From the NCBI GenBank assembly GCA_963790475.1, contig CAWBOS010000015.1, positions 128,001 to 192,000 on the forward strand: DNA of 64,000 bases, read 5' to 3'. Source of the DNA: an uncultured delta proteobacterium (GTDB taxonomy: Bacteria > Desulfobacterota > RBG-13-43-22). The translations under genes and the position numbers were made by a program. The notes below the pieces were generated by a model that made no database searches, was not told where the DNA came from, and worked only from the letters and a program-made list of their open reading frames with translations. Below are positions 1-64,000 of this stretch, one piece after another (positions within the stretch are counted from its first letter, which is position 1; every line of letters starts with the position of its first letter).

Positions 1-441
1 GGCAATACCCTGGAGTGATCCGGAAAAACTCCCCTGCCCTCTGATCGAATCATGAATTTCTTCCGGCCCTTCCAAACTGATTTGAACCCCTTCCATACCC
101 AAGTCGGCCAGTCTGGTCGCCCTTTCCCGACTGATTAATATTCCGTTGGACAGCAAATACCGCTCAAACCCTTTCCTACCCATAATCTCTAAAATCTCAA
201 AGAGATCCGTCCTTAATAAGGGTTCTCCGCCGGTTACATTAAAACTTGGAGTAAAAGAGATTTCGTAAGCCTCCGACCAAGCCTGAAGCATCTTCCCCAC
301 CTCTTCTATGCCTTGCCCGATTTCAGACAGGGACATCTCCCGGGAAAACGTCCCATCTTGATAGCAATGCCGGCAATTAAGATTACATCGCTCGGTCAGG
401 TGCCATTGGACAAAAAAATCAAAAGAAGCGTTTTTAATCAT
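1..441 (-). CDS. Radical SAM protein, probable SPASM-type peptide maturase (5' part only, runs off the window)
   Basis: Manual translation from ATG at 441: MIKNASFDFFVQWHLTERCNLNCRHCYQ... with CxxxCxxC, TGGEPLLR, LLSNG and QISLEG motifs. Absent from the ORF track because no stop lies in the window. Confidence 0.9.
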   Translation of the reverse strand, partial: MIKNASFDFFVQWHLTERCNLNCRHCYQDGTFSREMSLSEIGQGIEEVGKMLQAWSEAYEISFTPSFNVTGGEPLLRTDLFEILEIMGRKGFERYLLSNGILISRERATRLADLGMEGVQISLEGPEEIHDSIRGQGSFSGSLQGIA

Positions 442-510
442 GAAAAAAATGAATTTCTCTTTGGACCGTTTGGCTTTGATTCCTTCAGAATAGATTTTTA
501 CGGGGAGGAA

Positions 511-554
511 AAGGCGGATAAGCTTATTAGATCAAAAGCCTGCCCATCCGCCTT
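511..554. terminator. Stem-loop between the small peptide gene and the radical SAM gene
   Basis: AAGGCGGAT...ATCCGCCTT 9-bp inverted repeat with an inner AAGCTT/AGGCTT-type stem, flanked by short T runs. Confidence 0.55.
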
Positions 555-561
555 CTTTTTT

Positions 562-580
562 CGCTGCTATCCAAGCAACG
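562..580 (-). promoter_or_regulatory. Candidate bacterial SECIS hairpin
   Basis: Minus strand CGTTGCT-TGGAT-AGCAGCG: 7-bp stem with one G-U pair and a G-containing apical loop that starts 26 nt after the first in-frame TGA. Confidence 0.55.
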
Positions 581-704
581 TTCAGGATTTGCAACTCTCT
601 CACTTGTGGCATACCTGACCAGGATTTGTATTCAAGACCTTCTTCACTTTACCCCAATAGGCAGCCTCCTTGGCCATGACCTTAGGGTTCAGCTTATTGG
701 TCAT
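567..704 (-). CDS. Putative selenocysteine-containing radical SAM target peptide (45 aa if both TGA are read as Sec)
   Basis: MTNKLNPKVMAKEAAYWGKVKKVLNTNPGQVCHK(TGA)ESCKS(TGA)TLLG(TAG). TGA codons at 602-600 and 584-582. AGGAGG/GGGGGTG RBS and a sigma70-like promoter lie upstream. Confidence 0.7.
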
Positions 705-739
705 CCCGATCCACCCCCTCCTATCAATAGACTGAATCT

Positions 740-767
740 ATGATAGCACCTGGAGAAAGGATGTCAA
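740..767 (-). promoter_or_regulatory. Sigma70-like promoter of the peptide/rSAM unit
   Basis: Minus strand TTGACA (767-762), 16-nt spacer, TATCAT (745-740) preceded by TG-n (extended -10). Confidence 0.65.
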
Positions 768-787
768 AATCTTTTTTAGTCGCAATC

Positions 788-2411
788 TTATTTAATCCGG
801 ATAATCTTACCTTCCTGGGTGTTAATGAAATTCACTTTGGACCAAAGAGAAAAGAATACCTCCGGTCTGAACCGTGAAAGCGGTTTAAACCCTTCCCGGG
901 TGGCGGCGTAAAGACGGCCTTCCGCCAGCAGCTTTTCGAAAAGTTCAGCCCCGACTGCCGCTCTCTTGCCCTTGCTTCGGGCTATCTGTCAGGGCTTCTT
1001 CAAGGTCAATCGAATGGTCCTCGAAAGAGATACCCTTGAAAAAATTGATGATCCGCGTAGCAACAAAAAGGGTAAAGATATCTTCCCGCTTAACTCCATC
1101 GGTTTCCAGTCCCAGGGCGGTAAGCCGGGATTTAAAAATATCCTCTTCAGTCTGTTCCGGAAACTTTTGGGCAATGGGCGTGCGGGGAGTCAAATAAAAA
1201 GGCGAGGCCCCCAGGAGAACAGGAAGCCGGCTGTTCAGCCGCAGGGTCCTGATCATCGACGTCAGGGATTCTCCCGGTAATCCTAAAATCTGGTAGGAAA
1301 CGATCTTAAATCCCAAATGGGATGCCTCGGCTACCACTCGAAGATATTTTCCCATTCTTTGGGACCGGAGCGTTTCCTTCCGGACCACCGGATTGGAAGT
1401 CACCAGGGAAAGATTCAGATGGGTGAAACCGGCCTCCCTCATCATTCGCAATAATTCCTCATCCAGACTTTGATAGGAGATGCCGTTCATGGCCAGCAAT
1501 TGAATTTCCCCGGGAGGAAAGCCTTGCCTGATTTTTCGGCAAAGGTTTTTCATCTCCTCCTGGTCATAGGTAAGGTTGTCGTCTTCAAAATCAAAGACCC
1601 GGTAGCCTTCCCGATACCGACGTTCCATTTCTTCGAATACGTCTTGGGCGGATCTTCTTTGATAGCCGGGGAAGGTGCTGTGAACCGAACAAAATGAGCA
1701 ATGATGGGGACAACCTCGGGAGGTGAGAATAAAACACAAGGGCCGGTTTTCATATCGATAGGTCCGCCCATCCAAATCCGAAAAATCCGGCAGGGGGAGT
1801 TCTTCTATGGGGAAAGGATCGGCCTGAGGATTGAAAATCAGACGGCCTGCCTGCTTATATCCGAGGCCGGGAATCTGCTCCAATCCTTTGCCGCCTTGCC
1901 AGGCCCGGATCAATTCCACCAGGGGCCGCTCCCCCTCCCCCCGGATCACCCAATCCACTGCCGGGTCCTTAAGCATTATTTCAGGCGCAGCCGAAATATG
2001 GGATCCCCCGAGGACGATAGGGCAATGAGTTTTTTCTTTGATGGCCTTGGCCGCCTGCAGTACCTCCCGATAAAAAGGCGAGAAAAGCGAGGAGATCCCC
2101 ACCAGGTCAGGTTTTTCAAGGGCCGTTTCCCGGGCAATGGTTTCAAACGAAGCTCCGAAGTGATAGTAGTGATGGAAAAGGGAGAAAGGGCTTTGGTCCG
2201 GCCAGGGGTAGTATTCTTTCAGATAGGTCAACCCTTCAGGCAAAACAATGGTCCGTCTTCCCCGGCCCTGATGAAAATCCTTGAGGACTACCTCGACCTC
2301 AGGTAAGTGCTTTTTGACCGCCGCTTTCAAATAGGCCAGGCCTAAAGGCTGAAGCCTTACCTTGGTATCATAAAAATCCTGAATGGGAGGCTGGACAAGA
2401 ACTAGTTTCAT
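788..2411 (-). CDS. Cobalamin-binding radical SAM protein (frameshift near 990)
   Basis: PLGLAYL, GGSH, RGEGE and TSRGCPHHCSFC motifs. After about 990 a second frame continues IARSKGKRAAVGAELFEKLL...IIRIK to a TAA at 788. Confidence 0.85.
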
Positions 2412-2513
2412 GTTTAAAATTAATTCCGTTGGTCCTTTTGTGAGAACATACTATAATAGCGAGCAGAATTTCTAAATGATTTTTTTTCATCTTAACATTC
2501 CAGGAGGCTATTT

Positions 2514-3710
2514 ATGAACTACATCATTATCGGAAACGGGGTTGCCGGAACAACCGCAGCGGAAAACATCAGAAAGAACGACCCGCAGGGAGAGATCAAA
2601 ATCTTTACCGATGAGGCCTATCCCTTTTACAGCCGCATACGACTTATGGAATATCTGGCTGGAGAGGTGGAGCTTCCCAAACTGCAGATCCGCTCCAATT
2701 CCTGGTATGACAATCAAAAAATTGAGCTTTTTCTGAACAGCAAAGTGGTCGATATTGATGTCGCCAGTAAGGCCATCCAAACCCAGTCGGGGAAACGGCA
2801 CAGTTATGATAAACTTTTGTTGGCCGACGGCAGTCACTCCTTTGTACCGCCTATCAAAGGGGCGGAGAAAGAAGGGGTTTTCACCTTGCGCAACATCAAA
2901 GACGCTCAAGAGATCAAACGCTTTGCTGAGGGAAAAACTAAAGCCCTTTTGATCGGCGGTGGAATCCTGGGCCTGGAAGTGGGAAACAGTCTCCGGAAAA
3001 CCGGAATGAAGGTTTCTGTGGTTGAGTTTTTCCCCCGCCTGCTCCCCCGTCAAACCGATCCGCTATGTGCCACCCTGCTGCAAACCCGTCTGGAGCAGAT
3101 GGGTCTTCATTTTTATCTGGGGGTGTCTTCCAAAGAAATCCTCGGAGAAAATCGAGTCCAAGGACTACTACTGGAGGACGGCCGCCAAATAGAGACCGAT
3201 CTGATAATCATCTCCGCCGGGGTCAGGCCCAACCTGGAACTGGCCCAAAAATTAAACCTGAAAATTGGAAAGGGAATTTCGGTTTCGGATTACCTGGAAA
3301 CCGGGATCCCGGATATTTATGCCGCAGGAGACAGTATTGAACATAAGGGGATGCTTTACGGCATCTGGCCGGCCTCGGAAAAACAAGGGGAAGTGGCCGG
3401 TTCAAATATGGCCGGAAAACCGACCGTCTATGCCGGCACAACCCCCTCCAATCTGCTCAAAGTGGCCGGGATCGATTTGCTGGCCGCCGGTGATTTCGAT
3501 CCCGACGGCAAACTGGAAGCCTTTATCGATCAGAACCAGGAAACCGGGACTTACCGGAAGATGGTCATCAAAGAAAATCTTATTGTCGGTTGTTTGCTTT
3601 TCGGGACCCTGGAGGGAAGAAAAAATATATTAAAAGCCATGGAAGAAAAGCGGAACATTGCCGCCATCAAAGACCGCCTTTCAAGGTTTGATTTGGAAGC
3701 CTTGAATTAA
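2514..3710 (+). CDS. NAD(P)/FAD-dependent oxidoreductase (NADH:rubredoxin reductase / NirB-like)
   Basis: GNGVAG and GGGILG dinucleotide-binding motifs, YAAGD, CAGGAGG RBS. Confidence 0.88.
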   Translation: MNYIIIGNGVAGTTAAENIRKNDPQGEIKIFTDEAYPFYSRIRLMEYLAGEVELPKLQIRSNSWYDNQKIELFLNSKVVDIDVASKAIQTQSGKRHSYDKLLLADGSHSFVPPIKGAEKEGVFTLRNIKDAQEIKRFAEGKTKALLIGGGILGLEVGNSLRKTGMKVSVVEFFPRLLPRQTDPLCATLLQTRLEQMGLHFYLGVSSKEILGENRVQGLLLEDGRQIETDLIIISAGVRPNLELAQKLNLKIGKGISVSDYLETGIPDIYAAGDSIEHKGMLYGIWPASEKQGEVAGSNMAGKPTVYAGTTPSNLLKVAGIDLLAAGDFDPDGKLEAFIDQNQETGTYRKMVIKENLIVGCLLFGTLEGRKNILKAMEEKRNIAAIKDRLSRFDLEALN

Positions 3711-4054
3711 TATATCAAAATCAGTTATAGCTCAAATCTGAAGGCTCAGAGAAACCGCTTAGGCTTTGGGCTATGAAAGCCAGAAGTCGACTTTTGGGAC
3801 ATCAACAAATGAAAAAACGTATAGCTTCCTGAAATCGTGCAAATTGCTTTTTTGGAAAATCAGAGGAGTACAAATGGAATTCGTTTAAGGATCCCCTCCA
3901 AAATGAGGGTCTCAGCCCAATGAAAAACCTTCTATTTACTATTCTTAAAATCGTGCATAATCCATTCTATCCAATGGCTAGATCAGTAAGGTAATACGTC
4001 TTCTATCATCGCCACTTTACGCTTAAGGGAGGCAAGCAGATGGAGGAATTTAAG

Positions 4055-4089
4055 AAACCCCGTTTCTCAACCGAGAGGTGGGGTTTTTT
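4055..4089 (+). terminator. Rho-independent terminator or attenuator-like hairpin
   Basis: AAACCCCGTTTCTC-AACC-GAGAGGTGGGG followed by TTTTTT. Confidence 0.7.
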
Positions 4090-4222
4090 GTTTGCATGCG
4101 GTAAGGGTCAAATATTTGAAGCTAATACCTATAAAAAAGAGTAGTCATATCCAGTAAAACAAAATTGGGCAGTAACCTTAAGGTCATCTTTCTGTATATC
4201 ATGCAAAATAAGGAGGATTGAA

Positions 4223-4390
4223 ATGACAAAGAGCATGTTTGTCGTGCTTTACATTGTGGTGCTGATAGCCGTTGTCGTTAGTGTAGATTTACTCTTCTTT
4301 AAGAATCGATTCTGGGAACGGCTGATAGTGAACATCGGCATTGTCTTGGTGTTTGCAGCCTTCTATTTGAGATTCCTAAAGAACCCGTAA
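4223..4390 (+). CDS. Small two-TM membrane protein (55 aa), not in the ORF track
   Basis: AAGGAGG RBS. MTKSMFVVLYIVVLIAVVVSVDLLFFKNRFWERLIVNIGIVLVFAAFYLRFLKNP. Confidence 0.8.
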   Translation: MTKSMFVVLYIVVLIAVVVSVDLLFFKNRFWERLIVNIGIVLVFAAFYLRFLKNP

Positions 4391-4416
4391 GTTAAGCGTC
4401 GCGGCACCACCTGGTT

Positions 4417-4462
4417 GCCTAACTCCCACATCAAGTCCGACGGCTCATGTGCAACGTTAATA
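4417..4462 (+). mobile_element. Degenerate short attC-like site
   Basis: GCCTAAC-tcc-CACATcAAG-tccgacgg-CTCATGTG-caac-GTTAATA: RYYYAAC...GTTRR ends with an inner imperfect palindrome. Confidence 0.45.
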
Positions 4463-4517
4463 ACTTTCAACCCGTAATCATTCGCTTCCAATCAAGTTCC
4501 AAAACTAGAGTAGTAGG

Positions 4518-4580
4518 GTATGCCGTCTAAAACGTATGACTGGTCGGTTAAAGTCCGACGGTGGGAATTTGGTAGTGAAC
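4518..4580 (+). mobile_element. Possible degenerate group II intron 5' fragment
   Basis: GTATGCC (cf. GUGYG), then GTCGG-TTAAAGT-CCGAC-GGTGGG, resembling the start of domain I. No RT ORF or domain V seen. Confidence 0.3.
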
Positions 4581-4755
4581 TGGTATCACATCAGAAGGGG
4601 CACAGTTTTTTGAACAGTTCGAATAGTAATCAGTAAATTTCTGTATCCCCACCCTAAAAGATTTGTAGGTGTAATGCCAGCTTCAAACTTTTACGAACAC
4701 CTCTGAGAATGTTTGATTCCTCCGTATTTTGCTGGGAGGTAGTTGATTGGCAGGT

Positions 4756-4944
4756 CTATTTGAAATCGTCCTTCCCTTGATCGATCAACTTTTGCAGAAA
4801 ATTACGATCTTGAATATCCTTGGGGCGAATTCCTAATTTGGATTTAATGAGTAAGGAAGGTTACCTACTTGATCTGATGGGCATTCAGAGGTCTTCTATG
4901 GTTGGGATTCTCGAATACTGTTTAGGATCACCATTCCCATCCAT
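4756..4944 (-). pseudogene. Internally deleted nucleotidyltransferase-like gene
   Basis: N-terminal stub MDGNGDPKQYSRIPTIEDL* overlaps the upstream ORF. C-terminal stub LLIKSKLGIRPKDIQDRNFLQKL lies about 30 nt further on. The K...RPKD..D motif is typical of these C-termini. Confidence 0.55.
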
Positions 4945-5105
4945 TGGTCGGCCTCTTCAAAAGTTCTAAACTTATAAAGACCCCTTTTGCAGACCCCCAT
5001 TCCACCCCGTAATTGATGAACTGTTTTCAACCAGCGGTCGGCTTCTTCGGGAGAAGAATTCCAACCCTTCCTCTTTCCGATTCGTTTTTGGCTGAGTTTT
5101 TCCAT
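4896..5105 (-). CDS. Small protein with GLYKFRTFEEADQW motif (recalled as a nucleotidyltransferase partner)
   Basis: 69-aa ORF just downstream of cysS, overlapping the start of the nucleotidyltransferase remnant. Confidence 0.7.
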   Translation of the reverse strand: MEKLSQKRIGKRKGWNSSPEEADRWLKTVHQLRGGMGVCKRGLYKFRTFEEADQWMGMVILNSIRESQP

Positions 5106-5146
5106 CCTTGCCTATCGCCTCGTGCCTTTTGCCTATTGCCTGATTT

Positions 5147-6625
5147 TCATTCTTCGATCTGCCAGACCGTACCTCGGGGTGTGTCTTTTAGCAGAACCTT
5201 TATTTCGATCAGGCGGTCCCGGAGGATATCGGCTCTGGCCCAATCCTTTTCTTTACGGGCCCGGTTGCGTTCGGCAATAAGCTTCTCAATGGCCTCGGCT
5301 GACAAACCTTTCTTTTCCAAAAGCCTGGTTTGCTCCTTTTCTAAAAAGGCCTGAGGCGACAGGGTCAGGATACCCAGAATTTGGCCGTACTGTTTAAACA
5401 GACCGGCAGCCCGTTTAAATTGATCGGCAAGACCTTTTATTTCTTTGGGACGCACCGTATCCATGATCCGGTTGAGCTGTCTGGCCACTTCATACAGGTG
5501 CCCGATGGCCTGGGCGGTGTTAAAATCATCCTCCATGGCCTTTTGAAAATTATCCTCAAAACCACGAATCACGTCTTCGGTCTCCTGGATCCGTTGTTGA
5601 CTCAATGATTCATTTCCTTTGGTTTGAAGCCGTCCTTCCGGGTGTTCCAAGTCCCTCAGCAAGGTATAAAGACGGCGGAGCCCCATTTGGGCTTCCTGCA
5701 TGGCCTGGTCGGAATAATCCAGGGGAGAACGGTAATGGCGGGAAAGCAGCAGGAGCCGTATTCCTTCCGGATGGAATCGCCGGGTCATTTCCTGAATGGT
5801 CAAAAAGTTTCCCAGGGACTTGGACATCTTCTCACCCTGGATGGTCACAAACCCGTTGTGAACCCAATAGCGGGCCAGGGGTTTGGAGGAAACGGCCATG
5901 GACTGAGCCAGCTCATTTTCGTGGTGAGGGAAGATGAGATCCTTCCCGCCTCCGTGAATATCAAAAGTCTCTCCGAGATAACGGACACTCATAGCCGAGC
6001 ATTCAATGTGCCAGCCGGGTCGGCCCGGTCCCCAAGGGCTGTCCCAGACCGGTTCGCCCGGTTTTCCCCGCTTCCACAGGGCAAAGTCCATTGGATGTTT
6101 TTTGCGGGGATCCACCTCGATCCTGGCTCCGGCTTGCATCTCTTCCAAAGTCCGATTGGAAAGGGCCCCATAGGATGGAAATTTTTCCACGGCAAAAAAA
6201 ACATCGCCATCCACGGCATAGGCCACATCTTGATCGATGAGTTTCTGCACCAGGCCGATAATTTCCGGAATATGAAAGGTGGCCCTGGGCTCATAGTCCG
6301 GGGTGACAACTCCAAGGTCCTTCATGTCAACTTCAAATTCTTGAATGTACTTTTCGGCCAACATCTGCGGCTCCACACCTTCTTTTTGAGCCCGGGTGAT
6401 GATCTTATCGTCGATGTCGGTAAAGTTGCGCACATAGGTAACCTGAAAACCTTGGGAACGCAGGAATCGAACAATAACGTCAAAGACGATCATCGATCGG
6501 GCGTGCCCGATATGACAGCTGTCATAGACCGTAACCCCGCAGACATAGATGCCCACCTGTGGAGGATTGAGGGGAGTGAAAGTTTCTTTTTGTTTGGTTT
6601 GGGAGTTATAAATACGAAGAGACAT
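5147..6625 (-). CDS. cysS: Cysteine--tRNA ligase
   Basis: YVCGVTVYD, HIGH, GRPGWHIEC and KMSKS motifs. Confidence 0.99.
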   Translation of the reverse strand: MSLRIYNSQTKQKETFTPLNPPQVGIYVCGVTVYDSCHIGHARSMIVFDVIVRFLRSQGFQVTYVRNFTDIDDKIITRAQKEGVEPQMLAEKYIQEFEVDMKDLGVVTPDYEPRATFHIPEIIGLVQKLIDQDVAYAVDGDVFFAVEKFPSYGALSNRTLEEMQAGARIEVDPRKKHPMDFALWKRGKPGEPVWDSPWGPGRPGWHIECSAMSVRYLGETFDIHGGGKDLIFPHHENELAQSMAVSSKPLARYWVHNGFVTIQGEKMSKSLGNFLTIQEMTRRFHPEGIRLLLLSRHYRSPLDYSDQAMQEAQMGLRRLYTLLRDLEHPEGRLQTKGNESLSQQRIQETEDVIRGFEDNFQKAMEDDFNTAQAIGHLYEVARQLNRIMDTVRPKEIKGLADQFKRAAGLFKQYGQILGILTLSPQAFLEKEQTRLLEKKGLSAEAIEKLIAERNRARKEKDWARADILRDRLIEIKVLLKDTPRGTVWQIEE

Positions 6626-6706
6626 TTTAAAAAGCTCAAAAGAAAAATCCGAAACTCAAATTTCGATTTTGTTTCCTTTCCTTTCTATCCATTAACCTGG
6701 TCCTTC

Positions 6707-7195
6707 TTACTCTTCTTTGACCAACAATGCCACGGCATAAGCCGCGATCCCTTCCTGGCGTCCTGCAAAACCCAGTCCTTCTGTTGTCGTGGCTTTTATA
6801 CTGATTTGATCAACAGAAACCTGCAATACCGGAGCCAAAGCGGCCTGCATTTTTTCTCTATAGGGAGCCAGTTTAGGCTCCTGGGCTACAATCGTGGCAT
6901 CCACGTTTCCGATTTTATATCCCTTTTGCTGGATTAAAAAAAAGATTCTTTCCAGAAGCCGCAAGCTGGAGATCCCTTTATATTGGGGATCCGAATCCGG
7001 GAAAAGACGGCCCAAGTCCCCAAGACCCGCCGCTCCCAAAAGGGCATCCCCCAGGGCATGGCTTAAAACATCGGCATCCGAGTGTCCAGCCAGGCCCTGT
7101 GGAAAGGGAATCTCAACCCCACCTAAAATCAAGGGTCTTCCCGTAGTTAACCGATGGACATCATAGCCCACCCCCATACGGAAAGCGAGACTCAT
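6707..7195 (-). CDS. ispF: 2-C-methyl-D-erythritol 2,4-cyclodiphosphate synthase
   Basis: GYDVH, GHSDADV and KATTTEGLG motifs. Confidence 0.98.
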   Translation of the reverse strand: MSLAFRMGVGYDVHRLTTGRPLILGGVEIPFPQGLAGHSDADVLSHALGDALLGAAGLGDLGRLFPDSDPQYKGISSLRLLERIFFLIQQKGYKIGNVDATIVAQEPKLAPYREKMQAALAPVLQVSVDQISIKATTTEGLGFAGRQEGIAAYAVALLVKEE

Positions 7196-7889
7196 TTCCC
7201 TTTTTTCTCCCTGGGGAAAAGGGCCTCAGCCAAAACCAGATCCTCGGGAGTGGTAATCTTGATATTGGAATAATCGCCCATGATCAAGGTAATCGGGTGT
7301 CCGATCCTTTCCACCAGTGAGGCGTCGTCCGTACCCAGGATATCGTCTTGATGGGCCTTTTGATAGGCATTCATCAACAGAGGGATATTGAAAGGTTTGA
7401 GGAGTCTGGGCCAGCCAGATTTCCTCCCGGGGCAGGGTTTGGACTTTTTTCCCGGCAACCGTTCTTTTGACCGTATCACGGGCCAAAACAGCTACCACGG
7501 CTGCTCCGTTTTTCTTGGCCGCTTCGATGCTTTGGGCAATCAGCCGGCGGCTGATAAGGGGACGGACCCCGTCATGAACAACAACGATTGAACATCCGCT
7601 TCGAATGGCTTTAAGCCCATTCCAAACCGAATATTGGCGTATCTTCCCACCCCTGACCACCTTAAGGACTTTTTTAAATTGATACTTTTCAACAATCTCC
7701 CTTTGAACCATATCCATCTGATCCTGGGGGACAATGACATATATTCCGTCAATAGCGGATACATTCTTCAAAAACCTGGAGTGTTTGAGCCAAAATGGGT
7801 TTGCCCCCCAAAGAAAGGTATTGTTTGGGGATCGCAGATTGCATGCGTTGGCCTTTTCCGGCCGCAGTGATCAGCGCAATAGTTTTCAT
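7192..7889 (-). CDS. ispD: 2-C-methyl-D-erythritol 4-phosphate cytidylyltransferase (two frameshifts)
   Basis: [21 protein letters not shown] from ATG 7889, VHDGVRP and QTPQTF in a second frame, TDDASLVE and KITTPEDL in a third. Shifts near 7760 and 7385. Confidence 0.93.
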
Positions 7890-8001
7890 GTTTTTTTTGA
7901 AGCAAGTCCGGTAAGAAGTCTCAAGTTTCTGGTGTCAAGAAAAGCCTTGGGATCCTTTTATTAAAGTTCCTTCGTTACTGGTCTCTGGTCACTTAAAAAA
8001 A

Positions 8002-8370
<369 letters not shown>

Positions 8371-8465
8371 CTGAATTGTTAAAAGTGAAAGGTGACTTGT
8401 GACACGGAAAACATAAACCCAAGTCGCTCTTCTTGTCACTTGTCACTCTTCACTGTTTGTTGTCG

Positions 8466-9014
8466 TTACTGGTCACTTTTTTTAATAGCTTCATTAGCCA
8501 TCCGGTCCGCTTCCCGGTTTTGCTCTCTCGGAATGTGTATTATAGCATACTTCGAAAATTTCAGCAAAAGATCTTGAACTTGATGAAAAAAGACAGCCAA
8601 TCTTGGATTCTTGACCCGGTAAAGCCCGTTTAATTGCCGAACCAGAAGCTCCGAATCCATCTTAATCCTTATCTCCTGAACCCCACGGGACAAAGCCCTT
8701 TGAAGTCCCAGGATCAAGGCCAGATATTCGGCCTCATTATTGGTGGCCTGGCCTAAAAATTTACACTCCTTCACCGATGTGGTCTCTTGATCGTTCATCA
8801 ACACCCACCCGGCCCCGGCCGGTCCCGGATTTCCTTTAGAGGCCCCGTCAGTAAAAAGCTGCCAGGGGGTTCGACTGATTTTGTCCTTTTGGATCGGCAA
8901 AATTTGCTCCTTTGGTGTCAGTTCAATTTTAGGAAAAATTTTTTGTTCGAAAGGATTAAAATAGGAGTTAAGGGTTGTTTTACACCGCTCTTGGAGAATC
9001 CTGGGCAGTCTCAA
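8466..9014 (-). CDS. rnhA: Ribonuclease HI family protein (start uncertain)
   Basis: FTDGASKGNPG, TNNEAEY, DSELLV and NREADRMAN motifs. Confidence 0.9.
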   Translation of the reverse strand: MRLPRILQERCKTTLNSYFNPFEQKIFPKIELTPKEQILPIQKDKISRTPWQLFTDGASKGNPGPAGAGWVLMNDQETTSVKECKFLGQATNNEAEYLALILGLQRALSRGVQEIRIKMDSELLVRQLNGLYRVKNPRLAVFFHQVQDLLLKFSKYAIIHIPREQNREADRMANEAIKKSDQ

Positions 9015-9137
9015 TCTGCCTCCGGAGGAGACCTAAGCTTCCATCCGGAGAACGGTTGGGATTTTGTCTCTCTTTGGAAAAGAGATTAAAGCAATTCGGA
9101 AACTCCGTCTGATAAAAGGGTCTCCTACAGGAAATCA

Positions 9138-9863
9138 TCAGGCCTCTTTGCTTCCGCTCGGTCCGGTCAGATAAAGAATTCGAAGACAACTGGGGCAAGG
9201 AATAATTTTATCCTTGCGATGCAGTTCATTATACAATTGAGGGGGAATCTGGATGTGGCAACTCAGACAGGTTGCGTCCTTGACTTCGGCTACAGCCACC
9301 CCTTTTAAACGGTCTTTTAAAAATTCATATTGTTTTAAAAGAGGGGAATCGATCCGGGAGGTAAGTTCCTGTCTCTTTTGATTTATAGCCAAGAGTTCTT
9401 TCTCATAGGCCTGGCGTTCTTTCTCCAACTGATCTTTTTTTAGTTTTCCTTCAGCGGTCTTGGCTTCAACGGTTTTTTTCAAGGCTTTCTCTTTCTGAAT
9501 ACCTTCTTCCAACTTTTCCATCAATTCCAACAAAAGGTCCTCCTTGCCGCCCCTACTCTTTTTTAATTCATCGGTCTCGGTCAGCATCGCCTTGTATTCT
9601 TTGTTGGTTTTGACCTCCATCAACTTAACCTGACTTTTTTTGATCTTTTGATCACTCTCTTCAATTTCCCGCTCCAAACTTTTTCGTTGTTTCTTCAGGC
9701 CTTCTATCTCCTGGTTAAAGGCCTGAAAGGTTTCCTGGACCTCCTGGATTTCCTGATCGACCTGTTGCATCTTCTTGGGGTTTTCTTCCGAAGTTAAAAG
9801 AAGATCCTGAATGGATTTGTCTAGTTGCTGTAATTGAATTAAAAAGTTTAATTGTTCTTGCAT
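9138..9863 (-). CDS. Coiled-coil protein with C4-type zinc ribbon (DUF164 type)
   Basis: Long coiled coil, CLSC...CPSC, usual position next to nif3. Confidence 0.9.
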   Translation of the reverse strand: MQEQLNFLIQLQQLDKSIQDLLLTSEENPKKMQQVDQEIQEVQETFQAFNQEIEGLKKQRKSLEREIEESDQKIKKSQVKLMEVKTNKEYKAMLTETDELKKSRGGKEDLLLELMEKLEEGIQKEKALKKTVEAKTAEGKLKKDQLEKERQAYEKELLAINQKRQELTSRIDSPLLKQYEFLKDRLKGVAVAEVKDATCLSCHIQIPPQLYNELHRKDKIIPCPSCLRILYLTGPSGSKEA

Positions 9864-9876
9864 GATATCTCCAAAA

Positions 9877-10995
9877 TTAAAAATATTTTATATAAGGATC
9901 ACCGGGATTCATATCTTCCAGGATTTTCATCCCCCAATCATCCAACTGACTTGCTTTTCTCAGGATCCCGGCCAAGGCCGGTATCACCCATTTTTCCGAT
10001 GGGTAATGACCGATCTCCAACAGGGTCAAGGTCTGTCCCTGTTGAGAAACCATGGGATGATAACCGATCTCTCCGCAAATAAAAACCTGCGCCCCGGTCG
10101 ACAAAGCCTCGGGAATCAAGCTGCTGCCCGATCCTCCGCAAACCGCCGCCTTTCCGATCATCCGGGGAATCACTCCGCTGACCCGCACCGAAGGAGCTTC
10201 CACATCCTGTTTCAGACGTTGAATTAAGGTCTCCCAGGAAATGGGAGGATCAAATTGACCCACTCGGCCCAGCCCCACATCGGGCGAAAGGTGTTCAACC
10301 GGATAGACATCATAGGCCATTTCTTCATAGGGATGGGCCGCACGGATCTTCTCGATCAGCTCAAAGGTCCTGGTCCTTTGGATCAAAATCTCAAAACGCC
10401 ACTCCGATGCGCGTTGAATCCGATCGATTTTCCCCAGAAAAGGATGACTGCCCTCTTCCGGAACAAAAGTCCCTTCCCCTCGGGATTTAAAGGTACATAA
10501 GCGGTATGAACCAATCCGGTTTGCTTTCGCCTTATCCAAGACCTCCAGAATTTTTTCTTCGTAACCGATGGGAATGAAAATGACCAGTTTAACATGGTCA
10601 TGGAAACGCTTTTCAAGAGGTACGAGGTTGATTAAACCCAGACGGCGAGCCAGGGCAGCGCAGACCCCATCGGGGGCGGAATCAAGGTTGGTATGCGCTA
10701 CTAAAAGGGCGATTTCTCCCTTGGCCATACTTAAAGCGGTTCGTCCAGGTTCTTGATTGCTTTTCAAAGAATCGATCGCTTGAAAAAAAAGGGGGTGATG
10801 GCAGATTAACAGCTGCAGACCGTTTTGGACAGCCCAGGAAACGGACCGGGGGGTAGCCTCCAGGGTGATCCCGACGCGTTCAACCTGTTGTTCCGGATCC
10901 CCTAATTGTAGCCCGATGTGATCCCAGGTTTCGGCCCAGCTCGGGGGGAATCGGGCTTCCATCCATTGTTGGATTTCCCTGATTTTAGCCGGCAT
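9877..10995 (-). CDS. Nif3-like dinuclear metal center hexameric protein
   Basis: WDHIGLQLG, HHPLFF, HTNLD, HPYEE and GHYPSE motifs. ATG 10995 preferred because the longer start falls across a terminator. Confidence 0.92.
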   Translation of the reverse strand: MPAKIREIQQWMEARFPPSWAETWDHIGLQLGDPEQQVERVGITLEATPRSVSWAVQNGLQLLICHHPLFFQAIDSLKSNQEPGRTALSMAKGEIALLVAHTNLDSAPDGVCAALARRLGLINLVPLEKRFHDHVKLVIFIPIGYEEKILEVLDKAKANRIGSYRLCTFKSRGEGTFVPEEGSHPFLGKIDRIQRASEWRFEILIQRTRTFELIEKIRAAHPYEEMAYDVYPVEHLSPDVGLGRVGQFDPPISWETLIQRLKQDVEAPSVRVSGVIPRMIGKAAVCGGSGSSLIPEALSTGAQVFICGEIGYHPMVSQQGQTLTLLEIGHYPSEKWVIPALAGILRKASQLDDWGMKILEDMNPGDPYIKYF

Positions 10996-11002
10996 TTTCA
11001 AC

Positions 11003-11040
11003 AAAAAAAGGGTGCAGTCCCTTCGGGTGCACCCTTTTTT
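11003..11040. terminator. Bidirectional rho-independent terminator
   Basis: AAAAAAAGGGTGCA...TGCACCCTTTTTT. Confidence 0.75.
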
Positions 11041-11125
11041 CACTTTGAACCCCTGAGGGTTTGATTGATAGAAACTTTCTAACTCCCATAATAACGGACC
11101 ATATAATCTGCCAAAGCATTTGAAC

Positions 11126-11201
11126 TGGTGGGCCCACCTGGCCTCGAACCAGGGACCTTCCGGTTATGAGCCGGTGGCTCTTCCAACTGAGCTATGGGCC
11201 C
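11126..11201 (-). tRNA. tRNA with CAT anticodon, probably Ile2 (lysidine)
   Basis: GGGCCCATAGCTCAG...CTCATAA...GGGCCCACCA, 76 nt, downstream of rpoD. Confidence 0.9.
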
Positions 11202-11369
11202 TGACCTTTTTTGACATAAAAAAATGATCATATTTAATTTTATAACAGAAGTCAATAAAGAACAATAAACGGAATTCGTTTTCCAGGTAAGATTCAGTCA
11301 ATAGGCCCTTAGTATTTCTATTTCTTTTCAGATACCAACAGAAATCTTATTAAATATTTTATCAAAATC

Positions 11370-13112
11370 CTACTCCACAAAGGACTTCAACCTCTTGCTT
11401 CGGCTGGGATGACGTAATTTCCGCAAGGCCTTGGCCTCGATCTGACGGATCCGCTCCCGGGTGACATCGAAATCACGCCCCACCTCTTCCAGGGTATGGT
11501 CGGCCCTTTCTCCGATACCGAAACGCATGCGCAACACCTTTTCTTCACGCGGGGTCAAGGTGGACAACACCCGTTGGGTCTGTTCGGATAGATTCAACCG
11601 GATCACGGCCTCGGACGGCGACAAAATCTTTTTGTCCTCGATAAAATCCCGAAGATGGCTGTCTTCCTCTTCTCCGATCGGGGTCTCCAGTGAAATAGGT
11701 TCCTTTGCGATTTTCAAGACCTTCCGGACTTTGTCTAAAGGGAATTCCATACGATCGGCGATTTCCTCGGGCGTTGGTTCCCGCCCCAATTCCTGGACCA
11801 GATAACGGGCCGTCCGTATCAATTTGTTGATGGTTTCGATCATGTGTACCGGAATGCGAATCGTACGGGCCTGATCGGCAATAGCCCGGGTAATGGCCTG
11901 CCGAACCCACCAGGTGGCGTAGGTGCTGAATTTATAACCCCGTTGATATTCAAATTTATCCACGGCCTTCATCAGCCCGATGTTCCCCTCCTGGATCAAG
12001 TCCAGGAATTGAAGCCCACGGTTGGTATATTTCTTGGCAATGCTGACCACCAGTCGCAGATTGGCCTCTATCAATTCGGCCTTGGCATCCCGGGCCTTGA
12101 TTTCTCCCTCATCAACCTGTTTGATAATCTTCTTAAGGGCCTTGGAGGTCATCTTGGATTCCTGTTCCACCCTTCTTATCTTCCGCTCCCCGTTGCGGAT
12201 TTTCTTGTCGATTTCTAAAAGATTATCCTTGTGAAGGCCGGTCTGGCGGGTCAGGGATCTGGCCTGACCTTCCTTCTTTAATTTGCGAAGGGCTTTTTTC
12301 AAATCCTGCAGAGCCAAGCTGGTCTTCTCGGCACAGTCTTCAATCTCCCGTTCTCCTTTTTCGATTCGATCGGCAAATCCTTTCAGTTTATTGATAATAC
12401 GATCAATCTGCCGTTTATCCAGACGAAGCTCTTTGAGCTGTTCGACAATCAGTAATTTATTGTCTTCAATCTTATCTCGGGCCTTTTTTCTGCGGGGAAG
12501 GGGGAGATCGTGATTGAGTTTCTCCATGAGCTTTCTGTTTTTTTCATATAGTTCGGCGACCTCGGCAAAAAGCTGCAACACCTTTTTTCGATGCGCTTCG
12601 GTTTCTATGAAGGGATCTTCATCATCCATATCTCGAACTATTTCTCTGAGTTTAATCACGCCTTGCTGGAACTTCTCCCCCAGCGATAGGATTTCCTTGA
12701 TCCCTACCGGGGAATCCAGGAGGGCATCGATAACCTCATGTTTTCCTTCTTCGATCCTTTTGGCGATTTCCACCTCACCCTCGCGGGTCAAGAGGGAATA
12801 AAACCCCATTTCTTTTAGATACATCTTGACCGGATCGTTGATTTTAATTCCAATTTCCGGCCCCCATTTCAGTTCCTCTTCCTCTTCCTCGATACGATCC
12901 TCATCAATCTTCTCTTTAGCCCTGACTCGAGGGGCCCCTTCCAGAATTTGAATATCCGTTTCGTCAAAAAGATAGATCATATCGTCGATCGGTTCGGTCC
13001 CGACCAGTTCGGGGGGAAGGGCTTCTTCGGTTTCCTCTAGATCGAGAAATTCCTTTTCTTTGGTCAGGGAAATCATTTTATTGAGTTCATCCATTGTGTT
13101 GTCTTTGGCCAT
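11370..13112 (-). CDS. rpoD: RNA polymerase sigma factor RpoD
   Basis: [27 protein letters not shown] and [10 protein letters not shown] motifs. Confidence 0.99.
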
Positions 13113-13122
13113 GGGTTCTCCT

Positions 13123-14917
13123 TTATCCTTTTGAGGAGACGAGAATTTCTTTTCTCCTTTGGAGCAAATCTTTTTTCAAAACTAACAGGGATTTCAACTC
13201 TTCGGTAATCCCGGACTTTTCTTTCAACCGGATCTCACGATAAAGGGCTTTTTCCTGCTGTTGCAGTTGTCTCAAATGAATCCGTTTAATCAGGTCAAAC
13301 AAAAAAGCTTCTTCATCTTTTTGATCCACGAAAGCCCGGATGGCCAGGGAGGAAACCCGGTTTTTCAAAGCCTGATCATCGAGATAGTTGAGCAAAAGGC
13401 TGGGGTTCACCTCGCCCTGTTGCTGAAAAGTTTTCTGTATGGTTTCATAAATAGTTCTGGCTTCCGGCGACTCGAAAAAGTCCCCTCGGTCCTCATTCAA
13501 GAGTATGGAAGCGGCCTGCGGTATCCTCATGATCGCCTCGATCATATGCCACTCCAGACCGGGGACCTGTTCCTCCTTTAAGGAATTTTGAATTCGACCG
13601 GATCCCCGGCGAGGCCCCTTGGGTTCCTTCAAGGACCTCCAGAGAACTGATTCAGGGATCTTCAGTTTATCGCTCACCAGACCGGCATAATAAGCCCGTT
13701 CCACCTCCGAATTCAAGGCCTTCAGGTGGGGCACCAAACGCTCCACCATTCGGGCCTGATCCAAGACCTGCGGCCTGACCTCTTTGATCTGTTGATTAAA
13801 AAAGAAGGTCATCATAGGCTCGGCCTGTTCAATTTCGGCGGCGAATCGTTCCGGACCTACCTCTAAAAGATAACTGTCCGGATCGGTATTGGGCGGAAGG
13901 ACCTTGATCCTGGCGGTTACCCCTTCCTGTTGAAAAAGGGAAACGCTTCTTAAAGCGGCCTGAACACCAGGGGCATCGCCGTCAAAAAGGAGGAGCAGAT
14001 CCTCGGCCATCCCCTTCAGTTTCCGAATCTGAAAAGAACTCAGGGCGGTTCCAAGAGTGGCCACGGTTTGCTTGAACCCCTTCAGGTGTAAAGATAATAA
14101 GTCGAAATAGCCTTCAACGATGATCGCCTGGTTCAGCTTTCGAATCATCGGTGCGGCTTGAGACAGCCCATAAAGAACACGCCCTTTATTGAAGATGGCC
14201 GATTCCGGAGAATTGAGATACTTAGGGGTTTCCTGGCCCAAGGCCCGGCCCCCGAATCCGATCACCCGCTTCTGTTCGTCAAAGATCGGGAAAATGAGCC
14301 GGTTTCTGAATCGATCATAATGACCGCCCTTTTCCTTTTTGATGATCAAACCCGATTGTTCCCAAAGGGGAAGGGGGACTTTTTCCCGAGCAATAAATGA
14401 AACCAGTCTATCCCATCCTTCCGGGGCATATCCCAGATAAAATTCCTCGGCTATCCGGCCGTTCATCTTCCGGAACTTAAGATATTCCCGGCCTTTTTGG
14501 CCTATTTTTTCTTTCATTAAAAGATGATGATAAAATTCAGACGCCCGGACATGAAGATTTCGCAGGGCCTCTTTAATCCCTTGTCCGTCCTCGGAAACAC
14601 GATCCGGTTGCGCTCTTGGGCAACGGAATTCTCAGGCGCTCGGCGAGTTCGCTAACCGTTTCCGGAAAACTCAGATGGTGATAGTGCATGAAAAAGGTAA
14701 AGACATTTCCGCCCAGCCCGCACCCGAAACAGTGGAAAATCTGCTTTTCTTCATTGACCATGAATGAAGGGGTCTTTTCCGGATGAAAAGGGCATAATCC
14801 CTGAAAATTTCGACCCGTCTTTTTTAAGGCAACGACCTCCGAAACAACGTTTACCAAGTTGACGGCATCTTTGATCTGAGTAATAAAAGATTCAGGAAAG
14901 AAAGAAGTCTTAGGCAT
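13123..14917 (-). CDS. dnaG: DNA primase (frameshift near 14600)
   Basis: CPFH...HCFGC zinc finger in one frame. KYLNSPE, VEGYFD and DGDAPG TOPRIM motifs in the next. Confidence 0.96.
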
Positions 14918-15054
14918 TGCTGGCTTCCAGTAAAATGAAGATTCCCCGGCCGCCGATGGCGGGCAGGGAATCTTCAACAATGAGGAATCATTTTATCTAA
15001 ATGAAACCAGAAGGGTTAAATCGTATCCGACCATAAAAACTCAACCCCTTGATC

Positions 15055-15198
15055 GATGGCTTTTAAAAACGTCCCCTTTTGCCCAATGACGTTGATAGAC
15101 TCAACTCTTAATTCTCGAAATTCTGCAGGCCTTCCGGTCATTAAGATTCTTGTCTTCCTTGAACTTGAACAAAATTGAACTTTTTTCAAAACGCTCTA
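15055..15198. repeat. Degenerate intergenic MITE/REP-like element
   Basis: Begins GATGGCTTTTAAAAA and ends TTTTTTCAAAACGCTC. Ends resemble those of the element at 35887. Confidence 0.4.
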
Positions 15199-15270
15199 AG
15201 GCATCCTATTCTGCTCGAATAAGGAAATCGCAACCGAGGTCCCTTGGCGCTTCAGGAAGGATTTTTCCTC

Positions 15271-15720
15271 CTAGGTGGAGGAAAGTTTTTGTTTGACAAT
15301 GGCCTGAACCGTTTGACCTTCTGCCCGACCGGCCAGCCGAGCCATAGCCGCTTTCATAACCTTGCCCATATCCTTTATCCCTGAAGCCTCGAGCTCCAGG
15401 ATAATTTGAGCGATACTCTGTTCGATCTCCAGAGGGGTGGCCTGGACCGGCAGGAAACCGGAAAATATTTCTATCTCAGCCTTCTCTTTTTCAGACAGAT
15501 CCATTCGCCTGCCTTTTTCAAATTGTTCGACGGCCTCTTTCCCCTGCCGGATCATCCCCTTTATCACAGAAATGATTTCCTGATCGTCCAGTTTTCCGCG
15601 CCGTTCGATTTCTTTATTTTTTAAGGCCGCCCGAAGCATCCGCAGGGCGGAAAGTCTCGGTTTGTCTTGAGTCTTTAAGGCTATTTTGAAACCTTCTTCA
15701 ATGTCCTGAATCAAGCTCAT
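15271..15720 (-). CDS. GatB/YqeY domain protein
   Basis: LRMLRAALKNKEIE and KDMGKVM motifs, upstream of dnaG. Confidence 0.95.
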   Translation of the reverse strand: MSLIQDIEEGFKIALKTQDKPRLSALRMLRAALKNKEIERRGKLDDQEIISVIKGMIRQGKEAVEQFEKGRRMDLSEKEKAEIEIFSGFLPVQATPLEIEQSIAQIILELEASGIKDMGKVMKAAMARLAGRAEGQTVQAIVKQKLSST

Positions 15721-15779
15721 GGTCTAAAATCCGGTAAATTATGTTTAATCTTATAAGTATAAGTAGTAATTGTTAAATG

Positions 15780-16535
15780 TCAAGAGAAAATAATGGCCTG
15801 AGAGGGGGTGTTCTTTTTGAGCCAGCCGATGGCTTCCGCAAGGTTCAAGCTGCCGCTGTAAATCGCCCGGCCGGTGATCATCCCCACCAGTCCGTCGGCT
15901 CCCAGGGGGGCCAGACTTTGGACATCGGCCATATTGGCAATGCCTCCGGCGGCAATCACCGGAAGGCGGGTGGCTTGAGCCAGTCTGCGGGTGGATGAAA
16001 TGGATGGACCTTGCTGGGTTCCGTCCCGGGAGATATCTGTGAAAATGAGGGCCTTTACCCCCCAGTTTTCGTAGGACTTGACCAGATCGATGGGATCGAT
16101 ATCGGAAAGCTCGGTCCAGCCTTCCACGGCGATTCGATTGTCCCGGGCATCCAGGCTGACCATGATCTGTTCTGGGAACAACCGGCAGGCTTCCTGGACC
16201 AGCGAAGGATGTTTTAATGCGGCCGTCCCTAATATGACCTGAGCCAATCCCAGAGAAAGATAACCATCCACCGTTTTCAGGTCCCGGATCCCTCCCCCAA
16301 GCTGAACCGGTATGGGTGTTGCTTCAACGATCTCCCTGATGATGGACTTATTCCGGGGTCCTTTTTCAAAGGCCCCATCCAGATCGATGATATGAAGGCG
16401 TTCGGCCCCCTGTTCAACCCATTGCCGGGCCATTTCCTGGGGATGCTCCGAAAAAACGGTCTCGGCATCGGCTCGCCCTTCCCGGAGCCTGACACACCGG
16501 CCGCCCTTTATATCCACAGCGGGGATGATGATCAT
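15780..16535 (-). CDS. hisA: ProFAR isomerase
   Basis: IIPAVDIKGGRCVRL, LGGGIR and TDISRDG motifs. Confidence 0.97.
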   Translation of the reverse strand: MIIIPAVDIKGGRCVRLREGRADAETVFSEHPQEMARQWVEQGAERLHIIDLDGAFEKGPRNKSIIREIVEATPIPVQLGGGIRDLKTVDGYLSLGLAQVILGTAALKHPSLVQEACRLFPEQIMVSLDARDNRIAVEGWTELSDIDPIDLVKSYENWGVKALIFTDISRDGTQQGPSISSTRRLAQATRLPVIAAGGIANMADVQSLAPLGADGLVGMITGRAIYSGSLNLAEAIGWLKKNTPSQAIIFS

Positions 16536-16587
16536 TTAAAAAATAAATAAAAACTCAAAATTTAAAGTTCAAAGTTCAAAGATGAGT

Positions 16588-16876
16588 AACTCGTAATGAG
16601 TCGCCGAAAGCCAAATTTCGTCATTCTGGTCCGCATCAAGCGCGGAATAGACTCCAGAATCCAGTATGTTAAAGCAGTTAGAATTTTCCTGGACCCCGGT
16701 GCCTGTCCCGGACCTGATACGGGATTCACCGAGGTGACGACTTTTTACGATTTCACAAAATTATCGGACTCGCGAAAAGTCCTCATTCCCACTCAGACGG
16801 GAACTCTGCCCAAACAATCTATTTTCAAACCTGTATTCCCGCTCCCCGGTCATGTCGAGAACAGGCTTAAGGGAAA
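16588..16876. repeat. Clustered palindromic REP/MITE-like elements between hisB and hisA
   Basis: TCGTAATGAGTCG...CGACTTTTTACGA inverted ends, internal CGTCATT..GAATCCAG..CTGGACCCCGG..GTGACG, followed by a second decayed copy. Confidence 0.5.
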
Positions 16877-16958
16877 TTAAAAAAATGGGATAAAGCGGGG
16901 TCTTTTTTAGCAGACGATCAAAAATAACGAGGAGATACCCTTTCGATTATTTTCGTCA

Positions 16959-17561
16959 TCAAAGGATCCCCTTAGTCGAACGAACGGCCTTTAGGCCTGC
17001 CTGGATCTGACTGGCTTCCGCGATGGCCCGTCCAAAGCCTTTAAACATAGCTTCAATGATATGATGAATATTTTCTCCGCCCAGAACCTTCAGATGAAGG
17101 GTAAGGCCGGCCCGGTTGACCAGGGCCTGGAAAAATTCCTTGATCAAGCCCGTATCAAAACCCTCCACTCGAACTTTACGTGGTTTCCAGCCGTAAGAAA
17201 GATGGGGTCGCCTGGAGATATCAACGGCCGTCATGACCAGGGCCTCGTCCATGGGCAGAATAGAACTTCCATATCGCTTAAGCCCTTTAAAATCTCCCCA
17301 GCATTGATTGAAGGCGTCTCCCAGGCAAATACCGATATCTTCGACCGTATGATGAAACCCCACCTCAATGTCTCCCTGGGCCTTCAGATCGAGGTCCAAT
17401 AAACCGTGGTGGCTCATCAACTCCAGCATATGATTCAGGAAAGAGACCGGTGATTGTATCCGGCTTATTCCTTTACCATCCAGCACCAGTTTCAGCCGGA
17501 TTTGGGTCTCCCGGGTATCTCGCACGATAAGGGCTTTTCGTGATTTTTTAGTGTTGATCAT
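16959..17561 (-). CDS. hisB: Imidazoleglycerol-phosphate dehydratase
   Basis: HHTVED, PMDEAL, HHIIE and STKG motifs. Confidence 0.97.
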   Translation of the reverse strand: MINTKKSRKALIVRDTRETQIRLKLVLDGKGISRIQSPVSFLNHMLELMSHHGLLDLDLKAQGDIEVGFHHTVEDIGICLGDAFNQCWGDFKGLKRYGSSILPMDEALVMTAVDISRRPHLSYGWKPRKVRVEGFDTGLIKEFFQALVNRAGLTLHLKVLGGENIHHIIEAMFKGFGRAIAEASQIQAGLKAVRSTKGIL

Positions 17562-17674
17562 GATATCGAATTAGCTTTTGAAATTAGAAAAATTCTATTA
17601 GACAGGATTGAACCTGAGTAAAAACAAAGATATCCTGTTAATCCTGTCAGACTCGCCTATTGTCTGTTTTTATT

Positions 17675-17750
17675 TGGTGGAGATGGGGGGGATCGAACCC
17701 CCGGCCTGTACATTGCGAACGTACCGCTCTCCCATCTGAGCTACATCCCC
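17675..17750 (-). tRNA. tRNA-Ala(CGC)
   Basis: GGGGATGTAGCTCAG...TTCGCAA loop...CTCCACCA, 76 nt. Confidence 0.93.
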
Positions 17751-17936
17751 ACTAAAATCAGGGGCCAAGGGTTCGAGGGCTCAGGGATTCCAGTGAAAGG
17801 CCTGGAACTATAACCCTTGAACACTGGGCTCCTTGAACCCATCTTTGTTGCCTTTTTACTATATCAAAAAAAATTGACAATTCATCAAAAAAAAACTATA
17901 ATTCATTTTTTATTTATTTTCAATGAGGAGGTTTCT

Positions 17937-18221
17937 TTGGCTAATCATCCCTCGGCCCTAAAAAGGGCCAAACAAAACAAGGTTCGCCGTTTACGGAATG
18001 CGAGCATGAAATCCAGTATAAAAACAAAGGTTAAACAATATCTTCAAACCCTGGAGACTTCACCCAAAGAATCAGCATCCCCGGCCTTGATTGAGGCTGT
18101 TTCTTTAATTAATCGAGCCGGTTCCAAAGGAATTTTACATCAGCGAACGGCCTCACGAAAGATTTCCAGGCTTTCAAAAAAACTCAACAAAATATCCGAT
18201 CAACCCGCTGCCCAAGCCTAA
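17937..18221 (+). CDS. rpsT: 30S ribosomal protein S20
   Basis: GAGGAGG RBS, TTG start, ANHPSALKRAKQ...KGILHQRTASRKISRL. Confidence 0.96.
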   Translation: MANHPSALKRAKQNKVRRLRNASMKSSIKTKVKQYLQTLETSPKESASPALIEAVSLINRAGSKGILHQRTASRKISRLSKKLNKISDQPAAQA

Positions 18222-18748
18222 AAATTCTCCAGGATCGAGTTATGGATCCGTTCGGAGAGATCTTGAGCGATTTTTTTGATCGCATCTTGTTTATTCCGCT
18301 CGGTCTGATTTGGGTCGGTTGTTACCGAATAGACCTCATATCTCGACAAATTCTGGTTTTGCCAGAGGACCTTTTGATTATCTGATCGCCGGCATGTTAT
18401 TTCCAGGGTAACGGTCACCCTTCTCTGCAGGGCCTGAGTCAAGGTGGCATAAATGACCGGATCTATGGCTATGGATTTAATTTTTCCGATGATTTGGGCC
18501 TGGGCCTCCGATTCGGAAACCACCTGAAGGACTCGACTCCGGTTAAATTCATAAATCAAGGCATTGGCAAAAACTACCTCTACCCCCGCTTCGACGCTTT
18601 CATTTACAAAAACAGGAATGGATACGGCCTTGACATCAGGAGGTAGATTGTTAACTGTTCCCCGTAAACCATACCCGCAACCGGAGAAAACCATCAAAAC
18701 TAAAAATCCGGCAATTAGCCGATGACCATTCAAATAGGTTCTTTCCAC
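18218..18748 (-). CDS. lptE: LptE family LPS assembly lipoprotein
   Basis: Lipobox FSGCGY, position directly after leuS. Confidence 0.85.
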   Translation of the reverse strand: MERTYLNGHRLIAGFLVLMVFSGCGYGLRGTVNNLPPDVKAVSIPVFVNESVEAGVEVVFANALIYEFNRSRVLQVVSESEAQAQIIGKIKSIAIDPVIYATLTQALQRRVTVTLEITCRRSDNQKVLWQNQNLSRYEVYSVTTDPNQTERNKQDAIKKIAQDLSERIHNSILENF

Positions 18749-18919
18749 AAATAATCTCCTTTTTTAATGATCAGGTGTTTAGGCTGAAGACTGAAGGTCG
18801 AAGACCAAAATACAACTCATCAAGCACGAATCAAGTCCCTCAAAACAGTCCCTGGCGCTGCGATTTAAAGTTCGATCTGGTTGAAGTCTATCAGCCTTCA
18901 GTCTATCCACCTATCCAAC

Positions 18920-21412
18920 CTATTTAACGACAATATTGACTAACCTTCTTTGAATCACAATGGTCTTGACCCATTCTTTTCCTTGAAGCCATTCCTGAAT
19001 TCTCGGCTGTTCCCAAGCCAGTTTCTTGATTTCTTCCTCGGTTACTGAAGGTCCAACCATAATCCTTGACCGGACCTTGCCGTTAACCTGGATGACAACC
19101 ACCTGTTCTTCTTCCTGCAAGGCATCGGAATCCCACCCCGGCCAGGGTTGGTCATGGATGCTCCCCTTTTTACCCAGGATCTTCCAGAGCTCCTGGCACA
19201 GATGGGGGACGATAGGCGATAGGAGGATCAGGCCGGTTTCCACCGCCCTGGTCAGCAGGGCTATTTTCTCAGGGTCATCACCAACCTCGGCTTGAAATAA
19301 ATAAAGGGCATTGACCAATTCCATAACCGCACTGATGGCGGTGTTGAAATGAAACCGGTCCTCAATGTCCTCGGTAACCTTTTTGATGGTCTGATTCAAT
19401 TTGATATATATGCTTCGACCTGAACCTTTGAAGGGGATATTTGTTTCAGAAAGGGAGTCTCCTTGTTTTACATCCCCACAATCTAAAACTAAATTCCAGA
19501 ACCGATGGAGAAACCGGAAAGCACCATCAACCCCTTGGTCACTCCATTCTAAATCCCTGTCCGGCGGAGAGGCAAAAAGGCAAAAAAGCCGCACAGTATC
19601 GGCCCCATATTTTTGGATCAAGGCATCGGGATCCACGACATTGCCCTTGGACTTGGACATTTTGGCCCCGTCTTTAATCACCATCCCCTGGGTGAGCAGA
19701 TTAAGGAAGGGTTCATCCACTTTCAGCCAGCCCAAATCCCGGAGGACCTTGGTAAAAAAACGGGAGTACAATAAGTGAAGGACCGCGTGTTCGATCCCGC
19801 CTATATATTGATCCACCGGCATCCAGTAGTTCACCCGCTTTGAATCGAGAGGCCCTTGGGTATAATCCGGGCAGGCATAGCGATCGAAATACCAGGAAGA
19901 TTCCACAAAGGTATCCATCGTATCGGTTTCCCGGCGGCCCGGACCAGCACATTTTGGACAGGTGGTTTCGAGAAATTCCTTAAGCAAGGGCAGGGGTGAT
20001 CCTCCGGCCGGGGTGATCTCAGCCTCAAGAGGCAGAAGGACCGGCAAGTCTTCTTCCCTTACCGGGACTATCCCGCATCGCTCGCAATAAATCATCGGGA
20101 TTGGCGCCCCCCAGTACCTTTGTCTGGAAACTCCCCAGTCCCGTAAACGGTATTGGACTTTTTCCCTGCCCTCCTCTTTTCCTTCTAGATAGCGAGTGAC
20201 AGCCGTTTTGGCCGCCTCATTATCCTGTCCGTTAAAGAGGCCGGAATTGACCAGTTTCCCGGGCCCCTCATAGGCCTCTTTCATGGTTTCCGGGGTCAAG
20301 GGTTCTTCTCCAACCGGCTGAATAACCACCCTGAGCGGCAAATCATATTTGTGAGCAAATTCGAAATCCCGCTGGTCATGGGTAGGTACGGCCATAACCG
20401 CCCCGGTCCCGTATGCCATCAGGACAAAATTGGCTACAAATATAGGCATCTTCTCTTGGGTAAGCGGATTAATGCAAAAGGCGCCGGTGAAAACACCTTC
20501 TTTCTCCAGATCGACATCCGAATCAGGCCGACGGTTCAACCCTTGAACTTTTTTCACGAAGGCCTTGACCTTATCTTCCTGGGGGGTGTTCCGGCATAGC
20601 TTCTGAACCATTGGATGTTCAACGGCCAGGCTCATAAAGGTGGCCCCGTAAAGGGTATCCGGCCTGGTGGTAAAAACGGTCAATTTCCCGGATCCATCTT
20701 CCAGGGGAAAATCAATTTCCGTTCCAAAACTCTTCCCGATCCAGTTGCGCTGCATGGTCAGGACCTTTTCCGGCCAGCCCGGCAGATTTTCACACCAGGA
20801 AAGCAGCTCCTCGGCATATTGAGTGATCCGGAAAAACCATTGTTCCAACTCTTTCCCTTGAACCGGCTGGTCGCAACGCCAGCATTGACCTTCTCCCACG
20901 ACCTGTTCGTTGGCTAAAACCGTTTGGCATTGATTGCACCAATTGACTAAAGACCTTCGGCGATAGACCAGCCCTTTTTCCCACATCTTCAGGAAAAAAA
21001 GTTGCTCCCATTTATAATACGTGGGATCACAGGTCGCCAATTCGCGATCCCAGTCATAGCTGAAACCCAATCGTTTCAACTGGGTCCTCATATAATCGAT
21101 ATTATCATAGGTCCAGCGGGCCGGATGGACCTTATTGGCAATGGCCGCATTTTCAGCCGGCATGCCGAAGGCGTCCCAGCCCATGGGGTGCAGGACGTTG
21201 AATCCTCTCATCCGTTTATATCGAGCCACCACATCACCGATGGTGTAGTTCCGCACATGGCCCATATGGATCCTTCCTGAAGGATAAGGGAACATTTCCA
21301 GGAGATAATATTTCTTCCGGTCCGGATCCTCAACCACCCTGAAGGCCTTGTCTTGCTCCCAGCGGGCCTGCCATTTGGCCTCAATAGCATGGGGATTATA
21401 TTTTACTTTCAT
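18920..21412 (-). CDS. leuS: Leucine--tRNA ligase
   Basis: MFPYPSG, HMGH and KMSKS motifs. Confidence 0.99.
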
Positions 21413-21503
21413 AAGTTAAACTGATCCTCTTTTTTGATACTGGATTCTGACTTTGGTCAGAAAAGTGAAAAGATCTAAGGGCCCGACCTATTACCGCCCC
21501 TGA

Positions 21504-22031
21504 CTAGGCTGGGTCGGGCTTTTTCCCGTCGGTCTCGGACTTTCCATATCGCTCCAAAAATATTCTGTCCAGAATGCCGTTGATAAAAGCCCCCGACTCT
21601 TCCGTGCCGTATTGTTTTCCCAGATCGATGGCTTCATTAATGGCCACCCGGGGTGGGATGTCGCTGCAATAGACCAGTTCATAAACAGCTATTCTCAAAA
21701 TATTCCGGTCTACCCCGGACATCCGCTCTATCCGCCAATTTTCGGTATACTTCTTAATGAGACGATCAATGGCTTCTTTCTGTTCCTCTACCCCAAGGAC
21801 AAGACGGGAAAAATAGGGTTGGGATCCTTCTTTTACCGGAAAGTTCTCTGAAAAAACGGCCAGGGATCCCTCATTAGAGTTAAAAGGATTCATCTCTATA
21901 AAAAACAGGGCTTGAAGAGCCGCTTCTCTTGATTTTCTTCGGCTTCCTTTGGACGGGGTCTTCGGATCAGAAGTTTGTGGTAAGTCCGATGTCTCCTTCT
22001 GCTCCTTACTTGCCTTGACAGAATTATTCAT
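21504..22031 (-). CDS. nusB: Transcription antitermination factor NusB (start uncertain)
   Basis: [24 protein letters not shown] and FINGILD motifs. Confidence 0.95.
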
Positions 22032-22494
22032 GTATTTTTTTGAGCAAATCCACCATCTCAATCGCCGCTATGGCAGCACTCCAGCCTTTATTCCCGGCCT
22101 TGGAACCGGCCCGCTCTATGGCCTGCTCCAGGGTATCGGTGGTCAACACCCCGAAAGACATGGGGACCCCGGTTTCCAGAGAGGCGTTGGCGATACCCTT
22201 GGACATCTCGGCACTGACATAATCAAAATGAGGGGTCGATCCCCGAATCACCGCGCCAAGGCAAATGATGGCATCATATTTTTTTTGTAAAGCCAAGCGC
22301 TTGGCCACCAAGGGAATTTCGAAGGCCCCCGGCACTTTAAATATTGCCAGGTCTTTATCCTTGGCCCCGTTCCGATTCAAGGCATCCAAGGCCCCTCCTA
22401 CCAGATGTTCGCTAATGAAATCATTGAAACGGCTTACCACCAGGGCGAATTTCATCCCCTCGGCCTGCAAATTTCCTTCAAATATTTTGGGCAT
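22024..22494 (-). CDS. ribH: 6,7-dimethyl-8-ribityllumazine synthase
   Basis: [12 protein letters not shown] and GSTPHFDYV motifs. Confidence 0.97.
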
Positions 22495-22638
22495 CGGCCT
22501 TCCTCCTTTAATGAAATAAGGTTCAAGGTGTAAGGCCTGCGCCTGCACGCCCGCAGGGGCAGGAGGTCCAAAGGAAAACCGTATACCTTATACCGTGGAC
22601 CTTGGACCCTTACTTGCTTGAAACCTTGAATCTTAGAA

Positions 22639-23869
22639 CTAACTTTTTACCGCTTCCACATCATCGGTACTCAGATTAAGCAGGTGTCCCATTTTTTGTC
22701 GTTTGGTTTTCAGGTAATTGATATTCTCTTTCTTGGGGAAAATTTCAATGGGTACCCGTTCGGTTACCTGGAGGCCGTATCCTTCCAATCCGATTATTTT
22801 CTTTGGGTTATTGGTCATTAGACGCATCTTTCGAACCCCCAGGTCCGCCAAGATCTGAGCCCCGATCCCGTAATCCCGAAGATCGGGCTTAAATCCCAGG
22901 GCCTCATTGGCCTCAACCGTATCTTTCCCCTGATCCTGAAGCATATAAGCCCTGAGCTTATTGACCAGACCGATTCCCCGCCCTTCCTGATGGATGTACA
23001 GCAAAACGCCGCATCCCTCTTTTTCAATCTTTTTCAAGGGCGGCCTTAAGCTGTTCCCCACAATCGCACCGTAAGGAACCGAAGACATCTCCGGTCAGGC
23101 ATTCGGAATGGACCCGGACTAAGATCTCCTGTTTAGGGTTTATTTCTCCTTTAACTAAGGCCAAATGCTGGTGTTCATCGACATCGTTCTCATAGACAAT
23201 AGCTTTAAAAGTACCATAAGGGGTAGGCAAAACAGTCTCCGCCCGTCGATGCACAAAGGATTCGTTCTGAAAACGGTATTCGATCAGGTCCTGGATGGTA
23301 ATTATCTTGAGGTCGTGCTCCCGGGAAAAAGACTCCAGGTCCGGCATCCGGGCCATGGTCCCATCATCCTTCATGATCTCGCAAATGACGCCATAGGGTT
23401 TTAGGCCGGCAAGACGGGACAGATCCACGGAACCTTCGGTTTGCCCGGTCCGTACCAAAACCCCTCCTTCTCGAGCCCGTAGAGGGAAGATATGACCCGG
23501 GCTGACCAGGTCTTCAGGTTGGGCTTTGTCGTTGATAGCCGCCAGAACAGTCGTCGCCCGGTCGGCGGCGGAAATCCCGGTAGTCACGCCCTTGCGAGCT
23601 TCAATGGATACCGTAAAGGCCGTTTTAAAGCTTGAAGTATTATGACGGACCATCATCGGCAACTGTAACTTTTCAATCTTCTCAGGTGTCAAGGAAAGGC
23701 AAATAAGACCTCGTCCGTACCTGGCCATAAAATTGATGGCTTCCGGCGTAACTTTTTCAGCAGCCATGGTCAGATCCCCTTCGTTTTCGCGATCTTCATC
23801 GTCGACCAGGATGATCATCTTGCCGGCCCGGATATCTTCCAGAGCTTCATCTATCGTTGAAATAGGCAT
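22639..23869 (-). CDS. ribBA: Bifunctional DHBP synthase / GTP cyclohydrolase II (frameshift near 23030)
   Basis: [10 protein letters not shown] and [10 protein letters not shown], then QEGRGIGL in the next frame. One extra A in an A run. Confidence 0.96.
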
Positions 23870-23965
23870 ACTCCACTCCTTCGAAAGCTATCAGCCATTA
23901 GTAATCAGCGGTCAGTTTCGTTTTCTTTTTGCTGAAGGCTAATTGCTGGATGCTTAGCTATTCTT

Positions 23966-24622
23966 TTATAAAAATCCGTGTTCTTTTAAAAAACCCTCAT
24001 TCACCTTTGATTTTGGAGAAGGGCCGTCCTCATTTCGGCGGGATAGAAATTGGACTATATATTTCCCGATCAGATCGGTTTCCAGGTTAACCAGGTCTCC
24101 GATCTTCTTCTCCCCTAGGGTGGTTTGAGCCCCCGTATGGGGAATAATGGTCAGGTCAAAATCTTTCTCCCCAACCCTATTAACGGTTAGACTGACCCCA
24201 TCGACCGTAATAGACCCTTTTTCAACTATAAGGGGTCGTAATGAAGCCGAAAAGGATATTTTTAACAAGAATAAACCTTCCCGAATATCTTTTTTAACAA
24301 TCCTGCCGGTTCCATCAATATGACCGGTAACCCAGTGTCCGCCCAGCCGGTCGGACAGTCGCAAGGCCCTTTCCAGGTTGACTCGGTCTCCGACCTTGAG
24401 CCCCCCCAGATCCGAACGGGTCAGGGTTTCTTCCGAGGCATCAACTGAGAAGGAATTTCCCTTCCAGGCCGTGACTGTCAAACAGACCCCATTCACCGCA
24501 ATGCTTTCTCCCAGTTTCCTTTCTTCCCAGGGGAATCCCGGCTTGATCGATAACAGGGCTTTATCCCTTTCCTTTTCAATCCGGAGAACTTCCCCCTGCC
24601 CTTCAACTAATCCGGTAAACAT
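23966..24622 (-). CDS. ribE: Riboflavin synthase
   Basis: MFTGLVE, NGVCLTV and VNLERAL motifs. Confidence 0.97.
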   Translation of the reverse strand: MFTGLVEGQGEVLRIEKERDKALLSIKPGFPWEERKLGESIAVNGVCLTVTAWKGNSFSVDASEETLTRSDLGGLKVGDRVNLERALRLSDRLGGHWVTGHIDGTGRIVKKDIREGLFLLKISFSASLRPLIVEKGSITVDGVSLTVNRVGEKDFDLTIIPHTGAQTTLGEKKIGDLVNLETDLIGKYIVQFLSRRNEDGPSPKSKVNEGFLKEHGFL

Positions 24623-24746
24623 ACTGGGCTATCTCGTCTGTTTCGCCATGTTGAGTCTATTTTATCTAATAGGTAAAGTGCCTTCAGCCTTCACTGTTTT
24701 GTTTTTTGCCTCTAGCCTCGTGCCTCTCTCCTGTTTTTATATTATC

Positions 24747-25853
24747 TCACGTTTCAGGATAGGCTTCCACTAAAATATCCCCGGACCAAGGTTTAACTTT
24801 CATCTCTTTAAACCGGATGGCCTCGGTCATTTGGGTTATCCCTGTCCCACCGATCATTCCTATGGCCTTTCGGCCGCCGATAAGACAAGGGGCAATAAAA
24901 ACAACCAGTTTATCTGCCTGACGTTTGGATAGGAAAGAACCGTAAACCTCGGCCCCCCCTTCAATCAAAAGACTGGTAATTCCTCTCCGGCCCAAACGGA
25001 TCAACAGCTCTTTGACTGAGATCTGTCCCTTGCGGTCAGGCAGGGAGAGGATTTCCACCCCTTTCTTTTCCAATTCCCGCTTTTTACGGATAGGCACCCG
25101 AGGCCCGGTGACCACCAGGGTCCTTCCGGGACCTGCCAGAATTCGGGCTCCTGTAGAAATACGCAAGCGAGGATCCAGGACGATCCGTAAAGGATCTTTG
25201 ATCTTTCCCCGAGCTAACCTTACGGTCAATAACGGATCATCTTTAACCACGGTCCCGATACCCACCAGAACCCCATCCACCTGGTTTCGTATTCGGTGAA
25301 CCAAAAGCCGGGAACGTTCGTTGCTGATCCATTTTGAATCGCCGGTCCTGGTGGCAATCCGACCGTCAAGGCTGATAGCCGCTTTCAAAGTGACGAAAGG
25401 AAGACCGGTAGTAATCCATTTGATATAGACTTCGTTCAGACGCCGACATTCTTTCTCCAGAATCCCCTGAACCACCTCGATCCCCTGGGAACGAAGCCGG
25501 TCAGCCCCGCCTCCTTTTACGCTGGGGTTGGGATCGGACATTCCGAAAACCACCTTTTTTATTCCACTGGCCAGGATGGCCTGGGTGCAGGGAGGGGTTC
25601 GGCCGAAATGATTGCAGGGCTCCAGGTTGACATACAGGGTCGCCCCCTTGGCTTCTTTCCCCGCTTGAGCGATGGCCATCGGTTCGGCATGGAGACCGCC
25701 GGCCTTTTGATGCACCCCCTGCCCGACAATAACCCCTTTTCGGACCACCACCGCCCCGACCATCGGGTTTGGAGAGGTCCGTCCCAGACCTTTTCGGGCC
25801 AGGTTAATGGCCTTTTTCATGTATTGGATATCTGTTAGAGCAAGCGAGGACAT
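24747..25853 (-). CDS. ribD: Bifunctional riboflavin deaminase/reductase
   Basis: PNPMVG, HAE, LEPCNH...PPC and IEGG motifs. Confidence 0.97.
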   Translation of the reverse strand: MSSLALTDIQYMKKAINLARKGLGRTSPNPMVGAVVVRKGVIVGQGVHQKAGGLHAEPMAIAQAGKEAKGATLYVNLEPCNHFGRTPPCTQAILASGIKKVVFGMSDPNPSVKGGGADRLRSQGIEVVQGILEKECRRLNEVYIKWITTGLPFVTLKAAISLDGRIATRTGDSKWISNERSRLLVHRIRNQVDGVLVGIGTVVKDDPLLTVRLARGKIKDPLRIVLDPRLRISTGARILAGPGRTLVVTGPRVPIRKKRELEKKGVEILSLPDRKGQISVKELLIRLGRRGITSLLIEGGAEVYGSFLSKRQADKLVVFIAPCLIGGRKAIGMIGGTGITQMTEAIRFKEMKVKPWSGDILVEAYPET

Positions 25854-25858
25854 AAGGA

Positions 25859-25939
25859 GTGTCAAGTGGCAAGTGACAAGTGGCAAGTGACAAACTCTTT
25901 TTCGAATTTCTCGTCACCCGTCACTCGTCACTCGTCACT
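25859..25939. repeat. Inverted pair of 7-bp tandem repeats
   Basis: GTGTCAA GTGGCAA GTGACAA GTGGCAA GTGACAA, spacer, then about four TCGTCAC-like units. Confidence 0.8.
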
Positions 25940-26420
25940 TTTTCTTTTTCTTCGTTTCCTTCTTCTTACGGCTCTCCAGCAGTTCTTTCAACTCCAGCAC
26001 GAAGTCACCCGGGTCTTTAAATTGGCGGTACACAGAGGCGAAACGCACATAAGCCACATCGTCCCATTCATGAAGCTTGGCCATGACCAACTCGCCGATC
26101 TCCGTGGTAGCAATCTCCTTGCGCCCGGAGTCCTGAAAAGACTGCTCCAAATAATCTATAAACTCTTCAATGGCCTCGACACTGATCGGCCGCTTCTTGC
26201 AAGCTACCTGAATCCCTTCAGCGATTTTTTCCCGTTGAAAAGGTTCTCGCCTTCCATCTTTTTTGATCACCACCGGATGGATTTCTTCTACTTTCTCATA
26301 GGTGGTAAACCGGCGCTGACAGGCATCACATTCCCTCCGCCTCCGGATCATGATCCCTTCCCGGCTAAGTCTCGAATCCACGACCTTGTTATTAAAGGAA
26401 CCACAATAAGGACATTTCAT
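25935..26420 (-). CDS. nrdR: Transcriptional repressor NrdR
   Basis: MKCPYC, RRRREC, RFTTYE and AYVRFASVY motifs. Confidence 0.98.
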   Translation of the reverse strand: MKCPYCGSFNNKVVDSRLSREGIMIRRRRECDACQRRFTTYEKVEEIHPVVIKKDGRREPFQREKIAEGIQVACKKRPISVEAIEEFIDYLEQSFQDSGRKEIATTEIGELVMAKLHEWDDVAYVRFASVYRQFKDPGDFVLELKELLESRKKKETKKKKK

Positions 26421-26423
26421 GGA

Positions 26424-26885
26424 TCATTCCTTTCCGGAAAATTGGATCACCGGAACCTGGGCGACCTTCAACAAATCTTCTGAAAGGGTATCGGCATAAC
26501 CTTCCCGATAAAATATTTCGCGTATCCCGGCGTTGATCAGCATCTTGGAGCAAATGACGCAAGGGAGGTTGGTGCAATACAAAGTCGCCCCCGCAATGGA
26601 TACTCCGTGATGAGCAGCCTGAATAATCACATTTTGTTCGGCATGAATGCCCCGGCATAATTCGTGCCGTTCTCCGGAGGGGATCCCTTCCTGTTCCCTC
26701 AGGCAGCCGACATCCAGACAATGGGGAATACCGGAGGGTGCCCCATTGTATCCGGTGGCCAGTATCCTTTTCCCTTTGACGGCCACGGCCCCTACCCGTC
26801 GTCGCAGGCAGGTCGAACGCCGGGCCACCAGATCCGCAATATCCATAAAATAGACCGGCCAGGGAGGGCGCGTAGTAATAGACAT
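26424..26885 (-). CDS. Deoxycytidylate deaminase family protein
   Basis: RSTCLRR, GYNG, HAEQN and PCVIC motifs. Confidence 0.93.
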
Positions 26886-26934
26886 AAATGATCTCTTAAA
26901 AACTGTGGGAGGGTCTTTTGGGCTTTATCATCCC

Positions 26935-28197
26935 TTATCCGGGAAAAAGGGGAAACCCCCGGCAAAAATCCCGGACTTCTTTGCGAATCTGCTTCAGGAT
27001 CCCTTTGTTTCCAGCTTGATTCAAAACCCTGGTGATAAAACCGGCCACTTGAATCATCTCGGGTTCTTTCATCCCCCTGGTCGTTAACGCTGGTGTCCCC
27101 AAACGAATCCCGCTGGTGATCTGGGGACCTCTGGTCTCAAAGGGGATGCTGTTTTTGTTGGCCGTGATACCGGCCAGGTCCAAGGCCTGTTCCGCTTCCA
27201 CCCCGGTCAATCCGCTGAAGCCGACGTCCATCAGGATCATGTGATTATCGGTTCCTTTGGATACCAATTTGAACCCTGGCTTCATCAATGCGTCGGCCAG
27301 GACCCGGGCATTGAGCACCACTTGTTCCTGATAGGTTTTGAAACCCGGGCTTAAGGCCTCTTTAAAAGCCACGGCCTTGGCGGCGATGGTGTGCATCATC
27401 GGTCCGCCCTGAATGCCGGGGAAAACCTGAGAGTCTATCATCTTACCGTATTCGGCTTTGGCCAGAATTAAACCGCCACGGGGTCCTCTTAAGGTCTTGT
27501 GGGTGGTAGAGGTGATAAAATCCGCACCGGGCACCGGAGATGGATGGAGTTCAACAGCAATCAATCCGGCAATATGGGCCATATCCACCATCAAATAGGC
27601 CCCCACTTCCCGGGCAATCCGGGAAAAGGCATTAAAATCAAGAATCCGGGTATAGGCACTGGCCCCGGCAATAATCAACTTGGGACGAATTTTTTGGGCA
27701 AGATCGGCCACTTGTTGATAATCGATTCTTTCGGTTTCCCGGTCCACACCATAAGAATGAATATGATAAAACCTTCCTGAAAAACTGACCGGACTCCCGT
27801 GAGTCAGATGCCCTCCGTGAGCTAAATCCATACTGAGGATCTTCTCCCCGGGGTTAAGGATCGAAAAAAAAACAGCCATATTGGCCTGGGAACCGGAATG
27901 GGGCTGAACATTAGCGTAGTCGGTCTTGAAGATCCGACAGACCCGTTCCCTGGCCAGGGTTTCTACCTGATCCGCGTATTCACAACCTCCATAATATCGT
28001 TTCCCAGGATACCCCTCGGCATACTTGTTGGTTAAGATGCAACCCTGGGCTTCCATAACCGCCAAGCTGGCAAAATTCTCGGAAGCAATCAGTTCTAATT
28101 TCTCGGTCTGCCGTTTCAGTTCCCCCTGAAAGGCTTTGGCCACTTCCGGGTCAACGGCTTTCAAGTAAAGGCTTGGCTTTCCGGCTCCCTTGATCAT
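26935..28197 (-). CDS. glyA: Serine hydroxymethyltransferase
   Basis: [17 protein letters not shown] and [12 protein letters not shown] motifs. Confidence 0.99.
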
Positions 28198-28652
28198 GAA
28201 CAGCCCTTATCCATTTTCTTAATCCTTCTCAGATGCCTCCCTTTCTCAAATGGAGTTTCCAAAAAAGTCAGAACGATCTCCTGAGCCAACCCGGTTCCTA
28301 CCACCCGGCTCCCCAAAGCCAGGATATTGGCGTTATTGTGGGCCCGGGCCATCCGAACCGTATAAAGATCATTACAAAGAGCGGCCCGAACCCCGGGCAG
28401 TCTGTTGGCCGTAATGGACATGCCGATCCCGGTACCACAGATCAGGATGCCTGATTTTACCCGGCCGATCGAGACTTCCCTGGCCACTTTGAAAGCAAAA
28501 TCCGGGTAATCCACCGATTCGTCATTAAAGGTCCCGACATCTTTGAAGTGGACCCTTTTGGTTGAAAGTATTTTAAGGATGAATTCCTTTAATTCAAACC
28601 CGGCATGATCGGCAGCGATCAGGAGATCTACTTTTTTCTTTCTCTCAGGCAT
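28194..28652 (-). CDS. rpiB: Ribose-5-phosphate isomerase B
   Basis: DHAG, CGTGIG, HNNAN and GRHLRR motifs. Confidence 0.96.
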
Positions 28653-29884
28653 ATTTTTTAAAAACCAGGACAGCATTGGTTCCCCCAAAGCCGAAAGAAT
28701 TGGTCATAGCGGCACCTACAGCGGCCTTCCGGGCCTGGTGGGGTACATAATCCAGATCGCACTGGGGATCCGGATTATCTAAATTGATCGTTGGCGGGAT
28801 AAGGTTTTCCTTAATAGTCATGACCGTAAAAACCGCTTCCACTCCTCCGGCACCTCCCAGCATGTGCCCGGTCATGGACTTCGTGGAGCTGATGGCCAAG
28901 TTGCTGCTGTGGTCCTTGAAAACAGCTTTGATGGCCAGGGTCTCAGCCCTATCATTCAAATCCGTTGAGGTCCCATGGGCATTGATGTATTGAATCTGCT
29001 CCGGTTTCATCCCGGCGTCATCCAGGGCCATCTGCATGCAGCGGATTGCCCCATCTCCATCAGGGGAAGGGGCGGTCATGTGATAGGCATCCCCGGTCAA
29101 TCCATAACCCACGATTTCCCCCAGGATCGGAACGCCCCGTTCCAAAGCAAACTCCAATTCTTCCAGGACCATTATGCCGCTGCCTTCAGCGATAACAAAT
29201 CCATCCCGGTCCTTGTCAAAGGGTCGGGAGGCCTTTTCCGGTTCCTCGTTCCGGGTGGAAAGCGCCCGCATGGCATTGAATCCACCCACGGCTAAAGGGG
29301 TGATTACCGCTTCAACTCCGCCGCAGATCATGGCCTTGGCCGCTCCTCTTTGAATCAGTTTAAAGGAGTCGCCGATAGCGTGGTTGCCGGCCGCACAAGC
29401 GGTCTCGATCGATAAATTAGGTCCTTTGGCCCCATATTCAATGGCGATTTGACCTGGCGCCATATTGGCGATCAACATGGGGATAAAAAAAGGACTGATC
29501 CGGTCCGGACCGCGAGAGAGCAGGACGGTATGAGTGTCTTCAATAGTTCGGAGTCCCCCCAATCCGCAGCCCGTTATTACCCCGACTTGAGGGGCCAATT
29601 CCGGGGTAATCTTCAAGCCTGATTGTTCCATGGCCATCCGAGCCGCACCCAGGGCATAATGAACAAAGACGTCAAGCCGCCTGATCAACTTTTGGGGATA
29701 CAAAATCCTCAACTTTAAACCCTTTGATCTCACCGGCTATCCGGGTGCGAAATTTGCCGGCATCAAAGCGGGTAATCGGTCCGATCCCCGACTTGCCTTG
29801 GCACAGATTTTCCCAGGTTTCTTTCACTCCTATCCCCACCGGAGTAACCAGACCCAGGCCCGTCACCACAACTCTTTTTTTCAA
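28645..29884 (-). CDS. fabF: Beta-ketoacyl-ACP synthase II (frameshift near 29690)
   Basis: RVVVTGLG in the first frame. TACAAG, NAHGTST, GHMLG and NSFGFGG in the second. Confidence 0.96.
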
Positions 29885-29919
29885 AACATCGCCTCCTGGA
29901 AAAAAGAATTCACCCTTTT

Positions 29920-30153
29920 TTATTGAGTGTGGGCCTTAATATAATCTATCGCATCTTGAACGGTTTTGATATTTTCGGCATCCTCATCGGCTATTGAAAT
30001 ATTAAAGGCCTCCTCCATGGCCATGATCATCTCCACCAGGTCCAAAGAATCGGCCCCCAGATCATCAACAAAAGATGCCTTGGAAACCACGTCCTCTTCG
30101 GCAACGCTCAACTGTTCAGTAATAATGGCCTTCACTTTTTCTTCAATATTCAT
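29920..30153 (-). CDS. acpP: Acyl carrier protein
   Basis: DLGADSLD motif. Confidence 0.97.
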
Positions 30154-30390
30154 GGGTAATTACCCTCCTTTCCTCATTTACTTTGGTTTTAGATATCACC
30201 TGTCGGCCCTGGGCTTTCAGTCTTATCTTCATTATCTTTTCTCTGCCTGTCTTCCTGCGGCCTCCAGGCAATCATAAATAAACTGCAATGAACGATCTGT
30301 CCAGTTAAAAAAGAAGCTGGAATCCAAGAGGCAGCAGCCAAAATGAAATCCCCTCATTCTGGATTCTGACTTCTGAATTCTGTTGATTTT

Positions 30391-31137
30391 TTATGTATAC
30401 ATCCCCCCGCTGATATGGATGACCTGGCCGGTAATATAGTCGGAAGCCTTTGAAACCAGGAAGGCCACCAAGTCGGCTACCTCTTCCGGTTTCCCGCTCC
30501 GGCCCATAGGGATCAAGCGCAAGAATTCCTGGCGGACCTTTTCCGGAAGCACGGAGGTCATCTCCGTATCGATAAATCCCGGGGCAACGGCATTCACCTG
30601 AATCCCCCGGGCAGCCACTTCTTTGGCGACTGATTTGGTGAATCCGATGATCCCGGCTTTGGAAGCGGCATAATTAGCCTGGCCGGGATTACCGATAACC
30701 CCGGAGACGGAAGCGATATTGACGATTTTCCCCGATTTATTTCTGATCATAGACCGGATCACCGCCTGGGTGCAATTGAAGACCCCTTTCAGATTAATGC
30801 CTATGACCCGGTCCCAGTCTTCTTCTTTCATTCGCATCAGCAGGGTATCACGGGTAATCCCGGCGTTGTTGATCAAAACGTCGATTCGGCCCCATTCCTT
30901 CAGCAGGCCATCAATCTGGGATTGCACCTCTTGAAAATCAGCCACACTAAAATAACAAATTTTTGCCTTGGCCCCTTTGGCTTCCGCCTCCCGCAAAGTC
31001 TGTTCAGCCATACCCGGCTCGGGATCATAATGGTTCAACAGCAAAACCGTTTCCGGCCCGGCCTGGCGCAGGGCAATGGCCCGGCCGATACCTCGAGAGG
31101 CGCCGGTAACCAGGATGACTTGCTGGTTTTCACTCAT
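30391..31137 (-). CDS. fabG: 3-oxoacyl-ACP reductase
   Basis: TGASRGIG, NNAGITRD and YAASK motifs. Confidence 0.96.
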   Translation of the reverse strand: MSENQQVILVTGASRGIGRAIALRQAGPETVLLLNHYDPEPGMAEQTLREAEAKGAKAKICYFSVADFQEVQSQIDGLLKEWGRIDVLINNAGITRDTLLMRMKEEDWDRVIGINLKGVFNCTQAVIRSMIRNKSGKIVNIASVSGVIGNPGQANYAASKAGIIGFTKSVAKEVAARGIQVNAVAPGFIDTEMTSVLPEKVRQEFLRLIPMGRSGKPEEVADLVAFLVSKASDYITGQVIHISGGMYT

Positions 31138-31234
31138 AGTGGACTCCTTAATTCCTTGCGATTATGTCGGATACTCAATATCAACGATAATCTCATTATG
31201 TCAGACATCAGGCTTCCGGCGTTCAGCTCGGGTA

Positions 31235-32429
31235 TCAGTTTCTCCTGGCTTTTAACTGCCGGATCATCTCCGGTACGATCTCAAAAAGATCTCCCACAAT
31301 ACCATAAGAGGCCACATCAAAGATAGGGGCATGGGGATCGATATTGATGGCCACAATGGTGTCCGCCGACTGCATACCGACCAGATGCTGAACCGCGCCG
31401 GAAACCCCGATGGCAATATACAATTTGGGGGCTACGGTCTTTCCGGTTTGTCCCACCTGATGGGCATAGGAAATCCAACCGGCATCCACAGCCCCCCGGG
31501 AAGCCCCGACTGCGGCATTCAACAGTTCGGCCAATTCCCGGATCAGGGCAAAATGCTTCTCCTCCTGCAATCCCCGGCCTCCGGTTACAATCACGTCAGC
31601 CTCGGCCAGACGCACCTTCTCGGTGATTTCTTCAACGATCTCCAGCAGCCGTGTTTTGGGGGTTATTTCAGCCCAGTCCAATTCCAGCGGGACAATTTCA
31701 CCCGAACGGCCGGGTTGGGGTAGTCCTTTTTTCATGACCTTGGACCTTACCGTAGCCATCTGAGGCCGTTTTTGGGGACAGATTATGGTGGCCATAATGT
31801 TTCCGCCAAAGGCCGGACGAGTCTGGAGTAAGAGACGTTGTATCGGTATCGATGGACAGGTCCGTACAATCGGCCGTCAACCCGGTCCCGATCTGGGTAG
31901 CCACCTTGGGAATAAAGGACCGGCCGATGGAGGTGGCCCCGGCCAGGACAATTTCAGGCCGATAAGTTCGTATGATCCGGGTCAGGCATTCTCCATAGAG
32001 TTCATCGGTGAAGCCTTCCAGATAAGGATGATCGACCACATATACCCGATCAGCCCCGTGTTCAATCAGGCGGTTGGCGGAGGCGGAGACTTCTTTCCCC
32101 AGCAAAACCGCCGATAGAGATACCTTCAGCGTATCCGCCAATTCCCGGCCCTTATGCAGCAACTCATAAGCCACTTCAGCTATCTTCCCCAGGCGTTGTT
32201 CGGCAAAAATCATGACCCCGGAATAGTCCCGGGAACCTTCACCTTTTTCCAGCACAGGGACGACTATGGCCCCTGTCGGACATCCGTCCGCACAGGCCCC
32301 GCATAGAGTGCACTGATCATTGACCGAGGCCTTTCCCTCCTTCATTTCCAAGGCATCGAAAGGGCAGACCGAGACGCAAGCTTCACAGCCGGTACATTTT
32401 TCTAAATCAATCTGGGTTTGAAGTGGCAT
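31235..32429 (-). CDS. etfA: Electron transfer flavoprotein alpha subunit with N-terminal 2x[4Fe-4S] ferredoxin (frameshift near 31835)
   Basis: CTGCEACVSVCP and CTLCGACADGCP, GLTADCT, then RPAFGGN and QVGQTG in the next frame. Confidence 0.93.
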
Positions 32430-32560
32430 CTTCCTTTGCTTCTTTGCTACAAGCTGTCTGTTTAATATTGAATTCAGAATTCAGGAGTCAGAATCCAAAA
32501 TGAATAAAATTTTTCCTGTCTTCCGGCTTCTGAATTCTGGATTCTGAATTTATTATTTAT

Positions 32561-33349
32561 TCACGGTATCAATTTCAAGATTTTCAACTTGTCCAGTATC
32601 TGAATCACCTGTTCTCCGGCTGTTCCCTCAATCCATTCCCTTTCTTTCAGTCTGGGTGGAGGAAAAACTTTAATGACCTGTGTGGCCGACCCCTGCAAAC
32701 CCACCCGGTCAGGATCCGCTGCCAACTCCTTAGTTCCAAAGACTTCGACCTTTTGGGATTTGGCCCTCATTTTTCCCTTCAGGGAAGGAACCCGGGGTTC
32801 ATTGATTTCCTTTACTACAGTGAGCAAAGCCGGCAAGGGCAGTTCCAACCGATCGTAACCGTCGTCCATCAGACGTTGGACACGAATCAGTCCGCCTCCG
32901 ATCTCTTCGATTTTGCGCACCCAGGTCACATAGGGAATAGACAATCTTTCGGCAATCCCCGGTCCTACCTGGGCCGTATCGCCGTCTACGGCCTGCTTTC
33001 CGCAGAGGATTAAGTCAAAGGTCCCAATCCTTTCAATCCCCTTGGCCAGGGTATAAGAGGTCGCCCAGGTATCAGCCCCGGCAAAGGCCCGATCGGATAG
33101 TAAAACCGCCTCATCGGCCCCGTAGGAGATGGCCTCTCGCAAAGAGGATTCGGCTTGAGGGGGTCCCATGGAACAGACTGTCACCTTCCCTCCCAACCGG
33201 TCCTTCAGGCGCAATCCTTCCTCCAGGGCATACATGTCGAAAGGATTGATGATACTTTCCACCCCTTCCCGGATCAAGGTATGGGTCTTTTCATCCAGAC
33301 GAATCTGCCGGGTATCCGGAACTTGTTTGATACAGACGATGATGTGCAT
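32561..33349 (-). CDS. etfB: Electron transfer flavoprotein beta subunit
   Basis: CIKQVPD, NPFD, DRAFAGADT and DGDTAQVGP motifs. Confidence 0.96.
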   Translation of the reverse strand: MHIIVCIKQVPDTRQIRLDEKTHTLIREGVESIINPFDMYALEEGLRLKDRLGGKVTVCSMGPPQAESSLREAISYGADEAVLLSDRAFAGADTWATSYTLAKGIERIGTFDLILCGKQAVDGDTAQVGPGIAERLSIPYVTWVRKIEEIGGGLIRVQRLMDDGYDRLELPLPALLTVVKEINEPRVPSLKGKMRAKSQKVEVFGTKELAADPDRVGLQGSATQVIKVFPPPRLKEREWIEGTAGEQVIQILDKLKILKLIP

Positions 33350-33427
33350 TATTTATAAAGGGTCCAAGGTTTCAAGGGGTAAAGAGGTTCGATCAGTCTT
33401 TACCCTTAAACCTTGGACCTTAAACCC

Positions 33428-34588
33428 TTAACCTTTCTTCCGTCCCCCTTCTTTATTGAGTTCCTGGCCGATGATATTTCGCTGAACCTGATTGGTGCCT
33501 TCATAGATCTGGAGGATCTTGGCGTCGCGCATCATTTTCTCCACCGGATAGTCTCTCATGTAGCCGGTTCCTCCTAAAACCTGGACGGCATCAGTGGTCA
33601 CCTTCATCGCCGCATCACTGGCAAAAACCTTGGCCATGGCTGAGATCTTGGAGACATCTTTGGCCCCGCTGTCAATAAAGCGGGCCGCCGAATAAACCAG
33701 GGCCCGGGCGGCTTCCGTCAATGTCGCCATATCGGCCAGCATATGTTGAACAGCCTGAAAAGTGATAATCGGTTTTCCGAACTGTATCCGGGTCCGGGCG
33801 AAGGAAACCGCCTCGTCCAACGCCCCCTGGGCCAGGCCGACCGCCTGGGCCCCGACACCGGGACGTGACTGATCAAAGGTTTTCATGGCTACAATGAATC
33901 CCATCCCCTCCCGGGCGATGATCCGGTCTTTGGGGATACGACATTGATTGAAAATCAGTTCCCCGGTGGTTGAAGCCCGGATGCCCATCTTACTTTCTTT
34001 TTTGCCGAAACCGAAACCCGGGTCCCCTTTTTCGACAATAAAGGCGCTCGCCCCCCGGGGGCCTTTACTACGGTCGGTAATAGCAATGACCGAGTAGAGG
34101 TCAGCTTCCCCGGCATTAGTGATCCACTGCTTGGTCCCATTCAGGACATATTCGCTACCTTTCAACTCGGCCATGGTCATGATACCCCCGGCATCACTGC
34201 CGGCTGTTGATTCGGTCAAGGCAAAGGCCGCTAATTTTCGTCCGGAGGCAATCTCAGTCAGGTATTTCTTTTTTTGTTCTTCACTTCCATAGAGGAGGAT
34301 GGGATATGCTCCCAGACCGCTGGCCGCAAAACTGGTGGAAACCCCCAGGCAGGCCCTGCTCAATTCTTCCACGGCCAAACAGTTTTCAAAAGAGCCGCCC
34401 CCGAACCCGCCGTATTCCTGCGGGATACAAACCCCGAACAGATCCGATTGGGCAATCACTTTCAATAACTCGCGGGGGAATTCTTCTTTTTCGTCCAATT
34501 CGGCCCGGACTGGTTTGATCTTCTCGTCGGCGATCTTCTGAGCAATCTCCTTGATCATCTGCTGTTCTTCAGTAAGAAAATAGTCCAT
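33428..34588 (-). CDS. Acyl-CoA dehydrogenase (butyryl-CoA dehydrogenase-like)
   Basis: FALTE..AGSD, NGTKQWITN and IYEGTNQ motifs. Confidence 0.94.
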   Translation of the reverse strand: MDYFLTEEQQMIKEIAQKIADEKIKPVRAELDEKEEFPRELLKVIAQSDLFGVCIPQEYGGFGGGSFENCLAVEELSRACLGVSTSFAASGLGAYPILLYGSEEQKKKYLTEIASGRKLAAFALTESTAGSDAGGIMTMAELKGSEYVLNGTKQWITNAGEADLYSVIAITDRSKGPRGASAFIVEKGDPGFGFGKKESKMGIRASTTGELIFNQCRIPKDRIIAREGMGFIVAMKTFDQSRPGVGAQAVGLAQGALDEAVSFARTRIQFGKPIITFQAVQHMLADMATLTEAARALVYSAARFIDSGAKDVSKISAMAKVFASDAAMKVTTDAVQVLGGTGYMRDYPVEKMMRDAKILQIYEGTNQVQRNIIGQELNKEGGRKKG

Positions 34589-34754
34589 CTCCTGCCCTTT
34601 CCCTATTGAATAATTTTTTTATCAACCGAACCGGGTCTGACCTATATAAGGTTTTGTTCTCCATAGTAAGAAAGATCAACAAACATTTATTTTGATCTTT
34701 AACGTTGCCTTTCGCCTTTTGAACTTGAGGCCATAAGTTCTTAGCCCCGCCGGC

Positions 34755-35813
34755 TCAGGAACTTATCTTCTTCTTGATGGAATCCCAAAAACGATGAGGT
34801 TTGCGATAGTAGGCTTCGTTATTTTTCAGTCCTTCCAGGACATGTTCGGTCATCCGGTTTTGAACCGCCTGGCCCGCTACCCGAATGGCATTCATGATTG
34901 CCCTCGGATTGGAAGCCCCATGACTGACCACCACCACCCCATCGACGCCTAACAGGGGAACCCCTCCGTATTCGGCATAGTCCACCCTTTTCGAAAAGCG
35001 TTTAAAGGCCGGTTTCATGAAGAGGAACCCGATCTTGGAGCCCAGGCTGGAACTTATTTCTTCTTTTAACATAACCTTTACGGTTTCAGCCAGACCTTCG
35101 CTTAACTTCAGACAGATATTACCGACAAATCCATCACAAACAATAACATCAACCTTCCCGCTGAAAATGTCCCTTCCTTCCACATTGCCGATGAAATTCA
35201 AGGGGGTCTTTTTCAAAATATCCGCCGTCTGATGAACCAGATCATTTCCTTTGGATTCTTCTTCACCGATACTCATGATCCCCACCCTGGGGTTAGGACG
35301 TTTCATGATGTACCGGGCCAACGGCTCGGCCATAATAGCGAACTGGACCAACTGGGAGGCCGTGCAATCCACATTGGCCCCCACATCGATCACCAGGGTT
35401 GAAGAGGATTGGGAAGGAAGAATGGCCCCCAGGGCCGGTCTTTCCACGCCGTGCAGTTTTCCTAAAACTACCACCCCTAAGGCCATGGTCGCTCCTGAAT
35501 TACCGGCACTCACGACACCATCGGCCTCTCCCTTCTTGACCAGTTCCAAGGCCACTCTGATAGAGGCATCCTTTTTCCTGCGGATGACATCAATGGGGGA
35601 TTCACCCATTCCGGCCACTTCGGTGCAATGCCGAACGGTGATCAGGTTTGGATTATAGGTCAACCCGGTCAGTTCCTTGGCGATGACATCCTGGTTTCCC
35701 ACCAGGATCAAGGGGATTCCCAATTCCCTGGCAGCCAAAACCGCCCCATTCACCACCGCGGCAGGGGCGTAGTCGCCACCCATGGCATCAACAGCTATCG
35801 TAATAGACTTCAA
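34755..35813 (-). CDS. plsX: Phosphate acyltransferase
   Basis: AVDAMGGD, SAGNSGA, DVGAN and DGFVGN motifs. Confidence 0.97.
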   Translation of the reverse strand: MKSITIAVDAMGGDYAPAAVVNGAVLAARELGIPLILVGNQDVIAKELTGLTYNPNLITVRHCTEVAGMGESPIDVIRRKKDASIRVALELVKKGEADGVVSAGNSGATMALGVVVLGKLHGVERPALGAILPSQSSSTLVIDVGANVDCTASQLVQFAIMAEPLARYIMKRPNPRVGIMSIGEEESKGNDLVHQTADILKKTPLNFIGNVEGRDIFSGKVDVIVCDGFVGNICLKLSEGLAETVKVMLKEEISSSLGSKIGFLFMKPAFKRFSKRVDYAEYGGVPLLGVDGVVVVSHGASNPRAIMNAIRVAGQAVQNRMTEHVLEGLKNNEAYYRKPHRFWDSIKKKISS

Positions 35814-35886
35814 AGGATACCATCCACTAAAATTGTCTAAAGAATTGAAATTTATTAACCCTGCAACAAATAAACTTAAAATCCAA

Positions 35887-36010
35887 ACGGCTTTGCAAAA
35901 AGCTCCAGAGGCGAGGCGCGCAAATTCTGAGGAGTGAAGCGTACTAACTACTACACTGCAAAAATGAAGAATTCAGCGCAACAAAGCCTTTGGATTTTTT
36001 ATGAAGCCAT
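35887..36010. repeat. MITE-like element with terminal inverted repeats
   Basis: ACGGCTTTGCAAAAA...TTTTTTATGAAGCCAT, about 124 bp, non-coding. Confidence 0.55.
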
Positions 36011-36012
36011 TT

Positions 36013-36201
36013 CTAGGATTTTTCTTCTTCAAGGATTGTGACCTGGCGACCCCGATAAGTCCCACAGGAAGGACAGGCAAAATGGGGCAACTTAGGTTCA
36101 TGACATTGCGGACAACGGGAAACCGAAGGGGCTGTCAGGGCATCATGAGCCCTTCGTTTCCCTGCGCGGGCTCTGGAATGTCTTCTCTTTGGTAAAGGCA
36201 T
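36013..36201 (-). CDS. rpmF: 50S ribosomal protein L32
   Basis: MPLPKRRHS, CPQC...CPSC. Confidence 0.97.
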   Translation of the reverse strand: MPLPKRRHSRARAGKRRAHDALTAPSVSRCPQCHEPKLPHFACPSCGTYRGRQVTILEEEKS

Positions 36202-36361
36202 CGAATTTCCTCCAATTAGCTTGTTACTATCTTAGGATCTTAAAAACAAAATTTTTATCACGCTTAACCGCTTCCTGAAAAATACCGAAAGCCGGCATTC
36301 TTCATCCCGGCACCGCTCGGATCAAGCTTGCAGCCGGCCGGGTGACGACTTGACCTTTTTT

Positions 36362-36904
36362 TCAAACATTAAAATTTCTCAAGGCTGAAAAAGGGCTGTT
36401 CTCTTCTTTGGATTTGCAATCGCAGGGATTCACATTTCTGTCCTCCCCGCAGATCGGACAGAGACCCAGGCAAGATTCCCGGCATAAAGGTTTTATGGGA
36501 ATGGCCAGGATCATCTCTTCCAAAATCCTTTCGGACAGGTCCAGGACCCCCTCTTGGACCAGGCCGGTTTCCAGATCTTCGACTTGTAAGCTTGAATCTT
36601 TTTCTTTGTCCGAAGACTTCAGAGGGGCCGAAATCAGACGCCATTCCAACCCAATGGGTTCATCAAGGGTTTTCAGGAACGGTTCCAGGCACCGGCTGCA
36701 ATGAAGCTTGATCTTCCCCTTGACCCTCCCTCGAAACAGAATCCCCTGACCGGTTTTGGTCAATTCCCCCTGAACCTCCGCTGGACCTGAGGGAGCAAAC
36801 CCAAGGGACCTTTCCTGAGCAATTTCCTTGAACCAGGCGGGCTCCAAAAGGAAATCGATAGAAAGCCCTTCAACCGGAATGGTATCTACTTTAATTGGTT
36901 TCAT
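36362..36904 (-). CDS. DUF177/YceD family protein
   Basis: CSRCL and PLCRESCLGLCPICG motifs, upstream of rpmF. Confidence 0.93.
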   Translation of the reverse strand: MKPIKVDTIPVEGLSIDFLLEPAWFKEIAQERSLGFAPSGPAEVQGELTKTGQGILFRGRVKGKIKLHCSRCLEPFLKTLDEPIGLEWRLISAPLKSSDKEKDSSLQVEDLETGLVQEGVLDLSERILEEMILAIPIKPLCRESCLGLCPICGEDRNVNPCDCKSKEENSPFSALRNFNV

Positions 36905-37030
36905 TTCTTATAAGGTAAGGGTTCCTTACCATTAGCAAAATAAACCATTAACTATAGTAAAAGTTATAATTTTGTCAAGAAAATTCGCCTTTGGGTTGCC
37001 TTTGGAAGAGAATTATGATAGATAGCGGCC

Positions 37031-38431
37031 ATGAACAAAATAAGAACCCGCTTTCCACCAAGCCCCACCGGCTATCTACACATCGGCGGGGCCAGAACCG
37101 CCCTATTTAATTGGCTTTTCGCCAGGCAGCAGGGAGGGGTTTTTGTCCTGCGAATAGAAGATACCGACCAGGCCCGCTCCACCGATGAGGCCACCCGGGC
37201 CATTCTGGAAGGCCTGAAATGGCTGGGGCTCGATTGGGATGAAGGTCCTTTTTTTCAGTCTCAACGTACTGAAATATATCGACAATTTATTTTAGACCTT
37301 CTGAACCAGGGCAAGGCCTACTACTGCAATTGTTCCGCGGAACTGCTGGAAAATAAAAGGGAAATCGCCCGGGCGGCAGGACAGAAACCCAAATATGACG
37401 GGACCTGCCGGGAAAAAAAATTAGGTCCAGGCCCCCAGACAGTGGTCCGGCTAAAGAACCCCCAGACCGGGACTACCGGTTTTGATGATCTGATCCGGGG
37501 ACCCATCGTTTTTCCCAATGAGGAATTGGATGATCTGATCCTGGCCCGCAGCGACGGCTCTCCCACCTATCATCTGGCCGTTGTTGTTGATGACATAACG
37601 ATGGAAATCACTCATATCATTCGAGGAGACGACCATCTCAACAATACGCCACGGCAAATCCAAATTTATCAGGCCCTGGGCCGGCCTCTGCCCCGTTTTG
37701 GACATGTGCCCATGATTTTGGGACCGGACAAGACCCGTCTCAGTAAACGTCATGGGGCCACATCGGTCCTGGCCTATAAGGATCTGGGCTTTCTGCCTCA
37801 GGCCTTGATCAACTATCTGGTTCGCCTGGGCTGGGCCCATGGCGACGAGGAGATCTTCAGCCGGCAAGAAATGATCGATAGATTTTCTCTGGCCCAGGTG
37901 GGGAAATCAGCCGGGGTTTTCAACCAGGAAAAACTCCTGTGGCTAAACAGCCATTATATCAAGGAGTCCAACGATCAGGAACTAGCCGTTTTGCTGGCCC
38001 CTTTTCTTGAGGTAAAAGGCTTCCAGAATCTGGATTTGGACTATATCGCCAAGTGTGCCGCAACCTTGAAAATGCGTTCCAAGACCCTGGTAGAAATGGC
38101 AGATGCCGCGGATTTTTATCTTAAGGAAGAGGCGAACTATCAGCCTGAAGCAGCAAAAAAATTCTTTTCTCCTGAAACCATCCCCTGGATGGAGATAGTG
38201 ACCGAATCCTTTTCCAATCTGACCGATTGGAATGAATCTGCCCTGGAATCGGCCTTCAGCCGGATCCTCGAACGGACCGGGACGACCATGAAACAGATTG
38301 CCCCGCCCCTGCGTCTGGCCCTGACCGGTAAGACAGCCAGCCCCGGTCTCTTTGAGGTTATGGCCGCCATGGGTAAAGAAAGGACTTTGACTCGTTTAAA
38401 CAGGGCACTTAATTTTATCAAAGGTCTGTAA
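37031..38431 (+). CDS. gltX: Glutamate--tRNA ligase
   Basis: RFPPSPTG, HIGG and RLSKR motifs. Confidence 0.98.
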   Translation: MNKIRTRFPPSPTGYLHIGGARTALFNWLFARQQGGVFVLRIEDTDQARSTDEATRAILEGLKWLGLDWDEGPFFQSQRTEIYRQFILDLLNQGKAYYCNCSAELLENKREIARAAGQKPKYDGTCREKKLGPGPQTVVRLKNPQTGTTGFDDLIRGPIVFPNEELDDLILARSDGSPTYHLAVVVDDITMEITHIIRGDDHLNNTPRQIQIYQALGRPLPRFGHVPMILGPDKTRLSKRHGATSVLAYKDLGFLPQALINYLVRLGWAHGDEEIFSRQEMIDRFSLAQVGKSAGVFNQEKLLWLNSHYIKESNDQELAVLLAPFLEVKGFQNLDLDYIAKCAATLKMRSKTLVEMADAADFYLKEEANYQPEAAKKFFSPETIPWMEIVTESFSNLTDWNESALESAFSRILERTGTTMKQIAPPLRLALTGKTASPGLFEVMAAMGKERTLTRLNRALNFIKGL

Positions 38432-38598
38432 GAGAACACAAAAGCGCTTGATTTTTTTTGATTCTTATTCTATCTTAAAATTAACTTAAAGCACTCGGCG
38501 TTCAATTTAGGTCATGCTCCCTGACTAGACATTTTTTTCGCCGAACGCCCCTGCCCATCGCAGGCACTTTACGACAAACATTTTCTCTTTTTTACAAC

Positions 38599-38672
38599 TG
38601 GGGGATCGTCTAACGGCAAGACTGTAGACTCTGGATCTACCTATCGGGGTTCGAATCCCTGTCCCCCAGCCA
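38599..38672 (+). tRNA. tRNA-Gln(CTG)
   Basis: TGGGGGATCGTCTAA...CTCTGGA loop...CCCCCAGCCA. Confidence 0.93.
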
Positions 38673-38776
38673 TTTTTTTTGAGGTCAAACTGAATTGAAA
38701 CAATAAAGTCAGAGTTTAGATTTTGACTTCTGACGCCGAACACCGAACGCCCAACCCCGAACTTCTTTTTCTACAG

Positions 38777-38852
38777 GGTCCCATCGTCTAGTGGCCTAGG
38801 ACACCGGCCTCTCACGCCGGTAACACGGGTTCGAACCCCGTTGGGACCACCA
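38777..38852 (+). tRNA. tRNA-Glu(CTC)
   Basis: GGTCCCATCGTCTAG...CTCTCAC loop...GGGACCACCA. Confidence 0.93.
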
Positions 38853-39000
38853 AAAAAATAAAATTAAATTGATTTCTTACTTAACCGCTTCCAAGGCCGT
38901 TTTATCAGAATTCCTTAATGAAGGCTCCGCTAATGGTCAAGATGCCTTCCTCCCCGTTAATTGGCCAAGGGCCAAATCCGGGATTTGAGCTGTTGAGAGA

Positions 39001-39234
39001 TTAACGCCGGGCTGAAATTTTTTCTTCAACATATTCGGCGATCAGGCGAATGGTCTTTAATTTGGGATAATCGTCCTCATCGATTGCAATCTTGTATTCA
39101 TCCTGCAAGACCAAGGCTACCGTGGCCAAGTCCATGCTATCAATCCCAAGTTCATCAATCAGGTCCAAATCGGGATTGAATGTCTCTACCGTCACATCTT
39201 CCAGCTTGAGTTCAAAAATAGGGAAAATAAGCAT
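39001..39234 (-). CDS. Acyl carrier protein (possibly 5'-truncated)
   Basis: ELGIDSMD phosphopantetheine site. First helix looks short and there is no clear RBS. Confidence 0.75.
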   Translation of the reverse strand: MLIFPIFELKLEDVTVETFNPDLDLIDELGIDSMDLATVALVLQDEYKIAIDEDDYPKLKTIRLIAEYVEEKISARR

Positions 39235-39492
39235 ATTATTTATTTAATATTGACAACGTCAATGGTTATGGATAGGATTTTTTCAATCATATCCTGAATC
39301 AAAAATTGGGGGTCCTCTTAGTATTAATAATAACGACGGCAAATCGTAAGACGTTGTTTTGGACAGCGTTGACGCTTGGTAATGGTTCGCCGCTTCGGAA
39401 TTCGGGATCGGTCCACCTGGGAGCATAAAAAATTTCAAAGAGATCAGAACTGTCCGACCTGTTAAACTAGGTGATGTGGAATTTTAGATCAT

Positions 39493-39930
39493 ATGTCTAC
39501 CTCCCCGGATGATTGGCTACCTCTTCAGAAACCCTGGATTACCCCCGAAGGGCGGTGGGAATCCCGGGTACGATTTGAACCCGATTCGGAGTGGTTTTCC
39601 GGGCACTTCGAAAAAATCCCCTTGCTGCCCGGTGTGGCCCTCCTGGCCTTGGTCTCCGAAATGGTGAAAAGACAAGGCCTGGAAAACGGACGGCTTCTTG
39701 AGGTTGTCGGTTTTTCCAGGGTTAGGTTCAAACTCTTGGTTCTCCCGGGTAAAGAATTGTACATTTCCGTAGCGGCCATGCCAAGCGATCCTGAAGCTAA
39801 ACTGGATTTTAAGATAACCTGTCAGGACGAACTCGTTGTCCAGGGTTTCTTGAAAGCCCGGGCAGGAGGTGCCTCCCGGTCAGGAAGCGATGAGACCGCA
39901 CCTGCCAGAGCCCGGATCAAAGAGCGGTAA
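39493..39930 (+). CDS. Hotdog-fold 3-hydroxyacyl-ACP dehydratase (ApeI/FabZ-like)
   Basis: WFSGHF..IPLLPGV and VRFKLLVLPG motifs. Confidence 0.8.
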   Translation: MSTSPDDWLPLQKPWITPEGRWESRVRFEPDSEWFSGHFEKIPLLPGVALLALVSEMVKRQGLENGRLLEVVGFSRVRFKLLVLPGKELYISVAAMPSDPEAKLDFKITCQDELVVQGFLKARAGGASRSGSDETAPARARIKER

Positions 39931-40177
39931 AGACATCCGACTCAAACATAGGATACCGGGGCCTAAGACCAACCTTTTTTGGTGATACCCGTCGTATCAT
40001 TGTCAGCCTTTTTTCAGATGGAGCACGGAAGATAGGGGTAGTCAGAAGGTCCAAAGACCAGGTGAAATTTGCCGTTCTCCCAAACAATCAGCGAGGGGGC
40101 GGTTCCTCTGGGGAAGTCTGATAAGCTTGGCCTCATCTCTTGAACAATATGGATTGAGTTGATGGGGGAGAAAAAAA

Positions 40178-40639
40178 ATGGACCCGAACGAATTTTTTCC
40201 GGCTGGACCTCTGATCCCGCACCGGCGTCGCATGAGTCTCTTGGAATGGGTAAAGAGACCCATAAAGAAAACCCTGGTGGCAGAAGCCACTGTAAACCCT
40301 GACTGGCCTCTTCACCAGGATGGAATAGTGAGTTCCGTGATCAGTATCGAACTTGTGACCCAAGCTATCGCTGCCCTGAGAACATGGGATTTAGGAAAAG
40401 GGGCCGAAGCGCGACCTGGGTTCCTGGTTGGGGTCAAAGAGGCCACCTTCTCTTCTTCCAGCTTTCCTGTGGGGAAAAGGCTCGTTATCCAAATTGCAGA
40501 ACTTCACCATCTCGATGAATATGCCATATATGAAGGTCAAGTCAGCTCCGAGCCGGACTTCTTCTGCAAAACCACGATCCAGGTCATGGAAGCCGGGAAG
40601 GAAATCCTTTCCACTCTTAAGCCACAACAGAGGATCTGA
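40178..40639 (+). CDS. Hotdog-fold dehydratase (ApeP-like)
   Basis: LIPHRRRMSLL, IELVTQAIAA and GFLVGVK motifs. Confidence 0.78.
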   Translation: MDPNEFFPAGPLIPHRRRMSLLEWVKRPIKKTLVAEATVNPDWPLHQDGIVSSVISIELVTQAIAALRTWDLGKGAEARPGFLVGVKEATFSSSSFPVGKRLVIQIAELHHLDEYAIYEGQVSSEPDFFCKTTIQVMEAGKEILSTLKPQQRI

Positions 40640-40662
40640 CTCAGGGAGAAAGAGATTTAGAC

Positions 40663-41400
40663 ATGAAACCTTTATTGCCAATGCAGGTCGCCCTGGTTAC
40701 GGGCGGGAGCCGGGGAATCGGACGGGCCATCTGTCTGGAACTGGCCGGGAACGGCCATTATGTGATTGTCAATTATCACTCCAACTCCAAGGCGGCTGAA
40801 GAGACCCTGGCCCTGATTCACCAAGCCGGAGGGAAGGGAGAGACCGTCTGTTTCGATGTGGCCGACAAAGAAGAGATCGAAAAAAGCCTGGAGACCCTTT
40901 TAACCCGCCACGAAGCCATTGATATCCTGATAAACAATGCCGGCGCGGCTGCTGACAGTCTTTTTGTCCTCATGTCCCCCGAAGAATGGACCAGGGTTAT
41001 TAACATCTCCTTAAATGGGTTTTACAATGTCACCCAGCCCATCCTCAAAAAGATGGTCACCCGGAAGCATGGCCACATTGTGATCATCTCTTCCGTATCG
41101 GCCAAACTCGGCCATCGCGGTCAGACCAACTATTCGGCCGCCAAGGCCGGACTCGAAGGGGCCTGTCGATCCCTGGCTTCGGAAGTGGCCCGTCTGGGTA
41201 TCCGGGTCAACTGTGTGGCCCCCGGTCTGATCGAGACGGAGATGATTCAGGCCGTTCCCAGGGACTTGATTAAACAGATCGTCCCTATGGGCCGTGTGGG
41301 ACTTCCTGAAGAAGTGGCCAAAGTGGTCCGGTTTCTCTGTTCCGCGGATGCCTCCTATATTACCGGCCAGGTCATCTCGGTTAATGGGGGCATGTTTTAA
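40663..41400 (+). CDS. 3-oxoacyl-ACP reductase paralogue
   Basis: TGGSRGIG, NNAG, YSAAK and ISVNGG motifs. Confidence 0.92.
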   Translation: MKPLLPMQVALVTGGSRGIGRAICLELAGNGHYVIVNYHSNSKAAEETLALIHQAGGKGETVCFDVADKEEIEKSLETLLTRHEAIDILINNAGAAADSLFVLMSPEEWTRVINISLNGFYNVTQPILKKMVTRKHGHIVIISSVSAKLGHRGQTNYSAAKAGLEGACRSLASEVARLGIRVNCVAPGLIETEMIQAVPRDLIKQIVPMGRVGLPEEVAKVVRFLCSADASYITGQVISVNGGMF

Positions 41401-41564
41401 AAATTGCTTCTCGTCCATGTCCGGGAATGAATCCGGCACCAAGACCAAAAGCCATCGAAATTGAGATCAATTCTGAGTTCATGAATTAAGGGGTAGAAAT
41501 TTGAGTAACATTGTGGTAAATGAAAGCCGGAAGCAAAAAAATTAACAAGACTAGGTTCACTATT

Positions 41565-41819
41565 ATGACACGGGAAGAGCTACAGAAGGAAATATTAAAA
41601 ATTCTATCCAGAGAATTTGAAATCGAAAATCCAGATTTGGATGACAATTTAAGAGAGAAGTATGAGTTTGACAGTGTCGACGCCATAGAGCTTTTGATAG
41701 CGATTGAAGAATTATTAAAAACGGAACTGACTCAGGAAGAAAAAAAGCAGGCGATGGATATTCGAACGATTAATCATATTTGCGATTATGTGGAGGCTTT
41801 GGCTAAGACAAGAGCCTGA
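41565..41819 (+). CDS. Acyl carrier protein
   Basis: YEFDSVDAIEL motif, 84 aa from ATG 41565. Confidence 0.85.
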   Translation: MTREELQKEILKILSREFEIENPDLDDNLREKYEFDSVDAIELLIAIEELLKTELTQEEKKQAMDIRTINHICDYVEALAKTRA

Positions 41820-41833
41820 AATGTGAATCCATT

Positions 41834-43078
41834 ATGGAAAGAAGAGTCGTCATAACAGCCTGTTCCGCAATTACTCCTATTGGCCATTCCAAAGAAGAAA
41901 TTGTCAATAGCCTGGTCAGTGGAATTTCCGGAGTAAAACCATTACGTCAGGATGATCTGCTGGCAAAGTATATCCATTCCAAAGTTTTCGGAACAGTAGA
42001 TTATCCGCTTGAGTATGATTTCAAACGCATACATCGCAAGACGATGGGGCCGGTTGCCTATTATGCCTGTCAGGTGGCCAAGGAAGTTATTGAGGCCTCC
42101 GGGTTAGATAATGAGTTTATCACCTCCGGACGATTAGGCGTGGCCTTTGGATCAACCCATGGCAGCCCTACGGTTCAGAGGGAAATATATAAAATCTTTT
42201 TCGGGGGCTCTTCTTCCGAATATGCAAAAATCGGCGCGGTAGAATACCTGAAGTCCATGGTCCATACGACAGCCGTGAATATCACCAAGATGTTTGGTAT
42301 TACGGGCCGGGTCATTTCTTCCTCTACGGCCTGCACCACCGGAAGCCAGTCCCTCGGTTATGGATATGAATCGATCAAGTTCGGGATGCAGGACGCCATG
42401 CTTTGCGGCGGGGCCGACGAATATGACACCACCACCGTTGCCGTTTTCGATAATCTGTTGGCCTGTTCAACCGCCTTTAATGAAACCCCGCATCTCACCC
42501 CCCGTCCCTTTGACTCCAGAAGAGACGGTCTTGTAGTTGGAGAAGGCGCCGGGGCAGTTTTGTTGGAAGAATATGAACACGCCCGGAAGCGGGGGGGCAA
42601 TATTCTGGCCGAAGTCATTGGGTTTGCCTGTAACAATAACGGCGGAGATTTGATTTTGCCCAACCTGGAGGGCATCACCCAGACCCTTCGCCTTGGCCTG
42701 GAGAATGCCAGGATTTCCCCGGATCAGGTTGATTTCGTGAGCGCTCATGCCACGGGAACCAAAATGGGAGACATTATCGAGGCCCAGGCTATTCATAAGG
42801 TCTATGGGAATTCACCCTGGGTCACCGGTTTAAAAAGCTATATGGGGCATACGATGGGGTCCTGCGGTGCCATTGAAACGATCCTCTGCACTTACATGAT
42901 GGAAGCAGGATTCATCGCTCCGACTTTGAATCTGGAGGTCGTTGATGACCGATGTGCCATGATTCGGCATTCGCTGAAACTTCAGGAAGGAAAAATCCGA
43001 ATCGCCGCTATTCAAAATTTTGCCTTTGGGGGAGTTAATACCTGCCTGATTATCAAAAATCCAGCCGAAGCTATTTGA
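41834..43078 (+). CDS. Beta-ketoacyl-ACP synthase family protein
   Basis: Cys-His-His triad intact: STACTT, SAHATGT, GHTMG. NFAFGG near the C-terminus. Confidence 0.93.
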   Translation: MERRVVITACSAITPIGHSKEEIVNSLVSGISGVKPLRQDDLLAKYIHSKVFGTVDYPLEYDFKRIHRKTMGPVAYYACQVAKEVIEASGLDNEFITSGRLGVAFGSTHGSPTVQREIYKIFFGGSSSEYAKIGAVEYLKSMVHTTAVNITKMFGITGRVISSSTACTTGSQSLGYGYESIKFGMQDAMLCGGADEYDTTTVAVFDNLLACSTAFNETPHLTPRPFDSRRDGLVVGEGAGAVLLEEYEHARKRGGNILAEVIGFACNNNGGDLILPNLEGITQTLRLGLENARISPDQVDFVSAHATGTKMGDIIEAQAIHKVYGNSPWVTGLKSYMGHTMGSCGAIETILCTYMMEAGFIAPTLNLEVVDDRCAMIRHSLKLQEGKIRIAAIQNFAFGGVNTCLIIKNPAEAI

Positions 43079-43132
43079 TACACAGTTAGAGATAAATTCT
43101 CAGATTAATGGTGCAAGCCTCTAAAATAGAAA

Positions 43133-43897
43133 ATGACCATTCCCAAATGGATTAAACGTTCCATTGATTTTATTGTCACCCTTACTTTATGGTTTTATTT
43201 TACCTTAGGCTATTTTATCTTATTCTCCCCCTTTTACTTCTTTTCCTTCTTTTTTTCTAACAACCGCGAAAATTCTTTCCAAAAATTGAATCAACGATAT
43301 TTCAAGTCGTTTTTTAGGGTTCTGCAAATCATCACTCCCGGTTTAAATATACATATCGACCATGACGTTTATTCCATCCGTTGTTCAGTTATTGTGTGTA
43401 ATCATATTTCCTACTTTGACCCGATTCTTCTGCTTTCGCTGTTTGAAAAACAAAAAACAGTAGTTAAAAGAACATTTCTGAAGGTGCCTATTCTGGGATG
43501 GCTGTTGAAAACATCCGGGTATTGGTTTACAACGACAGATGAGACTTTCACCTCTTTCATGGAAGGTGTTGAGAACCTGAACGATTATCTGTTATCGGGT
43601 GGAAATATATTTATCTTTCCGGAAGGTACCAGAAGCCGGGATGGGAAAATTGGGCGCCTGAACAAGGGAGCCTTTACCATTGCCAAACGATGTCGGGCTC
43701 CGATTCAGGTGTTGATGGTCAAGAATACGAATAGGTTGTATGCGCCGGGGAAATTGTTGGTTAATACCTGTATTCCCAATACGATTGAAGTAAAACGGAT
43801 TTTAAGCCTCCATCCGGAATACACCGGCGATACTTTTTCGATTCATACACTGATGGAGCAAGTCAGGCAAGCCTATGAACGCCAAAGCGAGACCTAA
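43133..43897 (+). CDS. Lysophospholipid acyltransferase (PlsC-like)
   Basis: NHISYFD and FPEGTRS motifs, N-terminal TM segment. Confidence 0.9.
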   Translation: MTIPKWIKRSIDFIVTLTLWFYFTLGYFILFSPFYFFSFFFSNNRENSFQKLNQRYFKSFFRVLQIITPGLNIHIDHDVYSIRCSVIVCNHISYFDPILLLSLFEKQKTVVKRTFLKVPILGWLLKTSGYWFTTTDETFTSFMEGVENLNDYLLSGGNIFIFPEGTRSRDGKIGRLNKGAFTIAKRCRAPIQVLMVKNTNRLYAPGKLLVNTCIPNTIEVKRILSLHPEYTGDTFSIHTLMEQVRQAYERQSET

Positions 43898-44034
43898 GGC
43901 CCAGGGGCTGGAGATTCCTCCCCTAGCCTGACTCATCGAACCCCGGTCATCGCTTCATTGGAAACAAAACGGTTTAATCGGTCGGTTATGCACACCCGAC
44001 CTTCCAGGGAAGTTTTATAGAAAGGGAGCAATTA

Positions 44035-45522
44035 ATGTTTACCCCTGAAGAGGGCAAGGAAAAAGTCCTGGTCATCGGCTCCGGCATCGGCGGCCTGAGC
44101 ACGGGCATCATTTTAGCCAAGCTCGGTTTTGAGGTCACCGTCATCGAGAAGAATCGACAGCCCGGCGGGTTGATGCGTAGCTATGCTCGCCGGGGAGTGC
44201 AGTGTAACGTCGGTCTGCATTACCTGGGGGGATTGGATCAGGGCCAGATTCTGCGCCGCTGTTTCGATTTTCTGGACATTACGGATCAGCTTCCACTTAT
44301 TCGGATGGGGGTCGACGGGCCAGTGGATCGGTATCTTTTCGCCGACAACCATCTTGGGATCGACGGTTTTGATGTGCCCACCGGCTTTGAAGCTTACCAA
44401 GCGGGTCTGAACGCCGCCTTTCCAGCCCAAAGAAACCAGGTGGCCGCTTTGATGACCAGGTTACGCCGCAGCGCCGATCAATTAGACCGGCTGTCTTTTC
44501 TATATTCCGAACAGGTGACGGAGCACTGGTTTGATCAAGCCGAGCCGCTGGGGACGATTTTCGACCGGCTTGGCTGTTCCCCCGGTCTGCGGGCGGTCTT
44601 CGGCCTGCCATCGGTCTTGATTGGTGTGCCACACGAGGTGTGTCCCCAGTTCTATCACACCATGACCCTGGCCAGCTACCTGTTGTCGGCCTGGCGACTA
44701 AAAGGACCGGGAGCGACTATGGCCGACGTCTGCGCTCAACGACTGACATCCCTGGGAGGAGGCTTGCGTACCGGAGAGGCGGTAACCGCCATTCGAACGG
44801 CTGATGGCCGCGTCCGGGGTGTAACCCTGGATTCGGGTGAAACCCTGGACGCCTCCCTCGTTGTCGGCACCATCCATCCCAGAGGGATGATCGAGTTACT
44901 GGGGCCTGACGTCCTTAAAGCTTCCTATCGTCGGCGGATCATGGGGTTAAAAAATACACCCGGTATGATGGCGGTGCATGCCCTGGTGCCGGCCGAGAGG
45001 CACCCCGAAATTTTGCATAATCTCTACGCGATACAGGCCGATCCCAACGGCGGGCTTCGAGACCTGATCTTCCTGCAATTGCGTTCCAGCGACCTAACGG
45101 GGCAAAACCTGCTGACACTGATCACTTCCGGTCATGATGAAATATGGCAGACCTGGCAGCAGACCCGCTCCGGCCAGCGTGGTCCGAATTACATCAAAAA
45201 GAAGATGGAATTGGCCCAGGAGATCATTGGAAGGGCGGAAAAGATTATGGGCCCCTTCCATGGGCTACAGATCCTCGACATCTTTACCCCTTTAACCATC
45301 CGGGATTGGGTCAACAGCCCCGAAGGTTCTGCCTACGGGGTGATGCGCTCGGCCGAACAGATGCTTTCGGCCGCGCTTTTGAATCGCACCTCGTTGCGGG
45401 GTCTCTTTTTGGCCGGCCAGAGTGTGTTGTCCCCAGGAATTTTGGGAACCATTTTGGGTTCTTTCACCACTGTGAAATATATCGTGGGTTCAGAGCGATT
45501 CCGGCGGGAGGTGCGGATCTAG
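44035..45522 (+). CDS. Phytoene desaturase-like FAD-dependent oxidoreductase
   Basis: IGSGIGG, EKN..PGG, GLHYLG, GSAYG and LFLAGQS motifs. Confidence 0.88.
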   Translation: MFTPEEGKEKVLVIGSGIGGLSTGIILAKLGFEVTVIEKNRQPGGLMRSYARRGVQCNVGLHYLGGLDQGQILRRCFDFLDITDQLPLIRMGVDGPVDRYLFADNHLGIDGFDVPTGFEAYQAGLNAAFPAQRNQVAALMTRLRRSADQLDRLSFLYSEQVTEHWFDQAEPLGTIFDRLGCSPGLRAVFGLPSVLIGVPHEVCPQFYHTMTLASYLLSAWRLKGPGATMADVCAQRLTSLGGGLRTGEAVTAIRTADGRVRGVTLDSGETLDASLVVGTIHPRGMIELLGPDVLKASYRRRIMGLKNTPGMMAVHALVPAERHPEILHNLYAIQADPNGGLRDLIFLQLRSSDLTGQNLLTLITSGHDEIWQTWQQTRSGQRGPNYIKKKMELAQEIIGRAEKIMGPFHGLQILDIFTPLTIRDWVNSPEGSAYGVMRSAEQMLSAALLNRTSLRGLFLAGQSVLSPGILGTILGSFTTVKYIVGSERFRREVRI

Positions 45523-45767
45523 TCTCTTAGGGAAAATCGTACCCAGGCCATCAACTTTGGTCATTCTACCTGACAAAACTTTGCTTCCAATAATCACTTA
45601 AAATAAGAAGTCGGATAGTCCCTTCTCTTATAATATATTTCAATTAAAAAAGGATCTTATCAGGAATATCTCTTCTGGCTTGATATCAGGCAGATGAAGA
45701 AATATAATTGATACCGCCAATCCTGAAAGGTTAGCCTCACCCTCTTAACCTGAACAAGAGGTCGTTT

Positions 45768-46035
45768 GTGAAAGACGAATTACTCTTGAGTCAACTTGAA
45801 GACCTGGCGTATAAGTTGGGAATAACCATTCGCCATTTCAAGTTCATCCGTTATGAATCATCCGGTCGAGGAGGGCTTTGCCGGATACGGGGGGAATATG
45901 TTTTGTTTGTTGACTCTCAGGCAACAACAAAAGAAAAAATATTGGTCACGATAGAGGCCCTTAAAACAGTTCGACCTTGGTGACCTTCATCTCCTGCCGG
46001 ATATCCGGGGCCTCTTGGAGGGGTCCAAAAAATAA
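45768..46035 (+). CDS. Small hypothetical protein (frameshift near 45965)
   Basis: GGLCRIRGE motif. Removing one A gives ALKQFDLGDLHLLPDIRGLLEGSKK*. Confidence 0.65.
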
Positions 46036-46067
46036 CTTGGGAAATTAGGGAATGGAGGCAGACGGAT

Positions 46068-46529
46068 ATGAAATCACAGAAACCAATCTTTAGGATTCTA
46101 CCGAGTTTCTCACTGGTATTAATACTCTTAACTGGATTAAGCGGCCTGGCAGTCGGAAAGTCACCGCTGGATGATGGTGCCATAAAGGGGTACGACACCG
46201 TCGCCTATTTCCAGGCCGGCCAAGCACAAAGGGGCAACGAGTCCTTTTCATTCCAGTGGCATGGTATGACCTGGTATTTCTCAACCAAAGAGAACAAGGA
46301 TCTGTTCACGACCAATCCTGAGAAATACGCTCCGCAATATGACGGTTATTGTGCCTGGGCCATGTCGGAAGGACGGAAAGCCCAAGCCGATCCTGAAGTA
46401 TGGAAGATTGTTAACGGAAAGCTTTACCTGAATTGTAGCCCGACGGCCTATGAAAAATGGAGTAGGGATATTCCCGGTAACATCAAAAAGGCCGATACGG
46501 ACTGGCTAAAATTTTCCGGTAGAAATTGA
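46068..46529 (+). CDS. Exported YHS domain-containing protein (Cys form)
   Basis: Signal peptide, AIKGYDTVAYF, PQYDGYCAWAM and GKLYLN motifs. Confidence 0.88.
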   Translation: MKSQKPIFRILPSFSLVLILLTGLSGLAVGKSPLDDGAIKGYDTVAYFQAGQAQRGNESFSFQWHGMTWYFSTKENKDLFTTNPEKYAPQYDGYCAWAMSEGRKAQADPEVWKIVNGKLYLNCSPTAYEKWSRDIPGNIKKADTDWLKFSGRN

Positions 46530-46611
46530 TCGTCTGACATCCATATCAATGGTTCCTGATAACCATACTGATGGCAATGCTTGAGCGGGGCTGGACCCCG
46601 GTAATGACTAT

Positions 46612-46806
46612 CTACGTCCTGGACCAGGTGTTCCGGATGGGTGAATGATATCCTTGAAGTAAGGATGATAACCCTTCCCCGGTATATCCGGTTATCCGAC
46701 AAAACGCCTCATTGACCTTGGTGAAGCGGAAGTCCGGGCTTGCTATACACATTCCGAGAGGGCCTTCCTCGAAAACCCTGCGGAAACATTCTTCGTTCTC
46801 CCTCAA
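46612..46806 (-). pseudogene. PAS-domain sensor fragment
   Basis: FRRVFEEGPLGM...VNEAFCRITGY, which then degenerates. Confidence 0.6.
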
Positions 46807-47030
46807 GGCCTGTTCGTTGTATCGGGATTTAGACTCTATTTCTTCCCAATGGGCTCTCTTTACAGAAACGGGGTTTATTAATCCTTCGACACTCCTTCTT
46901 TAAGGGTTGTCAGCAATGAAACGGGTTATTAAATTTCATTCCCTGGGGGCAATGGGCCATGGGTTGTCCGCCGAAAATAATGCGGAGAATTTATCAACCC
47001 ATTGTCCATAGCTTATTGTCCCGGTAGAAC

Positions 47031-47891
47031 TTATTTCTTGTGATTGTACCAGCCGGCCCCGGTCTTACGACCCAGGCGGTTGGCCCGGATCATGGTTTTA
47101 TGCAGATTGGGAACTACCCACTTATTCTCTTTGTTCAGTTCATTGTAAAAATAATCAGCCACATCTTTGGCGATATCCAGACCGGTCAGGTCCATCAGTT
47201 CAAAAGGTCCCATGGGGTAGTTGAGCCCCAGTTTGACGGCCTTATCCACGTCTTCCGGTGTAGCAATGCCTTCCTCAACAATTTTGACCGCTTCGATAAA
47301 ATGGGGGATCATTACCCGGTTGACCACGAATCCCGGCGTATCCTTTTTGACCTCGATTGTTTCCTTGCCCATCTTTTTAGCCAAACCGGTCGTAACCTGA
47401 ACGGTTTCATCACTGGTCTGATAGGCCCGAATAATCTCCACCAAGCGCATCAAGGGAACGGGGTTAAAAAAATGCATACCCACCACCCTGTCCGGCCGCT
47501 GAGTGGCTACGGCGATCTCGGTGATCGACATGGAAGAGGTATTGGTGGCCAGGATGACCTCGGGCCGGCAAATGCCGTCCAATTCTTTAAAAACCGCCTT
47601 CTTTAAGTTGAGGTCTTCGAGAACGGCCTCGATCACAAAATCCACATCCTTGAGGTCAGACATACTGGTGGTCCCTTTGATCCGCCCCAGAATTTCCTTT
47701 TTCTGGTCTTCAGTCATCTTGCCCTTTTCAACACTTTTACCCAAAAAACCGGTAATGTTTTTAAGGCCCTTTTCCACAAACCGGTCCTCCAGGTCGCGCA
47801 TCACTACCGAACATCCGATCTGGGCCGCTAACTGGGCGATTCCGTTGCCCATGGTACCCGCGCCGACCACACCAATCTTTTTTATCTCCAT
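47031..47891 (-). CDS. hbd: 3-hydroxyacyl-CoA (3-hydroxybutyryl-CoA) dehydrogenase
   Basis: GAGTMG, TNTSS, GMHFFNP and PMGPF motifs. AGGAGG RBS. Confidence 0.92.
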   Translation of the reverse strand: MEIKKIGVVGAGTMGNGIAQLAAQIGCSVVMRDLEDRFVEKGLKNITGFLGKSVEKGKMTEDQKKEILGRIKGTTSMSDLKDVDFVIEAVLEDLNLKKAVFKELDGICRPEVILATNTSSMSITEIAVATQRPDRVVGMHFFNPVPLMRLVEIIRAYQTSDETVQVTTGLAKKMGKETIEVKKDTPGFVVNRVMIPHFIEAVKIVEEGIATPEDVDKAVKLGLNYPMGPFELMDLTGLDIAKDVADYFYNELNKENKWVVPNLHKTMIRANRLGRKTGAGWYNHKK

Positions 47892-48053
47892 AAACAAACC
47901 TCCTTTAACGACTGATATTTTTGTTGAGACTATATCTTCTATTGCCCGTTTGTCAATTGTGAAAGGCGATAAGGAATCGGCTCGGAAGAAGACCCCCTCA
48001 TCTGAAAAGTAATACCCATCCGCGCCGCCACTCCCTTTATACTAAACTTCTTC

Positions 48054-48082
48054 TTGACAGGAAAATCGAAATAACATAAATT
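48054..48082 (+). promoter_or_regulatory. Sigma70-like promoter, likely leaderless transcript
   Basis: TTGACA-17 nt-TAAATT ending 7 nt before ATG 48090. Confidence 0.55.
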
Positions 48083-48089
48083 TCAGGCC

Positions 48090-48233
48090 ATGGAAACCAA
48101 AGATCAAAAAATCAAACCCGACACTTCCCAGGACTGGATGATTATTTCCATTGTTTTCTGGATTGTCTTTGTTCTGATCGTCACCATCGGGTATTTGGTC
48201 AACCCCAATTATGTACCCCCTATCAAACCATAA
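48090..48233 (+). CDS. Small single-TM protein (47 aa), not in the ORF track
   Basis: METKDQKIKPDTSQDWMIISIVFWIVFVLIVTIGYLVNPNYVPPIKP. Confidence 0.65.
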   Translation: METKDQKIKPDTSQDWMIISIVFWIVFVLIVTIGYLVNPNYVPPIKP

Positions 48234-48305
48234 ATTTCGGATTTCGGAATTTAGACTTGGAGCCCCGGCCGCTCATTACTATTATCCATGATCCGGCCTT
48301 GACCC

Positions 48306-49751
48306 TCAAAGGCCTAATCTGCTTTTAGCCCATTCCAGGGCCTTTTCCCGACTTGAAATCTTTCCTTCCAATTGTTCTTCCTGGAGTTCCGACAGTAAAG
48401 TTTTGAATAATGGGCCGGGGGTAAAGCCCAGTTCTATCAGATCTCTTCCGAAAATAAGAGGGGAGATTCCCCCCAGGGGACGATTGATTTCGTCCCTGGC
48501 GGAAAGGGTGTCGCGCCACAAATCTTTAAGCCGGTCTTCCAGGTCTTTTGGTTTTTCTATACCCTGGGCGGCCAGGCTGTCGGCCAGGGCCAATAAGAAT
48601 ATCCCGTTTAGTTCGCCTCCGATTTCTCTCACGAACCGGATCACGGCCCGGCGGGTCAGGGATTTGTTTATCATTTCTTGAACCAGACTCAGGGGTCGCA
48701 TGTGCCGGCCGATCATCCGATCGATAAAAATTTTTTCACGGTTGCCGAGACGATATCGTTCGGCAATAGAACCGAACCGATCCCGAGAAACCTCGGGATG
48801 CCCGTAAAAGGTCCTATGCCCTGCCCTTTCAGCCCCGGTTGCCGCCTTCCCCAGGTCGTGCAGCAGGGCCGCCCATTTTAGCCAGGCTGCTTTTTTGTCT
48901 TCTTTCAGATAAGAAACCATTTCCGCATCCAGGTTTTCCGGCAAGGGAATGACCTTTTGAATCAGACCTTCCAAACATCGAAGGGTAAGCAGACTGTGCT
49001 GGTAAACGTCAAGGTGATGATACCGATCCTGAATCATCCCTTTTAAATGTCCTATCTCCGGAAAAAGAACTTCCAACAGGCCGGAGGGCTCCATTCCTTG
49101 AATAGAAACAAAACTCGAGGACTGGGAGAGCAATCCCAACCACTCCTGGTGAATACGTTCCGGAGCACTTCGGGTCAGGATTGGAGCTGATTTTTGAATG
49201 GCCTGCCCGGTATCAGGATCAATGGTCATACCCAGTTGAGCCGACAAACGGAAGGCCCGAAGCATTCGCAAAGGATCTTGTTCAAAACAATCCGGGGCGG
49301 CCATGCGCAGAACCCTGTCCTGCAAGTCCCGTATCCCATTTAAAGGATCATAAGGGACCCATTCCCTTTGGACAAAGGCCTGCGCCAAAGGAAGGCCGAT
49401 GGCATTAACCGTGAAATCCCGTCTCCTCAGGTCCGTTTCCAGGTCAGGACCTCGAAATCCGGCGAAATCGAAGGTGCGGCCCTGAAGGACCACCCGGGCC
49501 ATCTCCCCTTCTTTACGAAGTAAAACAAAAGTCCCGCCTGTCCTGTCGGCAAATATTCGGGCGGTTTTCAGAGATTCTTTAGAAAGGGTTATATCCACAT
49601 CCCGGGTGCCCCTGGTGAGCAGACGGTCTCGTACCAAGCCGCCGACCAGGAAAATCTCTGCACCAACTTCCTGTGAGATTCTAAGGAGCAGGCTGAATTC
49701 GGGTTGATCGACCACCCACTGGCGCAGTTTTTTTATTTGCTCTGTTTCCAT
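48306..49751 (-). CDS. CCA-adding / poly(A) polymerase family nucleotidyltransferase with HD domain
   Basis: VGGLVRD..DVD, DLRRRDFTVNA, DPLRMLRAFR and LLHDLGK motifs. Confidence 0.93.
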   Translation of the reverse strand: METEQIKKLRQWVVDQPEFSLLLRISQEVGAEIFLVGGLVRDRLLTRGTRDVDITLSKESLKTARIFADRTGGTFVLLRKEGEMARVVLQGRTFDFAGFRGPDLETDLRRRDFTVNAIGLPLAQAFVQREWVPYDPLNGIRDLQDRVLRMAAPDCFEQDPLRMLRAFRLSAQLGMTIDPDTGQAIQKSAPILTRSAPERIHQEWLGLLSQSSSFVSIQGMEPSGLLEVLFPEIGHLKGMIQDRYHHLDVYQHSLLTLRCLEGLIQKVIPLPENLDAEMVSYLKEDKKAAWLKWAALLHDLGKAATGAERAGHRTFYGHPEVSRDRFGSIAERYRLGNREKIFIDRMIGRHMRPLSLVQEMINKSLTRRAVIRFVREIGGELNGIFLLALADSLAAQGIEKPKDLEDRLKDLWRDTLSARDEINRPLGGISPLIFGRDLIELGFTPGPLFKTLLSELQEEQLEGKISSREKALEWAKSRLGL

Positions 49752-49944
49752 GGCTTCAGGTATATACAGTTAAAATCAAAAGTCAAAGTTCGAAATGTTA
49801 AATTTCAAATTGCAGGATTTTTAATGATGTTTAATGAATTTGATCGCTTTCAACTTTGAACCTCATCTATTGCCCTTTACGTTTTAATCTTTAATTTGAG
49901 CTTTGAACTTTTAATTTCTAATTTTTCAGTTTCAACTTTGCCCT

Positions 49945-51288
49945 ATGACGCCTTTCCCTGACATCCTCCTGATCAATCCCTATATCTGGGATTTTACCGC
50001 ATATGATCTCTGGGCCAAACCTCTGGGGTTGCTCTATCTGGCCGGGAGTCTGCGGGCCAATGGGTATCAGGTCCATCTGTTGGACTGTTTGGATATCCAT
50101 TTCCAAAGCACGGGGTCTGTGGGTCCTTTACCGCCCCGCAAAGCCTTCGGCACCGGGAAATATTTCCGTCAGCGTCTGGCCAAGCCTCCGGTCTTGCAGG
50201 ATATCCCCAAATATTACTATCGTTATGGGGTCCCTCCGTCCTATTTTCTTCAAGCCTTAAAAAAACTCCCCCCACCCCGGGCCGTTTTGATTACTTCTTC
50301 CATGACCTATTGGTATGAGGGGCTTGTTGAGACCAAGGAACTGGTTCGATCGGTTTTTCCTGAGACCCCGATCATCCTGGGCGGTATTTACGCCTCCTTG
50401 ATGCCCGATCATGCCCACAAGACCGTGCGCCCGGATCATCTTATCACCGGACCAGGGGAAGGGGCAATTTTAAAGTTGTTGGACTCCATAACAGGTCATG
50501 ACTCCACGCACCAACCGGGTCTTGAAGACTTGGATGCCTATCCCCTGCCGGCCTTTGATTTGTATCCCTGTCTGGATTATGTCTGCCTGCTGACTTCCCG
50601 GGGTTGTCCCTTTTCCTGCCCTTATTGCGCCTCTAAAATCCTTCAACCCGGGTTTCGCCGTCGTTCCGCAGAAGGGGTTGCCGATGAAATGGCCTACTGG
50701 AAGCGGACGAAAGGGATTTTGGATTTTGCCTTCTATGATGATGCCTTGCTGATCGGGTTTGAGAATCATCTGGGACCGGTACTGGAGACTATTCTTCGGC
50801 AAAACCTGGCCCTCCGCTTTCATACCCCCAACGCCGTTCATGTACGGGAGATTACCTTGGAGAGGGCGCGTCTCCTTTATAAGGCCGGTTTCAAAAACTT
50901 GCGACTGGGGTTGGAAACGACCAATTGGGAGCGGCAAAAGGCCTGGGGAGGCAAGATGGATAAAGCGGATCTTGACCGGGCTATCGCCTCGTTACGAAAA
51001 GGCGGGTTTGCACCTAATCAAATCGAGGCCTATTTGCTGATTGGTCTGCCGGGTCAAACGCTTCCGGAAATAGAACAGACCATCCGGGAGGTAAAGACCC
51101 TGGGTATCCGCCCCAGACTGGCCGAATATTCCCCCCTACCCCGAACGGTGCTCTGGCCTGAGGCCTGCCGGTCCTCCAGGTTCCCTTTGGCCGAAGATCC
51201 GGTTTTTCACAATAATTCTCTGGTTCCCTGTTTAAACCCTTTTTCCTGGAAAGCGGTCCAAGCCCTGAAGGACCTGGCCAGGGGTTAA
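49945..51288 (+). CDS. Cobalamin-binding radical SAM protein
   Basis: KPLGLLYLA, GGIYAS, TSRGCPFSCPYC and FHTPNA motifs. Confidence 0.88.
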   Translation: MTPFPDILLINPYIWDFTAYDLWAKPLGLLYLAGSLRANGYQVHLLDCLDIHFQSTGSVGPLPPRKAFGTGKYFRQRLAKPPVLQDIPKYYYRYGVPPSYFLQALKKLPPPRAVLITSSMTYWYEGLVETKELVRSVFPETPIILGGIYASLMPDHAHKTVRPDHLITGPGEGAILKLLDSITGHDSTHQPGLEDLDAYPLPAFDLYPCLDYVCLLTSRGCPFSCPYCASKILQPGFRRRSAEGVADEMAYWKRTKGILDFAFYDDALLIGFENHLGPVLETILRQNLALRFHTPNAVHVREITLERARLLYKAGFKNLRLGLETTNWERQKAWGGKMDKADLDRAIASLRKGGFAPNQIEAYLLIGLPGQTLPEIEQTIREVKTLGIRPRLAEYSPLPRTVLWPEACRSSRFPLAEDPVFHNNSLVPCLNPFSWKAVQALKDLARG

Positions 51289-51635
51289 GGAACGTCGGAA
51301 GAAGACAGGAAGGAGTGGGGGCATTAGTAAGTTCAATCGGGATTGGTTGAAAAATTTTAAGATTGCCCTGAAACCTGAAAGCCGAAGGAAGATCAATCTT
51401 AGAGTTGGCGTTGAGCCGTTATAGGTATAATAAAAAGATATCTCTATTCTTTTTTTGGTCTACCTGCCCAATCATAAGTATCCCGGAAATAAACCTTTTA
51501 TTGGTAAAAACAAGACAAATTTTGTCCAATCATGGAAGTTAAAACCTGCCATTCATTCTATTCGCAACCCTCAAAGATTCCCTCTTAAGCCTTAACTTGT
51601 TAAAGAAATTGTAATTTCGCCACTTGATCAATTAA

Positions 51636-51651
51636 TGGCCTAATAATTGCA
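51636..51651 (+). promoter_or_regulatory. Sigma54 (-24/-12) promoter
   Basis: TGGCCTAATAATTGCA matches TGGC-N7-TTGCW. Confidence 0.6.
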
Positions 51652-51717
51652 GTTTAGAATAACTGGAATTAACTGGGAATATAAGCTTTTCAGTTTTTAC
51701 CGGAAAAAGGAATTTCT

Positions 51718-51921
51718 ATGAGACAATTTAGGGATAGTGTTCTCAAAGCGGATGAAATATCGGAATGGTTGAGGATTCCCAAATCGACCATTTATAAGCT
51801 CTGCCTGGAAGGGCAGATTCCCGGGACAAAAATCGGCCGGCACTGGCGGTTTGACCGTAACGATATTGAGATTTGGTTCAAGAATAGAATTAAAAATGGA
51901 AACCGGGAGGTTAGCCGATGA
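51718..51921 (+). CDS. Excisionase-family helix-turn-helix protein
   Basis: LKADEISEWLRIPKSTIYKL...IPGTKIGRHWRF. Confidence 0.85.
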   Translation: MRQFRDSVLKADEISEWLRIPKSTIYKLCLEGQIPGTKIGRHWRFDRNDIEIWFKNRIKNGNREVSR

Positions 51922-52180
51922 CAACCTGTTGTTCATACAAGGTCCTTCTGACGGGCTCAAATTTTTTTGCAGGAAGCCCATTGAAGATTGAATTCAAAAT
52001 AGAAATCGACGCAACCCCTCACCTAGGAAGGCAGGGACGAAATCATCCTATAGAGTATACTTTATTCTTTTGAAAGCAAATACTGGAGATCAAGGTTTAT
52101 AGCACTCTGATAAATTTTTTATTCAAAAAGATCGAGGCGGTTGTTGAAACCAAAGAAGCCGTCTGATCGAGGAGGATATA

Positions 52181-53308
52181 GTGAAAATTGCCGTAATCGG
52201 ATGCGGTTATTGGGGTCCCAATTTAATAAGAAACTTTTCCCAGTTAAATAAAGTTGACGAGTTATATTGTTGCGACCAAGACTGGAAGAATCTGGATAGG
52301 GTAATGAACCTTTTCCCATCGGTCAAAGGAGTAAGAGATTACAGGGAACTGCTGAAAATGCCGGATCTGGATGGGGTGGCTATTGCCACGCCGGTTTACA
52401 GTCATTTCCCCTTAGCCAAGGAATTCCTGGAACAGGGGAAGCATGTCTTGGTGGAAAAACCGCTGGCCCATTCCCTGGAGGCCTGCATGGAATTGATTAA
52501 AGTGGCCGAAGAAAAAAATCGGATCATCATGGTAGGGCATACCTTCGAATATGCGGCTGCAGTGCATAAGATCAAAGAAATTGTAGAGAGCGGAGAATTG
52601 GGGAAAATCCTATATATAAGTTGTACCCGGGTCAATTTGGGACTTTTTCAAAATGACATCAATGTGGTTTGGGATCTCGCCCCCCACGATATATCCATTA
52701 TTCTTTATGTCCTGAGTGAATTCCCGTTTTCGGTAAACTGCCAGGGGAAAGCCCATTTTAAATCAGAGCTTGAGGATGTGGCCACCACTACTCTGAATTT
52801 TAAGAGCGGCCTGATCGCTTTTATACACAACAGTTGGCTTGATCCGAAAAAGATTCGAAAAATAACCATTGTCGGAACAAGAAAAATGCTGGCCTATGAT
52901 GATATCGAGGCCCAAGAAAAGATTAAGATATATGATAAGGGATTGGAAATTCCGCCTTATTATGACACCTTTGCCGAGTTTCATTATTCGTATCGCTCAG
53001 GAGATACCTATAGCCCGAGGATTGACGAATATGAACCCCTCAGGAAACAATGTGGTACCTTTTTGGAATGTATAAAAACAGAAATGTACCCCCCAACCGA
53101 TGGCCATAACGGAATGAGGGTGGTGGCCATCCTGGAAGCATCCTCCAAATCATTAAGGCAAGCGGGCAGGGAAATACCCTTGCGTCTGCCCAAAGAGAAG
53201 AAACCCATCCGGAACAATGGATATGGATACCCTATTTTTTCAAAGGTCCCCTTGAAGAATAAGATGGAGACCCCGTTAAAGGTTATACAAAAAAAGGGGG
53301 CGGCTTAG
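52181..53308 (+). CDS. Gfo/Idh/MocA family oxidoreductase
   Basis: GCGYWG, VEKP and WDLAPHD motifs. GAGGAGG RBS. Confidence 0.92.
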   Translation: MKIAVIGCGYWGPNLIRNFSQLNKVDELYCCDQDWKNLDRVMNLFPSVKGVRDYRELLKMPDLDGVAIATPVYSHFPLAKEFLEQGKHVLVEKPLAHSLEACMELIKVAEEKNRIIMVGHTFEYAAAVHKIKEIVESGELGKILYISCTRVNLGLFQNDINVVWDLAPHDISIILYVLSEFPFSVNCQGKAHFKSELEDVATTTLNFKSGLIAFIHNSWLDPKKIRKITIVGTRKMLAYDDIEAQEKIKIYDKGLEIPPYYDTFAEFHYSYRSGDTYSPRIDEYEPLRKQCGTFLECIKTEMYPPTDGHNGMRVVAILEASSKSLRQAGREIPLRLPKEKKPIRNNGYGYPIFSKVPLKNKMETPLKVIQKKGAA

Positions 53309-53651
53309 ATAAAGCTGTCTGTCTTGGCCGGAAAGGAACCCTTATGAAAAAAATAATATTTTCATTGATCGGTTTATTTTTGTTGGGTTGGAGTCTGCCT
53401 GTTTTCGCTGTTCCGTTTTTACAACTGGACATCGGGGGAGGGTATTATAATCCAGCATCTAATGATCCTGGTTATAATCCTCGCTATGATCCTGAGACAA
53501 TAGTAGCTCCTGGAAATAGTTTCACCCTTTATGCCCTTATGAAGGAAGGTAAAAAAACTTCTGTAAATGATACTTATTATTTAAGTATGGCCTTTTATCC
53601 AGGCCTTGAAAAAGCATCCCCAGACCCCAACTTCGGGTCTTTTATTATTAA

Positions 53652-55101
53652 GCCGCATCCGGCATTTTCATGGGTATCCCCAATATGTTGTGGTTATTGA
53701 GGTTTGAATCTTAATGTTGGACAAGTTGGCTGTAGGGGAAATAAATTCAATCCACCACAATGAAAATATATTGCTGTTCGGTAGTGGGATCGATTTCGAA
53801 ATCCACAGGCCAATCGCTTGACCTTTTCTATTTTAGCATTGATACTTTCTCCCAGAGCATTGGTGATTCGATGTCTGGCATAAGTGACGATATTGTCGAT
53901 ATGAGTTTTTAGAGTATTGGCTGCTTTGATGACAGGGGCTAACCGTGAATGGGTTGCCCAAAAATACCATCGCTGAAAATAATGACGCATATGCGCCTCA
54001 TAACGGTAATCCCACAAATGTCGAATGTTTTCTTTAATAGCCCAAGCTCGGCAAACGCGCAGATCTTTTGTCCGAAGCGTTTCAAATTCTTCTCTTCTCC
54101 ATTCCGGAATATTCTCTTGACTCCACAACCACAGATACTTGGTCCCCTTCAGGACGGCCTCTCCTTGCTCAGAAAGCAATCGATGTTCAATCTTTCTCAC
54201 TTTATCCACGGCTTCAAGAACGTACTTCATGATGTGAAAACGATCAAAGACGATCTTTTTTTCCGCTCCAGGAATATAGGCCTTGGTGGCCGCAATATAG
54301 GGATCCCACATGTCCATAGCCACGGCCTGGACTCCGGCCAACTCCTCATGGCTAAACTGCTGATAATAGCTTTCCAGACTTTCCTGTTTCCGATCATCAA
54401 TAACGTACTCAACCGTTCCGTTGTCCAGGTCATATACCAAGGATTCATATTTATGTCCTCGGGCAATAGCCTTTTCATCCACCCCAATACGGGACGGTAT
54501 GCGATGCTCTTTCCGGGACAATCCCCTGATAACAGCTCGTTCCAATGTATTCCAGCTCTGATCCCAGCTCAGACTGCACAGCCTGCCGGTAGCCTCAATA
54601 CTGCATTCTCGGGCTATTCGAATAACAAGGCTTTCAAAGGCATAGGTCATTTCCGAACCATTTTCTCCGAGTTCAGAAGTAATCTGTTTAACTCCATGAT
54701 CAGGACAATTAACCCGAGGCGTCCGAACATGAATATAGGTGGCCATCTGGCAGGTGTCCAGATGCCGATAAATTCTTTCCGGACTATGATCATAAACCCC
54801 ATAAAACTGATCACACTCCGGGCATCTTACTTGTATGTCCTTTTCATGATCAAGATAGATGTCCACCCGTTGCTCCGCTTCATTAAGAATCACCCTGGTG
54901 ATCATCCAGGGGGGATGCAGTCCCAGCAGTTTGTAAAAAAAGGTCTTGTCGTCCATCCCTCTTTCTTTGCTAAAGTCTTTATGTTTTATTTTTTAATAAA
55001 AAAGCGGCTGCGAGAATGGGCCCCTAAACGGCTCGTCGGAGCAGCTGTCTTCCATTGTACCACAACATGTTGGGGGTACCCATGAAAAACCCTGGAGCCC
55101 C
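53652..55101 (-). mobile_element. ISL3 family insertion sequence, 1450 bp
   Basis: 8-bp TSD ATTATTAA at 53644-53651 and 55102-55109. 42-bp imperfect terminal inverted repeats, inner 29 bp matching at 27 positions. Confidence 0.92.
53694..54956 (-). CDS. ISL3 family transposase
   Basis: CPEC zinc finger, IGVDE, AMDMW, DRFH and ITNALGESIN motifs. Confidence 0.95.
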   Translation of the reverse strand: MDDKTFFYKLLGLHPPWMITRVILNEAEQRVDIYLDHEKDIQVRCPECDQFYGVYDHSPERIYRHLDTCQMATYIHVRTPRVNCPDHGVKQITSELGENGSEMTYAFESLVIRIARECSIEATGRLCSLSWDQSWNTLERAVIRGLSRKEHRIPSRIGVDEKAIARGHKYESLVYDLDNGTVEYVIDDRKQESLESYYQQFSHEELAGVQAVAMDMWDPYIAATKAYIPGAEKKIVFDRFHIMKYVLEAVDKVRKIEHRLLSEQGEAVLKGTKYLWLWSQENIPEWRREEFETLRTKDLRVCRAWAIKENIRHLWDYRYEAHMRHYFQRWYFWATHSRLAPVIKAANTLKTHIDNIVTYARHRITNALGESINAKIEKVKRLACGFRNRSHYRTAIYFHCGGLNLFPLQPTCPTLRFKPQ

Positions 55102-55574
55102 ATTATTAATAAAACGTTTCAGGGTACCCAAGACATGGAATATGGCAATCCGGGAATCCCCGACCATGGTGTATTCGATACCTATTTCATGTCGTATCCA
55201 TTTAAGTTTGATTCCAATAATCAGGTAGGTTCCTATAACACGCAAGACAACCCTGGTCAATTCAGCGACTATCTTCCGGGAACTGGTTTATACTGTGCTG
55301 CCTTTAATTTTGATACCACCAACTTGAGTGGTGATGTTACCATTCATTTTGATCTTTATAATAATGAAGTTTTTGCTCCTTTTTCTCACGACGCCCAAAG
55401 TGATCCTCCTCCTGAAGGAGTCCCCGAACCGGGGACCCTGCTGTTTTTTAGCCTTGGTTTAGCGAGTTTAATCGGGCTGAGAAGGAAATGGAAAAAATAA
55501 GTTTGGTCCCCATTCTCAAAGACTGAAGGTGAGGGTCAGAAAAACGGTGACCCTTTTTTGCTCAAGCCCGCTAT

Positions 55575-56570
55575 ATGGAAAACCCAGATCCCAACCAATT
55601 CCATTTCCGAGACCTTCACCCTGACATTTACCTGGGAACGACCTCCGATCGTTATGCCGGATGGATCGACCAGATTTATTCAAGGGAGCGCTATGTCGGG
55701 AGGATAAATCGCCGGACAAATGTCTTGGGGGGAAAAAAGTTTATTGAAGAGGTCCTTCCCATAGACAGTGTCGAGGAATATTTTGACCATTTTGGGGTTC
55801 TGGGAATCGACTATACCTTTTACCGCCCACTCACTGAGAAAGATGGAACCCCAACCCAAAACTATCATCTATTAAAGAGATACCATCAGTATATCAAAGA
55901 TGGGGATCGTTTCATTCTGAAGGTCCCCCAAATAATATCTGCCCAAAAGTTCCATAGGGGCAAAGGATATATCCCCAATGAGGACTACCTGAACCCTGAA
56001 ATATTCACCAACCAATTTTACAAACCGGCCTTAGAGGTATTGGGAGAATCACTTACTGGCTTTATTTTTGAACAGGAGTATCAGAAACTTAAAGACCGGC
56101 CTTCCGAAAATAAAATGGCCGAATCGCTCGATGTTTTTTTTGAGGCCATCCCCAAAGATCAACGTTACCATATTGAACTTCGTACCGAATCCTATTTAAC
56201 CCCACCTGTCTTCCGGGTTCTTGAAAAATATGGAGTTGGCCAGGTCCTTTCCCATTGGACCTGGCTCCCCCCCCTTCGAAGACAGTTCGCTAAAGCCGGT
56301 GGGAAGGTTTTTAATACCGCCCAAGAGCTGATTGTCCGGCTGGTTACTCCCATCGATATGCGCTATGAGATTGCCTACCAAAAAGCTCATCCCTTTGATA
56401 AAATGGTCGAGGGAATGCTTCAGCCGAAAATGATCGAAGAAACAGCTCAATTAATGCATAAAGGGTTAGAAATAGGGGCCAAAGTAAATGTCCTGGTTAA
56501 TAATCGAACCGGGGGAAATGCCCCGCTTATCTCCCAAATGATTGCCGAGAAATTCCTTCACCAAGATTAG
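55575..56570 (+). CDS. DUF72 domain protein
   Basis: GTTSDRYAGW, IDYTFYRP, LKVPQ, HIELR and VNNRTGGNAP motifs. Confidence 0.82.
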   Translation: MENPDPNQFHFRDLHPDIYLGTTSDRYAGWIDQIYSRERYVGRINRRTNVLGGKKFIEEVLPIDSVEEYFDHFGVLGIDYTFYRPLTEKDGTPTQNYHLLKRYHQYIKDGDRFILKVPQIISAQKFHRGKGYIPNEDYLNPEIFTNQFYKPALEVLGESLTGFIFEQEYQKLKDRPSENKMAESLDVFFEAIPKDQRYHIELRTESYLTPPVFRVLEKYGVGQVLSHWTWLPPLRRQFAKAGGKVFNTAQELIVRLVTPIDMRYEIAYQKAHPFDKMVEGMLQPKMIEETAQLMHKGLEIGAKVNVLVNNRTGGNAPLISQMIAEKFLHQD

Positions 56571-56713
56571 AAAACTGGATTGGTCGGTAAGGGGGAGCGA
56601 AATAATTATTGGGAAATATTTAGACAAAACACCTGCGCTCGGGATAGTGATTACAAACCCATCGCTCCAAGGAAGCTTTCTTATTCAGGAGGGCACGGGA
56701 AGGCCATTTTGGG

Positions 56714-57327
56714 CTATTTTAAGGTATACCCTCTGGCATCAAGGCAGGCACCGATCGCGCCCTTACATAGTCCGCGCTATTTTCAATTCTCTGAGCATCT
56801 GGGGCGCCCTCGGGTGGTTTTTTCGGATCGAAGCCTGTCTGATCAACAGCCCAGTCATGGCACTCGTCAAAATCCATGGCCTGTTTCTCTTCGCTTTGAC
56901 CCTGGCGGGGGTAGATGAACATCCGGTTTTCCGATTCCTGGCTTGCCGCGGGGGGCTCCTGACTTCCCTCGTCCGGAGGTGGATAATAAAATTCCGGGGG
57001 GTAATAGTAAGGTCCCAGGTCCCATCCTAAGACACCGCCGATAAATAATCCGGGTAAGAGTCCGCCATGCCCACGAAATCCTCTATGCCCTCTAAACCCT
57101 CGAAATCCTTCTCGGCTTCCACGAAATCTTTCACGCTCCCGATCTCCTCGAAATCCCTCATGTCCTCGATCTCCGCGGAATCTTTCATGCCCTCCAGATC
57201 CACGAAATCCTTCACGGCCCCCAGATCCATGAAACCCTCCACCCCCCCGGGCAGCCTTAGCTTGTTTAGACGGCACAAACAGGGTTAACAAAAAAAGGAT
57301 GCTTAATAAACCAATGAGTTTTTTCAT
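56714..57327 (-). CDS. Exported Gly/Arg-rich repeat protein (frameshift near 56757)
   Basis: Signal peptide, repeated (E)(G/R)FRG units, YPRQGQSEEKQAMDFDECHDWA domain. The other frame ends AIGACLDARGYTLK*. Confidence 0.75.
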
Positions 57328-57561
57328 GTCCTTCCCCCCGGCCGGTCTGGAACAGAGAACCGGTTCAAGCTTTTTTTAAGTAGGACTTAAGAAGAACAAA
57401 AAAGTTAAAAATAATCAACAAGACTGATTATGCCCTGACTAAGACTATATTTAATAATGGCTTGTAACACTTTATCAAGAAGAATCAAATCTGAAAAGGG
57501 AAGGAGTAAAGTAACAAAGTTAATAAAACTAAAATTATTCTGACTTAGTTCAATTTTTTTA

Positions 57562-57591
57562 TTGACACTGTACAAATGAACAGTATACCAT
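57562..57591 (+). promoter_or_regulatory. lexA promoter with embedded SOS box
   Basis: TTGACA (57562-67), CTGTACAAATGAACAG (57568-83, CTGT-N8-ACAG), TACCAT (57586-91), then 6 nt to the ATG. Confidence 0.75.
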
Positions 57592-57597
57592 AGAATC

Positions 57598-58206
57598 ATG
57601 AAACCTCTCACAGCCAGACAGAATGAAATTTTGGCTTTAATCAGAGAGTACCAAAACAAACACGGCTACCCTCCCTCTCTTCGGGAGCTGGCCGGCCACT
57701 TCAAGGTCTACCCGAATTCAATCCAAGATCATCTCAAGGCCCTGATCAAGAAGGGATATTTAAGGCGAGAGCCCAACCGCTCCCGTGGGGTAAGTCTGAC
57801 CCGGTCTTCCGGCCAGCTCCGAACCATCCCTCTTTATGGGGCCATCTCAGCGGGAGGACCCCTTTCGATAGAAGAGGACGTGGAGGACTATGTAACCCTT
57901 CCCGAGGGATGGACTAAAGGAGAAGAGGTCTTCCTTCTCCGGGTTCGGGGAGAGAGCATGAGCCCCTTTATCCTCCCTGGAGACCAGGTAATCGTTCGCC
58001 GTCAACAGAGAATCCCTGAAGGAGTAGTCGGGGTTTTCCGCCTGGATAATGAGGTTACCCTCAAGCGTTACTATCGACAAAATGATCAAGTGATTTTGAA
58101 GGGGGATAACCCGGAAATGAAACCCCTGATTATAAAAAAGCAGGACCTGTCCTCTTTTTCGATCCTGGGGAAAGTCATCGGGGTTTATCGCCCTTTAAAC
58201 CTTTGA
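57598..58206 (+). CDS. lexA: SOS repressor LexA
   Basis: LTARQ, GYPPSLRE, Ala-Gly cleavage site (SAGGP), catalytic Ser (GESM) and Lys (TLKR). Confidence 0.93.
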   Translation: MKPLTARQNEILALIREYQNKHGYPPSLRELAGHFKVYPNSIQDHLKALIKKGYLRREPNRSRGVSLTRSSGQLRTIPLYGAISAGGPLSIEEDVEDYVTLPEGWTKGEEVFLLRVRGESMSPFILPGDQVIVRRQQRIPEGVVGVFRLDNEVTLKRYYRQNDQVILKGDNPEMKPLIIKKQDLSSFSILGKVIGVYRPLNL

Positions 58207-58225
58207 GCAAATAAGTATTACCAAT

Positions 58226-60442
58226 ATGACTGCTCGCGGATGGCTTATTGATCTCTATGTCCGGGAAGATATCATAGTCCTCTGGTTCCGTCTTCAATCG
58301 GGGACGCTCCTTTGCCTGACCGATTCTTTCCCATACTGCTTTTATGCCCAAGGTCGCCCAAGGGACTTACTCACTCTTGAAAAAAATCTCTCATACCTAA
58401 TCCGCCGGACAAACTGGACTAAACGCAGGAACTTTTGGACTGGAAAGCTCATTTCCGTTCTGGAACTCGAAGCGATTTCCTTTAAGAAATTATTTGAAAT
58501 CCAAAAGGTTCTCTCCCGCTCCCTTGAAGCCATCAGTTTTTATAACATTGATCTGGCTATCCCCCAGTATTACGCCTATCAAAAAGGTCTCTTCCCTTTA
58601 TGTTATTGCCAACTCGATTGGGAAGAAAAAAGGCTTCTCGGTTTCAAGCTCCTGGACTCTCCCTGGAACCCGGATGCCTTGCTTCCCCCCTTCAAGACGA
58701 TTGAACTTGGTTTAACCCAGGACCCCCAAATCCCGCTGGATCGGGGAAACAGTCTCGAAGTAATTGATGAGGGTAGATCTTTTGAACTGGGCGGGTCGAG
58801 AACGGCCGAGCTTTTAGAAAAGCTCAATACCTATTTGGTGGATCTCAATCCGGATTTAATTATCTCTCGAAAGGGGGATGATCGGATCCTGCCCATACTT
58901 TGGAATTGGTCTCAAAAAGAAAAAATTCCCCTGGCCCTTGACCGGGACCCCCATCCCCCCTTGAGACGATCTACCGGCCAGTGGAGGTCTTACTTCAGCT
59001 ATGGTCAGATTATCTATCAGAGTTCAATCTTCCCCTTATACGGAAGGTTCCATATCGATCAAAGCAACTCCTTCTTTTTTGGCCATGGGGAGTGCGGTTT
59101 GAAAGGGGTATTCTTCTTGTCCCGTCTGACTAAAATTCCCGTTCAAACCATGGCCAGGTCCACCCCTGGGACAGCCATTACTTCGATGCAGCTAAATCGG
59201 GCCGTCCGGAAGGGAATCCTCATTCCCTGGAAAAAAGGAAGACCCGAGGATTTTAAAACCGCCTGGGACCTTTTGGTGGCCGATAAAGGGGGGCTGGTTT
59301 TTCAACCCCCCATAGGACTCAGGGAAAATGTCGCTGAAATCGACTTTGCCTCCATGTACCCGAACATTATGCTCCAGCACAACATTTCCCCGGAGACCAT
59401 GCTCTGTTCCTGTTGTCCGGGGCCGGTAGTCCCTGAAGTGGGATACAATATCTGTCAAAAAAGGGAAGGTTTGATCCCGGAAACCCTGAGACCAATTTTA
59501 GGTCTCAGAGCTGAACTCAAAGCCCGGATCAAGGCCAACCATCCACTGAAGGAAAACTACCAGTCGCTTCAAAAGGCCCTTAAATGGGTTCTGGTTACCT
59601 GCTTCGGGTATACCGGGTATAAGAATGCCCGATTTGGTCGTATTGAGGCCCATGAGGCCATAACGGCCTTTGGTCGGGACAAACTCTTCTTGGCCAAGGA
59701 ACTTGCCGAAGACAGAGGCTTCAGGGTACTTCATGGTCTTACCGACTGCCTCTGGATTGAAGGGCCTGGACTCAACGAGTCCAGCATCAAGGCCCTTCTG
59801 GCTGAGATTGGAACCAAAAGCAAAGTGCCCATAAACCTGGAAGGGATCTACTACTGGATTATCTTTCTCCCTTCGAAGGTCAATGCCAATCGTCCGGTTG
59901 CCAATCGATATTTCGGCCTATTTCAAGACGGGACAATCAAAACCCGCGGGATTGCCTGTTGCCGTCATGATATTCCCATTTTTATTCGAGAGGCTCAGAC
60001 AGACCTTCTGCGGGTTATGGGCACGGCTCATGATCGAAAATCCCTGGAGAACAAAGTGCCGGAAATCATGGACCATTTGGGGGATTTTGTGGCTCGGCTC
60101 AAAGAGGGCCGGGTTGAGACCCAAGAACTGGTTATTACTCGTCGTCTTACCCAAACCCTGGAAGAATACCGGGTCAAGACCCCATCGGCTATGGCCCTTG
60201 AGCAATTTGAGTCAATGGGGTTGACCATCCATCCTGGACAAATGGTGGCTTATCTTCTCCGGGATAGTGGTCTTTCCGGTGAGGATAAAAGAATCCTTCC
60301 CGCCCCTTTCCTCGAAGGGGGAGAAGACTATGACCAAAAAAAGTATCTGGAAATACTGCTAAAGGCTGCTGCCGAATTATTAGTGACCTTTGGATTGGAT
60401 TACAAGGATCTATTTAGTTCCTTCGGGTCAAAAAAAATATAA
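58226..60442 (+). CDS. Family B DNA polymerase, PolB2-like
   Basis: DFASMYP, KWVLVTCFGY and altered motif C HGLTDCL (canonical YGDTDS). Confidence 0.88.
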   Translation: MTARGWLIDLYVREDIIVLWFRLQSGTLLCLTDSFPYCFYAQGRPRDLLTLEKNLSYLIRRTNWTKRRNFWTGKLISVLELEAISFKKLFEIQKVLSRSLEAISFYNIDLAIPQYYAYQKGLFPLCYCQLDWEEKRLLGFKLLDSPWNPDALLPPFKTIELGLTQDPQIPLDRGNSLEVIDEGRSFELGGSRTAELLEKLNTYLVDLNPDLIISRKGDDRILPILWNWSQKEKIPLALDRDPHPPLRRSTGQWRSYFSYGQIIYQSSIFPLYGRFHIDQSNSFFFGHGECGLKGVFFLSRLTKIPVQTMARSTPGTAITSMQLNRAVRKGILIPWKKGRPEDFKTAWDLLVADKGGLVFQPPIGLRENVAEIDFASMYPNIMLQHNISPETMLCSCCPGPVVPEVGYNICQKREGLIPETLRPILGLRAELKARIKANHPLKENYQSLQKALKWVLVTCFGYTGYKNARFGRIEAHEAITAFGRDKLFLAKELAEDRGFRVLHGLTDCLWIEGPGLNESSIKALLAEIGTKSKVPINLEGIYYWIIFLPSKVNANRPVANRYFGLFQDGTIKTRGIACCRHDIPIFIREAQTDLLRVMGTAHDRKSLENKVPEIMDHLGDFVARLKEGRVETQELVITRRLTQTLEEYRVKTPSAMALEQFESMGLTIHPGQMVAYLLRDSGLSGEDKRILPAPFLEGGEDYDQKKYLEILLKAAAELLVTFGLDYKDLFSSFGSKKI

Positions 60443-60694
60443 GGTCTTAGATAAAAAATCGGAGGAAGTGCCAGGATAACACTATCCGCTTGCACAAGAC
60501 TCGTCGTCCAAAAAACTCCGGTGTCTGATATGGAAACAAGCGGCCCAAAAGATTGAGGGTGGTTCCTTCCGGCTTGACATTCACTATTAACCGAAAGAGG
60601 CTCGTGGAAAAGAACTTGCCTTTTTAACTTTTAAATAAGGGGGAAATGGGGGGAAGGAGCAATAAACAGAGAAGGATGGGGGAAAAAGGAATGC

Positions 60695-60723
60695 TTGACT
60701 TATCTGAATATAAGTCTTATCTT
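60695..60723 (+). promoter_or_regulatory. Sigma70-like promoter of the cold-shock gene
   Basis: TTGACT-17 nt-TATCTT, implying a 5' UTR of about 155 nt. Confidence 0.55.
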
Positions 60724-60885
60724 AAGTATTAAGAAATCCGTTGTTGAACCCGTAGGGTGTGAATGACGGTCGAAGTTGGTGAACAATTCGATGAGTACGG
60801 GCATCGGAGGATTTATCTTCGATGCTTTTTTTTTAGGCATGTCGTATCCCAACTTGAGAAATAATCCAAGAGGAGGGATAAGATC

Positions 60886-61089
60886 ATGGCAGAAGGAAGT
60901 GTAAAGTGGTTTAACGAAAACAAAGGTTTTGGCTTTATTGATGTAGACGGTCAGGATAAAGACGTTTTTATTCACCATTCAGCTATCAGTATGGCGGGAT
61001 TTAGAACCTTGCAAGAAGGCCAGCGGGTAAGCTTTGATATTGAGCAGGGCGCAAAAGGTCCAGCCGCAGTCAATGTTACAATCCTATAA
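60886..61089 (+). CDS. Cold-shock protein (CspA family)
   Basis: [13 protein letters not shown] and DVFIHHS motifs. GGAGG RBS. Confidence 0.97.
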
Positions 61090-61112
61090 GCTTTAGTTAA
61101 TCACCAAAAATC

Positions 61113-61147
61113 AAGGGGCGCGAATGCGAATTCACGCCCCTTTTTTA
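61113..61147 (+). terminator. Rho-independent terminator after the csp gene
   Basis: AAGGGGCG...CGCCCC followed by T7. Confidence 0.8.
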
Positions 61148-61744
61148 TTAAAGCTGCCTGCTCTGCTGGGTTGGAAAACTCTCATCTTCCATGGGGGCGG
61201 CCCCCATCTACCTTAGTCCGGATCACTTCATAGAAATCTTTGGCTTTTTACCCTATTTCCATAATCTCCCGATCAACCAGCCATCCTACTCGCAAGTAAG
61301 GGTCACCGGGATAGACAATTACGAGTCAAGACCGGTTTAATCTGGTTTTTTTTAAATGGGACTTTCGAAGGACAAAGAAGTTAAAAAAAACCAACCGATG
61401 TGCTATTCAGGCCCTCTGGCCTAGGCCTACTGATGATATTTTGTGACAACCTGTTAAGAGGGATCATTATAGGAAAAGGGATGGGAAAAGAATGCGCCGA
61501 TGATCCAAGCGCTGAGGGGGGGGCATCCACATGGAGCAAACATCACTTCTTTGCGCGATTACAAATCCGTCAAAGCTGAGGTGGTCCCAAAAACCGGACA
61601 AGGTGATAATCTCTAAGTCAGCGAAATGGAAGGAGTTGCCCCCAAGAAAAAACGCAAACAACACTCCCCGAATTCTAGAGGAGTTAAATGGGCGAGGGGC
61701 TCTCTCACGAAGATAAAGTTTTTGGATAGTCCCCGGGTTGGGAC

Positions 61745-62032
61745 CTAAGGGGAGGCATCTTCTCCGCTTAACTCTTTCCAGGCCTGTCGAAGGGTGGAAG
61801 TCCACGGTTTTCTACTTGATCTTAGACTAAAAAAAATCCATCCAATTAATCCAAAAAGAAACATACCCATAAAGATTATATTTTGTATGTTGAAATACCA
61901 ATCTGGGGCGGTGTCTTTCCAACCGATTACTTCGGCCAGAAAAAAATGCCAAGAAAAATTTAACAGAATTCCTCCTACGATCCCTTGGATTGTTACTACA
62001 GGGATCATGATAATCTTTTTTATAATAGTCAT
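61745..62032 (-). CDS. Hypothetical two-TM membrane protein
   Basis: 95-aa ORF with two hydrophobic segments. No recognisable family. Confidence 0.5.
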   Translation of the reverse strand: MTIIKKIIMIPVVTIQGIVGGILLNFSWHFFLAEVIGWKDTAPDWYFNIQNIIFMGMFLFGLIGWIFFSLRSSRKPWTSTLRQAWKELSGEDASP

Positions 62033-62382
62033 TGATGGCCTGGGGAATCTGCTTTTTTAATGATATTGTTTCTCAGACAGCTTTTATTGTGCCTTTTGAA
62101 TATCTATCCAACCCCTAATCTGAAACAAATTTTTTAGAATAGGTTGCCTCAAACGGGGACAGAAAGAAATAATGGGAGGACCTTATTTATGGGAAAAAAA
62201 TGTTATATTTTTGAGGTAGAGGATAATACATTAGGGTAGTCCCCAAGAACTGGACAATGGGATAAGCTCCGAATCAACCTGAGGTTTTTTGTTCGAGGAC
62301 AAAAAATAAAGCAGTCCCTTAAATAGGTCCGCATTAATTTTTATGTATTTTCACTATGATGTCCTATTAAAGAGGGCTGTAG

Positions 62383-62412
62383 AAAAAAAAGGCCCGACTG
62401 GGGAGCCGGGCC
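62383..62412 (-). terminator. Rho-independent terminator
   Basis: Minus strand GGCCCGG...TCGGGCC followed by T8. Confidence 0.7.
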
Positions 62413-62420
62413 GGAAAGAG

Positions 62421-62633
62421 TTATCTAGATGTGTCACTTTTCGATTGGGGAAATTTGAGTTTCCCTTCACCGGGCACACTTTTGGGATTTACAAGCCTTG
62501 AGGCATCATCCACACAATTCTTTTTTTCCTCATCACTCAATGAATTTGGATCCCGCAGTGCCTCCCAGGGACAGAAAAATCTATTTCCCGCCTTGTCCTT
62601 TACCCATACTAAGGGTTCCGTCTTTAAAGCCAT
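62421..62633 (-). CDS. Small hypothetical protein with two Cys
   Basis: AGGAGG RBS, own terminator, VWVKDKAGNRFFCP...NCVDD. Confidence 0.75.
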   Translation of the reverse strand: MALKTEPLVWVKDKAGNRFFCPWEALRDPNSLSDEEKKNCVDDASRLVNPKSVPGEGKLKFPQSKSDTSR

Positions 62634-63275
62634 AGTCCTCCTTTCTGTCGAGCAGAATGAATTGCCCTTTTAATGAGATCAGTTGCCAACTTTGTTGCTA
62701 TTATTATTTACAACGAAATCAAACGCAATAATGTGAAACCAGTATTTATCATCTAATCACCTCCTCCCCTTAAGTACAGTGAAGCTTCCGCGGGAGAGTT
62801 GGGGGAAAACCTCCTTCTTGACAATGAAACCCTCTCCAGGGCCTTTGTTAGGCTCACAGATAGCAATGCTGGGTGTTCAATGGTTTTTCTTCGGAGGTAA
62901 TTTTATTTTCGGTTGCATCGCTGCTGGCACTGTTGTTTATGGTATTATCAGGGAGTTCCCTCGGTCTTGGCGCCTGACAATCCCGGGGGAAAAAAATGAT
63001 TGAGCCTATCATTCGGCGGAGTTCAAATGTGCCTTTGGAAAAACAATTTTAATTGGGATAGAATAAAATTCAGGATGCCTAGAATCCCTTTTCATTCAGG
63101 GAAATACTCTTTGAGGCGTCTCATCTTCAGATAGCGCAATATATTGAGTTCAAAGAGCAATCTTCAACTTTCCTGGCCCACCGCGGATTCAAAGAATTCG
63201 CAGATGTGCCTCCCTTCCAAGCTTATTATGACACTGCCGGTCTACTCAAGTAATGGCCTGGACAAATTTAGTTGG

Positions 63276-63551
63276 TCAGGGTTTTAAGGTAACCAGGGTT
63301 GCCCCCCAGCCTCCGGCCTCGTCACCGGCCGACTGAAAAAAGCTTACTTCGGGGATTCGTTCAAGGATGGCCTGGACCGTTCGTCTCAAAGTCCCACTGC
63401 CTTTGCCATGAATTATGCGCACCTGAAGGATACCTTCCTCTCGACAGGCCGCTAAGTATTCGGGAATGAGGTCCTTGACTTCGTTAGGGCGAAAGGTGTG
63501 CAGGTCCAGGATACCGTCAATAGGTAATTTAATAGGGTCGTTTTGGACCAT
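63276..63551 (-). CDS. Smr/MutS2 domain protein
   Basis: LDLHTF, IIHGKGSG and GGWGAT motifs. Confidence 0.92.
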   Translation of the reverse strand: MVQNDPIKLPIDGILDLHTFRPNEVKDLIPEYLAACREEGILQVRIIHGKGSGTLRRTVQAILERIPEVSFFQSAGDEAGGWGATLVTLKP

Positions 63552-63553
63552 AA

Positions 63554-64000
63554 TTATTCAAATAATAAAGGCAGGCGGTCGGCCACCAGAAAGCCCTTCA
63601 ATGTCGGAACAAGATGGCTGCCAGTTATCGTCGCCCAATCATTGTTGAGGAATTTTGGCAAAATTTTTCCCAGGTTCAGCTTGTCACCTAACCGATTAAG
63701 ATCCAACCCGGACTGTGTCCTTAACCCCAGACTGATCCATTCCATTAGGACCTGTTCCTCATCAAGCTCTTCCTGTCCCTCTATCGGGGCCAGTCCTTCT
63801 TCCAGGGTCCGGCAATATTGATTAATAGACCGGACATTCCACCAGCGACGGTTTTCCTTAAAGGAATGAGCCGAAGGCCCCAACCCCAGATAGGGGAGCC
63901 GCTGCCAATATTTTTGATTGTGCCTGGAAAAGTATTTTTCGTCCCGGGCGAAATTGGAAATTTCATAGTGGATATACCCGCGGTCTTCCAGAAACCGGGC
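63554..64000 (-). CDS. hemW: HemW/HemN-like radical SAM heme chaperone (3' part)
   Basis: Open from the window edge: HYEISNFAR..SRHNQKYW..YLGLGPSAHS..LGLRT. Confidence 0.88.
   Translation of the reverse strand, partial: ARFLEDRGYIHYEISNFARDEKYFSRHNQKYWQRLPYLGLGPSAHSFKENRRWWNVRSINQYCRTLEEGLAPIEGQEELDEEQVLMEWISLGLRTQSGLDLNRLGDKLNLGKILPKFLNNDWATITGSHLVPTLKGFLVADRLPLLFE

Follow-up and report, generated by a model that had tools for sequence, protein, structure and literature searches.

Organization of the locus

The DNA analyzed here, a stretch of 64,000 nucleotides referred to below as the window, comes from an uncultured delta proteobacterium (RBG-13-43-22; assembly GCA_963790475.1, contig CAWBOS010000015.1, positions 128,001-192,000). 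The unit under study occupies window positions 1-767 on the minus strand. At its upstream end lies a sigma-70-type promoter-like site (TTGACA-16-TATCAT, 740..767, minus strand) that matches at 11 of 12 positions and has a TG ahead of the -10 element. One site of such a score was found where 1.4 are expected by chance in 1200 nt, so the site does not rise above chance on its own; an identical site precedes a paralogue of the peptide gene on contig C10. A Shine-Dalgarno sequence, AGGAGGGGGTGG (711..722, minus strand), follows 6 nt ahead of the ATG, and a AGGAGGTG-type run stands ahead of the start codon in nearly all of 65 related peptide genes. The letters of promoter and ribosome-binding site are as written in a first-pass annotation of this DNA. 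The peptide gene would be driven by this promoter of its own and by the strong ribosome-binding site. A search for sequencing runs listed no RNA data for this locus.

The peptide gene has 40 codons (585..704, minus strand) and is conserved at the amino acid level, also past both positions that appear to be recoded. Its predicted product consists of a leader, M1 to V31, followed by the core C32-H-K-U35-E-S-C38-K-S and a stop. The putative selenocysteine codon U35 is a TGA at 600..602, at which the gene ends under translation table 11, leaving an ORF of 34 codons (600..704). Cys38 is encoded by TGC (591..593), a codon that is a second TGA in the other family members, and the true stop codon lies at 582..584. 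A SECIS hairpin (562..580) and an intrinsic-terminator-like hairpin (505..556) come next, the latter between the peptide gene and a radical SAM (rSAM)/SPASM gene that starts QWHLTERCNLNCRHCY and whose first 147 codons fill positions 1..441, all on the minus strand. This gene encodes a product of 352 amino acids and continues left of the window to C15:127383 (L001:9383-10441) on the same contig, where the SPASM part was found, as the first-pass annotation had expected.

The peptide gene and its in-frame TGA codons

All 17 relatives' loci compared have TGA at codon 35, as do all 64 distinct coding sequences from rSAM-anchored loci (drawn from the best 80 of 347 rSAM relatives) and 79 of 79 metagenome family members among the matches listed, the last from a scan of at least 120 stretches with a pattern that admitted TGC and TGT besides TGA. 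Throughout the same three sets (17, 64 and, among the matches listed, 79) codon 38 is also TGA, the window copy being the exception. The family motif is C-x-K-U-x-x-U-K, part of a fuller core consensus, C-x-K-U-K-x-U-K-S, at the extreme C terminus, and E13 and W17 of the leader are invariant in the family alignment. Conservation on the 3' side of the UGA acts on the protein, a pattern by which bacterial selenoproteins are recognized when the in-frame UGA is itself conserved. For example, the differences among genes at K39 are mostly synonymous, and the last Ser is drawn from both codon boxes in the distinct coding sequences (AGC 37, AGT 5, TCA 5, TCC 4, TCT 4, TCG 1).

The source genome carries three paralogues of the peptide, which read U/C (the window copy), U/U and C/U at codons 35/38; the copy at C10:222886 has TGA at codon 38, and the copy at C10:535053 has Cys (TGC) at codon 35 and TGA at codon 38. 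Cys and Sec are thus exchanged at both sites within one genome, the kind of Cys/Sec pair that marks selenoproteins. Of the three paralogues, the window copy has diverged furthest (E36, Q30, C38). Neither the 111 profile matches to database proteins nor the 79 metagenome members in the matches listed include an all-Cys form. Nearly all of the 111 end at profile position 34 or earlier, and those inspected stop at residue 34 or break before it. None of the 48 family peptides tested matches an NCBIfam (release 20) or Pfam model, the 34-residue table-11 product had no usable match in a protein-atlas search, and no description of a C-x-x-U-x-x-U peptide family was found in the article texts searched. 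With TGA35 in every homologue compared and conservation running on past it, the sequence data support reading this codon as selenocysteine and the peptide gene as a selenoprotein gene overlooked by gene callers, which is what the first-pass annotation had proposed. A Cys-inserting tRNA(ReC) could be the reader of one of the UGAs in some genomes.

The same annotation had placed a second selenocysteine at codon 41 and carried the ORF on to a TAG. Its letters stand (ATG 704..702, TGA35 602..600, C38 593..591, TGA41 584..582, TAG 569..567), but the ORF ends earlier, at 584..582, and the TAG lies beyond the true stop. It had proposed aligning codons 35 and 41 in homologues; the alignment bears out the first and fails for the second, as codon 41 is TAA in 9, TAG in 5 and TGA in 3 of the 17 relatives' loci. 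TAA or TAG in 14 of 17 is the outcome that the annotation itself had named as speaking against a selenocysteine there. The 64 distinct genes give the same picture: where the tail has two residues, the stop is TGA in 31, TAA in 14 and TAG in 5, and in the other 14 a TAA or TAG comes one codon later, after a three-residue tail and out of the three-residue register. Since codon 41 is a stop in relatives, the motif is not CxxUxxCxxU, as first written, but C-x-x-U-x-x-C in the window and C-x-x-U-x-x-U in the family; that Cys38 is a Cys/Sec position had been overlooked.

SECIS element, terminator and selenocysteine machinery

The SECIS hairpin lies in the 3' untranslated region and has a 7-bp stem, CGUUGCU/AGCAGCG, with the loop UGGAU (-9.4 kcal/mol, z -3.2). 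In the window its stem begins 10 nt past codon 38 and 19 nt past UGA35; in the family it begins 10-13 nt past the second UGA and 19-22 nt past the first, distances that agree with the generally accepted SECIS-to-UGA spacing. Relatives share the form GUUGCY-GGUC(N)-RGCAAC, with the loop GGUC(N) in place of the UGGAU of the window. Across 60 sequences, five of the seven pairs are altered on both sides (pair 41-54, for instance, is CG in 30 and UA in 27), and the covariation score was matched by none of 500 shuffles, with slid controls far lower. A G occupies loop position 1 or 2, a SECIS feature of selenoprotein genes named in the part of PMC13582414 consulted. Rfam gave no match at E values up to 1 in window positions 1..1200. 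The hairpin sits within the last five codons of the ORF as first annotated, and the letters read there as 'TLLG-TAG' are the SECIS stem-loop, conserved at the RNA level, through compensatory changes, but not at the protein level. We propose that this SelB-type element just past the stop recodes UGA35 as selenocysteine and that, in the rest of the family, the same element would also recode the second UGA nine bases on, where the window copy has Cys.

The 'SECIS-like hairpin' that had been pointed out past the TAG (556..509) is a different element, the terminator. It has a 15-bp stem followed by UUUUCCU (-22.4 kcal/mol, z -2.8, with a U-run after it), and a long hairpin, mostly with a T-run, is found at the equivalent place in nearly every related locus. 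A terminator-type hairpin also trails peptide genes that are not linked to an enzyme gene. In the window, this hairpin would limit read-through into the enzyme gene.

The machinery for selenocysteine, which the first-pass annotation had advised looking for, is present in the source genome: a tRNA-Sec (C6:520121-520218) along with selA, selB and selD, all above curated cut-offs. The selD gene carries a TGA of its own.

The enzyme and its pairing with the peptide

The enzyme scores 76.2 bits with PF04055 and 39.8 bits with PF13186. The CX3CX2C radical SAM motif (C19, C23, C26) and all seven SPASM cysteines (C253, C271, C309, C312, C318, C321, C344) are invariant, which places the protein among rSAM/SPASM enzymes. 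Only the Radical_SAM and SPASM domains were detected; the radical SAM core begins at residue 15, with no domain ahead of it. The best NCBIfam scores are to the tetrapyrrole enzymes AhbD (175.7 bits) and NirJ2 (168.7 bits), which are not peptide maturases, and relatives are sometimes labelled 'AdoMet-dependent heme synthase' in public pipelines. The nearest solved relatives are peptide maturases, namely SkfB, PqqE, SuiB, anSME and CteB.

The first-pass annotation had paired the peptide with this enzyme, and both linkage and co-occurrence uphold the pairing. A pattern scan for the rSAM protein found 347 relatives in contigs from one genome per species. Among the best 80 of these 347 loci, in which only MAGs were seen, the peptide lies upstream of the rSAM gene in 65. 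Conversely, of the 60 peptide-anchored metagenome loci among the matches listed that extend 500 nt or more beyond the peptide gene, 48 contain the rSAM gene. Unlinked genes account for 12 of these 60 loci (again among the matches listed) and for 10 of the 80 enzyme-anchored loci (best 80 of 347). Where the rSAM gene has no adjacent peptide, all five genomes tested hold exactly one complete peptide gene elsewhere. Co-occurrence was assessed in two samples of 61 genomes. In the first, 16 genomes hold both, one an rSAM-like gene only (a match at 41% identity), one the motif only (at a contig end) and 43 neither; in the second, 18 hold both, one the rSAM only, three the motif only (G088, G110, G121) and 39 neither. 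Five additional 24-mer pattern matches in the first sample were set aside: four were inspected and hold no peptide ORF, and the fifth (G002:C455) is the identical word. The pair occurs in many sulfate-reducer-type bacteria of two phyla, from Thermodesulfobacteriota to Nitrospirota.

Two neighboring genes were considered as further members and rejected. The upstream gene for a B12-binding rSAM protein (window 945..2411) is a neighbor in just 9 of 80 loci and is found in 13 of 13 same-genus genomes, five of which (G001, G004, G005, G011, G012) have neither the SPASM enzyme nor the peptide motif; a search of the 61 genomes of the second sample, run without a positive control, gave no match to it at E 1e-50 or better. 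The downstream gmhA is adjacent in 1 of 80 loci.

Structure prediction also links the two proteins. In each of three runs the modelled complex reached an ipSAE of 0.87, against 0.01 for the highest-scoring of three controls. When the method was calibrated, without ligands such as those present in our model, 51 of 78 solved complexes and 2 of 108 mismatched pairs attained the mark. At least 84% of contacts were common to the runs, and the partner pLDDT was at least 74. The peptide modelled was the 34-residue table-11 product, without alignments, so that the model ends at K34, ahead of the remaining Sec/Cys core. The tightest predicted contacts join E13 and W17 of the peptide to W55, Y59, R287 and W290 of the enzyme, all invariant columns apart from Y59 (90% or more), and the contacted enzyme helix corresponds to a 14-residue gap in the alignment with the true AhbD of the source genome. 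Peptide residues 27-34 run on to the residues around C253 and C321, presumed ligands of the auxiliary clusters, where, judging by the CteB and SuiB structures, substrates of SPASM maturases presumably sit. The prediction speaks for leader binding by the enzyme.

Proposed function and alternative explanations

The locus is probably a two-gene module, in which a 40-residue selenopeptide is acted on by an rSAM/SPASM enzyme. A gene with a recoding signature, its SECIS element, its co-occurrence with the enzyme and a supportive complex model are in hand, and we infer that the peptide is the enzyme's substrate; linkage, co-occurrence and the predicted leader-enzyme complex are what is looked for in a leader-plus-core precursor encoded with its modifying enzyme. 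The enzyme would be a minimal AhbD-like SPASM protein without an RRE domain. The leader helix (E13, W17) would be held by a family-specific enzyme helix (residues 38-59, with W55) and by a SPASM helix (R287, W290), and this docking would set the C-x-K-U-x-x-U/C-K core beside the predicted auxiliary iron-sulfur clusters, where radical chemistry may take place on the chalcogen residues. Crosslinks from Se or S to carbon, like those made by ranthipeptide and sactipeptide synthases, seem the most likely outcome, and oxidation of the SbtM or anSME type the second most likely. Altogether, the evidence favors a modified peptide that contains selenium and has not been described before.

The neighborhood encodes neither an RRE/PqqD domain nor a protease or exporter, which argues against a classical RiPP cluster with an exported product. 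A tentative reading, and one that we hold with a good deal of doubt, is that the product of the module is not an exported antibiotic but a peptide cofactor based on selenium, or a factor that handles redox reactions or metals inside the cell. The double-Sec core, crosslinked or cyclized by a minimal SPASM enzyme, might then be the first natural selenoether (or Se-heterocycle) housekeeping peptide, with a range reaching from Thermodesulfobacteriota to Nitrospirota. An ICMT/PEMT-type methyltransferase may complete the peptide in certain lineages, or a YceI-type lipid-binding protein whose gene lies immediately downstream may handle it.

Alternatively, the peptide could be a finished small selenoprotein that serves the enzyme as a partner and not as a substrate, its helical handle bearing a C-x-x-U-x-x-U tail active in redox reactions or metal binding. 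It could, for example, be a donor of electrons, selenium or metal, or a chaperone, to an enzyme whose own target is a different molecule, a tetrapyrrole for instance. The enzyme's best scores are indeed to AhbD/NirJ-type models, and it is 31% identical to the AhbD of the source genome; however, all tetrapyrrole-family scores fall far under their cut-offs, and the true AhbD is encoded elsewhere. A partner would also suit the missing protease and exporter, the frequently solitary peptide genes with promoter and terminator of their own, and the very strong conservation of the peptide over two phyla, which would be expected of a housekeeping factor more than of an antibiotic. The binding model is unable to separate a partner from a substrate, although the course of residues 27-34 toward C253 and C321 follows the position that we take to be that of maturase substrates. 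To our knowledge, wherever a short Cys-rich peptide is encoded with a SPASM enzyme and the pair has been tested, the peptide has proved to be the substrate, and we regard a mere partner as unlikely.

A regulatory role for the short ORF is far less probable. Ribosomes pausing at the UGAs could sense Sec-tRNA and tune the terminator, so that rSAM expression follows selenium, and two rare recoding codons some 25-45 nt upstream of a strong terminator ahead of the enzyme gene, with terminator arms unusually conserved in sequence across lineages, are what such a leader would look like. Attenuation leaders differ, however, from a gene conserved as protein over its full length, with E13 and W17 invariant far from the UGAs, and the complex model has the peptide leader docked on the enzyme. 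In five of five genomes tested, peptide, SECIS and terminator stand together at sites remote from any rSAM gene, leaving attenuation without a target, and the source genome holds two further such copies. An informal inspection brought up no alternative antiterminator pairing. Finally, the 45-residue precursor of the first-pass annotation (C-x-x-U-x-x-C-x-x-U-TLLG, with Sec35 and Sec41 and a SECIS after the TAG) has in its favor an in-register TGA at codon 41 of the window and a 'TLLG' conserved in close relatives, but the stop codons of relatives and the RNA-level conservation of 'TLLG-TAG' described above make it almost certainly wrong.

Comparison with known systems

The module that we favor, a selenopeptide and the rSAM/SPASM enzyme that would modify it, resembles four known systems in part. 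The first is SbtA/SbtM (TIGR04081/TIGR04082; 'selenobiotic' or 'selenobacteriocin'), described in the consulted portions of PMC9204691 and PMC11002830 as a ribosomal peptide with natural Sec, a SECIS past the UGA and an adjacent rSAM/SPASM gene. According to the same portions, SbtA likely has at least two Sec in its current reading, and the carriers are similar, being Geobacter and Desulfobacteria-type anaerobes. The C-terminal 318 positions of SbtM are homologous to our enzyme (140.7 bits), but the match to TIGR04082 covers only positions 199-516 of 516 and reaches 139.7-140.7 bits against a cut-off of 350, and none of 48 family peptides matches TIGR04081. The distinctness from this family claimed in the first-pass annotation is thereby confirmed. 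The Gly-rich GGUG/SGUG motif of SbtA (PMC9204691 and PMC13188914, each in part) is absent from our peptides, whose core is Lys-rich and very C-terminal, and the SECIS of our family lies entirely 3' of the stop codon. SbtA/SbtM is the only characterized pair of a natural Sec peptide and an rSAM maturase according to the part of PMC9204691 consulted; the present pair would be a second such system, unrelated to the first and much more widespread. Virtually all members retain both Sec residues, an argument that the molecule exists for its selenium chemistry. As database ORFs end at residue 34 or before, the family has probably been missed by selenoproteome censuses and RiPP mining.

Ranthipeptides of the SCIFF type (CteB, Tte1186) and PapA/PapB resemble our system in the peptide, which has some 40-45 residues, begins with a helical leader and carries its chalcogen residues clustered at the C terminus, and in the SPASM enzyme, with auxiliary clusters that are predicted in our case. 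The resemblance to SCIFF noted at first did not hold up, as no SCIFF or ranthipeptide model is among the matches of the peptide. The enzyme scores 61.7 bits with the PapB model (cut-off 340), the N-terminal RRE of SCIFF/ranthipeptide maturases is absent from its 352 residues, and the peptide core has no Asp, Glu or Thr acceptor residues. PapB and Tte1186 accept Sec for Cys in vitro, with a Se-Fe contact at an auxiliary cluster and formation of a Se-C bond (PMC10177961, in the part consulted); there Sec is a synthetic substitution, whereas here it is natural and near-obligate. Given the small size of our system (a 40-residue peptide and a 352-residue enzyme) and the natural Cys variants within one genome, the action of a SPASM enzyme on native Sec can be tested directly.

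AhbD and NirJ have the same length and domain order as our enzyme, in addition to the identity to the AhbD of the source genome given above. The AhbD score is far under the 500-bit cut-off of TIGR04545, and NirJ is likewise far under 500, whereas the true AhbD of the source genome (C6:292741-293757) scores 532.2 bits. The enzyme differs from AhbD in an additional helix (residues ~40-63), the predicted leader-binding site, which is a gap in AhbD, and in the co-occurrence of its family with the peptide.

Lastly, the UxxU and 'X-star' selenoproteins (FmdB-family UxxU, UXX-star and UXXU-type Group 4 hydrogenases), tabulated in PMC13188914 (seen in part), also carry two Sec with two residues between them. 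As in the present peptide, these Sec stand a few residues from the stop, which places the SECIS in the 3' untranslated region. None of their NCBIfam models matches the peptide, and no C-x-x-U-x-x-U entry occurs in the portion of the PMC13188914 table searched. Those families are folded proteins or domains, whereas here a 40-residue peptide is tied to an rSAM/SPASM enzyme. In the UxxU families both Sec are presumably served by one downstream SECIS, which the part of PMC13582414 consulted offers as a proposal and not a demonstration for two UGAs nine bases apart; the peptide family described here would provide a clean natural case of such an arrangement.

Reading frame and true end of the peptide gene

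On the minus strand of the window, the peptide gene is preceded by a promoter-like site (TTGACA-16-TATCAT, 767..740) and a Shine-Dalgarno run (722..711), starts with the ATG at 704..702 and, under translation table 11, runs for 34 codons to a TGA at codon 35 (602..600). Beyond this lie GAG AGT TGC AAA TCC, a second in-frame TGA at codon 41 (584..582) and, four codons later, a TAG (569..567); the radical SAM (rSAM) gene starts at 441. Re-reading confirmed the minus-strand letters (1..767) from which the first-pass annotation had derived a 45-residue CxxUxxCxxU precursor with selenocysteine (Sec) at codons 35 and 41.

Enzyme homologues were gathered blind to any peptide, and their upstream DNA was inspected afterwards. 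With a cut-off of E 1e-60, homologues occur in 17 of 61 related genomes, giving 19 loci, 17 of which carry the peptide upstream; of the other two, one has 138 nt upstream only and one is a 38%-identical paralogue. Across these 17 loci codon 35 is always TGA, codon 38 is TGA in 16 and TGC in the window alone, and codon 41 is TAA (9), TAG (5) or TGA (3). A one-genome-per-species scan gave 347 enzyme relatives. In the best 80 of these, the peptide lies upstream in 65 loci and a divergent C-x-K-TGA-x-x-TGA variant in 2, while 3 have less than 140 nt of upstream sequence and in 10 no peptide was found within 420-600 nt upstream. Codons 35 and 38 are both TGA in all 64 distinct complete genes from this set. 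Those with a two-residue tail end in TGA (31), TAA (14) or TAG (5), and those with a three-residue tail in TAA (8) or TAG (6), one codon outside the register first proposed. This mixture of stops at codon 41, together with the shifted stop of the three-residue tails, means that the codon-41 TGA is a stop, and the window peptide is 40 residues long. Of the original motif, U35 is retained, but its last Sec is the stop codon and its codon 38 is TGA in relatives. The family motif becomes C-[HRQL]-K-U-[KN]-x-U-K-[STNA], of which the window copy is, by alignment, an unusual U...C variant.

Translation of the UGA codons

In the 64 distinct genes, what is conserved beyond each of the two TGAs is the amino-acid sequence. 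The Lys39 codon alternates between AAG and AAA among relatives, and the final Ser uses codons of either Ser box (AGC 37, AGT 5, TCA 5, TCC 4, TCT 4, TCG 1). The source genome holds three peptide paralogues that share promoter type, ribosome site, SECIS and terminator, with U35/C38 in the window, U/U at C10:222886 and C35/U38 at C10:535053, and which therefore provide Cys/Sec pairs at both sites. The tRNA-Sec, selA, selB and selD genes, left for checking in the first-pass annotation, were all found in this genome, and selD carries a TGA of its own. On these patterns, the UGAs of the peptide gene are predicted to be translated.

A metagenome scan with a pattern permitting TGA, TGC or TGT at codons 35 and 38 gave, among the matches listed, 80 loci, of which 79 are family members, all TGA/TGA; the single TGA/TGT match lacks the leader and was rejected as chance. 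Searched with a profile, 1.84 billion representatives gave 111 matches, nearly all ending by profile position 34 or earlier, residue 34 being where the gene caller stops, and none of the 111 bar one runs on into the core. Among ten inspected matches, four stop at residue 34, four are broken off or read differently before it, one is called with TGA as Trp and one is an unrelated repeat protein; no all-Cys form was seen among these ten. Because of this, and of the TGA/TGA metagenome members, Sec seems near-obligate in the family.

Two further observations concern selenium use in the source genome, whose contamination estimate is 9.68%. A second selA-like region (C13:443305-444664) lies in four pieces with an internal TAA, the intact selA being on C20; decay of a copy, or else an artefact of assembly or binning, would explain it. 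A pair of paralogous ORFs, each with a TGA in frame (C12:1018360-1018842, plus strand, and C12:164126-164635, minus strand; ...KWFGQ-U-GFESLAV...), stay conserved beyond that TGA, have a GCUGGC-GGUC(N)-GCUGGY hairpin 11 nt after it, match the MerB-like SaoL weakly (37.3 of 140 bits) and are probable further selenoproteins.

RNA signals downstream of the coding region

The segment first read as a coding end, TLLG-TAG, is in fact a SECIS hairpin, a paired and covarying RNA directly after the peptide stop codon (CGUUGCU / loop UGGAU / AGCAGCG; 580..562, minus strand; -9.4 kcal/mol, z -3.2). In relatives its form is GUUGCY-GGUC(N)-RGCAAC, and the GGUC loop and spacing of roughly 11 nt are those of classical fdh SECIS elements. 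Across 60 aligned sequences 89.3% of cells pair, both sides change in five of seven pairs (pair 41-54 is CG in 30 and UA in 27; pair 37-58 is UA in 54 and CG in 4), and the covariation score was reached by none of 500 shuffles; when the partner was slid as a control, pairing fell to 15-75%. The stem starts 10-13 nt past the second UGA and 19-22 nt past the first, with G at loop position 1 or 2, which PMC13582414 emphasises as a property of SECIS elements in bacteria. One SECIS may serve both UGAs, an arrangement which the discussion of that paper treats as proposed and not as demonstrated.

A second, long hairpin of 15 bp with a U-run follows (556..509, minus strand, -22.4 kcal/mol). It recurs after the SECIS in nearly every related locus, with a T-run behind most, and looks like a leaky terminator separating the precursor gene from the enzyme gene. 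Its arms are kept in sequence across lineages (related loci L021-L100, e.g. L043, L060, L065; GGCAGATATGGC ... GCCATATCTGCC type). This conservation exceeds the needs of a plain terminator, and the arms may serve as a binding site or belong to a regulatory switch.

The partner enzyme and its association with the peptide

The window corresponds to G000:C15:128001-192000 of the source genome, and the remainder of the enzyme was read from contig C15, where the SPASM domain anticipated to the left of the window was found. The protein has 352 residues, with Radical_SAM and SPASM domains, and reaches no NCBIfam equivalog cut-off (AhbD 175.7/500 bits, NirJ2 168.7/500, SbtM 140.7/350); a true AhbD elsewhere in the genome scores 532.2 bits and is 31% identical to it. 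Public names of its relatives are generic or 'AdoMet-dependent heme synthase', and the closest solved relatives, by fold and by sequence, are SkfB, PqqE, SuiB, MoaA, anSME and CteB. Its invariant cysteines are a CX3CX2C triad and seven in the SPASM domain. By analogy with structures such as CteB, seven ligands shared between two clusters would leave one iron open to a thiolate or selenolate of the substrate.

Several counts pair the peptide with the enzyme. Among the metagenome matches listed, peptide-anchored loci with at least 500 nt downstream have the enzyme gene on the same strand in 48 of 60 cases and lack it in 12. Five genomes with another gene upstream of the enzyme, searched whole, each held exactly one complete peptide gene elsewhere; a reversed control pattern gave 0 matches. 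Co-occurrence was counted in two samples of 61 genomes, each of kin, so that the counts are not independent events: around the source genome, 16 have both and 43 neither, and around a Thermodesulfovibrionales genome, 18 have both, 39 neither, one (G103) the enzyme alone and three the motif alone, as atypical words. The exceptions in the first sample are an rSAM-like match only (G023, 41% identity) and a motif only (G018), the latter so close to a contig end that the enzyme gene would fall beyond it. Within one genus, the pair is gained and lost jointly while a neighbouring B12-rSAM gene is retained.

An AlphaFold2 model of the enzyme (mean pLDDT 71.9, pTM 0.76) is good in the barrel but poor in the SPASM part, which lacks its clusters in the model. 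A complex model combined the enzyme with the 34-residue product that table 11 gives for the window gene, together with SAM and three 4Fe-4S clusters. The complex gave an ipSAE of 0.87 in three of three runs (best of three controls, 0.01). In the calibration, 51 of 78 solved complexes but 2 of 108 mismatched pairs attain the mark, figures that are rough here with ligands included. Between runs at least 84% of contacts agree, with a partner pLDDT of 74 or more. The model supports, rather than shows, binding of the leader by the enzyme. Its closest contacts run from the invariant peptide residues E13 and W17 to enzyme W55, R287 and W290, also invariant, and to Y59, conserved at 90% or more. The contacted helix, 38-59, lies inside a 14-residue gap of the AhbD alignment, which makes the predicted leader site a family-specific insertion. 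Modelled peptide residues 27-34 reach G229-P231, G251-A254 (including C253) and C321, beside the auxiliary-cluster ligands.

Neighbouring genes and additional copies

The B12-binding rSAM gene directly upstream of the peptide gene (945..2411, minus strand) is syntenic in 9 of the best 80 of 347 loci and was rejected as a system member, its distribution being independent of the pair. Downstream of the enzyme, in the same 80 loci, a PEMT/ICMT-family membrane methyltransferase follows immediately on the same strand in 14, sometimes overlapping the enzyme stop (e.g. L098 4032-4631, L074 4081-4617), a YceI-like protein takes that place in 11, and 36 have no same-strand ORF immediately after the enzyme. 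Both proteins are possible lineage-specific tailoring or handling partners.

The canonical U/U copy at C10:222886 (L106 around 3890-4010, plus strand), with SECIS and terminator, has on its downstream side what is left of an rSAM N-terminus, family-like for about 22 residues before it is lost, and on its upstream side the decayed C-terminus of a B12-rSAM; the region resembles a degraded duplicate of the complete locus in the window. The C35/U38 copy at C10:535053 (L107 3880..4160, minus strand), has SECIS, terminator and the same promoter, here TTGACA-17-TATCAT. No rSAM gene lies close to it, and its neighbour is a convergent YceI-family gene (L107 3195..3767).

What by eye is a three-gene ABC transporter of periplasmic binding protein, permease and ATPase (L001 3..2616; C15:118003-120616) lies on the opposite strand, some 7 kb to the left of the enzyme gene. 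Its substrate is probably an oxyanion, for example tungstate or molybdate; no connection with the peptide and enzyme was seen.

Proposed mechanism and product

The analysis shows a recoded selenopeptide gene whose 3'-UTR SECIS is followed by a terminator, a SPASM enzyme inherited along with it, and a docking model in support of the pairing. The enzyme would modify the C-terminal core of the peptide. Se/S-to-carbon crosslinking is ranked first as the candidate reaction. Given substrates in which Sec replaces Cys, PapB and Tte1186 make a Se-C bond and show a Se-Fe contact (PMC10177961). Oxidation or cyclisation like that of SbtM or anSME is ranked second (PMC9204691). No protease or exporter was found in the neighbourhoods of the best 80 of 347 loci, in which the peptide is strongly conserved across Thermodesulfobacteriota and Nitrospirota MAGs, and we therefore lean towards an intracellular product rather than an antibiotic.

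Comparison with known systems

For 48 peptides, neither NCBIfam release 20 nor Pfam holds a matching model, no such entry stands in those passages of a 2026 review's selenoprotein family table that were covered (PMC13188914), and full-text searches found no description of the family. The locus does not qualify for the SCIFF/ranthipeptide or AhbD families. The nearest known system is the 'selenobiotic' SbtA/SbtM, from which the first-pass annotation had already set the locus apart. That separation stands: maturase score and length, precursor model and Gly-rich Sec motif all differ from those of SbtA/SbtM, and the natural selenopeptide with its rSAM/SPASM partner is filed as a distinct, widespread family.
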